NCBI GenBank assembly: GCA_032718475.1
Contig: JAUCBJ010006289.1
Coordinates: 1 to 64,000, forward strand
From: Nemertoderma westbladi
Taxonomy: Eukaryota > Animalia > Xenacoelomorpha
DNA length: 64,000 nucleotides
Direction: 5' to 3'
In this document: in pieces, positions 1 through 64,000 of the stretch
How the letters are laid out: the number at the start of each line of letters is the position of its first letter
Position numbering within the stretch: the stretch's first letter is position 1
The notes under the pieces: model-generated
Database searches by the model: none
What the model was told of the DNA's origin: nothing
What the model saw: the letters and a program-made list of their open reading frames with translations, nothing else
Made by a program: the position numbers and the translations under genes

Positions 1-584
1 GTAAGTAATCGCACTAGCAAATCATTTCACGAAATTAATCAAATTAGCAAATTGCAGAAAGTATCAAGAAAAAACAGCAAGACAGGTGCTAGGGCTAGGT
101 GTCATGTGATGAGTTGGAATAATACAATTGATAACAGGCTCTACCGGCACACCGCCAATTTATAGGTGATCCGGGTGGGATGATGCAATAGGGTGACTCA
201 ATCGCTCTCCTATTGGCTCTCCAGTCCGTGCTAGCACTAGACCAACCTGGAAGCAGCTAGTCCAATAAGGAGGCCGGATTGTAGCCCTATTTGCTTCCCT
301 TCCTCGAATTATTACCATATATGGTAATGGTTCACGTCTCTGGCTGCTGAATGGCCAGGACAGCGTCCCTATATGCTAGCCCTACTAAAGCTAATATCAG
401 CAAGCACTGAATCCAGGGTCCGAATAAACTTACCCTGGAACTATCTACATATAACCTAATACAAAATTACGTAGGTAGGGCTACATACTATACAAAATGG
501 ATGGTTTCAAATATATGGGCGTTTTGATTTCCCTACCTAAATACCACTGCGTTATTATGCCTTATCTAAAATATCATGCTGCAC

Positions 585-672
585 AACGGACTAATATTAC
601 GTACAGTATAACGGACTAATATTGCATACTGCATAACGGACTAATATTGCATACTGCATGATGACTAATAAT
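585..672. repeat. ~25-bp tandem repeat (AACGGACTAATATTGCATACTGCAT), ~3.5 copies
   Basis: Unit visibly repeated with small variants. Confidence 0.8.
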
Positions 673-899
673 GTGGATACAGCGCCATATACCGTAACAC
701 TTGCTCTGGAAGTACTGTGGTACTAATATCTTTCACTTCAGGATATTTCCAACTTCAGTTCGAGTTTCCATGAACTCTCATAAGATGTTCAAAAGTGAAA
801 ATATCCTGACCTTCTTCTTCATTTTTATAAATACAGTATCCCAGATACCATTTTCCCGCACCCTTCTCTTCCCAGAGATTTAATTTACACGTGATGGTA

Positions 900-2238
900 T
901 TAGTACAGTCACTACTGGAAGAGAGAGGAGTACAAGTAGGATCATTGGTCAATATGGCAGAAGTGAAGGTATACATCACAGAATGGTATAGTAACTAGTG
1001 TTGATACAGGAAAGATTTTGGATATTGAGCCTCTTTCTAAATTCTGTAGATGGTGTACCATTGTTGCCCCTGATGCAACTACTGAAGAAAAGAAGGATCA
1101 TCATGCTACCTGCTCCATAACCTATATGGGTTCTAGTGGTGGCATGGAGGATCTATGGGTTTAAAGAATATTTCTTTGATCCAAGGAAGATAAAAATGTG
1201 CGGTCTATAAAATATCTCAGTGATGGAGTTACCAGTGCCTTCAAAAACATTCTTGAAAAGGCTCCTTATGGACCAAATATCAGTATAACAAAATTGGAAT
1301 ATGTAGGTCATATTCAGAAGAGAATAGGTTGTCGATTGCTTAACCTAGTGAATGAATATAGAGGTAAAAACTTGCAGATAATAAACCATTGATAGGACAA
1401 AATTGCCTCACTAAAGTCAAAATAGATAATCTTCAAACATATTATGGCAAAGCAATCAGAGCAAATACAACAGGTATAGACTTGATGAAGAAAGGGGTGT
1501 GGGCAACATTCCATCATAAGTCATCCACTGTTGATTATCCTCAACACCATCAGTATAACCTATATAAATATCTATATAAACATACCCATAACCCTCCTGC
1601 AATAATGGATACCATAAAGCCTATATATAAGACTATCAGAGTGTAATTTGTTAGCAAAGTGCCTACATGGAAAACTCAAAATGTTAATGAGAGCATTAAT
1701 AAAGTTATTTGGTCTAGACTTCCAAAGCGAGTCTTCATTATATCAACAGTTCTGGAGTTAGGTGCATTGGATTCTGTAATTACATTCAATGATGGGTATA
1801 AATAAGAATAAAAGTCCTACATGGACTTGGCTGCAATCCTGGGAAATATTCATATGAACTAGCAATGAAGATGGATCTTAAAGGTTAAGAATGCTCAATG
1901 TGTCATTGATACAGTGGCAAAGGAGGCAAGAAGGGGCATGAGGAAGAGAAAGCTTGGGAATGAGGATACTGAAGAAGAGAAGGAGAATGAGCAGTATGGG
2001 GCTGGGAAATTCTAGGTTGATTGACTGATTGTATATATGATTTATGATAGATATTTAACTGTATATGATCTAGATACATGATAGATATTTAACTTTATAT
2101 GATCTAGATACATGATAGATATTTAACTTTATATGATCTAGATACATATTGAACTGAAACTGCTAAACTATCGAACCATTTCTTATTATCAAAGTTAAAC
2201 ACTTACATGGGCATTAATTACACTATGTGACCCCTTAA
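900..2238 (+). mobile_element. Degenerate Kolobok-type ('Mutator-like transposase') DNA transposon, 3' part
   Basis: Fragmented frames contain YLSDG(D)S, KLE(C)VGHIQKR, LQTYYGKAIR, KCLHG-TQNVNES and end YGAGKF* near 2014. A probable terminus ACCCC+TTAA lies at 2230-2238. Confidence 0.75.
2030..2150. repeat. ~34-bp tandem repeat (GATAGATATTTAACTTTATATGATCTAGATACAT) x3
   Basis: Seen directly, in the 3' region of the transposon relic. Confidence 0.85.
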
Positions 2239-3499
2239 GGCATCCATATTTGATGGTCGTTCCTGGGGGGGGGGGGGGGGGGGGGGGGGTGTTTTAGCCC
2301 TCCAGACTCCTTCGATCGTACTCATATGTACTATTACTATTATTAATTTAAATATATATTATTTATTGTGTATTGCTATTATGTTTCTACTCTATATATA
2401 TACTATATCCTGTCTCGATGACTTAAAAGAAATTGAAGATCAGTTTAAAACATTTATCGATGTAAGTTAAACAATTTGTGAACAAAAACATATTAAGTAC
2501 TAGCCGATGCTGTCAGATCGATTGGATGAGTCGGTGCTAGAATGCACGTCAAGACTTAAGTCAAGTTGCAATGGAATGTATTGTGGAAGCCAGTGCGCAA
2601 CTGCCAGTATCATCAGTAGAAGATTCTATTACGATTCCTGAGGAACATTTCAATAATATTCATCCAGATTCCGACAGTGTCGGTACTCCTTGTAAAATTA
2701 CCAGTAAGCCCATTGCATCAGCAAATCCAACGAGGCCGCTATTGATGACTATAAATTCGCCTTCACCAGGGAAATCCCCAACTCCAAAGAGATTGTCCCT
2801 TTCTCAGCTGGAAAATTCTGATGATGTTGAAGTTAAATCTTATTATAGATTTGAAACAGATGCTTGCAATACTTCTACACCAGTCAGAAATGTATTTCAC
2901 GGGTTTCATTTCAGTGAAATTTTTTCTCTTACCGAATCTGGAACTTTGGAGCACAACTCCATATATATTCCTACTTTTGGATTTAATATTTACACAGCAT
3001 CAACATTTTTTACTTTTCTGTTTAAAAGTTAGACAACAGCAGTGCGAGCAATTCAAATGAAAGTACTGGTAACTCGAATTTAATTGATATTATGGAATCT
3101 TGTACAATATATTTTGATGATTTAGTTTGTTTTCCAACAGAGCTAATAATTCTTTCTTTTCTTCCTGAGAATCTTGTAAATGATTTGAAGACCATTCCCG
3201 AGAAATGTGTCAACATTTTAACATTTTTTATTAATATTAGTGGAAATTTACTACTTTTGGATGTTGACAAATTTGAAGGACTTGGTTTCTTCAAAAGTTT
3301 TAAGAAAATAATAAACTCATTTTATTTTAATAATGACACAAGAATGTATGAAACATATCATGGTTTAAATGAAGAGGAAGTCCATGCAAAGATTGTTTGA
3401 AGTTACTACGTAAGTAGGAATAACAAGCAATTTCACAAACGGTTGGTTGTGTTTTATGAGCAGGGCCATAGTAGTAGTGGAGAAATTACCCCAAAAGTT

Positions 3500-4975
3500 A
3501 TGGTAATTCAATATGAACCCAGCGATTGTGATAAGATTTCTTTTCGAATATCTTTATCAGAGGATGATAGATAGCATACTCAGAATGACGCTTTCTGTAT
3601 GTGCGTAATATGCCCCTTGTTGCAGAACAGGAAATACAATCAGTTTTTCTTTCTCCATAAGTAATTTGTCACACATAACTAACATATGAAGAAAATGTGA
3701 AGCTCCGTGGTGTATTTGCCTATTATTATCTTTAATATTAAACCAACCAGGTGCATATATCATCACAACAAAATGTGACAGTCGGTATAGCACATCAGAA
3801 GGACTTTCTGTAGAAACATAAAGCCGCAAAATCCGAGATGCGGTTGTCAGCCACCTGGAGTGGTTAATCGGTCCTGGGAGTTTATTGGCAATAGTTTTAC
3901 CAATTTTACCAGATATCAAATGCAGATATCAAATAAGTATTGTTGGTCATTAGAGAGTTTCGAACTAACAGTTTTCGGAATTTTAGGAAAGTCATCATTA
4001 GTAATCGGTTGAAATGTAACTGGTGACAGAGTATGACATTCCTGGAGAAGTTTTCCCACCACACCTGAAAACGTGTTACTTCCAGTTGTTGGACCATCAA
4101 GATTAGAAATTAGATGTCGCAAGGGGAGTTCAATGATATGCAGCAATAAGCATATTGCTCCTTGCAGTGGGATTTCTAATTTTTTTCCAAATTAGCGATC
4201 ACCCCATTTTTCCATCCAGTATTAACATCACATCCAAATGCAACAATAATTAATTAAATTATTAAACAAGTTAAATTAGTAATTATTATGCAACTTGCTT
4301 TGGTAACAACAATATAAAAATTATATTGACATTAACACAATATTTCCGAAAACAACAATAATTAATTAAATGCATTAAATGTATTATTTATTAACTTTGT
4401 TACATATTATAACTAATTGACGGAACATATAGTGAGTGAAATAAAGATATGAGAAGCACTGCTGCACTGCAGTACTTCAAAACATGTTTGTATGTATTTA
4501 ATACTAAAATTGTACAGCTATATGTCGCCATGTATGAAATAATTTCGTATAAATAAATTGTGAATCATTTATTTTTAAATATTATTATAACAACTTACCT
4601 ACTGTAACTTTTTCCAAAGAGATATTGTTAGAATCGGTAAACTCTACCATTGATGCAGTAATATCAGATGATGCTCGATCCTGGATCTTGAACCAACACA
4701 AAATGTTCTTCTTTAACACGTTTGTGACCACTATCAGTTAGAGTTAGAACTTTCCACCCATCAAAATATAAACCTAAGGGTTCATTTTTACTGCATTCTG
4801 CTCAGAGTTTATTTCAAGCCTTCTTCCTTTCCCGTTGGATTTTGCTGTGGTCAACAATGTCGGATTCTGACCCAGACCCAGTAGAGAGGATTGTTTCGTT
4901 ATACACAGCAGCTGTTGCTCTATTGCTAAGATGAAACCTATCTGCAATTTCGACAACATTAGTAAAGTTCACCAG
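3500..4975 (-). pseudogene. Degenerate uncharacterised DDE-type transposase (HSRWLTTA family), catalytic part
   Basis: Minus-strand fragments ADRFHLSNRATAA, VDHSKIQRER, GLYFDG, GCD--VNTGWK, HIIELPLRHL..LDGPT, GPINHSRWLTTASRILRLY. Contains stops, frameshifts and an AT-rich insert at ~4245-4600. Confidence 0.7.
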
Positions 4976-4985
4976 GTAGTACTGT

Positions 4986-6190
4986 GGCCCGGGTGACGAA
5001 AATGTGTTTTTTTAATGTGTTTTTTTGTGATGTTATTTTTTATTTTTTACATAATGATTAGCTAGTAGAGTTGTAATTAAAATGATTAGCTATTAGATTA
5101 TTAATTAAAATATTTTATTGAGTCACTTTTCAGTTAATAGTTTGCTTTTATCAGGTCAATTAGAACAAGAAACAGTGTCTCGACATGAAGTCCACGCCAT
5201 CTGAACTCCCCTAAGTGATTTTCAACGTTTGCCACAGCACTTTTATTTCGATGCATAATTGCGAATTTAGCATGGTGCCACATCCCTTCTATACGTTGGG
5301 TATTAGCCCCGGTTGCTGGGTTCACAAAACGCCCTTTTCCCTTGGTAGCATGCTTCACTTTGAGGTGCGTGTAGCCCCCACTTTCATCGCTGCACTGCCA
5401 CTGATCCCTCCTGTTCATGATTCTAACTCGTCGACCGCAATATGCTGACCATTCATCGGACATAATTGTCGTTCCACCTTTGATATGGCGTTCAACAATC
5501 GGTCGTAGTGTTTCTGTGTCACGTCGCTGCACATGGAACATTCGCTGTCGACTGATTTATCAGCTCTTTTATGGACTAGCCCAAAAATCCATGGCCCATC
5601 AACTGCTCGTCCATAATTCCTTGCAGCGCTGATGTAATCTCCTTTCAGCTTCCTCCCGCACTTATATTTCCTCCGACCCCGAAACAGTGATTCATCGATT
5701 TGAATCGATTCTCCTGGGCCTCCCATTGGGTCTGCCTCCTTCATGTCCTTGTACATTAATTCACGTACAAAGTTGGCCCAATCAACCATCGTGTGATCAT
5801 TGATGTAACCAACTATTCCACCACGGTGAGTTACCTTCAAAGTTGTTTCTATGATGAAGAAGAACATCAGCCAGAGAATTTGCTTTACCAATAGATTTGA
5901 GTTGTTTGCGAACCATGTTTCAACACGTGCAGACCGGCGATGCCTCTTTGAAGAACTGCAGAGCCACATCAGACGTGGAAAACAGTGTCTAACATAGGTT
6001 ACAATCTTTGAGGGAAACCCACAAGAATCTGCAGTACATGTACTTTGTGCGTCATCTTTCGCAAGTAGACCCACTCGTTGCATGAATTTTATAGCATTAC
6101 CTTCATCTCCAATATGAAAAACCAACTCTTCCACATTCGGATCATGCCGATCTAGGATAGTGGTGTCTTATATCACCGCCACCACCTGCC
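4986..6190 (-). mobile_element. Merlin (IS1016/ISXO2-like) transposon with frameshifted transposase (5134-6134)
   Basis: IQIDESLF, WIFGL, RRDTETL, TTIMSDEWSAY, H..FVNPATGANTQRIEGMW motifs; one frameshift near 5540. Candidate left end GGCCCGGGTGAC at 4986; right end not identified. Confidence 0.85.
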
Positions 6191-6748
6191 ATTTTATAGC
6201 TAATCGTATAAATATAAAATAAACGCACTTAAGAATGTGTAAGAACAATACCGTTATTTTAAAAACAAATTGCTACATTTTATTGAATATTAGTTTTGGA
6301 AAATTTTGGTATACTGAGAGCTAAACCTGTTTTGTTATAACGGTGATATATGGTTCCAAAGATATGCCCATGTTTGAAATATTTTTATTTTTCATCAATT
6401 TAATCGCATTCCACTCTGTTTCAAAATAATGACTTTATAATAAATATTTATGTCAATAAAAAACAATCAAGATGTGACTACAAATCACTTTAAAATGACA
6501 AGTGACATCTAAATGGCATTTCAGACAACTCCTTCACAGGTTACCATGACTACCACTACAGATGCAATTGAAGATGACTCAGATATGACACAAACAAATG
6601 ACTTGACACCTACCACAAAAGAGAGGTTAGTTCTTTTAGTATATTCACTTCAATTTATATATTTATCATAATAGATCATTTCTGAAAAGATGATTCCTTC
6701 GATAATGACATTTTTGAATACTAAATCCTCTTTATTTAATCCTACTTG

Positions 6749-7489
6749 GGCCGGGGGGCGTATTCCCAAACCTTACACTTGTAGGAAAAAATCATGTAAG
6801 GAATGGAGATAGGGGTCGAACTAGTGTAAGAGTAGATGAGTAGACTTAACATTTGATATTTTTCTAGGCAGTAGAACATTGGGTTATGGTTTATACAGGG
6901 CTGCATGAGCTGCCCCCACACATAAGGATCACACTGCGCACAATATTGTGCTTTGGCAGCCCCATAAAGACAATAAGCATGATGGGCAGCCCATGACTTT
7001 CTTAAGACGCCTCCTAAATGACACTGGCCTTGAAGATGCAGCTAATCTCGCGAAAGTCATGGGGGATAGGGAGTTGTGGCGGTGCAACTTTGTTGATAAG
7101 CCGACATAGAATTCTTAATGCACGCTGCATTTGGCTTGCCAATTGTGGATTGCATGGTTGTGGCAAGCTGGCATAACATCTCAATGTGCAGTTTCAATGC
7201 AGCAGGCCGATTATAGTACTGTACAGTAGTAATTGCTTATGAATAGTCCGTCTGCTATTCGTGTGCATCGAACTGTGCTAGCGCGCCATCTAGACATCTA
7301 GAGGTTTTAAGAGTTTATTTTATTTGGAGCGTTTTAAGCACTTTATAAAAACCTCACACTAGTTCGACCCCTCTTTCCATTTCATACATGATTTCAACGT
7401 CCAATCAAATAATAACTCATTAACCAATCCCAGGTTTTAATGCAAGAGGTGTTCCTTAGGAGTGTAAGGATTGGGAATACGCGCCCGGC
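6749..7489. mobile_element. Non-autonomous TIR element (MITE-like) containing an RTE 3' fragment
   Basis: GCCGG..GCGTATTCCCAA.CCTTACACT at 6750 is inverted at 7459-7489; subterminal GGGGTCGAACTAGTGT is also inverted. Confidence 0.7.
6880..7110 (+). mobile_element. RTE-clade LINE 3' fragment
   Basis: VLWQP...G-P-TF...DTGL...M-DRELW-like C-terminal motif; homologous to 14187-14430. Confidence 0.6.
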
Positions 7490-9299
7490 TTAATTTTGTA
7501 ATTAATCTGTATCTTTGATTAAGGTTTGTTTGGAAAACCGAGATTTCGTGACTTTTCCTAAAATTTAATGGGTTATCCAACAGAGCAAAAGCCATTTACA
7601 TGGGCATGTTAGTTTTCGTGCTGTGCTCCCTTTCTGGCACCCATCTCCAGTACTTTCGTACTAAGATTTTCAATAGTTTTCATAATTCACTAAAATTAAT
7701 TTATTTGCGATATTTAGCGGTTTTTTGGATGCTGAAAGCGATTATAGAACTGCAATATTACATTCGTGAAATTTTTTGGTAATTTTTAAAGTGTCACCTG
7801 GGGTACGAATGAAACAAGTAGTGCAAATATGTTAGTCAAAAATCACGCCATGAGCTTCAGTTCATTCAAATTTCGCCTCCTTCCTGTTGGTACATGACTT
7901 GAATTTGCACAACTCAATGCAATGCAATGATGTTGATGTTTGTTTTGTAGGCAGATACTGAGTGAGTACAAAACAAAGATTCAACACACAATTATAAAGA
8001 GACCTGCATAATCATCTAACATGTGTTAACTTTCGTTTATTGTTTTGGTTCCCCCAAGACGCCTCATTAACGTGTTCCTTTACTAACCTGCTCCTTTAAA
8101 TAGCAATGGGAATTATTGCCCTTATGGACCTAACGCGACTTCACCTCTTTGTTTTGTACAGAACAGGCAGATACATGTTGGTGGTTTACAATTGCAATAC
8201 AGCAGAGATAGAGAGACAGGATAGATTATGGAGCTGGTAGAACATACATCCAATCAGGTATTACCATATCCTACTCATCTAACAGCCATCCCAGACCTAT
8301 GGGAGAAGATACATTGATGATGGATACTAAGCTTATATACGATTGGTAGTTGGCTCTGGATAGATGTCTCTCTTTAAACAATATTTACAAGGTGGCAGGC
8401 AGCAAGGTTGACTCGATTTCTCCATGTTTTGAACACACCTATATATTTGCCCGGATGTATCTATTTGCTCGGATGACATCATCGCATACCAATTAAGAAT
8501 ACGTACATACATGATTATGTACTTATTATTAAATAAAGAGGATTTTGTATTCAAAAATGTTACTATCGATGGAATCATCTTTGCAGAAATCATCAAGGAA
8601 AAATTATGATAAATATATAAATTGAAGTGAATATACTAAAAGAACTAACCTCTCTTTTGTGGTAGGTGTCATATTTTATTGACATAAATATTTATTAAAG
8701 TCATTATTTTGAAACATAGTGGAATGAGATTTAAATGATGAAAAATAAAAATATTTCAAACATGGGTATATCTTTGGAACCATATATCACCGTTATAACA
8801 TAACAGGTTTAGTTCTCAGTATACCAAAATTTTCCAAAACTAACATTCAATAAAATGTGGTAATTTGTTTTTAAAATAATGGTATTGTTCTAGAATGGTA
8901 GCTATTTTTCTAAAACATGTCAGTTTTTATTTAGCAGCATTCCCATGGCAACAATAATTATATTCCAGAATTTTATGTCACATTTAGAATTGTTAGACCA
9001 GTAGCTATCTTTTTCAAAAGATGCGATGAATTTATATTGAGTTATTCGAATACTACAGCATGTTTGTTATTTTACCATTTCCATGACAACTGGTGATAAC
9101 ACCAAGTCAGCTACCGATTCAGATTTGTTATCATATCAAAATGAATGGCCAGAAGCTAGGTCTTCCCAAAAATATAAGTTCTGGGTGGTTACCAAAAAGT
9201 ATCCCCTATGCTGGCTGGCCCATGGACTATATTAGAATGGCCTTCTCACACTCAGCAATTTTATTATGTGGTTTACAGTCGCAATGAGAACCAGGAGAT

Positions 9300-9675
9300 A
9301 AATCACACTTACAAGCTGCTACATCAAATAATTTGTTAACTCCGTTTCGTAAGACTCAAATTGTTTTTTAACTATGTCATTATTACGCCGTACCAAGGGG
9401 ATTTTTTCAGAGAAATATTATGACAGACAAGTCGTTTAATACACTCACCAAGGCATGTGATACTTGTTACCATTGGAATTCCTGCTTTCGCCCAAATTTG
9501 AAGAACAGTTTGAGCGCAGTTGCGAGATTCGTCCGCAATGTTTGTCTTTCCATTGACTACCGGTACATCATATGTTGCATACATTGCAACCCAGTTGGTA
9601 AAACAGAAGTTTTTCGAGACTTCCAATTGGGCTGACGTTCCAAATCAGTCATTGGATGATTGAGATCGCAGCATG
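9300..9675 (-). pseudogene. N-terminal fragment of an uncharacterised DNA transposase, probably the same element as 3500-4975
   Basis: VLQIWAKAGIP and LFDVAACKC motifs, which in this family precede the DR..SDRA and YFDG motifs; same strand. Confidence 0.55.
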
Positions 9676-9757
9676 TTTGTACTGAACTGAACTAAATTTT
9701 TTAAACTAAATTATAATTAATATCACACAAATAAAATATGATGAGTGTGTGTCTCGC

Positions 9758-12700
9758 CATGGCCTATTATATTTATACGGCCTAACAGGTCACTTGAATT
9801 GGCCTCCTAAAAAGAGGCCATTGTTGAACATTTTATATCGTACGTTTTAAACAACACATAGGCAAGACACAGTGTAGATAGCGCCCAAAAACATGTACCA
9901 ATGAGATATTATTGTAATACAGTGGGTTTATCATCGGCTATACATTGTTAGGAAGCATGCAATGCTTGGTTTGACCCTTTTTCTTCAAAAGTGTCTATTT
10001 TGTCTGTTTCATTCATGATTTGATTTGCGAAATCAATTCGAAATATAAAATTGAGAAAAAAAGACGTTAAGAAAAAATACTTTTTCAAATATGATAATTT
10101 AGTTTGTTTCTTTGTTAAAATGACACTTTAAGATTCTTAACACTTGAGAGGTTGGGCGGAATGAAATTATGGGGCTCGCAGATTTCATTTCTGATGTCAG
10201 TTTTCATGTTTGATGGATTCAAGACTGTTTGTATGTCTGTCCAACTGTCGGTCTGTCTGTCAAAATATAAGGAAGTTTACTAACTGACGACAATTTTCGT
10301 TATGGGGGTATTTGAGTGTAGTGATTTCATTTCCGATGTCAGTTTTTATGATTTATGAAATTGAAATTGGGTGGGTGCATAATTAATTAATTTGAAAATC
10401 TTTGAAAATTAATTAATTAATTAATATTCTAGAGCATGTGAACTTTCGGAAAAGTTATGAAAATATAATAGTTAAGGACAAATTATGAATAAATAATAAA
10501 ATATCATTGTGTGTCAGATCAGTTTGAGATTACTTATTATCAGTCTTCTTACGTTGTCTCTCTTTGAACGCAGCAACACTCTGAACTCGTCTTTCATCAG
10601 TTATCGCACGCTGTGCATTATTGAAGAAGATATTGGCCAAAGTAAGATACACAGTATCAGTCTTCTTCTTGTGGAGCTCGCAAAAAAATACTGAATATGA
10701 AATACCGTAGGTCTTTAACATGGACATGGCTGCTGCTCGAATAGGAATCCCGGATCTTTGAAGAATACCTTCAATGTAACTTAACCGAGCAATACAATCC
10801 CTAACAGCCTCGGTTATCTCAGGTGATGGGATCTGCAGACCTCCTCGATTAAGGATATCGATATAGGTGCTGCAGGATGGACCAGGTGCTTCGTCTTCCA
10901 TCTGTGAGGCCCCTTGGAGTGAGAATACATGGCACACGTGGCACATTTCTTTGTCCAAACTTTTCAGTTTCTTAACAAGAAATCCAGCAATATATTTTGC
11001 TACCTCCATGGACTCGGCCGACAATTCTGAAAAGAATATTGCGTCACTGTGTTCTTGGAGTGTATTAGTCAGAGAAGAAAAGTCAATCGGCTGAGGTTTT
11101 AGAGAATCCTCTTCCCAAAAATCGATCTTTTCATCGATTAGAGTGAGCAAGACAATAATTCGCTCGGAATTCTTGACCTCTCTGAGCCCCACTAAAAAAC
11201 GACCTCCACTCATTTGGCGATACTGGCTATATCGAAGCTCCAACGGATCTGAGTTCAGTCTTGAAGACAGGACATAATCAAAATCTTCACTGATGAGATC
11301 ATCACAAAGATCTGCCGTTGATAGGCACGTTTGAGTTAAAGCATTAGCAGTTTGGGGAGTTAAGGAGATTCCACGCCAAGATTCGTCATCACGGGATTCA
11401 GTCCAACTTTCCACCCAGTTAGCCATCGCCCTCAGAAAGGTAGGCTTATTATCGAATGGAACTATCGCATTCCCAAGACGATTTCCTGAATGGAAATTGC
11501 CATCCTGCTTGGAATTGCTTGGAAATGGCCAGCCTGCTTGGAATTGCTTATAAGTCACCAGCTGTTATTAGTTGAAGAAATTGAGCCGCAGTGTATCGGT
11601 TTGGATAATACCAACGAAGTGCTGCCAATGTCTTTTCTTCAAAAATAGCCAGCGCCAGAGCTACATTCTGCTTTTTGTTTCCTGGGTGAATCACAGAATA
11701 AGTTAAACGTGGTGCCATTCGTAAATGAGCATCCAATTGGAAATCCTTGTCATAAACATCAAATAGATCTTTCCATCTGATCACTCCAGCATCTATATGT
11801 AGAACATCATCAAATAGGTTAAAGTCGAACTCAGGAAACCTTTCCATTTGCTAAACTATTTCTAATATTTTTAATGACATGGACTGGATCATACTGCAGG
11901 TAAATTTTATGACCCTTGTATCTTATAACTCGATTTATCTCTGTTGGCAATGCGTTTTCCATTGGAGAAAGCTTATATAATTTCTTAAAAACTGTGTTGA
12001 CTGGTGAATTATCAACTCCAATCATTCTAATAGAAAATTTTGAATTGGATACATCTTCCATTGCTCCAAGTAACTCTTTAAATACAAAAGCTGCAGTAGC
12101 TGAAGTAACAGGTACAGCACGAACAATAAAGAACATTCCTCTCTTTAATAATAATAATAATAATAATGTATAATTTATATAGCGCCTATTTAAAAATGAT
12201 ACAAATTATTCTAGGCGCTGAATAAATTTATTTGAATGAATTTAGCTGAATGAATTTAAACCAACAAGCATAAAACAGACTATTCCAGTGTAAAACTGAC
12301 GATCATCATCCAAACCAACAAAATCTCCCTGACTATATGAAGCTTCTTTCTCTAACTTCATCTCATCCACAAGTAATATAACATTATCGTCAAATTTACC
12401 ACCCTGTAGAAGCCTAGCAAGAGCCTTTATAATGTCCACTCCACCTTTCTGAAGATTATTCAACAGAGTTAATGATGGCAATTGAACTTCATCTTGGAGC
12501 AGTTTATAAGCCTGTATGGAAGTATATCTCATTTTCAACGCAAAACGAATTACATTGTGAGAATATGGTGGTCGACCGTATTTATCGTAATGCCAGTAAT
12601 AAGAAACGTCATCGAAGACAGCAGAATAGTCAAACTGGGACACGTTTCTCAAATATATAGCGAAATTTTCGACCTGAGTAGTGTTGCTCAACTTACAGGT

Positions 12701-13901
12701 GTTATTAGTGGCTTTAAGGAACCACACTGGTAAAGGAACCAGCCGTTCATTATGTTCCAGCTTCACATGGAGATTGCTCGCGATTCGAATCGCTCCACCC
12801 AACTTCGGCATCTCCCCTGATGTATTCAGTTCATAAAACAATACGTGATCATCCGTCTTATCGAAAACATAGTCGGGCGGACAACACTCCGAAGTAATAT
12901 CAGTGAGTGAAGAAACTCGATAAAGATCAATGAAAGCAGTTAACTCATCTGGTTGATAAACTCGAGGAGTTGGTTCCCATCGAGGTCGTTTAACAGCTGG
13001 TGCTAAGGATGGTGGAGTTCTGGCAACAGCGATTGTGGGAACTGGAGATACAGACCAATTGAGTTTAACATGTCTATTTTCTGTGCGACTTAGGTATTCC
13101 TCATCGAAGTGATCCACACAAACCCTGGAATACTGGGTAACCTCGAAGTCCTTCCGGTTAACAAACTTCACCCATCGCTGAAGTATATCCGGGTTCATCG
13201 GAAACTTAAATGATGGCTTACGAGATCCGCCAACATATCCCGTTTTGTATCCAACAATGCAACATTTGTTGACCATTATTAATTTAAAATATAATTGATA
13301 TAAAAATAGACTAGAAATAGCATGGATTATAAAGCAGAAGGCCCTATACTGCTATAGTTCTGTAGTATCATAACTGTATGTTGTACAGTAATTAGGAATC
13401 AACCGATGTATCGGTATCGGCCCTAGTTCTGGCCAATATTATGCAAATCGGGATCCAGCCGGCTAACAGGCTAAACTCCGGCCAAATATCCCTAATAGCA
13501 GAACAGTCCTGCCAGCCTGCAGTCGATTCTTAAAAGTAATAAGTTTAATTTACTTCAGCATAGGCCTATACAATTACAATACAACTGTACAACTGCAATG
13601 CCAGAATACTTTAAATATGTACCTGGTACTACTTGCTGCTTGGTATACCGGTTACAGGGTTACAGAGTTACAGTACTAATGTGTGACTGACAGACTGAAT
13701 ATACATTATTGTGTAAGTAATCCTTTACTAAACCTAAAAATATGAAATCGTAATATGAAAGGAACATAATTGGGATATATTGATACTATGAAATCATTTT
13801 AAATATATACCATTTAAGTAAAGTAATTAAAATATCAATGGCCTCTTTTTAGGAGGCCAATTCAAGTGACCTGTTAGGCCGTATAAATATAGTAGACCAT
13901 G
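9758..13901 (-). mobile_element. Full-length P-superfamily (THAP9-like) DNA transposon
   Basis: ~65-bp TIRs CATGGCCTATTATATTTATACGGCCTAACAGG... at 9758 and inverted ending at 13901; 7-bp TSD GTCTCGC/GTCTCAC; internal THAP transposase. Confidence 0.92.
10530..13276 (-). pseudogene. P-element transposase with THAP domain, disrupted
   Basis: THAP (C..VGY, FP, W, VCVDHF, VPT), LLVDEM, DPVHVIKNIRN, KQNV-LA, NSDPLE-RYSQYRQMSG, YIAGF, RGGL..PS. Broken by a ~110-bp insert (12149-12259) and two frameshifts. Confidence 0.9.
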
Positions 13902-13934
13902 GTCTCACTTTCCAGTCTTTATTTATATTCCCTC

Positions 13935-14186
13935 CTTCATGTGACCACCCAGTTTGTGAAAATTGTGCACTACTTGTAATTTTGGTGCTGCAATATTACC
14001 ACCCCAGTACATTTTTTCGAAAATTTTTTTTTCGGTCGGATCCAGACTAGTGATACCTACGTACAAACAAAAAATCAGACTTTTTCGTAAATATTTGTAG
14101 ATTTTAGAGGGAAGTGTCAATATGACCCCCCCCCCCCCCCCCCGGTATTTGTACAGCATTTTATAGCCCGGTACTAATAGGGTTAA
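13935..14186 (-). mobile_element. Terminal fragment of piggyBac-like non-autonomous element
   Basis: Reverse copy of 31389-31610; ends TAATAGGG+TTAA. Confidence 0.7.
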
Positions 14187-14430
14187 GCTTGACAATAGAA
14201 AAAAGCCACCACTGCTTTGCAGGATATTGTTTTTGCCGTGACGACCAGCCTGTGTACAATCTTGTGCTTTGGCAGCCCTATGGAGAAAAAAATAAGCATG
14301 GTGGACAGCCCATGACTTTCGTAAGATGCCTCGCCTCCCTAAGGACACTGGCCTTGAAGATGCGGATAATCTCACGAAAGTCATGGGGGATAGGGAGTTG
14401 TGGTGGTGCAACTTTGTTGATAAGCCAACA
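14187..14430 (+). mobile_element. RTE-clade LINE 3' fragment
   Basis: FAGYC...LVLWQP..GGQPMTFV motif, typical of the RTE ORF C-terminus. Confidence 0.65.
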
Positions 14431-14534
14431 TAGCTTCTCAAACACCACCAGTTTGACAACTTCCCAATGCAACAACTCTAAGACCGAGCCCAACTTCGTC
14501 CACTTTCAGTGAATTTTAGCCTTAAAATATGATG

Positions 14535-14775
14535 AAAATAAGATGTGACATGAAAATGTGACATGAAGAATTGCACGTCATTTTCACGTTACATTTTGAC
14601 ATCACAATTTCTAACGAAGGTAACATTTTGCCCTTGTGATGAGAAAATGTGACATGAAAATGTGAATTGGAAAAATTCCACATCATTTTCACATCACATT
14701 TTCATATCAAAATTAAAATGTTGTGAAATTGCAGCCAACTTGATGACAAATTCACAACTTTTTCACAACACATTT
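14535..14775. repeat. Cluster of direct and inverted AAAATGTGACATG-like motifs
   Basis: Motif and its reverse complement recur many times. Confidence 0.65.
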
Positions 14776-16881
14776 TTTGCCCATAGATGTCAATTTTAGG
14801 CCGATATTTTCTGGCCGATATGGGCCACCATATTTTTCAGATACATTGCCAACACTTCCTTCTTTATACTATCATATTAAGTATACCATAAGAACTCTTA
14901 ATCCAGTGGCTTCCTACTGTAAGAAATATACACACGCCAAATGTCAATGTGTGCACTGCCTCTTCGGATTCCGATTGGCCCACACCCACCCAGGTGTGCC
15001 CACTTCGGATCTTCAGTAGTTCACCAACTTGGTCAGGTCTGATCCCAACATTCAAAAATCTCTTACAGTTTGCCGTGCCACCTATTGTATTAATGGCACG
15101 GTATAGTGTAATAGGACTGAGGAACTCTCTTACAGGTTGCTGAGCCACCTATACATTCAATATAATTCAAAAAAAAATAATTGTTATAATTATATATCGA
15201 ATATATATTTATGCAAGTTATACCGTAATTTACTCTACGTACAATTACATTTTGTTACGTCTTGTGTAGCTAATGTTTTTATCGTTTGTTACTAAACCGG
15301 GTACACTTCCTTCACGTTTCCCTAATTATGATATGATAGATTAAAAACTATCATTTTATTATATCAAAAAATTGCTAAAATGGCAAGCTAGCTAGTTTTT
15401 GTTTCTTGTTTTTTAAATGTTCTAGAACATTATCAATCCATTTCATATAAAAATGTTGTTCCAGAACAAATATTTTTTGTTCTAGAGCAAAAAATACAAA
15501 GCACTTGCTAACTTGTTAATTTTTTATTGTATGTTATCTTTGTATAAATTTTTTTTACTAGCTAGTTTTTGTTTATTTTTTAATGTTCTAGAACATATTA
15601 TCGATACATTTAATATAAAAATTTTGTTCTAGAACAAGTATTTTTTGTTCTAGAACAAATATTTTAAGATCATTTTATTATATCAAAATATGGCAATAAT
15701 GGCACAGTAAAGTGTAAGAGTCCCCAAAAATGTTACACTGTGTTAAAAGAAATTGCAAAATTGGCATTATGTAATATGTCAACAGCCCAAAGACAAAATG
15801 TATAACCTATTTAAGAGAAAAAAATTAAAGATAAAAAGTTATATAATTCTGTCAATAATGATGTTTTAAAGATTACATTGAGAGTTTATTTGATTCTGTA
15901 GTTCTTTCTGGTGAGACATTTTAAGTTTAGGCTTGGCTGCCTTTTCATTGCATTTTGGAAATATATTTAGTACTTTTAATTTCCATGGCTATGTCACAAA
16001 TTCCTTTATTGTTAGTCACTTAATTCTCCTAATTATAGAGAAAAACGGCGATCTTACATTGGCTAATATATCTAGTAAAGTTTTAGAACTAATATAGCTT
16101 AGATGCTTTAAAAGTAGGAGTCGAGGGTATTGCTTTATTAAAAGCTTTAGTGCTTGTGATATGCTGAAATAAATTATTCAATTTTATCTTGATAATGTAT
16201 GTCTACTATTCCTACTACTAGAATTGGCCTGCTGCATTACAGCTGCATATATAGAGATACTATGCTGGCTTAACAAAAATATTTTTGCAACATCATACCA
16301 CAATTGACATTCTCTAATGCAGCGTGCATTAAGAATGCTATGCCAGTTTATCAACAAAATCGATAATGACAGTCCAGTTTGTTAATCTTAACTCTATTAT
16401 TGGTAACATAATGGGTAAATATAAACATTATAATATTAATGAAATTCGACGTAATAAATAATTATAAACTTGTTTTGAAATTAATTAGTTAATAGATGTT
16501 AATAATGTGCAACTAATGCATATCTTCAATAAAGACCTTCTTTAACACGTGTAATAATAACACAATAATGTGCAACTAATGCATATCTTCAATAAAGACC
16601 TTCTTTAACACTACATAACTAATGTGTAATTATGTAGCTGACATTGCATAAATCAGAATCAATTAACAACAGTAAAAAACGCAAACCAATACTAAATTTG
16701 CAAGGATGTGTTAAATAACAACACTTTTAAATGCTATAACCTCAAGCACATCACATAGTAAATTTGGTCAAATGCAACAAAGACTGTAAATTTCTAACAA
16801 TTATTTTAAACAATATATTTACCACATCTACTAATGGGCCAAACTAACCCTGGTGCACATGTCCCCTTTCCAGTCTGAGTG

Positions 16882-18294
16882 TTAGTTTGGTATTGGTTCT
16901 ACTTCCATTGAACGGATCAACTTTATTATCGGTGCATAAATCAATTCGTGTGCATCAGTACCCCAAATGAAATCTAAATGATTATATTGGGGGATATTTT
17001 TGTGTAAGATTACAGAATGTAAGTGAGGCATCAGAGTGGCAACATCTTGTGGGTCAGCCAACCAATCGTTACCCCCAGTGAATAGTGCTATAGGCGTTGT
17101 GATATCATCAGTATGGTAGAGTGGTGGTGTTGACTGGTTATAATTCGCAATGTTTGCTTCTTTGCTACCATAATCATAGGCTTGGAACTTTCCACTCTTG
17201 AACTGTTGCAGATACTGTTCGATATTCTGTACAGATGTTCCAGCTGGTAACCGAGTCAGGTAAACAGGGATCCTTGTACGATTCAGGTTGTGAATATTGT
17301 ATCCTGCAATTGAAAAGATCACATTTTCGCACAAAAGAGCTTCAAATTTGTGATCACAAAAATAGATTCCAAGAATATCAAAAATTCCATCATTAGGTAG
17401 TAACTCACCATGATGAAATGCATTGAGTAACTCAATGATTGGTATCCCAATCCCAGAAAGGGCTAGAAATCTCATAAGTCCTTTCATGTGAGCAACTCTG
17501 CTAACAGGAGCCAAGGCAACAAATAATTTAATACTATTCATAAGATTAGAATTATTAGGAAGCTCAGCAAACATTGTCATTGTGCCTTGAGAGTGGCCAA
17601 CATAATGGATGCCCTTCTGAGATGTAACTTCTGTGACGTAATCAATCATAGCAGGGAGATCAAATGAAGCCATTTGATCCCAAGTGAACTTCCAGAACTC
17701 ATATTTGTCTGGTGACAATCTGGTATGATTTCGAGAATAAGTGTTGCCCCTCATATTACCCAACCAAACATCAAATCCAGCATCAGCAAATACAAATGCT
17801 GCACTTTCATTGGCTGTATTCACCATCCAAGTTGCAGAACTATCCAGCAGTCCATGTTGTAGGAAGACAACTGGTTTTATCACATTACCTGAGTCATCCT
17901 CATGTCGACCATGCGGTATTCTATGTAGACCCAATATATATCCATCCTTTGTTGTGACATAATGTTTCTGGAATGGGTAACCTTTAGATGTTGCTAGTTC
18001 TTCTATTGACATGTAACATTCCGGTAAGGTACAAGCACTGGTTAGTCGGTAATCAATGATGTTATATTGTTTAAATATATTTCTGAAATGAACAATATCT
18101 TTAGCATGATTCCCCAACTTATATCCAAACTCTTTTCCAGTGTACTTTTCTGTAGCATATGGTAGCTTGTTTCTCAAGGGCTCCAATTTATCATGGTTAC
18201 TTTGAGATCTGAATATAAGTTTATTTTCAATGGGAAATGCTTTAGTATAACAAATATAGACAGTTATTACAATTATCTCAGAATAGAATAACAT
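16882..18294 (-). CDS. Acid lipase (lysosomal acid lipase/gastric lipase family), secreted, intronless, 470 aa
   Basis: Hydrophobic signal peptide; H-V-T-DGYIL-LHRIP; FLQHGLL; DVWLGN-RGNTYS; nucleophile GHSQG; NDWLAD; YNHLDFIWG. Uninterrupted ORF. Confidence 0.95.
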   Translation of the reverse strand: MLFYSEIIVITVYICYTKAFPIENKLIFRSQSNHDKLEPLRNKLPYATEKYTGKEFGYKLGNHAKDIVHFRNIFKQYNIIDYRLTSACTLPECYMSIEELATSKGYPFQKHYVTTKDGYILGLHRIPHGRHEDDSGNVIKPVVFLQHGLLDSSATWMVNTANESAAFVFADAGFDVWLGNMRGNTYSRNHTRLSPDKYEFWKFTWDQMASFDLPAMIDYVTEVTSQKGIHYVGHSQGTMTMFAELPNNSNLMNSIKLFVALAPVSRVAHMKGLMRFLALSGIGIPIIELLNAFHHGELLPNDGIFDILGIYFCDHKFEALLCENVIFSIAGYNIHNLNRTRIPVYLTRLPAGTSVQNIEQYLQQFKSGKFQAYDYGSKEANIANYNQSTPPLYHTDDITTPIALFTGGNDWLADPQDVATLMPHLHSVILHKNIPQYNHLDFIWGTDAHELIYAPIIKLIRSMEVEPIPN

Positions 18295-21200
18295 TGTGTG
18301 CTTACAATCTTTAATAATCTTAATAAAGCATAAATATCATAAATATATTCAGAATCCTACAGGTATATAAGAAAAAGTAAACTACAATGTCGTATCTTTA
18401 CTCAGTGCTTGATAGCAGTTAGATTTTTCTGAGTCCTAATGTAAAAGTAAAAAAAAATGCCATTGGCGTGACTATGTTTGGAGGAAAAACATTGAATTCA
18501 CAATCTAAATAATGAGAATTGTTAAACAAAGTCTAAAAAGTAAAAGTAACATTTTGTTTTCTTTAGGGGATTACTTATATGTCTGATGACTTATTTCCAG
18601 TGCTATAGAGCAGAATGAGAGATATTATAGTATAAACCCATATTATTACAATCACTAAAAAAACGATTTCTCTCATATTATATAACATGCACTCACTTCA
18701 ACAACTCATAGATTGAAAATTGATTAACAACATATGTACCATACTTAATAGAACCACAGTCTTAAATTGAGCAGATAAGAATTTAATCAAAGTTTATGAC
18801 TTATTTTAGCCTAAACTAGGCCAGGCCACATTATTTTGCAGCCAGTATCTTAAGTTAGAGATATGGCTGTGATACTGTGAACATCTGAAATTCTTAAAAG
18901 TTTTCAGGAAGGAAAATCTTCAATAATTGTCATAAAAGCTATAGATCTTCCATATGGCATGGGCATACTACTACTACTAGGTCGAGCGAACTCGGACAAC
19001 TCGGGCAACTTTCAGTTGCGGGAGTAAACCGCTTGTGGTCGCAACTCCTACAAGCGTCTTCGCAGTAGATCGCCGTTGATTGATTACCTTTCCCGCCAAC
19101 CTTGTCAGCATGTCTAGCCGTTGGTTGATTACCTTCCGCCTATCCATGGCCTACAGCCCTGCTGCCGACTGTAGGGGTCCTTTTGTTACACCCTGAACCA
19201 AGTGTGCCTCCTGGGTTAGGTTACCTAACACTGGTAGAGGAGCATCCAGTATAGACAGGGCGGGGCGCGTATCATCTCTAATGCAGATGCGTATCAAGCC
19301 TTTGCCTTCAATGGTGCCCTAGGCGCTATAGCCCTCAATGACTTATTTAGTTGACGGGGCTGTACCAACCCACTCTTGATCAACTAAATAATGAATAGGC
19401 TATGCTTATCGGGCCTGCCCTACTGGGCTGGCAGCTACAGGTAGTACCACATTACTGCCATAGTGGTAGCAGGATCTGGGGACCTGACCTGACCTCAACG
19501 GCATATCATTGGGCATTTTGACTTTGGACTTTTCATCCCCAGAACTTTCGCCATGGGCTTTTTGTCTCCAGGGGACTTTTCGTCTAAAAGGTCATTTCAT
19601 CACAGACATTTTCATCCCAGACAGGCTTTTTATCTTAGAAAAAAAGTAGTGAGATATTTTTGTTAGACAATTTCTTATTGCTCTTTCATCTCCAGGAGTG
19701 AATATGTGCCAATTACCACAGTAATAATCCTTGTAGTTTATATTAATTAATATATTATATTAACTATATTTATCCACGTATAATTGATTATTTTACATTA
19801 TTATTATAATTCGCCAGGAATATTATACAAAAGGAATAGTAGTAGTACTCTAAATACTACCATTTCCTTATTATCTATATCACCTGGCGAAATGTGGCAG
19901 GTAATACAGTACCACCGTTTGATCAAATATGTTGTATTTACAAGCTTTTTACTGCTAGTCCCGAACCCTGAAACCCTGTGAAAATCCACCCTAATTACGT
20001 GAAAAATTATACTCTGGTACAAAAATCTAACGCAAATGCCGAAAAAGTAAATATCAATGTTACTTTTAGACTGCATTACTTATTTAAGTCAATTTATCTA
20101 TATTGATGATTACCCAAATCAAATAGACCCATGTACGCGATCAATTCATACCTTTATTCTGTACTGTATCAACATAAAGTAAATTCTTTAATGCTAGTCT
20201 TAGATAATTCCAGTCACATTTATTTTATTTATCTTAATCCATTTGTTATTTGCAGTATGTAGTGTGTGGTATTAATTGCTACAATACAAAAGTGGGTGTG
20301 TTAAGCCAACTGCGTCACAGCGTCACGTGACTTACAGTATTCACATATTGGTGTATACTTATTACAACAGTACAGTGTATATACATTGTACATGTACATT
20401 ATGAATGTTCAGTACATTTTGCATTGTATGCACTGTGTGCTACTGTAATGGTATGGTATAGGATATTTAATTTCTTTTTCAAAATATAAGAGCAGTATTA
20501 TTATATTTAGTTTTTAATACAACTATGCAGCTCCTAAAGGGATATTTTGAAAAAAAATTATCAAGAGCGCCATCCATTGCATGTACAAACTCCCTGGATC
20601 CTGGACCAAGAATTGGGATAAAAGGGCCGAAGTAGTTCATATGGTATGGATATGCATATCATATGGTACTGGAAGCCACCAACTTCCTCAAACTCAGAGA
20701 TAATTGCCTTGACATGATCCTTGGAGACACAAGGACGTCCAGACCCAGAGATTGACATATCCAATATCAGCCAAAAATCTTGAAGAAAAATATCAAATAG
20801 GCCTACTGGTATAAAAAACAAATTAAGTTATTATTAAATTGTTCAGTAGTTACAGTTAAATTAAATAGCATACTTGGTTGGTGGTTTGAATATAAACAAG
20901 TAAATACTTACACAAGTGAACAGTTCTATGAAATTTAAACTCTTAAAATTCGATTGAATAAATTAACACTTCACTTTCACTTCATCCAATCATCGGTAAT
21001 ATATTCATTAAAATTACATATAATAATACAGTCGTTTAACTTATACCAGTACGAAGTACTCAAACTATGACTGGGGCAAATGATATGTGCCAATTAGTAT
21101 AATTTTTTAAAAAAATATACCAAGTATGTCTAGATAAATCACAGGCACTGACAAATCTAAAAAAGAAGCGCACCATCAAAGATATCAGACGAGAGTACGG

Positions 21201-22303
21201 AGCCATGGTGTGCTAATAATGGAAGAGCAAGTGAGAAAGAAGGTGGAAAATCTAAAAAATAGGGTTAAGGTGAAGTTACACAAAGGCACCACGAAAAGGA
21301 ATTTCTGGCAATAGGGGACAAAAACCAAAGCTTGGGGAAATTACCACATGTGAGAATGACCCTAATTAATACATTTAGGTATTATGATCAAATAATGGGA
21401 ATACTCTACAGAATGTGAGTATTTCGAGTTATTTTTTGAGTTATTTACAGTTGGTTACCAAAGCTTATGCCTATGGGACACAATGTTTAATAAACCATGT
21501 TTTGCCATGTCCCACAGGTGTATGGATACCCATCTATCCACACCAACAAGATCCGTGACTTCCTTGCCAATTTTATCATAGTAGTGGCCAACAACATCTC
21601 AATAGAACATTTACTTCAGCCATTGAGTGGTGAACTCAATATGATGAGGAGAGTACCCATCAGCATCAGGCCAAGAATTCTTAGCAATATTTATCATTCG
21701 AAAAAGTCAACAATTATTTAAGTTTGGTTCATCCAATTTAAGTTTCCTAAATATAGACTTCACTATAGAATTATGTCACTCAACAATTCCATTTGAAAAT
21801 GGACAATATGGTACTGTGGATTTATTAGTAATATTCAACTTTTCATACATTTCAGTAAAAATATTACTAGTGAATTCTTTTCCATTATCAGATAGTACCC
21901 TTCTGGATTGTCCAAATATAAAAACCCAAAAATCAAGAAAAATTTCGATAATTGTTTCGGACTGCTTATCCTTAATTGGTGCTGCTACACTATAACGGCT
22001 GAATAAATCAATAACAGGGGACAATGGTATGGAAACTATGGGTCTCATTGGAGGTCTCGAAACCAAATGACAGGAAGAGCATTTTGATATTACATCTTGG
22101 ATAATTTTCTTATCACACTCAATGCCTGATTGAGAGATCATCTTGTGTAATGTGGCAAACCCAGCATGGCCAAACTGTCGGTGTATTTTATCAACTTCAG
22201 CATGAGTAAGGTATGACATTACTGGTTCTTCATTTCTAGATACAAAAATGACTGAATGGCCCCCATGTTCCTTAAGCTCACAATTGTACCCATCAATCAC
22301 TAT

Positions 22304-22462
22304 AATGGACAATATGGTACTGTGGATTTATTAGTAATATTCAACTTTTCATACATTTCAGTAAAAATATTACTAGTGAATTCTTTTCCATTATCAGATA
22401 GTACCCTTCTGGGTTGTCCAAATATAAAAACCCAAAAGTCATGAAAAATTTCGATAATTGTT
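22304..22462. repeat. ~160-bp direct duplication of integrase segment 21797-21957
   Basis: Near-identical sequence at both positions, abutting the Penelope insertion. Confidence 0.9.
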
Positions 22463-23450
22463 TATTGTTATTAATTGTTATTAATTGTTTGCATAAACTA
22501 CATGACATTCTGCCCCTTAACGGGTTTCCCAGTGAACTTATCTGGTCCGTCATTCACAGGGTCACCTCAAGACTAGGGGGGCCAGCCTGTCCCAAAATAC
22601 CTTCGGTTGCCAAAAAACCAATCTACTTAGTCCTACCTTACTTAGGCTACATACAAATCAACCACAAACTTAAACTGATTTCTCATGCCTACCCGCAAAT
22701 AGACTTCAAGATAATTTTCAAACCCCACATCAGACTAGGCACCCACTTCCCGTTCAAGGACAGATTTCCAGCCGCGCTGAGACCCGTTGTCTTGTACAAA
22801 TTCAAGTGTGCCAGCTGTAATGCTGTCTACATCGGTAAAACCGAGCGACATTTTAAGACACGAGTCTGTGACCACCTGGGAGTCTCACCAAGAACGGGAA
22901 ATCCTGTGGCCAACCCACAACATTCTGCAATACGGGATCACGCTATAGAGTATGACCACAAATATAATTACAATGATTTTAAAATAATAGGCAAGGCACA
23001 AAGTAATTATGACCTTCTAATTAAAGAAAGCATCACAATTGGCAGACAAAAACCCTCTCACTAAACATCCAAGGCACGTCCTTCCCGTTATTTCTATTTT
23101 AAAGGTGACCCCCGCCCCCCGCCCACCAGCACTACTGCTCTCACACGTACCGGTTCACCTTACTGCTTACATTTTGTACATTTCAGTATTTATCGCATGT
23201 TACAGACTGACGACCTACTTGTTGTTTTGTCTTATTTACACAATTCTAGGATCATAATAACTTTGTTTCATATTTACTACATTAAATAATTAATTATTAC
23301 TTTTTTACAGTATGTTTATTTCGTAAAGTACTTTATATTTTGTTAGTTTACACTGTTTATTTGGCTGATGATGATGAATGTATTTCGTCGAAACGTTGAA
23401 TTAATTGAAATATAATGTTGTTTAGAATCGCAATACTTATTCTATTCTGT
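22463..23450 (+). mobile_element. Penelope-like retroelement 3' fragment (GIY-YIG endonuclease plus pLTR-like tail)
   Basis: ORF 22414-23064: NGFP, LPY-G, VLYKFKC..C..VYIGKT-R...R..DH, SAI-DH, KES; hammerhead-like motif in the tail. Confidence 0.9.
23361..23400 (+). ncRNA. Minimal (Penelope-type) hammerhead ribozyme motif, degenerate
   Basis: CTGATGA-T-GATGAA-TGTAT-TTCGTC-GAAA-CGTT; stem I is disrupted. Confidence 0.6.
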
Positions 23451-25559
23451 TTTAAATCACTATAATGTTCTGGGCTATATATATGACTGCATTCAATTTC
23501 AGTAGTGTGTAATGGGATAATAAAAGATTGCAGGGTATAATATCAACAAATATTTTGTAACTCATTTCTCCTAATTGAATTGGAATAATAACACTAAAAA
23601 TAGACCCTTCCCAAATCCTCCTCAGCCTCACAACCTCCTCCAAATAGAAATACTGTATTTGAATAAAGCTGTTCAAAATTTGAAATACTTAGATCAATAT
23701 ATGTTATGTAACTGTATCATATGTATGTATGTACGTTATGTAACTTATGTAGCCATTCTTATCCAGCTACTGTTTTTGTACACCCTGTATCTACAATGAT
23801 AAAGGGAATAGATGGTTCAGCAGGCAACATTTTTTGTACAGCTTGGTAGACTTCCTCATTTTCAGTATCATTAATCAATCCAAGGTCATCAATATCTCCT
23901 GGTTGAGTATGCTCAGTACACTATTTACAATGACTAGACCATGTTGTATTAGGCCTACTTGTACTTTTATGGGGACAAGTATGCATCAAATGAAGGAATG
24001 AATTACACATTTGACACCGTGCACGGTTTTTATGTGGACATCGATCAGCCCAGTGCAAAGTTGATTGACATATCCGACATGGGCCACGAGAGGAATTGTT
24101 AAACTGTTGAGGTGTACCGGTAGGGGTTGAAAAATTCGGTTTGTATTGGCCTACTGCGTTTTTATAACACCTACCTGATTGCATCGACCATAATCCTTCT
24201 TCAGTTTGCTGACATTCCTTAACTTCGTCATCCTGTTCATTTATTCCAGTAAAAGCTGGCTCTGTTAATTATGAGTTTATACATTTTCATCCGGTTGAGG
24301 AGTCTATCAAAATCTGAAATAAATGACTTCATTGACTGGTTTTCCTTTCTCTGCTCAACTTCTTAAATTTTGTAAATGTTTCAAACGCAGCCTTATCTTG
24401 TTCCTGTTTGAAAATATCATCCAAAACAAGAATCAATCTGTCCATTCCATCATCATGTTCGAGTTCATCAATATCAATATCAAGTGCTCATTCTTTTGCC
24501 TTACCTTTCAGACGACCAACTACAGCCAAGGCACATTCCTACTTCCCAAGATCAGTCATCCTCTTCCAAACTTCAACTTCCTTTCGCCAGAATTCATAAT
24601 TTGTGTATTTCGGATCAAATTCGGGTGGATCCTTATAAGATGGTGAATAAATAATTTGTTCCATAAGTTGATCGAGTGGCAACACCACCAACAGCACCAG
24701 CACCATCTGCAGGATCTTCTCCATCCGACTCCGACCCAGAATTAATCATAGGCCTAGTTGGTTTGTTATTAAGTGAAACGTACCGGTACCAGGAATCAGC
24801 CTACTGGCCTAGAGCAGTAGTCAGGTAGTAGTGGTGTTAGTTTCAGACTGACTATTAAAAGCAACCATGCTCTGCTACCATTGTTGTACTATTGGACAAT
24901 GTACCATTGTTGTTTCATTAGTTACACATTGAAATAGTTATATTAATATCAGCTCAGATGTCAATATATTGCAATACCGTATAATATGAATTTACAATCA
25001 TTACAAATACGTTTAACAATATCAGTTCAAAATATTTGTTAGTGGTTATCAGTTCAATATAGGACCAGAATCTAGTAATGGACGAAGGGATCAGCCCACT
25101 CCAATAGGTACCTATAAATATCTGAAAGTACAACAGCAGTACTGGAAGGTACAAACTACATTATGGACAAACCATATTTTATTTATATATATATATAAAA
25201 GTACGGAGGTTTTCATGGTTCCGGTTAGGCGGCCTATGGCCTACAGCAAATCTGTATAGTCAGTGAGTTTGCAAAAAGTATATATGTGATATAAACTATA
25301 TATGTGAGAAATATAACAGAGTATGTGAAAATAATATGTGACAGTTATCATAGTTCTTATATCATATCTTATAACATATATCATAGTTCACCTCGCCTAT
25401 GATGATTAGTGGTTATGATTTTACTCACGTTTAATGTTTTCTTCATGGAATAGCTAGTGAGTTTCCAGGTCTATGCACCAATGACATGGAAATGTGATTA
25501 ACTTGTTCTAGAAAGTTGATATAGTCATAGTTTCTTATACAGTGTGTTGAATTGTCCAT

Positions 25560-26810
25560 TTAATGGCGATTGGCATGGTAAAAGAAGAAAGACACAAACA
25601 AAACATACAATTTGTATTTGACAATGAGTGCATTCATGCGGATTTGTATGTGTCATGGAAAAGATAAGAAAAACATCCAGAAAGATGACGTAAAGCTCAT
25701 TTGTTTCATTCAATATAAATGAAAAATTTGAAATCAGAGGACTGATAATTGCGGGTTAGAGGTAGAGCTTCGAATAAATTCGTTTTACATGCAGTCAAAG
25801 GAAGATATCATAATGATTGCATGAAAACCTTTACAAGTTCAAAAAATATTGTATATCATCAGTAGTTACAGATAAGTCATTAATAAAGGACCACGATTTT
25901 GATTTAGTAGTTACCTACTAAGATGATAATAAAGAAAACATTTGGAAATTGACAGAAATATATTATTGGTATTAGGAATTGGGAGAAACGAATCATTCAC
26001 ATAGTTAAAATATAAACCTTGATAAAATCTTTAGAAACTCATTAATTTTAAATCCAGCTGATCTTAACTATATGATGATTGCATTGACTGTAGCTCAGAG
26101 GTGCACAAAAGCTGCAGAACAAGAATACACAGTATTTACTGTAAATATATTTACTGTAAAAATTGCTTTAAATGTCATTTGGTATTATCCTGATCAGTAA
26201 CAATGTTGTACTTGATTGAGGGAGGGGGGGGGGGGGGGTGGTAATGAGTTTCATTGGATCCATTAATCCATAGCATGTTTAATGGATGAAAGTACTATCA
26301 TGTGTATTTAGCAGTGTTTCAAAGGTGTTATCTGAGAAAAAGTTTCCACAGAACATGCATAAGCTATGCACATTTTTGCAGAAGTGCTTCATCTATAAAT
26401 ATTATATCCAATTACTTTATAACTATATCCGGAAATGTGAGCTATGGGTGGATGTATTCCTAGTATTCACATGATGTGTTTGTGTGGGCAGAATGGGAGG
26501 CTGATTTGTACTTGCACTTGGAAGCGATTCATGTTATGATTCCATATTTTTTGCAGCTGCGCACATTAACTGCGCACAATATTGTTCATATTTCCTGAAA
26601 TTTAGAATTTACCTAAGTTTTGAAGTTTGTAAAAGGTGAGCATGTCATGAGACATAAACAAGGCTGAAGGTATGAAATTGTATTTGGTCTGATAATTTCA
26701 TTGAAACAACGTTCAAGAGGTATGGCAAGAGTAGGGATGTATTATTGGTATTACCTTAAAACCTGAGGCATTCCAAAACATGGTCACTCTCATTACATAC
26801 CACTGATTCA
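25560..26810 (+). pseudogene. Highly degenerate DNA-transposon-derived coding region, family unclear
   Basis: Remnant motifs RYHNDC, MSFIGS, EAD..LHL, WSD-FIETTF-RYGK, among many stops. Confidence 0.45.
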
Positions 26811-26884
26811 CATGAATAACCTTATTGATAAAGAATAATTTAACACTAGGGTTAACAGTGACAATATTGATAGGAATTCATTAA

Positions 26885-29030
26885 GGGGGGGGGGGGGGGG
26901 GGGGGGGTTGACTAATTCCAAAAAAAATAGATTTTTCAATTTCAATCAGATTTAGATCTGAATTTTATGAGGATTTCAAAACATTAAACCGTTTGTAAAT
27001 AGGTAATGTAGTTCAAAAGTTGTAACCGATCATGTGAACCTTACTCTGAAAATGTCTGTAGATTTTTCCATTTTTTCCCGAACATTATCCATATTTTCAC
27101 TGTGATTATAACTGAGAATTAGTCATTTCTTTTGTATTTTTAATTAGGAGGGAAATTCAAATTACAAATGAAAGTAAAATTAAACCATAATTGTTATAAG
27201 CTATATAAGGACTGTACATCAGTAGGCTTACCAGTACTGTTTTCTGCAAGAAATGCTGATAAAGCATGATAAGCATGATAAACGAAAACGGGCTGGTTTT
27301 ATTGGAAAACGATTTAGAGAACGTTGTAAAAATATTTCTAAAAGAAAGAAAACCAACAGAGATATCAACCAATTTCCAGGTTTTACCTACACAAGGGAAT
27401 TTCGGTGGATATACATTTATGTCACAGCAAAGCCTTATTAATAGAGTGTCACAATAGTTGTCGTGCAACTGATGTCTGTTTCTCAAACATGTAGTGAATA
27501 TTCTACCACATGTCAAGCAGTTTGCAAATCTTGCAGCTGGACGAAAACTGTAAAGACTAGTTCGGAAGTGTCGCAGGAATGCAGTCCAGTTGTTTGAGTT
27601 CCACATTCTTCAGATATAAACCTCCGGTCCGTGTTGGCTTGGCTGTCTGTTGGGATAACTCAAGGGCGGGCAAAACGTTTCCGCTGGTAATGAGTTTGCC
27701 TTCACCAGTTGGTAAGCGACCATGGATGAAACATGTGAAAAATATTTCTGAGGTGCCTGTTGATATAGGATGTGCCAATGTTAGTAACTGTGCTATTATG
27801 GAGAAGAGTCGAAATATCACTGTTTCATTTGATGGAACTTGGATACGATGTGGGCATCAATATCTTTATGTGGCTGCTTTCATAATTTCTGAAGAAACTG
27901 GTTATGTTCTCGACATTGATGTTTGTTCTAAGTATTGTAATGTAAAGTAAAGTACAGTGTAAAGTAAAGTTCCAGAATACCATATACTGGAACTGTTGTT
28001 GAAAATACCGGTACTGACCAAACTTTGTTATCAGAAAATATGGAGCTATCCAGAGATTCGAGTGAATCTGATGTGATTGATACAGATGGTTGGTTCATCT
28101 GATAATACGAAGGACCATGACTGGAATAAACTTCCATGGAACCAGTGGTTCAATGGAACCGCATCTTGCAGTAAAACTTTTCCAACGATAAAAAATAATA
28201 ATTTGATATATTCTCAGGTAATCTCTGATGGTGATAGTAGTGTTGTAAACAGTGTCCAAGACTCTGATCAATATGCAGCCGAAAAAGTTACTATTGAAAA
28301 ACTGGAGTGTCTAAATCATGTTGCGAAACGAGTTTATGCAGAATTGACTAAGATTTGCAATGCCAATAAACTTGGTGGTAAAGGTGGGTTGACGCTCGTT
28401 AGATGCAAAAAGATGCAATCCTACTATCGCAATACTATAGTGAGCAACATAAAAGGAGTAAATCTTCAGGAAATATCTACTAATAAAAAATAAAATTAAT
28501 CTCAATGATACGAAAGGAAATAGCAGCCGTTCATCACTACTGTAACTATGATAAGTATGTTAAAAAAACAACATCATAACTGTCCCGCAGGAAAGTGGTG
28601 TAAATATAAAAACGGGAATAGCACATATAAGGCGCCTACTATGCTAAAACCATGTGACTTGAAATTTATACTCCCATGATATCAACAGCTTACAACAGAT
28701 GAGCTAATAACTCGCTGTATACCTGGGTCAACACAAAATAGAAATGAATCTCTTCATTCATGGCTCTGGACCGGATGTACAAAGGATAAATTCATCGGTT
28801 TGGATACACTCAAGTTCGATGTTGCCTACACAGTATTGGAACACAACCGCGGTTCATCAGCTGAACAATTAATTCTGAGGAAACTTGAACTTGAAGAAGA
28901 CACTGGTACCATGTCTTAACACATAGCTAAGAAGAATATAAAGATAATGTGGAAGAGTGGTGCTGCTAAACTATCTTCCAAAATTGGGGTGAAGGTGGAT
29001 AAATCTAATTATGAATTTGGAGGATTTTAA
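26885..29030 (+). mobile_element. Degenerate Kolobok-type ('Mutator-like transposase') DNA transposon
   Basis: Begins TTAA+GGGG; SFDGTW..GH, TGYVLD..SKYC, ISDGDSS, KLECLNHVAKR, RC..G-TQNRNES; ends YEFGGF*. Confidence 0.8.
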
Positions 29031-30049
29031 AATATTGTATTATATGATTATTTTTCTTCATGCAATATATAAACTATTATGATATATATTACAGAATATA
29101 TATCTTAATAAATACATATCTGTAATATAACATAATATGTAGTATTACAATTCGTGAATAAATTTATATTCCAGTATTAACTGGAAATTGTTGTCCAAGC
29201 TTTGTCCGGAATTCCAGTTACAGTGAGTTCAACCTTAGAGTTTGTGTGGTGCCATACCAAAAATAGATTTAACAGGGGGGGATTTGGGTTGCCTCTACTG
29301 TATAGTTTCACATTAAAGCGGAATAGGAAGCTTCACTCAACCTACCAATGAATGGGGTGGTCTGTGTTCGCATCAAAGAGGACAGTAGGTCGGAACCAAT
29401 TTATAGCGAAGCTTGGCCTGATAAAAATTATTGTAATTGGCAATGGTGGACCTGGACCGTACGTGAAAGCTTTGACCAAACACAAGATACAAAGGAATGA
29501 CCAATCCACCAACTCGATTAGACCATTGACTCGTGCGACTACATCTAGAAGTTATTGGGTCTTGGATTAACGATAACATATTGGATGATCTTACCGAAAT
29601 GGATATTCCCGGTGGAGAGACTTCTGAAAGTTCTGTTGGAACTAGCAGCACCAAATTATTATTGGTTACTAGGCCTACAAACTAACGCTTACTGAAATAC
29701 TTTAGAGATTTACCCTTTCACATATGATATCCAATTCATATTTAAAGGGATCCATATCTTCAAACTAAGTTTCTTAATTTTCAGTTTCTTTCCATCCGAT
29801 TTTATGGCTATAGTGTGTAGTGTGTACTATAAATAGAGAAAGATTGATATAATAACAATTACATAATAATTGTTGTTACTCATCTAATAATCACTCACCA
29901 TTTTTATTAAAACTTATACCCTTAGATGTTCTATGTACTGTACTCTGCTGTGTGTAGATAGCTAGATTCGGTTATAAAAGGTCACGGATTATACATTTTC
30001 ATCCTTATCACTTTCGGACACTCATTTAACTCTGCTGTTTCATTACATC

Positions 30050-33000
30050 CATGTCTCAGATTTCACTCTCTTCTGTGTCTCCTTCCTGTTGGGTATACTA
30101 TACAGACTTAGACAGACGGGATCACGCTTTTAGTTGCACACTGTGCAAAAATTATTTTCATTTCCAATATTATTTTCAAAACTTTTTGGATCTAAACGGA
30201 TTCTTGGACGCAAAACAATGTAATGAGTTATGGTCCTGATATTGCAGTAAAAATATTTTTCCATTATTAGTGGAGTATCAGACGCTGATGAAGATATTTT
30301 TGATAGTAACATAGGGGAATCAGTCTTTTGTGATTCAGACAATACAATTTTTGCCGATATAGACCCAGATTGTAATATAATTTATCCGTCTGTTGATGGT
30401 GGTTATTATGATTTATATTCTATTAATAATAAATTTCACAAAGAATCTATAACCAACGCAAGAGACATCAATTTTTCATTCAAATTGTAGGAGTCTTTCA
30501 AAAAAACTTTAGTGCAATAAATGAAATCTTATCTGGCGTTAATCACACATATACTTTATTAGCTTTTACTGAACTATTTTTAATAAATGACAGTAGCACA
30601 AATCTCCTAGGTTCCGAAAGTTATAATGCACCAGTAGTTGATTTTAAAATAATACAACATCGGGTAAAGAAGGGGCTGCGATTTACGTTAAAGATGGACT
30701 GGTTTATACTGAGAGAACAGACCTTAAGTTAAACGTTACAGGAGGAGTCGAAAGTGTATGGATGGATTGAGGTCCCAAAAATAAATTTATCATAATTTAA
30801 TTTGTCATAATCTAATTTATCAAATAAACTAATTGTTGGCTGTATTTATAGACCTGGTTCGGTAGATTACGAGACATTTGTCAGTGCACTTGAATCCAAA
30901 ATTGGCGACTTAAATAATGAGAAATGTGACGTTATTATATGTGGCGATATGAACATTGATCTCACTAACCAGACTGAATACATTAGGAAATATTTAAACA
31001 TGCTATCAGCTAGTGGCTATAAACAGCATATAAAAAACCGACACATATTTAAAAATTATAAAACACTAATAGACCATTTTAGAAACAATGTATACGATAG
31101 AGTAGTAGATAGTGGGACTTTTCTAACTGAGGTTGGTACAGCGGATCACTTCACTTACCAATCTTTGGAATTCTGAAAGATGTTGGCAATTACTTCACCA
31201 TAGAAAAAACGTTTTATTTTTAACTTTAGCGACTTTAATGAATTTCACTTTTTGCATGATTTAGCCAATCCGTGTATTTGGACATATAACACCCGTATAA
31301 CACCCATCCATATAACACCGCAACAATGTCCCCCAAAATCAAAAATGTGAGGTTTTTTTTATAGGGACTTACAAAAAATATGCAATGCTTAACCCTATTA
31401 GTACCGGGCTATAAAATGTTGCACAAATACTGGGATGGGTCATTTGACCCATCCCTCTAAAATCTACAAATTTTAACAAAAACGTTTGATTTTTTGTTTG
31501 TACATAGATCTCACTAGTCCAAATAAGACCGAAAAAAAAATTTCGAAAAAAAGTACTGGGGTAGTTATTTTGCTGCAGCAAAATTACAAGTAGTGAACAA
31601 TTTTCATAAAATTTGAAAGTTATAATTTTCGGCTAATTGTTTTTCACATATACAATACAGGTTCTCTCGGGCGCAAAATCCATTGGAAAGTGTTTAAAAA
31701 TGATCTGATTACTATAAATTGCTGTCTTAGTCCTCACTTAGGCAAAAAATTAAGGAAAAATCAAGTAACCAGCACTTTTCAGTTTGAACAGAAAATTTTT
31801 AATTCATTTTTAATGCTATAAATTCATATTTTTAGGTTTTCTGGGGCGCAGATTCTAATGAAATACATTTCTAATTTGCATTTGCCAGATCATTGCTAAT
31901 TGTATTTTTCGGTGTAATACGGCAAATTTTGGTGCTAGCACAAATTTCGTACCCATCACCAAAAAGTATAAGTTTGATATGTCCAGTGCGGTTTTTATTG
32001 ATTCCATCGGATTCAGGACCCCTATAAACCGGTATAAGGCAAAAAAAAAGATGATACTATCGATTGATCAATTTGCTTATTTTCAAAAATTTGTTACTGT
32101 GACAACAATTTTACCCAAATTTTGCACCCACTTCCGAAAAATACAAGTTTGAGATGTCTAGTGTTGAATAGATTTTCAAAATTTCGTGTTAGCACCAAAT
32201 TTTGCACACCGCGCTAAAAAATACAAGTTTGATACTCCTGGTGCAACTCGTATATATTCCATCGAAATCAGAGCCCCAAAAAACCCTATTGCTAAAAACA
32301 GGTTCAAACAATCAATTTACACATTTGACATATTTCACATAATTGAAAATTGCCACCCACCGAAAAAAACAAGTTTGAAATTTGTAAATTTTTTAGATGA
32401 ATTCCATCTAATTGCAAACACCAAAAAACCGATGTAAATCAAAAATAGAGATGATACAAATCATATTTAATGAAATGTAATTTTCAAAAAACGCCTCAAA
32501 AAAATTGCCAAAAGTAGGGTTAAAAATTCCCAATATTTTTGAAAACTGTTTTCAATATTAGGAAGACAATAGATTTTTAGGAAAAGTCACAAAATTTCAG
32601 ATTCCCCACTGCGTTTCTTTCAGAGTTATAACAAAAAAACCACGGGGTGGGGGTCATATTGACCGCCCCCAACCCCCCACCCACGGGGGGTTAATAAGGT
32701 TAATGCACATGTGAAATTGAAAGAATTCACCATTAATTCAAAACCCAAAATCAAATATCAAAAAACCAAAAATTCAAAAGGGAAGCAGAGTGTCAATATT
32801 AAGATAATGCGTTTGCCACTTGTGGCAACGAACATGTGAAGGACCTGTAAAATTATTATTATGGCAATAGCTAAAAATAAATCACGAAATTCCCCCAAGT
32901 GTATGTATGCGTCTTACTGAAAATAACAATAAAGTGATCACTGATAACCCTGGAACAATTGCATACAGATTTAACAATTTTTTTTCTACAATCGCTCCAA

Positions 33001-35143
33001 ATTTTGTTTCAAAGCTGCCACCGTGTAAAAAATGTCCTGTAAAGTTAATTAAGAGTATTAAATCACCAGTTGAATCCTTTGCTTTAATTGAAACATCTCC
33101 AGTTGAAGTCGAGTATCATTTGCGGCAATTACATGAGTCTATTATATCCACAAATGATACTTTTCCTCCAAATCTTGTAAAATTAGGGGCCAATTTATAA
33201 TATAATTTTACTTATGTGACTTAATTAATCAGACGTGGTGGTCTGGTAAGTTCCCGGATTATCTTAAGCAGGCCAGGGTAACACCAATTTACAAAGCTGA
33301 TGGCCCTTTGGAGCCGAGCAATTTCCATCTGATATCTGTCCTTCCGATCTTTAGTAAGATTTATGAGAAAATACTTCATGGCCAGCTAGCCTCTTTTACT
33401 TCGCAAAATAATATTTTTACTAATCATCAATTTGGTTTTAGAAAAAACATGAGTACTTTTCATGCGTTACTAACAGTAACAGATCAAATTAGTGATGCCA
33501 TCATCGACAACGGTGAGTCAGTCTGAGCTGTACATATGGATATAAGTAAGTATTAGGATATGGTATTTGATAGGATTGACCATGGCGCGCCATGGTCGTT
33601 CTGTTGGATAAATTACATTTAAATGGTGTAAGAGGTAAACCTCTTGACCTCATAAAAGATTATTTAACTAACGGAACTCTAACTCGGAACGGAACTAACG
33701 GATTTAAATTGGACATTGTTACTATAACATCAGGGGTACCCCGAGGTAGCTTTGCTAGGCCCTTTATTGTTTTTGCTTTATGTTAATGACCTACCATATG
33801 TTACGAAAATGGGGTCAACATTATTTGCTGATGACACTAGTTTTATTGCCCGACATAAGGTTCCCGATATTATTTTCAATGAAACAAATTATGAATTATC
33901 TAAGATCCAAGAATGGTTGTACTAACAAATTAACACTAAATGTAGAAAAAAACTGAATATATCAATTTTTCAAATCGCAGCTCCCCAAATTATATTCATG
34001 TAGGAAACAGCCAGCTTAACAAGGTTAAAAAAATAAAGTATTTAAGGATTATAATAGATGAAAAAATGTCATGGAAAGCGCCTAGTGAAATAAAATTTCA
34101 AAGTTGTCTGGAATTTTTTATAAACTAACTATTATAAAGTTGCTGTACTACTCTTTAATTAATCCTTAAATACAATATTGCCTGATAGTCTGGGGACGCG
34201 CACGAAAAAGTCATATAAAGAAAGTCCAGGTTAAAGTACATAAAATACTCTGGTGTATTACATATACTGATAAAGAGAGTCATTCTTTCCTGATTTATAA
34301 GAAATTAAATATTCTACCCACACTGCATCTTTACCGACTTCAATTAGGAATGTTTATGCACTCTGTATTTTACAAATACGATAGGACAGAACTTTTTGCC
34401 ACTATTTTTTATATACATGTCTATGTTTTTTCTGGCCGATCGTGTCCCATAATGGGACACAATCGGCCAGAAAAAAACATTTTTTGTGGCACAGAAAAAT
34501 ATGTTTGTCAGACAGGCATCACTGGCATATATAGCAGTGGCATTCTATGGAACAAACTACCTCAAAATATAGTTGAAATAAAGTGAAAAACCGTATTTAA
34601 ACGCAAATTGCAAGATAAATTATTTAGGCATGAAAATCCAATTTACCTTGCTGTTTAAAATGAGTTTTCACGTTACAAACATTTATATTTTTATAACTAT
34701 TTATATATATACATAAGGTTCATTCTACAAGAAAAATATTTTGACAAAATTTGGCTAATTTTTTGTAGAATGAACCATATATAGATAAATATAAAATATA
34801 CAGATATATTGTCTTAAATATGTAGGTTCCCTTATCTTTATTAGTGTTTGGACAGTCTCGGATAGCAGCAAACTGGCAGGGCGGGGGTATGGTGGGGGTT
34901 GGTTTCTATCATTAATGTAGTGGGATAACATTGTTTCCGACAGGGTGGATGAATCACTTCACTTCATAACATCACCTTCAACATCACCACCACTGTACTC
35001 GCATGCGAATTGGTGGCGTCCTGCGATATCACTTCATACATAATAAATTCGTACATAATAAAACTGATAATATTTTAATGTTTAATTTCATCTGTATGCA
35101 ATGCAGAAGTGATTGCAAATAAATAAATGATTGAATTGAATTG
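30050..35143 (+). mobile_element. Degenerate CR1/L2-group LINE (APE endonuclease + RT), interrupted
   Basis: APE remnants (IYRP, CGDMNID, TLIDH, ADH); RT remnants (ISVLP-FSK-YEK, QFGFR, GVP-GS, YVNDLP, LFADDT); AATAAA followed by a (TTGAA)n tail at ~35120-35143. Confidence 0.85.
31393..32699. mobile_element. piggyBac-like non-autonomous element nested in the LINE
   Basis: TTAA|CCCTATTA...TAATAAGG|TTAA; subterminal GGGTCA..TGACC motif at both ends. Confidence 0.75.
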
Positions 35144-35329
35144 TGCCATTAAGTCTTACATACTGTATTATACTGTTTGTACCTTGGCCTACAAATCTCT
35201 GATTTTGTTGTTGGTACTGTGCAATCAATATTTTACTTACATAATATTTTATTATAATTTTACTAACCTTCTACAAGTTCATCTTATCTTATTACTTAGT
35301 TGAAACTTTTTGTACTTTACTGTTATATT

Positions 35330-35368
35330 TGGCTGAAGATGATTTATGTATTAAATCGAAACGTTCCA
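35330..35368 (+). ncRNA. Minimal (Penelope-type) hammerhead ribozyme motif in a solo pLTR-like remnant
   Basis: TGG-CTGAAGA-T-GATTTA-TGTAT-TAAATC-GAAA-CGTT-CCA; context resembles 23340-23450. Confidence 0.65.
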
Positions 35369-36329
35369 CTTATTTAATAATGGCATTTCTTCAATTCGCG
35401 CTTGTAATATTAATTTTTACTATGATTAAGAATTGTAATCATTGGTCATTGGGTGAAATATGATAGTTGTTTAGAAATTGGAATGCCATGGAATAGCCAT
35501 ACAACTCGATCAGAGTTAAAGTCAGTTATTGCATGCATAGGCCCTACCAGTGTCATTATGTCATATGTTACAGTTACACTGCTACCCATTATAGAATTCC
35601 ATTATATACACATTATCAACTTTTTATCTACGCATTATCTAAGGTATTAGCTACTGCCCTACAAGAAAGCTTGTCAGAAGTGTGTGTAGGGTCACTATGC
35701 ACTACAGGTTTAAATGTCCTCTTATGCACATTAGACATAACCTAATACCAAAACGAACGACAATGTAATTATGTGATAGGCATAGTGTTTGAGGGTTACT
35801 GTGTGGATTACTGGATTACGGATTTGACAATTCAGTACAGTATCACAGCTGCTGCTTCTTTGAACTTCGCTGAAGGACAATCAAGGTGGGCTCAGAGCGT
35901 GGACTATCAATAGATTACACAGATTATTATTATAGACACATAGATGATTATATTCGTTATATAGTAGTCAGCGGTACTTAACAACCGACGTAAAAATCAT
36001 CTAAGTTCATAATGTTGGCATGGGAAGTTTTTGTATGTTGCTCAACCATTGTGCAATCACCGCCCACAATAGTGAATTATAATATAATACCGGTTCGATA
36101 TATTATATTATAATATACTACCGGTTCGTCCAGAGGTTTATGAAATGAAATAAAATGAAAATACAATTTCAAAGTCTAATGTATATACTGTATACAGGGG
36201 TAGGTTGCTGGACTGCAGCAATATGCTAGATTATGCTAGATGCTGCTATGATTATGCTCGATTATGCTAGATTGACTTGCCTAAATATACGAATGAGACT
36301 CTCATTATACTACATACTAACTTAGACAT

Positions 36330-36720
36330 TAAGATGGCGAAGAGAAATAGAAAGCCAGCATGGAATGACAAAGAACGAGCCTGTCTAGTGGAATGCGTTA
36401 GAACACCCACGCGTCAATAAATAATATAATAAAAGTAAAAAGTTGAATTAATAAATAAATATGAATTATGTATTAATTAATCATATCTCTTAAAATCTTC
36501 GCGAATGATATTTGAAATGTCTATAATAGCTGATTTATCAAACCGAAACCTTTGGATAAGTTCTTTGTCACTGAAAACCTCAAATGGGTTGTCTTTACTT
36601 CTTAATACGCGCTCACAATTTAACTGCATTTGCGTTATGTTGTCAAGCATCAACATCAAATGCACTGACATAATAAAAAATAAACTTGCATGTGTAAGAT
36701 ACCGAAATAAAAACATTAAA
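36330..36720. mobile_element. Internally deleted Harbinger/PIF relic
   Basis: + strand Myb/SANT-like start MAKRNRKPAWNDKE..LVE at 36333; - strand HARBI1-like N-terminus NPFE-FSD-EL..RFRF; convergent orientation. Confidence 0.65.
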
Positions 36721-38689
36721 TAATACGAAATAATATATTTCTAGAATCTAATTAGGGTAATATATCGCCATGGAGTCAACCCTCTACGTTTTTTGGACTT
36801 CGTAGCTTTAAGTCACTTTTAATGATCATTATAACTTCTAATATTGGTTCTAGTATAGTGTGTCACTATGCACTACAGCTTTAAGCGGCCTCTTTATGCA
36901 TTCCACTTAAAATATGTAATTAAAATTAAATTAACTAAATAAAATTTAAATAACTAATTAAAATTAAAATAACTACTTAAAATTAAAATAACTAATTAAA
37001 ATGTAAAATAACTAATTAAAATTAAAATAACGAATAAATATCATAATGCTAATACTGTAATTATGGGATAGTGGGATAATTTGATTTGATGACATTTGGT
37101 AGCCTACTGTTGTACTGTATCCAGTATCACACAGCTGCTGCTACGCTTAACGACCAATGTGGACATCCTCTAAGTTCATCATGCTGGTGTGGAAAGTTAT
37201 GGTATGTTGCGCAGCCATTGTGCAGTCACCACCAACAATAGTGGATTGTGCAATACCCACTACTCCCACAAATACGGCAGTCGCTGTTCAGCTAAGGTGT
37301 CAGGGCCTGGAATCAGTGGAATTCCCATGTTGACTTTCATGTAACTCTTTACTTTGGACCAAATGGTCTCGAAGGGTTAACCCTATTACCACTGGGGGGG
37401 GGGGGGTGGGGGGGGGGGCGAATCGGCCCCCCTTAGTTTTTAATTGCTGTATCTATTCTATATATTTAATTGCTGTAATCTATCTATGCAACCACAGTAT
37501 GTACCTGCCCAATTTTTTAAGAATATTAGCCAAATTTAATGGCACATCTTTTGAAAAAAAAACGGCGTTGCTATTGGATTTCTACTTTTCGATGTGGGTG
37601 CCTATGGCATACATATGGTATTTTTATTCTTGATTAATTATGTCGGTCTTGAATTTATTTACATCGGCCTTGAACTTATTTATGTCCCTCTTGATTTATT
37701 TATATGTTGGTCTTGATTTATTAATGTCGATTTTGAATATATTATTGACGCACTTGATTTATTTATGGCGGCGCTCTTGAATTATTTATATCGGTCTTGA
37801 TTCCCATTTACTTGGTCTTGATTCATTGGTCGAAGGAATTTCTACCATTATAATCAACCAATCAGAATCAGCTACACAGTATTTGAATTAATCACCTGAG
37901 TACAAAGGACTATGCTAACCAGTACTGATAGCCCATTGTCAGTGAATTCTTCTTTGTTTTGTATTTGGGTTAGGCCTACTGGGTTTATTAGATTTGTTAT
38001 TAGGTCATTAGTATTAGGTACCATTGTTGCGTCGTTTGTGACTTGTGTTTATAATAACCCTACCAGACCTATAGTTTATTTAGTTTTTTTAGATATTTTT
38101 TGGTTATTATAGTCCTTTATTAACTTGTCAACAACAGCCAAAATGTCCCTCAAAAATTCCTCTTCCATCCTCTTTCATACCGGTACTCAGTTACTTACTT
38201 ACTACATATACTGCCTTACTGTTATAGTTAGTAGGCCTGAGGCACTTAATTGTAAGGCAAGGACTGCTCTACTATAGGTCTGGTAGGGTTATTATAAACA
38301 CAAGTCACAAACGGCACAACAATGGTACCTAATACTAATGACCTAATAACAAATCCAATAAACCCAGTAGGCCTAACCCAAATACAAAACAATGAAGAAT
38401 TTACTGACAATGGGCTAGCAGTACTGGTTAGCATAGTCCTTTGTACTCAGGTGATTAATTCAAATCGTTACCGGTACCATGCACTGCATACATTAGTGTA
38501 GTGTATTCTCACTGCACTACTGTGTAGCTGATTCTGATTGGTTGATTATAATGGTAGAAATTCCTTTGAACAATGAATGAAGACCAAGTAAATGGGAATC
38601 AAGACCGATATAAATAATTCAAGAGTGCTGCCATAAATAAATCAAGTGCGACAATAATAATTCAAGGGCGAGATAATTAATTAAAGGGC

Positions 38690-38804
38690 TGTAGTGAGCG
38701 CGATTCTCGCATTAGCGCGACTCACATCATTTCAAAGTAATATATTACAGTCAGGAACATGTACTATGTTGACACCAGGAGGTTCGATATCTGTTACCGC
38801 TACA
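38690..38804 (-). repeat. 3' LTR (115 bp)
   Basis: Identical to 42749-42863; preceded on the minus strand by PPT GGGGGGAGTAG. Confidence 0.95.
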
Positions 38805-38825
38805 CTACTCCCCCCAGAACCGTGA

Positions 38826-41800
38826 TTAAAAAAAATACTTCGGCTGTCGGATTTCCCGCCCACTTCGAGTAGTTACGGGGAGTTCGGACGGAGTTTCCGC
38901 TAGGTGGGGTGAGGGAGTAGAAGGTTCAGCCGGGGTGGTACTGGCAGTGGATGGTCGACCACGGCGTGGCGGGACGGCCACTGCAACGGGCTGGTCGATC
39001 GCGAGGTGAGCCGGTTTTAGTCTGTCGACGGATATAGTTTCGCGCCGACCACCCACCTCGACGATGAATGTTTTGGGCCCCCGTTCCGCTACTTTATACG
39101 GCCCAGTGTAGGGCCGCTGTAAGGGGCCGCAGTGTGCATCAGTACGCACAAAGACATACTCGCTTGTACTGAGCTGAGGAGGCACAGATGAGCCGGGTTT
39201 CCCGTGTCGCGAAGTTGGTGTCGGCACGAACTGCCTCGCGTGTTTGTGGAGGTCCTGAAGGAAGGCTGTGGATTCCGGTGGATTGGTTGGCGAGGCGACG
39301 AAGTCACCGGGCACCGTTAGTGGTGAGCCGTACACCAACTCAGCCGAGGAGCAGTTCAGGTCTTCCTTTGGGGCGGTCCGGTTGCCGAGAAGGGCCCAGG
39401 GCAGTTCATCCACCCAGTTGGGGCCGGTTAGTCGGGCCCTCAGGGACGCCTTGAGGGAGCGGTGGAACCGTTCCACCAGACCGTTTGCCTGCGGATGGTA
39501 CGACATGGTCCGGTGGAGTTTCGTCCCGAGGAGGCGGTTGACTTCGGACCACAACTCCGAGGTGAACTGGGCGCCACGGTCAGAGGAGAGTTCGGCCGGG
39601 ACGCCGAACCGGGCGATCCAGTGGGCGACGAGAGCGCGGGCGCAGGTCTCGGTTGTTGAGTCGGCGAGCGGAATGGCCTCGGGCCAGCGCGTCGTCCGGT
39701 CGACGATGGTGAAGAGGTAGGTGAACCCTTGGGATGGAGGGAGGGGACCTACCAGGTCGACGTTAACGTGGTCGAAGCGACGACGTGGGACAGTGAAGGT
39801 CTCCAGTGGAGCCTTCGTATGGCGCTGAACCTTGGAGGTCTGGCAGGCGACGCAGGCCTTGGCCCAGGCAGTTACCTGTTTGGCGAGGCCGTGCCAGACA
39901 AAGCGCTCCGAGATGAGCTTCCGAGTTGAGCGGATGGACGGATGGGACAGGGAGTGGACTACGTCGAACACGCGACGGCGCCATGAACTCGGGACGAGCG
40001 GCCGGGGTTGGCCAGTCGAGACGTCGCAGAGAAGCGTGACGTCCTTCTCCATGAACGTGACGTCACGCAGGTCAAGGCTACCTGGGTTCCTCCGGAGGGT
40101 CTGGAGTTCGTTGTCCTCCCGCTGGGCAGCCGCCATGGCGGTATAGTCGACCCCGAGTTGGGTCGACAGGTGGCCCACGAAGCTGCGGGAGAGGGCGTCC
40201 GCCACCTGGTTGTCCTTCCCGTCAACATGACGTACATTGGTGGTGAACTCAGATATGTACGCCAGGTGGCGCTGTTGACGGGGAGACCAGGGGTCAGTGA
40301 CCTTGGCGAATGCGTGGGTCAGCGGTTTGTGGTCCGTATAGGCCACAAACGGACGGCCCTCTAGGAAATACCGGAAGTGGCGGACCGCGAGGTACAGGCC
40401 GAGGAGTTCGCGGTCGTAGGCGCTGTACTTCCGTTCCGGAGGGCGGAGTTGGCGGCTGAAGAAGGCGAGCGGCCGCCACTTCCCATCGGACCACTGCTCG
40501 AGGGCCGCGCCGACTGCGGAGTCGGAGGCGTCGGTGGTGATGGAGGTTGGGGTGTCGTGGCGGGGGTGGACGAGCATGGTGGCGTCCGCGAGGGCCCGCT
40601 TGGAGGACTCGAACGCAGCGTTGAGTTTGGGAGTCCAGTCGACGTCCTTAACCTTGGTGGCGACGGTGGCATAAAGGGGCTGCATGGTGGCAGCAGCTGC
40701 GGGAATAAATCGGTGGTAAAACGTTACCATACCGATAAATTCCCGCAACCCTTTAGTGGTGGTTGGACGAGGGAAGGAGCGGACGGCTTCCACCTTGTCC
40801 GGGAGCGGATGGACTCCGGACTCGTTGACGATGTGTCCGAGGAACTGGATCTCCGCCACCCCGAACTCGCACTTCGCCAGGTTGACGACGAGGCCGTTGT
40901 CCTGGAGTCGTTGGAAGAGTTGGCGGAGGTGTACGAGGTATTCCTCGGGGGTCGCGCTTGCGATGAGAATGTCGTCCAGGTACGCGAAGAGGAAGTCCAA
41001 CCCAGCACAGACGGAGTCCATCAGGCGTTGGAAGGCCTGGGCGGCGTTCTTGAGGCCGAACGGCATCCGGACAAATTCGAAGAGTCCGAACGGAGTGATA
41101 ACGGCGGTCTTGGGAACGTCGCCGGGGGCCACGGGGATTTGGTGGTAGCCCCGCACCAGGTCGACCTTAGAGAAGATCGTGGCCCCGGCGAGACGCGCCG
41201 AGAAGTCCTGGATGTGCAGGACTGGGTAGCGATCGGGGGTCGTGGCGTCGTTGAGGAGACGGTAGTCCCCGCAGGGGCGCCAACCCCCGGCCGGCTTGGG
41301 CACCATATGGAGGGGAGACGACCAGGGACTATTCGAACGGCGAATAATCCCCATCTCCTCCATCTTGCTGAACTCCGCCCGCGCGATCTCGAGTTTATCC
41401 GGCGGGAGTCGTCGAGCGCGGGCGTGGATGGGGCGACCGGCGGTCGGGATGTAATGCTCCACGCCGTGGCGAGTAGACGAGTCCGAGAAGGTCGGCGTCG
41501 TGATGGAGGAGAACTCCGCCAGGAGGTCGGCGTAGACTCGATCTACGGCTGTCGACGCGAGTTGAGGGTGGGTTCCTGGGATGGTGGAGGAGGAGCAACG
41601 GAGGGGGATCGGCTGGAAGGTTTCCATGTCGATGAGTTGCTGCCCCTTGACGTCCACCATCAGGGCGTGGTCGCAGAGGAAGTCCGCCCCTAGCAACGGC
41701 TGGGGGACGTCCGCGATCACGAAGTCCCAGTTGAACTGGCGGCCGTTGAAACGCAGAGGAACTCCGCGGGTTCCGTAGGAACGGATCGGTGATCCGTTGA

Positions 41801-42017
41801 CAGCGCGGAGCGGCGGTCCGGTACGACCGGAACGGGTGTCGAATCCGCTGGCGGGAAACACGCTCACCTGGGCGCCGGTGTCCACGAGGAAGTGGTGGCC
41901 GGAGTTTCGGTCCCAGAGGTAGAGGAGGTTGTCCCGCTGGTGGTAGCGACCAGTCGACGCAGCGGCTAGCGTCGGCTGGTCGGAGCGTTTCCCAGGAAGC
42001 TGCACGGCAACCGGCAC
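38826..42017 (-). CDS. pol: Pol polyprotein (PR-RT-RNase H-IN), probably expressed by -1 frameshift
   Basis: LVDTGA; RPCGDYR; YLDD; TDASD; TDHKPL; HHCC zinc finger; DLVGP, SDRG, ERFH; GPY module. Confidence 0.95.
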
Positions 42018-42688
42018 TGCTTGGCGGCACTACCAAACTGGGCGTGGTAGTAGCACAACCCGTCGGTGTCGGGTCGAGCAGTAGGCCTACCGGATGAGTT
42101 TGTGGTCGCCTTCGTGGGTTGCGGCGCGGAGGAGTTCTTCGTCGGTAGTGAGTTCGTCACCCGGTTTAATCCGGCTGGTTGGGAGACTCCCTGCTGTTTG
42201 GCCAGCCACAGAACGTCGGCGGTGGCAGCCAGGGCGTGGGGATCCGCGAAAGAGTTGTTGGAGACCTGGAGCTGGATGTCCTCGGGGAGCTGCTCCAGAA
42301 AGAGCTGCTCGAACAGCAGACACGGAGTATGGCCGGCGAGGAGCCCCAACATCTCGTCCATCAACTGGGACGGCTTGCGGTCGCCCAGCCCGCGCATCCG
42401 CAGCAGCTTCGCGGCGCGCTCGCGTCGACTCAAGGCGAAAGTTCCGAGGAGTCGAGCCTTGAGGGATTCGTATTTCCCTTCGGAAGGCGGGGCGGTGAGG
42501 ATGTCCAGTAGACGGGCGGCGGTGGGTTGATCCAGAGCGGCGACAACGTAGAAGTATTTAGTCGTGTCGTCGACGATCCTCCGGATGCTAAACTGGGCCT
42601 CCACCTGGGCAAACCATACCGACGGGTTTTCGGCCCAGAAGTGTGGCAGTTTAACTCCAACCGCGTTGACATTTGCCTCGTTAGCCAT
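41966..42688 (-). CDS. gag: Gag (CsRn1-type, CHCC knuckle)
   Basis: VKLPHFW...WFAQVEAQF; [10 protein letters not shown]; [15 protein letters not shown]. Confidence 0.92.
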
Positions 42689-42748
42689 TATGTATACCTA
42701 AACAGATGTTATTGACGCAAACCCGTTTGCGTCAGTCTGGGTCACCAA

Positions 42749-42863
42749 TGTAGTGAGCGCGATTCTCGCATTAGCGCGACTCACATCATTTCAAAGTAAT
42801 ATATTACAGTCAGGAACATGTACTATGTTGACACCAGGAGGTTCGATATCTGTTACCGCTACA
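42749..42863 (-). repeat. 5' LTR (115 bp)
   Basis: Identical to 38690-38804; followed on the minus strand by the PBS. Confidence 0.95.
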
Positions 42864-43250
42864 GGACGACATAAATAAATTAAGTGGGACAATAATAATT
42901 CAAGAGCGATATAATAATTCAAGGGCGAGATAATTAAATCAAGTGCGGCATAATATATTCAAAATCGACATTAATAAATCAAGACCGACATATAAATAAA
43001 TCAAGAGGGACATGAATAAGTTCAAGACCGATGTAAATAAATTAAAGACCGACATAATTAATCAAGAATAAAAATACCAGGTCCATAGGTGCCACATCAA
43101 AATTTGGCCCCCAACACAAATTTTTTTGAAATTTTAGAATTTTACAAGGTCAGTTGTGAGGTCGTAATTATTTATGTTGTGGCTGTTTTTTTATTGATTT
43201 TGATTGGTATGGAGCCTTCTACTACTCTATATATGTGTGTAAGTGTAGTG

Positions 43251-44312
43251 GTAGGGGAAGCGGGGGCATTAAGGGACACACTTTAGTGATTTCCGTTATA
43301 AGTTATCCTGTAGGCCTTTCATTTCAACTTTAATGGTATGGAAGGCTTAGCGGGGTGTTTTTTTAAGTTTTCAGTGTCCCCTAATGCCCACTTATATAGT
43401 TAATGATATACAATATTTTTTAAAAATCTTATCCTCGTCCGGATTAATACCCACCCACTATTTATTTTTAAAAAATTCACCTTTGACCCAAAATTGACAA
43501 ATTTATGGGACATAAAAGAATAGCACATTATACACAGTTATAAATTGTATAATTCAGTAATTACTAAAGTATCTATAGGCCTATGGCTATACCAACATTG
43601 ATACATCAGTCTGTAAGTATATACATATAACGGGACATTATAAATTGAAGCCGCTTCTCTGAGAGTGAGAGTTGGATTCGATTTATAGGCTTTTAGCGCG
43701 TCGACTAGCTGTGGGTTTATACGCTCCTTGACTCTCTTCCCTTTAGAACAACCACGAGACTTCCCAACTTTGTAACGCTTAACCATGGTCAATCTAGATA
43801 CCGGTATGTCTTGGCGAATAAGCTAATAAGCCTAGCTAAAGTGAGTACTGGAGTATGTGTTTCTGAATAAAGGTTTAAGTGACAGTGCCATTGACCCTTA
43901 ATGCCCACAAAATGCGAAAAAATACTCAATAGTTAAAAAGCCATTTCAACATGAAATTATATTTAAAATTTTTAAAAACAATAAAAAATAGGCTATTTTA
44001 ATGTTGTTTCCACAAAATGAAACCAAGATTGACCTATTTAGTGATGGTTAGGCTGTGTGGCCGGGGCCAAAACTATTGACTCCAAAGTTTTAGGGAAACT
44101 TTATTGTATCAATTACAAAAGTAGTTTTAGATATTGAAATTTAGTTGCATAATTGAAAACAGTAATATATTGATTATGTAGTATTTGGATAGGGCTCTAA
44201 TCTGTAGCCAATTTGAATTAAAAAAAATTATTTTTATTTCAAGGGACAGGGCCATGAAAACAAAATTTTGTCCCTTAATGCCCTCTGTCCCTTAATGAAC
44301 CCCTTCCCCTAC
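43251..44312 (-). mobile_element. Non-autonomous pogo/Tigger-like element with HTH_psq remnant
   Basis: TIRs GTAGGGGAAG..GGCATTAAGGGACA and its inverse; ORF 43538-43792 has AL......TLREAASIYNVP (pipsqueak HTH). Confidence 0.75.
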
Positions 44313-45020
44313 TTCAAATTTTCAAAATTGCAATATTCTGTAAATACTCTAAAGTGTTGATTTCAACACATGGGTTTTTTGGACCGCTGCATCTATTTGA
44401 AATTAATATAGAAGCATCAAATATAGTGGCGTGGCACTTCAAAATTTCAAAATACAATATTCGGAAACTACCACAAAGTTTTCATTTAAACCCATTTTTA
44501 TATGTTTTCTGGACCGTAGAATCGATTGAAAGTAATATAGAAGCCCTAGGAGTACGTCATTTTTGGTTCACCAAAATTAGGGCATGGCACTTCACAAATT
44601 TTCAAAATTACGATATTCAGAGAATACACCAAAGTTATGATTTCATTGTATTTTTATAGGTTTTCTGGAGCGCTAAATCGATTGAAAGTACAGTAATATT
44701 GAATCATCAAGTCTTACGGCTTTGCACTTTTTCAAAATTTGAAGTGCCGCTAATCCTAATTTTGGTTCACCAAAAATGACAAACCACTACGTCTTTATAC
44801 TTTCAATTGATTCAGCAGTTCAGAAACTTATAAAAATGCGTTGAAATCTCAACTTTGGTGTTTTTTCCGAATCTCGTATTTTTCAAAATTTGAAGTGCCA
44901 CGCCCTAATTTTGGTGCTCAAAAAATGACAAACCACTAAGTCTTCAGGCTTCTTTCTATATTACTTTCAATCGATTCAGAAGTCCAGAAAACCCATAAAA
45001 AGGCGTTGAAATGGGGGCAT
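44313..45020. repeat. Internally repetitive and palindromic non-autonomous element interior
   Basis: Units such as CCAAAATTAGGGCATGGCACTTC occur in both orientations; similar in style to 31900-32450. Confidence 0.6.
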
Positions 45021-46494
45021 TTTCCCTTGGATGTTTTTTTATTTTTTGTAACCTTTGACTTCGAGGTTCTCGAACAAGACTGCAGCAACGGAGACTGTAC
45101 TGGAGGTATTTGACTTTCTGTTGCAGATATATTTCTTAACAGATTGGTAGGCATTTGTTTTTTTTTCGCTTTCAAGTGTGCTAGCCATTGCATCGTGATA
45201 CTTATTATAGTTTATTACAGGTTATACTCAGTTGTTTATTTGAACCTCAGAAATTTGGGACCTGGATGTAATGCTGTTTTATAATTTGGGCATGAACATG
45301 TTGAAGGCTCTTATGCTGGATCGAGAGTACAATTTTCGATGTGGCTGTCCCCGCCATCTGTCTTTATCCAAATATACACCAGATTATTGTATTGAAACAA
45401 GTTAACTTATCAATTGTCGGCACTAGTAAAGCAAAAGATAGATTTTTTATAATATAAATTTTGGGCTAGAGTTCCGTATAGCACTACATTTTTAAAACTG
45501 ATGTCATTGTTACTATAAATATAGAACCATATAAAAGTATTATATATTATTCTTCGAACATAAATAATAATTAAAAAATAATGTTCTAGAAAATATAGCT
45601 AGTTTTTTTTATTTTTAAATAGCTAGTAAATTTTAAAAAATATTCAGTTTGGTAGATAAATTTTTTAATAAAAAATAATATAAATAAATATAATTTTTTG
45701 TATTACTAGATATTTTAAATTTGAAAAATAGCTAGCTTTATGTTCTAGAACATTATATATTTTATATTATTTATGATTTAGAATAGTGTATAATACATAA
45801 TAGTCAAGTAGACAGTGGCAACCACCGTTCAAATTGGGAATGACTGCAGTTTTTTTTGCTGAAAATGTTAACTTGTATAAACCATTTGAAATTATGTTAT
45901 ATTTCACATAGTCCGCATTGAGCAATTTTTTCTAGAACACTATTTATCTTAAAAAAAAAAAAAAAACATTAATTTAATTAATTAATTATTATTATTAATT
46001 AATTAACCATTATTTAATGTCCGAGTTCGCTCGACCTAGTAGTAGTAGTATTTATCTTAACGACAGATGTTTTACATAGCAACAATAATGAAATAACATG
46101 CAAGGGTATATTTATCTATTTAGACACTGGTCGGTCAATCATAAATAAGGAGAATCTAAGCTCGAGAAAATAAAAACTTAAGGAATAAGTATTATGTTTG
46201 AAGTTAGGAGTTACAAATTTTTCAACATTGCAGTGTTATGGCAAACACAGTTACAGGCAGTGAACTTGTAATACATACAAGGCTCGGTCGGTGTGCAATT
46301 TGGAGCTCATCACTGTGGCCAAGTAATTCACAGACATACCTCTCTCTCAGGAATACAAGCTGTCAGCTCGCTAACTCTCTCTAGACATGTATCCTCAAGA
46401 ACTGGTGGAAATATGTTAATTCGAATGTGGACTTTGTGGTCGATGCATTTATGGACAGAATGGCGCAGGTTTATCCTTAACGAAGTAGCAGTGG

Positions 46495-47360
46495 TTACCC
46501 AAACTGAGATGTGGGGCGAGCCACGAAGTGAGTGAGCCTTAGCGTAGTGGTACCATTAATCAACCTGTCGTTCTGTCGTTCTGTCGTTCTGTCGTTCTGT
46601 CGTGTTCAATTTTAAACGTTAATAACTCGGCTAATCTTTGATGAAATCTATCCAAACTTGGTACACATGTTGTTTGGCAAAAGTTTAGAAATTTTCCAAG
46701 TAGAATTTCCGTGTGGCCTTCGAGAAGCTAAGATAATAGCAGTTAATTAGTTAATTAAGTTATTACGGTAAAAACACCATTTTCAACCTGCCTTTTAAAG
46801 GAAATTAATTGTTTTACAGTAAAAGATTTAAATAATTATAATTAAAAATTATACAGATGTAATCCCCATACGCCATTCTATTATAGTTTTTAATTAGTTC
46901 AAGTGATTTGCTTTAATAATTGTGTCTTTGATAATTAATTTAATTGAATTTTTGCAAAGTAGTAAAATTAATGTTCTTAAAAATAATATTATTATTTTAT
47001 ATGTAACCTAGGAAATTAGCTACATTTTTTCGCTGCAGCTTTAAGAGTGTACATTAATTTAATATTATTTCAATACCCATATTACTACATCGGCATAAGA
47101 TGCGTTGGCGTTGTATCACCCATCTCCACATATCACACATATCCACATAGATGTATCAACAGTTACTCGCACAGTTTCGAAACTTCGCATATAGTTATAA
47201 CTGTATAAAGATCGTCAGTCTGCGTTTAGGAAAAATATTTTATAACAAAACAGGACAAGCGACGAGCGCAACGAGGCATATAATGAAGACGAGTACTGCG
47301 TTGACTAAATTATTATATAAACCACCTGGCTTCACATATTGATCGCATCCCTAGTTATTA
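46495..47360 (+). mobile_element. HINE/DINE-1-like (Helentron-associated) non-autonomous element
   Basis: 5' block followed by a (CTGTCGTT)n microsatellite at 46565-46603 and an AAACTTGGTACAC core; boundaries approximate. Confidence 0.5.
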
Positions 47361-50049
47361 TTATTATAAAGAACGTCCTAGCCTGCGTTTAAGAAATATA
47401 TTTAAATACAAAACAGGACGAACGCAACGAGGCTTATACTGAATACGAGTACTGCGTTTATTATATTCCTATAAACCATCTGGCTTTGCATATTGAACGT
47501 GCGATTGGAAATAAGTTCGTGCTACCCTTCCGTGGGTGGTAGATGTCGCGGTTATGTATTGGTGGTTGGGAAGGGTGGGGGGGGGGGGGGGGGAGAGATT
47601 AAAAGGGGTAAACACGTACTGTCCCCCTTTCTTTGATTGATTGGTGGTGTGGGTAAATTTCTCAAAACCTGATTTTGTGATACAGTCGCTCAATTTTAAT
47701 TTGTATCTCATAACTGGGCCTCGTGCTGCGCGAAGGCCCCACGAACGTGTTATTTCTGTAAGGTGATGTTCGGTATTACCAGTGGACCGTGAAATGAAAG
47801 GTGAAGGAATGTCGATGAAACAACTTCTGCATTTGCAGTAATTACTCATAGTTAATGTTGGATAATATATTTATTTACACGTTATCACAGTCCTTGTTCG
47901 CACACTTGTAATAAAAATCAAGCCCAATTTAATGTAATAAAGCCCAATTTATAAATTGCTGCCACATCCAACCAAAGTTTGTAGGCTATAGTGGCGGATG
48001 CCGGCTACATACAGCCGCTCTCCAGAATAATACTTACGAGCTCGCTCTTCTTATATTCTTGACTGCTGCAGTATCCGTTAAATGTAAACTTCATATCTGA
48101 AATAAATAATACTTCCATTATATTTTGTGCAAGATATTTCGCAATGCTAGGTTACCTTTGCAGAAATTAAAAGTTCGAATAAAAAGTTCTAGGAATTAGA
48201 ATAATATTATGAATATCCAGTCGGTCGAAGACGAACTGAAGGCATCTCTTCGAAAATAGGGAGGGACTTTAGTCGCAATCAAAATTCATCCCTCTCCAGG
48301 GAAAATCGACGCAAATAACAGCTGGTTACTCTCAAAAGTAAAACTGTTACCTGTTCTATTGACTTTCGTTTATTGTTTTGGTTAGAATAATGTGCCACTG
48401 TAACATTCTTCTTTCACTAAATTGGTAATTTTTATATTGAGACAACATATTAATTCGCTGAGATGGGATTTACATCCCATTTGTTTCCCCCTCTCCTGTC
48501 TCCCTCTTCAATAGCTGCTACCCGACGGTAGGACTGGTGCTACTCCTATCCCAAGGTTTGCTCCCAGTAATTCAACAGGTACTCATTTTATCGACCCCTG
48601 TGGATGAAAGAAGGTAGAGAAGAATGAGAACCAACCTGTTGAAACTTAGAAAGACACTAAAGATTTCTACAAAGAACGCCCGCACTCTAAAACTGCTTAG
48701 TAAACATTATTATAGCTCTGGCAATGGAATATAATATCGACATCATTTGTATTCAAGAATATCACATTTGTCATGAGACATTGCCATCAAGTATAATGAA
48801 TGACATTTGAAATGAAAGGTCCTAATTGGTTCGGATTACAGAATCGTGACTGCGGAGATCAGACTCAGTTTGAGAGCCAGCAAACCCAGGACAAGCAAGC
48901 GAATCAACAATCAACTATGCCTGGGAGAAACTCAGAACTGACAATAATGTAGTAAAGGAAGCTTACACAGTAGAAGTTCAAAACCGCAAGAGAGAAGCTC
49001 TTAAGATACTCCAAAGTAAAACAGAACAACCAACAGCCGAAAACATCAACAAGGTTGAGAAAGCTATACAGCTTGGGCAGCCAGAACCCCGCCCCATTAC
49101 TAACTGCAGTATTACAGTAATAGTTTATTACAGTAGTAGTATTAGCAGTTGTAGTAGTAGTACTAACAGCAGTATTATGATATAAGTGCGCTATGATTCC
49201 ATTTGCCACTACACTTTTTAAACATTATTCATTGTTACTATGGCAACAATAATAGTTATAGAACACCATATAAATGTTATTTAACTATTCTAGAACATAA
49301 ATAAAATGAAAAATATTATGTTCTAGAACGTGTACCTAGTTATTTTTTAATTTTAAATTAGCTATTAATTTTAAAAAAATTCAGATTTCAACTAAATTGT
49401 TTCAACTAAATTGTCTAAAAAATTTTATTGGATGGAGACGTTTTTAAATTCTTCGTATCGCGGCAATCTTGTTTCGCAAATGGCAAAAGTCCTTTCTCAT
49501 ATTGCTATCGCTGCATTTTATCACGGGTTTCCAACTTTTGGATCTATTGCCTTACATAAGGCGGTAGATCCAGATAAGGCAATCTTTCTCAAAACTAAAT
49601 GTCACTATTAATCACAATTTTTTTAATTATGTTAGCCAATGCACTCATCTCCTCCAACTCTCTTTATGGCCCTTTTCATTGCCTAAATGTAGCCTATTAC
49701 TGCAATGTTTTGAAATATGTGTTGCATTAAACATAATATTCTAGAATGTGTAATGTTGTTGCTAACACATTCCGTAAGCCAGGGTTACTTTGAACGATTT
49801 CAGCCTATTGCATTGTCTGGAATCGAATAGTCTGAATGTACTGATAAGTTTGCAAATGCAATAGAACATTTCACTATTAGGCTATAGGTACCTCATATAA
49901 CCTTTGGGTTATTGGGTACCTAGAGCCTTTTTTTTATAACTCAAAGTTTGTTCAAAGTACCCCATCTTTTGGGGTTACTTTGAACAGTAATAGTATTGAA
50001 TGTATGTTCAATATTAAACAAACACAGTGGTTACATGAACATATTTATA

Positions 50050-50800
50050 TGTTTTAAAAAATAATTGAGGGGTTTACACCCCTCAAAGAAATCAATAGTC
50101 ACTGTCCTCAATGTCCTCATCAGCCCAGTTATCACTATCAATGGCCTCATCAGTCCAGTCATCACTACCAATGGCCCCATTGGTGTCCTCATCACTCCCA
50201 CTACTGGCCTCACCAGTTCCATCAACAGCTTCATCAGTCATCTCATCATAAAATTCATCATTATTTGAGTCTTCTTTAGTGGTACTCTTTCCTTCACCTT
50301 TGCTGGCTTGTGTCCTATGTTGTGCCCTCTTCCTCTTATTCTTACCAGCTTGTTCGTGTTCAGGTTGAGGACTAGACTGCTGTAAATCGCTGATTTGTAC
50401 AGCTTTTCTGTGTATCACCTTTCTTCCCCGACGTTTTCGCACCTGACCCTCACCCTGTCCACGATTCTTTCTAAGTATGTCGATCACCGTCTCATTGAGT
50501 ATGTCCACATTAGCTGCCTCTGGTCTGGTTTTGTCAGGGATACGTTTCAAAACTTGGGATCGATCAATAGGTGATAATCCAGTTGCCTTAAATCCACCAA
50601 TATTGCTACCATTAACTTCTATGGCGTTTATGAGCCTCTTCAATAGCCCAGGGAATTGTGGATTAGGTACTGTTCCCTTTGAACGACATTCCGTTCTTCA
50701 CTTCATCAAGATGGCCCGTCAGTGTACTTTCAATGGGCGAAAAAAAGCTACATCCAGTGGCTGCATTATGTGTATGCAGTTTGGCACAATTGGTATTATC
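50050..50800 (-). pseudogene. pogo-type DDE_1 transposase C-terminal fragment
   Basis: HIMQPLDVAFFRPLK, FPGLLK, GFKATG..P motifs and an acidic tail. Confidence 0.75.
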
Positions 50801-51564
50801 TTAATGTTAGGCTCTCTTATAGTTTGCCGTGCCACCTATATATACAACATAATTCTATTTAGATTGTAATATACTCTACGAACAATTACATTTTGTTACG
50901 TTTAACTTTTTTATACTAGCTAGTTTTTGTTTCTTTTTTTTAAATGTTCTAGAACTAGCACTAGCTAATTTGTTAATTATTTTAATTTTTTATTGTATGT
51001 TATCTTTGTATAATTTTTACTAGAATATTTTTACTAGAAAGGCATTTCCTAAAGGAAATGCAACCACGAAGCTAAGGAAAATTAAACACACTTTGACTCA
51101 TCAGTTCATTGGTTTACCTAGTTAAGTCATAGGTCTTAATTAAACTCCAATCACCATGGCAACTGGAGTTTTCTAGAACTGCTTGGTTTTACATTAAGAT
51201 CCAGTTTGTAGTTCCGTGACACAAATTGACTTCGAGGAAGTTTCATTGAGTAGCTGATGTCCAAAATTAAAGATGTATTTTTGTTAAAACATCAGTTTGC
51301 AGTGGTTGTCTTGGAAACTGATGAATATAACAACGTTAATTGGATGCAGAATAAGTGATATAGTGGGGGTAGGGGTTGGTCCCAAGTCGTAATATCTTAA
51401 TGTTATGGTTTAAATAATCATTTTATAAATTTGAACATCTGTTTAGCCTGGTTGCCCTGGTAACTAAATTTTCTAATTGACCTCAATAAGTGAAACTATT
51501 GTCCTTATCATTGAGTTGAAAAATTTAAAGTTTCGATCTAATGTAAAATTCAAACGTCGAATTC

Positions 51565-51792
51565 ATGTTTCTGCACATATTATTGGGAACATACTTACCG
51601 TGTTCTGCGCCTAATGTTGGAAACATACTTACCGTGTTCTGCGCCTATTGTTGGAAACATACTTACTGTGTTCTGCGCCTATTGTTGAGAACATACTTAC
51701 CGTATTCTGCACATATTATTGGGAACATACTTACCGTGTTCTGGTCTATTATTGAGAACATATTTACCGTGTCCTGTGCCTATTATTGAGAA
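51565..51792. repeat. 34-bp minisatellite (AACATACTTACCGTGTTCTGCGCCTATTGTTGGA), ~6.5 copies
   Basis: Head-to-tail units without unique spacers. Confidence 0.9.
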
Positions 51793-52898
51793 ATGAGATT
51801 GATTCAAACACATGAAAAATTACATTCAAGGAACAGCTATTTACATTGCTTCAAACACATGTAAAATTACATACAACATCTATTTACATAGCTTCAAACA
51901 CTTAAATTAAGAATGTTTAGTAGCGAAAAATGCAATTGATTTGTAAATAAATAGAACGAAGTTTTAACTTCAATTAATAACAAAAAGCACAAATATGTGA
52001 ATATTACATTCGGGAACAGTTTGGACCCATTCTAACTATACACCAGGACCCGTAATATAGTGTCATTTTCTGATGACACGGACCCCCCCCCCCCCCCCCC
52101 CCCCCCCCGTTTTTTTATACAAATCTTTATCATATTGTTTGAAATTTGAAACGCAACTAGTTCAACTCACCGTGGTTGTTACCATGAAGCCGGAATTTTC
52201 AATTTCGCCTTTAAATTTTATTTATAAGCGTTTTAAAAAACATGATAATATTCATTTACAAATTGGTCAAAAAGTGGGCACCCAGGACACACTAATGCCT
52301 ATATAATAATGGTGGTTAATATATAAATGACCCAAATCTAAATTACCATGAATATAATGCAAGGAGCAAGCTAAATTCAAAATTGCAATGTAAAACAAAC
52401 TAGCTTTAATTCAAACAATAGTGTTCAACAATGTTTATATTAGTTGTCATGGAAACGCATTAAGCTCCTTTAGGAAATTTGCTTTGTCATACTGTATACT
52501 AAATAACTTGCTCCACTTACAGGACCGTTTTAGAATATATTTTAAGGGGGTTGGGTGGAGGGAGAAGTAGATAATGAATGTGATGTACTCAAGGACAACT
52601 CTACTACTACTAATTCTAGTAGAGTTTTCCTTGGATGTACTACTAATGAATGTTTATTTCTGGACCATTTCACAATAAGTTCTATCATATGTTTCAACAC
52701 ATGCAGTGTCCCTGAAACTTTCCTTGTTTACCGGTAGATTAAGTGAATATTAATGATTTTTATATTAAAACAACTGTTTGAAGCGGTTGTCATGGAAACA
52801 GAAAAATTGAAAAATTTAATTAGGATGCAGAATAAGTGCTATTGCGGGGTAGGCGATGCTCCTATAGAATAAGTCATAATATATTTTATAATTTAATT

Positions 52899-52952
52899 AG
52901 TGTTTCGTCCGGCATCAGGACTCATCAGCAGTACTGCCATGTACTGGACACC
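52899..52952 (-). ncRNA. Type III hammerhead ribozyme
   Basis: Minus strand GGTG-TC / CAGTAC-ATGGCA-GTACTG / CTGATGA / GTCC-TGATGCC-GGAC / GAAA-CACT. Full consensus core, GUC cleavage triplet, three paired stems. Confidence 0.9.
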
Positions 52953-53186
52953 TGGGATAGCAAAGGGCGCCCTGCTTCTGCTAGCGGACTACAGTACGTA
53001 GGGTAGGTAGGATGCGGCTACGTCCAAAATGAGGGAACATACAGCCAAAGGTTAGAAAACCAAAGGGTTCGTGTCAAGTAGTCGAAATTCACATAAGTTA
53101 GCATATAGCTTTCACATGTCCATATAATGCTATGTTTATAAAATGCTTTCCGTTCACATTGGAAGGGGAGGGGGCCAAGTCTTTGT

Positions 53187-53655
53187 TCTTCAGTCTTCAT
53201 TCTTCATTCTTCAGTCTCCGTTCTTCATTCTTCGTTCTTCACTCCTCATTAATCAGTCTTCGTTCTTCAGTCCTCATTCTTCAGTCTTCGTTCTGCAGTC
53301 TTCATTCTTCAGTCTTCATTCTTCAGTCCTCATTCTTCAGTCTTCGTTCTGCAGTCTTCATTCTGCAGTCTTCGTTATTCAGTCCTCATTCTTCAGTCTT
53401 AGTTCTGGAGTCTTCGTTCTTCAGTCTTCGTTCTTCAGTCCTCATTCTTCAGACTTCATTCTGCAGTCTTCGTTCTTCAGTCTTCGTTCTTCAGTCCTCA
53501 TTCTTCAGTCTTCGTTCTTCAGTCCTCATTTGTCAGTCTTCGTTCTTCAGTCTTCGTTCTTCAGTCTTCGTTCTTCAGTCCTCATTCTACAGTCTTCGTT
53601 CTTCAGTCTCCATTCTTCGTTCTTCACTCCTCATACTTCAGTCTTCAGTCTTCAG
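53187..53655. repeat. ~14-bp degenerate minisatellite (CTTCAGTCTTCGTT)
   Basis: About 30 tandem units seen directly. Confidence 0.92.
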
Positions 53656-53657
53656 AC

Positions 53658-53822
53658 AAACGTTGTAGGGGTTGTTGACCGAGCAACTGACGTTGTAGGG
53701 GTAGCAGACCGAGCAACCAATGTTGTAGGGGCACTGACTGAGTGACCAATGGTGTAGGGGTCGTTGACCAAGTGAACGACGTTGTAGCGGTCACCGACCA
53801 AGCACCGACATTGTAGTTGTCA
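53658..53822. repeat. ~30-bp tandem repeat (ACGTTGTAGGGGT..GACCGAGCAAC), ~5 copies
   Basis: Seen directly. Confidence 0.8.
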
Positions 53823-54454
53823 ACCCCAGTTCCCTAGGCTGGTAATGCCTAGGCTTAATAACTCGATCCGTGTTGGACAATTAAACATTTGTCATTTTTG
53901 TAATTGAAACATGCTCAAAAATAGTAGAAATACACTTAAAATAATTGAAATATGCGCAATACATTTCACTATGAGTCGGTCGCAGAAATGATAGAAGATT
54001 ACATATGTCGAATCTGGATGAGGTATCAATCCAGGGGGAACACATGGTAGACATTAGGTAGTCGATAACATCTTTGTTGGTTGTCAAAACATTGATATTT
54101 ATATGTATTTATATATATATTTCATCATCAAATATGAATGATCTACATTAGCTCTCATTAATAGTCCCATTGTCGTATCTCATCTTCTTTCATATTCAAA
54201 TTATGTTTTATAATTAATCCTACTACCGGTACTTAATCCTGAGCGTAACAAACTCAAGGATGAAGTCTGCTATACTACTAAAAATACTACTACTATGTCA
54301 TGCGAGCTCAGACAAAAGTCTTTTATAACAAAATCCCTGCCAGAAAATACTGTTTAATTGAAAACTTAAAAAATACATGTATATATCATATTTGTAATAA
54401 TGGTAAATCCATAATATTCTGATAACACATATAAAAAAATGGAAAAATCTAGAT

Positions 54455-55361
54455 TTATGTATTCATTTCATATAAAATAACTCTTGATTTGGTACATATA
54501 ATTTTTTTAGCAGAATCCCATGTCAACTTAGTCACTATTTTATCATCAAAACGTATCCAGTTAGAATTTGAATTCCCTCTTACTATCGCAATATATTGAC
54601 CTGCTGATGAAGTTTGTCCTAGGTGAATTATGGCAGAATTTAAAGTGAACTTGTGATATGTTTTAGTTTTCACTTCCTACAGAGAGATTTCTGTTGGTGT
54701 GATAAGTTTTGTTGTAGATCTTAATGGTTGATTTTCATTTGCATAGCGTTCAACCCGGATATATATTACATGTGGAAGTATATAATATCCATTGGAAGAA
54801 TTATGCACAAAATTACCACATAAAGCACATCTATGATCGTCAGCATAAATCACCCCTATGTTTGTATTACTGTAGGTAATTGCATCTTTTAAATCTATGA
54901 TGGACAAATGCAAATGCTGTAAACAAAATATTGATGTAGATTGTGCCTTTATTAAGTAGTGTATCTCTTGCATTGGTGTTATTTTGGCAGACATCTCTTT
55001 TACATTCCACACCAGAAATAATTTTCATTTTATTTTCGATTGGCATACCCATACACATTATATGTGCAATGAATGCACGGAGACATTCATCCGCATCATA
55101 TTGATAGTTAAAATGCCAATCAGGTAACAGTTGCTGTATCATGTCAATTAGCGATATCATTGTACCTTCATCTACGTCATCATCTAACTGTGACAAACCT
55201 CTAAGTATCTTCCAAAATATTTGGAAAATGCATGGATATTGGCATGCTTCAGGCTCACAATAATGTATCTCATTTATTTTCAGAGCTTGTTGGATTTGAT
55301 GTAAATTAAATAATGATATGATACTTGAATTTATGAAACAAGTATTGCCCAAATTTTTCAA
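54455..55361 (-). pseudogene. USP/peptidase C19 deubiquitinase-like domain at the C-terminus of the helicase ORF
   Basis: Cys box MKNLGNTCFINS; QYDADE; His box IIHLG....GQY (catalytic H reads Q); W..FDD. Frameshifted. Confidence 0.8.
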
Positions 55362-56645
55362 CCCGACAACACTACTTTAACTGAATCACTATTCACAACC
55401 TGCAAAACTGTACATAATGGTTGATCAATGTATAAAGTAGGGGAGTTTGGAAGATTGATTTCCCATGCACTTTTACTCAAGGCAACAATTTCTAGAATAT
55501 TACTACCACTACTGCTACTATGTGTTACAAGTGGTTGGAGGTTAGTATTCTTATTTTGCAAAGCTGCATTTTTTTTACTTTCTACTACAGTATTATGTAT
55601 CTTTTTCAAAGACGAACTTTTTGCAACATTTTTTGCTGGCTTTGCTTTCATTGATTGTTGGTATTTATATATTTCATCCCTTTCAGCATTAGAGAGTATT
55701 CGTGGTGATTTGGACAATAGATACTCATTTGAATTAGACATTTTCAAAATAACCTCTTCGATCGCATTTTGCTTCAAAATATGTAGTGGTAATTGTGAAG
55801 ATAAAATTAGTTTGACAATAACATCGGTTGCAGATATACCTTCCTTCCATTGTTCACTTACTTTATCTGCAATTTTATTTTCCCTTTCAGTCCAGGTTGT
55901 CCCATAGCTGTCACCTTTTCCTACAGCTTCTTGCCGAAGAGTGATTTCTGCTTTTATCCTTAGGGACCACTCAAAGATTTGGGAATCAATCACATTTGGA
56001 TTGAGTCTTTTGAATTTTTACTTCCATATATGAAGGAAACTGACCTTCAGGTATATGCATGTCAGATAGTGCACTTACCCTGGAATTTGATACTAATACG
56101 AGCCCAGGTATATATGCATGCTCACGAACTGAAACTATATCCTTTTCGGGTGATGCACCCTGTCCTTTAAAAGCTGTCTGAGCATCAGCACCTTCTAAGG
56201 GATGTCCATATCTTATTTTTGGTACAGCCTTCTTTTTTGTTGTTTTTAGAGGCTGCCAGGTGACTGGAATTGGTACAAAATCTTTCATTTCTGGGTGTCC
56301 TAATATATTTGGACCACCCATATTTGAATAATTGCTTACTCTTATGACCTGGTAATCTGGAAGTGCTGGAGGGTTCTGTGGCAATTTAAAGGTTGCTTTA
56401 AATTCCTCAGGTAAATCTGCAAGCATTTCAATAGTTGCTGTTTCTCCATTTATTAATATCAGATTACTTCTAACAGGGAGTTGTTTAATTGGTGATGATT
56501 GAAGGTCAATGGGCTTTGTTGTCACCAGACCATTGAGTGCATTCTTAAGTATATTGTTTTTAATATTAAGTTCATATGTGTTATCAAAATATAATGGACC
56601 TATATATTCATATATTCCCCCATTAAAAAGTCCAAGAGCAGAATT

Positions 56646-59600
56646 CTTCCAGTAATATAATAGCAGTAGAAATAATTAATTAATAATACAGACAAATATT
56701 AGAAAACTATGTAATAATTAACAGATTAATAATGAAGTAACAGTTAGATGATAATAATGAAGTAACAGTTAGTTAGATGATAAGTACAGAGTAATTTTAA
56801 ATAAAGGTCTAGTGCAAAAAATACGTTAAAATAAGCTAGATGTCTAGAAAGCTGGAAGTTAAAAGTAGAGTTTAAAATGAGATAAAAATAACTTAAAGTA
56901 GCGGGGGTCGTCTAAAAAAATAAAATAAAAAGATACTTAATTAAAAAGAAAAGAAAATTAAATTAAATTAAAAATTAAATAAATAATTAAATACAAACAA
57001 CACAATACTACTCAATAATGTCGTAGAGGCCCTCGGTAGTCGAGTCCATCATGCCCATTATGGAGGCGGCGTTCCCGATAAGGATGGCGATCAGGATACG
57101 CTGGAGGAGGAAGCGCTGAGACCTGGGCTCCATGGTTACGGCGTGGAGCTTCCGGCCAACCTCCTTGAGGAAACTGGCGGTTTCGGGGCCGGGCTGTCCG
57201 AACGTTTCGAACGCCACCAGGTGGAATATGTAGCCCCTCCTAACCAGCCCCTCGTACTTCCCCGATTTCACAGCCTCTGTTTCCGCCGCCACACGACCCC
57301 CTCCGGCCTGACTGGAGGCGAGGTGGCTGGGCGCGAGCGGGTCCCAGACGGTAGCGTCCCAGGTGAGCAGGTGACCACTATGCCACGGGATGGATGTCAC
57401 ACCATCTACCCATTTGTTGCTGCCATCCCTGCAGAGACCCGGTGGTTCCAGGAGAGACGGTACTCCGCAGCTGGCCAATAATCGCTTCACTATGTCATTG
57501 ATCATAGTGTGTCTGGGATGCCGGCCAGCGCTTCTCTTACACAATAGACTGTGCAGACCATCCGCTTCAACTGGGTTAACGCAACGGGCGCAGCTGTGGG
57601 GTTCCATAACCTTGCATCCCAGCCTGGTAGCGATGGAGATCCGGAATTGTGAGTTATTAAGTTTCAGCCCGAGGGAGGAGGCTGGGACTGCGTCTAACCA
57701 GCAGCCCGCTACGCTGGAGCTTAACGAGTTCAGGCGGGCGATGTCGACTGGCGAGGACGACGAACAATGGAATCCTCGTAGATCGGCTGCATCCACGAAC
57801 TCTGCATACTGGAGGAAGGCGATGGATCACTCGCAGGGACGTGGGTTCTCCACTGCTCCAGGGCTCGGGTAATCGACTGGTCAGCGACGGTCTCCCGCGG
57901 CGTGAAGAGGCGCCCCGCCAGATCGGCACTAGCAGCCGCGGAAGCCAGGAAGGCGGAGGGTGCGAGCTGCGTAGTGCTGGTCAGGCCGAGGCCGCCCACG
58001 CGGGCGGGGAGACACGCCTGCAACCAGGCTCGGTCGTCGATTCTCGTGTTTGCTACCTGTTGGAGGGTGTCTCTCACAGTCCAGTCGAACTCAGCGAGGA
58101 GGTCGGGTTTTGCAAAGCATGGCGTGGTGCGGAGGAAATATGTCAACCGAGGGATGGAGAAGGAATGTTTGAGAAGGTAGAAGGCGTGGTGGGCTTCTAT
58201 GAGAGGGAGCCGCAATGTCAGCGTGGCTAGATCATCGACTTTACTGCGCAGACAGGACTGAATGGCTGCATCTCCTATCGGGGCACCCAACATCGTCAGT
58301 TCCCCTAAAGGGGGGGATCTATTCCTGCCACAAACCTCCTCGATAGCACTCAGGATGACCGAACGTGATTCCTCCGACTCAGGCCCGAGGAAGAACAGCT
58401 CGCACTTGGTGGGTTTCACCTCAAAGGCCGCACTTCGCTCCCTCTACAATGATGGTCCGGAGGTCGTTGTGGACTACCCGGAAGTCATCGCCAAGGTTAC
58501 CATCATCGAGGTACCAGTTGTTGAGCCTGAACTCCAGAGACTGTACTGCCGGGTTGATGGTGTCCCCGAAGAGTTTGGGCCCATCCGTGTCGCCCTGCTG
58601 GACGCCTTCGTCGGAGAGGAGGATGTTGTCTGACCCGCCGTTGATGAGGTAGCTGGACTCTCCGTACGCTACCAGAGTGTAGTTGTAAATGGCTGGGTAG
58701 CTCTGGAGGACTGTGTCTAGCATTGTGTCGCGGCGGATCGAGTTGAATGCATTGGCAAAGTCAACCTTTAGGAGGACAGTACCGGGATCATTTGGCGAGT
58801 CCACCATCCTTCTCGTTGCGTGGGCGGCTGCCTCCACACCACCCTTGGTCCCAATACCGAGCTGGACCGAGCCGTACGAGGTCATCCGCTCGCCCTTAAC
58901 CAATGTCCCAGCGAACTTTGAGGTCAGTCGGCGCAGGGTCAACCCGACGGCGATGGGACGGATTCCTCCCGAACTCTTCGAGAACGCGAAGAGGTTGGCA
59001 CCAAAGAATATCGGCCGCACACAGAGAGGAACTTCACTGGCGACAACGACGTCTGTAAAGCGGCATAGACTGGCGACTAACCGCGTCGCCATTGGTTGGT
59101 CCGATGAGTTCCTTGAATATTTGAGGCCGAATACCGTCCGGCCCTCCCACGCTACCGCAGGGAAACGAGAGGAACAGCTCGCGAACCACTCCCGGGGTGC
59201 AGGAGTTGGCAGTGGTCGGGATGGGTAGGGCCGGATCGCGTTTATCCACCGGACGACTGGGGTGTTTGAGCCGGAGCGAGTCGAGGGTCTCCTTCGTGTT
59301 TGGGGCTAAGGAGTCCTTGGAGGAGGCGATCCGAATGGCCCCTTTGATGTCGCTGTCCTCGATCTTCTCCGCGACGGCGGTGGCGAGTCGGGATATGTCG
59401 TCCTGTGTCTGTTTAGCACCACGAGCAGGTGGGTGTGGCTGGATGAGCAATGGGTCCAAAGGATCGTTGCGAAAGGTCTGGATCCTCCGGTTGACCTCTG
59501 GTGGCGCTTTCCACCCCGGGGCGGGGATGCATTTGTGTCCGACCTGGAGCAACTGGACCCAAACTCCGACATCTGATGGGTTGGTGACGATGGAGGAAAG

Positions 59601-60818
59601 AGTGTCCGAAAGAAGCTCGGCGAGGTTGTTTCTCGCGCCCTTCGGGAATTGTCTGAGTTGCTTGGAGCGACAACCGAGCAACTGTTCGAGCACCTCCATC
59701 GGATCGGTGATGTTAGTAGCCGATGAGACGGGCTGCTGACTGGAGGGGGCGGGCGTGGGGTAGCTGGTCGATGTACTGAGGAACGGTTTCTGTCCCCCAC
59801 CAGGGCACCTCAACCGATCAGCCTTGAACGGCCCATGAACTCGGAGGAGGCCATTCGAGTTCACCAAAACTTGCTTCCGGCATTCGGGACATAGTGGGAA
59901 GGACACCCCAGGCCCCGACATGGACGCGTCTACAGTGCTGGGTGTAGCGGAGGTGTCTGAGACTCGCGCAGGGTCACCCTGCGGAAGTTGGATAGGGTGA
60001 GGGGTGACTGGTAGGCATTTCGCGAGCGACTTAATATCCTGGAGGAGGAGTTCCCGGAATGGTTGGATGGTCAAGTCGTTGATGCACCGGGTAGATCCGC
60101 CCTCGATACACGCCTTGGCGAAGCAGCAGAGGTAAACTCCACATTGGTGCGAGTTCAATTGCCGCTTTATCAGGGGAGGGTCGATTGAAATGTTGGGGGC
60201 AGGGACGTTAAGCCTCTCAGCCTCCCGGGACGCCCACTCGACGATGGATCCGGTGACGGAGGTATTGGTGCCCCCCAATGAGTCGAAGTAGCAAAGGCGA
60301 GCCTTCTTAGGGTGGAGGACCGCCAGGACCCAGTGGTTGCCGTTGAGGTTGACGGGGAAAACGATCGTATCGAGCGCGAATATGTCGCAGTTCCGCGTCC
60401 AGCCTTTAACCGAATTGTATCCATGTTTAGGAGACATGTAGAGGTCATAGAAATGATGGTTGAAGACCTTTACATTCTCGTTAGCACTGGCGAGAGAGCA
60501 GAGGATGGTGTGGATTAAGTTGTCCATTAACCACGACTCCCCCCTGAGAGAGTCTATATCCCTCTTGTAGAGGGAAATGCCGGCCAGTTCAAAGACATCT
60601 TCGGCCAGATGAGGGGGGTCCTTGTTCAGGATGCTTTCTGATAGGATGATAACGCTGTCTTCGGAACTCATCTGGAGTAGGTAGAACGGCAATAAGATTA
60701 AAAATAAATTAAAACAATATGACAGTATCACAGTATGATTATTGATATGTTTACAAAGCCTTTTAGTCACTGCAGTACTGGTCGTATCGGTACAGTGCCA
60801 ACTGCAACTACAACTTTA
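56646..60818 (-). mobile_element. CRE-type (RLE) non-LTR retrotransposon with N-terminal Ulp1 protease
   Basis: Flanked by 7-bp TSD CAGAATT (56639-56645 and 60819-60825); GC-rich coding region; Ulp1 + zinc finger + RT + CCHC + RLE. Confidence 0.9.
57008..60671 (-). pseudogene. Ulp1(C48)-ZnF-RT-RLE polyprotein with three frameshifts
   Basis: Ulp1 WL-D..I, NHWVL, YFDSLG, Q-N..CGVY; C..C..H..C finger; RT GIRPIAVG, KVDFANAFN, GVQQGD, YLDD; C..C...H...C, RH..IND, DG...PW, WDAT, K..KY, ETFG. Confidence 0.9.
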
Positions 60819-61664
60819 CAGAATTTATATTTTGTAAAAGCATAACTCGTATTCCAGGAATTAAATATAATTTCGCACCCATACCACCAAAATCTTTAGC
60901 ACTCAAGGAACTTAAAAGATTTGATTGCTCTGCTGGCTGGTGAAATGAATGTGTCCAATGACCCAATGAATCCAATGACATATTGGATTGCCAGTATTAT
61001 TACGGAAATGTAACAGCGCTTTTGCATTAGCAGACTCCACAGTTTTTCTGTCAGGCGCATTCTCTTGCGCATAATGATAACCTAGGACAGTATGTGCATT
61101 TTGCCAGGCAAGATCATTCTTCACATCAATTGCACTTGCAGTATATTTTTTTTTAAAATCAACATGTTCCTGAGTATAATTACCAAATTGCATTTCTCTT
61201 AGTATTTTTGAAACAAAGTGATGGGAAATAGGTTCATCAGTTGAACTCTTTACTTCATCAAGAAATACTGCTTCAAAATCTCCAAATAAATAGTGTAGAG
61301 AACATTGCTATAGCCTCCAATTCATCAGTTGTACGAGGAACCCTGGCATTTTTGGCTGCACATTTTTGCCATATTTTGTATCCAGGGATTGTAGAAAGAG
61401 GAGGCATTCTAAACAATTGGCGAAATGTATCAATACCATTGACTGAAAGAGCACCAATATCCCTACCTTCCTTGGTATGTGTATGTATACTCCATATTGG
61501 TAGATCTCCTATTGGTAGAAGTTGGGCTGGATCACCCACAAAGACAATTCCTATACGTTCTAAATCTACTTTAACGTCCTTCAACCTATCAAAAACTGCT
61601 TGGAAAAGAGATCTGCCAAACATGGTGAATTCATATGTGACAATAAGCATTAGATCTTCTCAAG

Positions 61665-64000
61665 TTTCAAGTTTATTATATTTCATTCTCCTACTGCATA
61701 GTACATAGATACTTTAACAAACAAGAACCATAATAAAAATAAATCAACATAAAGCCCCACCCTTGCTGATAGCAGAGCTAGTGCTGCGAGGGTGGACACT
61801 TTTTACAGTAGGGGGGGGGGGGGGGGGGGGGGGGGGCGTGCTATTTGCTTATAATTTTGAATAATTTAGAAATATATTGTAAAACTTAAATCTTAAGTAA
61901 CCATCTATTTTTACCTCGGGTATTAAAGAGCAAGAGACAATATTAAAGAAAGAAAATAAAAATTGTTGAAACAAACAGAGAATAACCATTACAAGAAAAG
62001 AAAGTGGTGGAAGATGGAAATATAAGAACGAACAGTAGGTATAAAAAATGTGACTAAGAGGATATTCAAATGTTTATTAGGAAAATATTTTAGACCGAGC
62101 TGTTATCATTGTAATAAATTGGAAAAAATTGACCTTTTTAGAGCAGATGAAAATTTGTTTTTTGATTTTTTTGAACGAATGTCGAGTGGCACCGAGTTCC
62201 AAATGACAGGACCTCGAAAACTCAGGGATCGTCGAAGAAGGACATATAGTTTCGGAGTTAATATCGTACATGAATTTTGCGACGGAGTGTTCGTATAGTT
62301 TGTTAATGGGTAGTATATTCAGTTTTTTGTAAAGCGGCAAAGAAGATGATCGATAGTGGGAAAATGTTATACAACGTAAGAGTTTATTAACTTTGATTCG
62401 TAAAGGTTTAAGTATTGTTGAATATGTATTACCCCACAAGATAATTCCGTAGTTAATGTATGGATGTACTAAAGAAAAGTATAAGGTTTTAAGAATATTT
62501 AGAGGAAATACATAGCGCAGTTTGTAAAAAATTCCGGAAGATTTAGATATTTTTTTCAGAATATAATGTGTGTTTTCCAGGTTAGTTTTGAATCGACCCA
62601 TATCCCCAGTAATTTAGTGCTATCGGTTAAATTTATTTGGGTGTTATCTATTTTTATTTGTGGTACAGAATTGGAGGTCATTAGGGTACTGTTTGTAAAA
62701 ATGGTATATTCAGTTTTTTTTAAATTTAGTAAAAGTTTGTTATCAGTTAACCAGTTATTTAGTTTTGAAAGTTCATTGTTCGTGCTGTTGAGTAGGTAGT
62801 GAATGTTCCGTTCCTGTTAAGTGAATGTTAGAATGTGAGTTTAACAGAGTTGTATCGTCAGCAAAGAGTGTCGAAAGTAACTTTGTAACATTCGGTAGGT
62901 CGTTGATAAAAATAAGAAAGAGAGTCGGGGACAGGACCGAACCTTGGGGGACACCGCAAGACAGTGGTAGGAGGGAAGAGTTCTGACCATCTATTGTAAC
63001 AAATTGATAGCGGTCGGTTAAAAAATTTTTAAAAAGATTTAATGGGGTGCCTCTGACACCATAGGCCTCCAGCTTCTTTAGTAGTATACTGTGGTCCACG
63101 GTGTCAAAGGCTTTTTTCATATCTATATAGACAGCGCAAGTATGAAAGTGAGAGTCAAACATGGAGTGGATCTGTTCAGTTATAGAGAGAAGTGCATGAG
63201 CAGTAGAAATTTTTGGTCGGAATCCATATTGTGATAGAGTGATTATATTGTATTTGTTTAAGTAAGATTGTAGTTGTTCATTCAATATTTGTTCTAGAAT
63301 TTTGCTAAAGATTGGAAGAAGGGAAATAGGACGGTAATTGTTAGGATCGTACGGGTCGTCAGATTTGTAAACCGGGATGACTTTGGCAGTTTTTAAAGAG
63401 TCTGGAAAAAAGCCATGCGAAATTGAAAGGTTAAATAGAGAGCATAAATGGTGGGAGAGAGGTTCGGCGGCAAGTCTAATGAGTGAAGGGGGAAATGGAT
63501 CGTTAGTACTGCAATTTAGCTTAAGTTGAAGAATTTTATATTGTACCTCAAGAGGAGATGTTTCGGCCAGAGAGAAAGAATTAGGTCGGGTATGGGATAA
63601 ATGGCGGAGTGGGGACGATCTAGGTCGTGTTGGTAAAGTACTTTGCAGTTTGGGTCCTACAGTAGCAAAATGTTTATTAAACGTTTCGGCAATTTCTTTA
63701 GGGTTGGAAATAATTTTGGAATGGATATTTGTTTTAATGATTAGTTTCTTTGGGGATAATTTCGCTGAAGATTTATGAAGTACGGAGTTAATAACAGTCC
63801 ATGTTTTACGGATGTTGTTGGAATTTTGTTCAAATTGCTTAGAGTAATATTTTTTTTCAGCAGCCCTAAGTGTAGATGTTAAACGATTACGGTAAGAATT
63901 GAACAGCAAGCGGTTAGTTTCAGTTTTATTTTTTATGTATTTACGGTACAGTTTTTCTTTAGTTCGTATAGATTTAAGCAAATTCTCAGTTATCCATGGG
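61665..64000 (-). mobile_element. CR1/L2-group LINE, RT and 3' end, truncated by the window edge
   Basis: NYRPISLLP, QYGFR, DMKKAFDTVDH, GVPQGS-L-P-LF..FINDL, LFADDT, YGI-LWG; 3' UTR with a stem-loop near 61757-61795. Confidence 0.92.

Follow-up and report, generated by a model that had tools for sequence, protein, structure and literature searches.

The 64,000-nt stretch of Nemertoderma westbladi DNA analysed here (the window) carries a type III hammerhead ribozyme on its minus strand (52952-52899) that is multi-copy and sits where a Helitron-like element appears to end on its 3' side. A sequence-only reading of the window had pictured this ribozyme without any mobile-element context, a picture that must be abandoned. 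We propose, at about even confidence, that the repeated hammerhead forms a terminal module on the 3' side of a low-copy HLE2-type transposon and would cleave the transcript of the element that carries it. What is new would likely be the combination, with a known ribozyme subtype in an unexpected host element, a Helitron-like DNA transposon.

The sequence confirms the motif as a real type III hammerhead for which self-cleavage is predicted. Its conserved type III core (CUGANGA, GAAA, NUH) joins three helices, of which helix III is open, and the motif belongs to the subtype with a 6-bp stem I, a 4-bp stem II and a loop1-loop2 pseudoknot. Stem III pairs 52952-52948 with 52903-52899 through four Watson-Crick pairs and a terminal G-U; stem I (52946-52941/52934-52929) has 6 bp and the loop AUGGCA; the core segment CUGAUGA (52928-52922) leads into stem II (52921-52918/52910-52907), with 4 bp and the loop UGAUGCC, and the core segment GAAA (52906-52903) follows stem II directly. 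C17 is 52947, and the predicted cut lies between 52947 and 52946, as the sequence-only reading had placed it. Its stem lengths (6 bp, 4 bp and an open stem III of 4-5 bp) are confirmed, and its claim that every core nucleotide matches on the minus strand is borne out by the coordinates, by a descriptor search that finds one site in the window and by a score of 31.4 bits with the Rfam model RF00008.

The covariance search that the same reading had suggested as a check is favourable by its E-value (1.2e-4), although 31.4 bits lies below the gathering score of 48.5, a curation threshold that represents no structural feature; for this reason the ribozyme is missing from a gathering-threshold Rfam scan of the window, which is empty. 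A phage hammerhead likewise scores below it (37.5 bits). The hammerhead fold (-13.1 kcal/mol) lies close to the minimum free energy fold (-13.3 kcal/mol) with the pseudoknot left uncounted, and the folding energy by itself is unremarkable (z about 0), so that free energy alone lends no support. A solitary host-domesticated ribozyme (like Clec2 or HH9/HH10) or a chance match would agree with this low score and z-score and with the single copy in the window, but we regard both as very improbable. The strict descriptor has no match in 300 first-order Markov simulations of the window (the loose form has 0.02 per window), the same architecture occurs in phage contigs, the context is that of a transposon, and the motif is multi-copy in three sequencing runs, which largely refutes a solitary origin.

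Phage relatives place the motif within a known class. A fixed-length pattern with loop pairing left unspecified gave 25 matches in viral contigs and one in GTDB genomes. Nine of these 26 matches (6 distinct) have the 6/4-bp geometry, 11 fall into a different type III class and 6 lack stems; the single GTDB match fails to form stems. The window motif was aligned with the six distinct phage sequences, which were picked for stem geometry, with loop pairs playing no part in the selection. All 6 stem I pairs and 2 of the 4 stem II pairs change on both sides in this seven-sequence alignment, counts that lean toward structure because the rows were picked by stem geometry. Two of the four loop1-loop2 pairs never change, a third covaries (A-U in five sequences and G-C in two, the window among the latter) and the fourth is broken in 3 of 7. 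The complementary GGCA/UGCC noted earlier in the two loops thus stands for three pairs, which are kept in 7/7 sequences with one compensatory change, and not for the fourth, which is kept in only 4/7. A 3-bp loop1-loop2 pseudoknot is therefore likely in the window ribozyme. Given six distinct phage hammerheads with the same geometry and a covarying loop pair, the motif is, judged by sequence, a member of the known pseudoknotted type III subtype. L032, L033, L037, L042, L044 and L046 are phage type III hammerheads whose loop consensus matches that of the window motif; in the second phage class of 11 matches (e.g., L030 and L031), stem I is 7 bp long and the loops differ. A pseudoknot is described as common among type III motifs whose stems differ by two pairs, and pseudoknot disruption slows a type II ribozyme (Perreault et al. 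2011, PMC3088659).

The gene upstream of the ribozyme identifies the likely host element. A broken Pif1-helicase and ubiquitin-protease gene lies 1.5 kb upstream on the minus strand, collinear with the ribozyme, so that the ribozyme is oriented in the same sense as the transposase gene. The earlier statement that no Penelope ORF is visible holds in the window, yet this decayed RepHel-USP gene on the same strand was overlooked by it. Reading from the ribozyme toward the gene, a multi-copy 3' module recognized from contig alignments (53186-52953) is followed by tandem arrays (53187-53799) of 14-bp (33 copies) and 30-bp (4.7 copies) units, which are like the central repeats of Helentron/HINE elements (PMC4067079). 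In other copies the module is about 110 bases longer near 53035; the added sequence includes 53110-53145 in inverted orientation. The frameshifted ubiquitin-specific protease (UCH; 55376-54455) matches Pfam PF00443 with E-values of 1.5e-9 and 3.8e-9. It adjoins the C-terminal half of a Pif1-like helicase (motifs V and VI) with a helical region (56645-55377), while the N-terminal helicase part (motifs II and III and the 2B domain; residues 1845-2111 of the relative P0012) lies at 61690-60819; both parts are frameshifted. A 4.2-kb non-LTR retrotransposon (minus strand, 60818-56646) with a 7-bp target duplication (60825-60819 and 56645-56639) interrupts the helicase, and residues 2068-2111 of P0012 map to 60951-60820 and residues 2110-2332 to 56645-55998. 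This insertion is near-complete with a few frameshifts, carries Ulp1 protease, reverse transcriptase and restriction-like endonuclease motifs, and presumably resembles the CRE/NeSL group. The window's own copy of the element is dead because of the frameshifts and the retrotransposon insertion. The window holds the helicase and USP parts; the Rep part of the gene, the element's 5' end and its subterminal repeats lie outside it. ORFs between 49.5 and 57 kb comprise helicase, USP and a transposase-like fragment (Pfam on 23, 10 and 5 selected frames).

Assignment to Helitron-like transposons rests on relatives of the helicase. A full HMMER search with the helicase fragment finds 52 relatives at E up to 0.001; a word-based search with the same fragment gave no match among longer proteins. 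The long relatives are each one protein, 2,500-3,200 aa in length, that combines Pif1 with a C-terminal UCH, OTU or Macro domain (12 scanned). Their mid-region has an HUH motif and a YxxKY motif, which we take to be the Helitron Rep motifs. Pfam Helitron_like_N and DUF6570 have no match in the relatives' Rep region, and this lineage is called divergent for that reason; PF23343 matches it weakly (E 0.0015). In the ESM Atlas, all of the 10 best matches with a family carry Helitron_like_N or its clan (best 0.95, 200 shared features), and DUF6570 occurs in only some Atlas clusters. The full profile matches Helraiser (7lcc, E 2.6e-7), with the best stretch in the helicase. A phmmer search of the Rep region against the PDB gave no match, and a structure model of this region had a mean pLDDT of 51, so poor that Foldseek and VIA-align gave nothing meaningful from it. 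In the HELIANO survey (Li et al. 2024, PMC11417382), UCH domains belong almost exclusively to HLE2. The RepHel relatives, the Rep motifs, the Atlas matches to Helitron_like_N and the UCH domain indicate that the upstream gene most likely belongs to a divergent Helitron-like transposon of the HLE2 type. P0001, P0012, P0019, P0048 and L028 represent a divergent lineage of intronless RepHel genes of about 3,000 aa with UCH, OTU or Macro tails.

Related loci were sought in viral and metagenome sequence. A viral scan with the full alignment found 24 generic Pif1 loci (386 kb) with no type III descriptor match, and four family-specific viral scans confirmed no relative. A metagenome scan yielded two relatives (L027 and L028) among 132 stretches. 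L027 stops inside the gene, 455 nt beyond the match, and is too short for a downstream check. L028 (36% identical) has an intact ORF and 1,834 nt after its stop, in which neither Rfam nor our own model finds a hammerhead; the only informative relative therefore counts against a terminal module (0/1). An 8-bp hairpin (7880-7910) and a long (ATT)n tract (8060-8180), 0.9-1.1 kb after the RepHel stop of L028, are candidate 3' end features read by eye.

Copies of both the ribozyme and the gene body are evident in contigs from public DNA runs of the same species label (X1, X2 and X3), which represent two samples, with X2 and X3 from one sample (S2). Depths for gene body, ribozyme and single-locus flank are 225, 215 and 56 in X1, 176, 361 and 73 in X2, and 642, 1591 and 114 in X3 (where body contigs range over 288-642); contig depth is no copy number, and flank-normalised values for X2 and X3 differ 2-3 fold. 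By contig depth, gene body and ribozyme are both multi-copy in all three runs. At 56645 the body contigs depart from the window sequence and continue, so the retrotransposon is missing from other copies. The earlier observation of no second copy is true within the window, where no second ribozyme was found, but it does not extend to the contigs, which contain several copies and a second family. Run X5 has no contig over the ribozyme, which is not proof of absence.

The check for copies and shared flanks that had been proposed alongside the motif, made on these contigs, shows that the shared sequence ends at about 52900. Summed depth jumps there from 95 to 995 in X2 and from 43 to 2317 in X3, and contigs begin exactly at 52900 in X1, X2 and X3, with those of X1 and X3 matching the window over 59/59 nt. 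The apparent end of the sequence common to most copies of the window's repeat family (family 1), and likely the element's 3' end, is at 52900-52898, at the base of stem III. Base 52899 is variable between copies, a minority of copies continue into the window's flank, and one other family-1 locus shares 20 further bases. The window has CTAA at 52900-52897, but the variability of 52899 argues against a fixed CTRR end as in HLE1, the canonical Helitrons. A solo-LTR reading, with CA at 52902-52901, was dropped because 52900 is common to the high-depth contigs. Beyond the ribozyme, the DNA aligns with a high-copy host repeat from 52899, significantly only from 52862; the matching site in the host repeat copy is T|T, the kind of site in which HLE2/Helentron elements insert, but it falls in a part of the alignment that is insignificant alone (127/2000 shuffles). 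Two diverged copies of a very high-copy dispersed repeat occupy 51180-51500 and 52600-52899, with a summed contig depth of 10^4-10^5 at 51200-51600.

Direct linkage of gene body and ribozyme is seen only in the window because no contig bridges the satellite. This absence of a common contig for module and body is what would be seen if the ribozyme ended an independent 300-400-nt element, either type III retrozyme-like or non-autonomous, that adjoins the Helitron-like element only here. Such an element would also agree with the consensus module, which has a long inverted repeat as in structured retrozyme RNAs, and with ribozyme depths 2.0-2.5 fold over the body in sample S2 (ratios of 2.05 in X2 and 2.48 in X3). 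We consider it quite unlikely, since depth is at parity in X1 (0.96), body contigs reach into the 30-bp array at body depth, and non-autonomous derivatives would be expected to supply surplus ends. The window contains no second ribozyme, and the contigs show no head-to-tail joint spanning the motif, unlike in tandem animal or two-LTR plant retrozymes. Animal non-LTR retrozymes consist of type I motifs in tandem 150-450-bp units, and here the motif is type III with one copy in the window; the two type III motifs of plant LTR retrozymes, with LTRs 600-1000 bp apart, do not occur within the window; and a Penelope reverse transcriptase or GIY-YIG ORF adjoining the motif is absent among the ORFs of 49.5-57 kb.

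A second repeat family in the same genome bears the ribozyme in another setting. It matches the window only over 52902-52952 (45/51 nt, 6 differences), its flanks are unrelated, and the three bases that follow would make up a 5-bp stem III; its depths are 168, 359 and 684 in X1, X2 and X3, respectively. In X1 and X3 its contig extends 105 nt beyond the ribozyme, and X2 has the same loose end. With this extension, and the one family-1 copy that runs 20 bases on, the motif is not always terminal. In family 2 the ribozyme is followed by an AT-rich tract.

The main rival to a transcript-cutting role is passive capture. Here the element would have bypassed its old terminator and captured a neighbouring hammerhead repeat, of which family 2 is a possible donor; one of its hairpins would serve only as a DNA end signal and cleavage would be incidental. 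In the prevailing capture model, as described in PMC6431247, the terminator is bypassed and a hairpin further downstream takes its place; the same ribozyme does occur in another repeat context of this genome, and L028 has no hammerhead. Conservation of the ribozyme relative to the body is not significant: no substitution is listed over 52900-52956, and zero changes in 57 nt is compatible with a body divergence of about 2.5% (about 1.4 changes expected). Against capture, the two families share only the 51-nt ribozyme with no flank, the ribozyme is sense to the transposase gene, and the core bases and loop pairs are intact in high-depth family-1 contigs whereas the adjacent 50 nt are riddled with indels (52957-53005 has 6 substitution rows and several indels). 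On balance we find passive capture somewhat unlikely and retain the terminal, transcript-cutting module as the best explanation.

If the ribozyme is such a module, RNA polymerase II transcribing RepHel-USP would continue across the satellites and the 3' region. The interval from the USP stop to the ribozyme contains no AATAAA and a single ATTAAA (54358). The ribozyme would fold with its 3-bp loop1-loop2 pseudoknot and cut after C52947, 1,508 nt past the USP stop, leaving the element RNA with a 2',3'-cyclic phosphate. The polymerase-bound remainder would be exposed to a 5'-3' exonuclease, and transcription would stop at the element border and not continue into host DNA. Hammerheads placed in Pol II transcripts of HeLa constructs cleave while transcription is still under way, and 5'-3' exonucleases then degrade the RNA bound to the polymerase before termination (PMC2288634); by such exonuclease decay a ribozyme cut could halt read-through into host DNA.

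A role in DNA form is more speculative. In a single-stranded DNA fold of the region, the hairpins of stem I and stem II lie 29-31 and 7-9 nt, respectively, from the apparent end, which is within or at the edge of the 8-35 bp given for HINE palindromes (Thomas et al. 2014, PMC4067079). As single-stranded DNA hairpins, stems I and II may correspond to the 3' stem-loop seen in HLE2 elements, and a dual RNA and DNA-end role of the ribozyme hairpins is possible on the basis of these folds. A predicted 7-nt arm complementary to the substrate strand (minus strand, 52972-52966), 14-20 nt upstream of stem III, could compete with the active fold by pairing with the 5' side of stem III, C17 and the first stem I base; this pairing is all Watson-Crick in the majority variant and includes two G-U pairs in the window. 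Predicted blocked and active folds are within 1 kcal/mol of each other (-22.4 versus -21.4 and -26.3 versus -25.9 kcal/mol), and stem III is predicted at only 0.15-0.34 in its flanking context. The arm may act as a folding switch or merely slow cleavage. A broader scenario, which we think unlikely, is that some Helitron-like DNA transposons recruited a phage-type pseudoknotted hammerhead as a dual-use end, which as RNA would cut and terminate the transposase transcript, possibly with a two-state folding switch, and as a single-stranded DNA hairpin would end rolling-circle replication, and that the ribozyme was swapped as a module between families.

Other mobile DNA lies elsewhere in the window. 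A Gypsy-type element (minus strand, 42697-38826), whose 1,067-aa pol frame is intact and which also has a gag-like frame, has an identical 115-nt direct repeat at 38690 and 42749 and is nested in an inverted-repeat element. Other minus-strand features include a THAP/P-type transposase fragment (13351-12242), a copia-type integrase fragment (22327-21776) and a LINE reverse transcriptase-like region recognized by eye (64000-62077), which lies upstream of the fragmentary Helitron-like gene. An uninterrupted 484-aa alpha/beta-hydrolase lipase frame is also on this strand (18336-16882).

Animal genomic hammerheads are mostly type I and reside in retrozymes and Penelope-like elements (PMC7229834, PMC7761336, PMC6155905, 10.64898/2026.07.22.740005), in line with the sequence-only reading. 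Pseudoknotted type III hammerheads have been described in the genomes of Drosophila pseudoobscura, termites and dipterans (de la Pena et al. 2021, PMC7936874). With these insect cases, a type III hammerhead in an animal is not new alone, and novelty lies in the host element. The type III hammerheads of Perreault et al. (PMC3088659, RF00008) are alike in core and topology, but those described have phage and bacterial hosts in contrast to the likely host here, an animal DNA transposon. The insect and HDV-like hammerheads (PMC7936874) are alike in type, in occurrence in animal genomes and in a Watson-Crick GCC/GGC loop contact; in them, helix I is extended and contains an internal loop and helix II has 6 bp, whereas the window motif is compact. 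Termite hammerheads are described as isolated, with no ORF within 2 kb, whereas the window motif is multi-copy and follows a RepHel gene.

Among transposons, HLE2, Helentron and HINE elements (PMC11417382, PMC4067079) resemble the element and its relatives in HUH and Pif1 RepHel proteins with a downstream UCH or OTU, in internal tandem repeats and possibly in a stem-loop near the 3' end; the main HELIANO text, in which HLE2 is described, does not contain the word 'ribozyme' (PMC11417382). Retrozymes, Penelope-like elements and Terminons (PMC7229834, PMC7761336, 10.64898/2026.07.22.740005, PMC6431247) also carry hammerheads, at the 3' end in the case of Terminons. They are retroelements, whereas the single type III motif here lies at the apparent end of a DNA transposon, which has no RNA intermediate; hammerheads described in animal retrozymes and Penelope-like elements are type I in tandem or pseudo-LTR arrangements, and plant type III motifs are in two LTRs. 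IStrons (PMC13565253) are alike in joining a ribozyme to an HUH or serine DNA transposon, with ends that have RNA and DNA functions; as described there, they are bacterial and carry a 5'-side group I self-splicing intron and no small self-cleaving motif. Repbase reports and most subscription journals aside, no published description of a hammerhead in a Helitron was found.

The small self-cleaving ribozymes of eukaryotic mobile DNA in the literature searched are retroelement-borne and process an RNA intermediate. A DNA transposon has no RNA intermediate, so a selected terminal hammerhead would mean a different job, which would be transcription termination, insulation from the host or message control. 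If the ribozyme is passive cargo, it is a modest curiosity. If the terminal-module explanation is true, the ribozyme would be a compact, testable handle on transposase expression and 3' end definition in Helitron-like elements, and it could explain some of the 'isolated' type III hammerheads of animal genomes.
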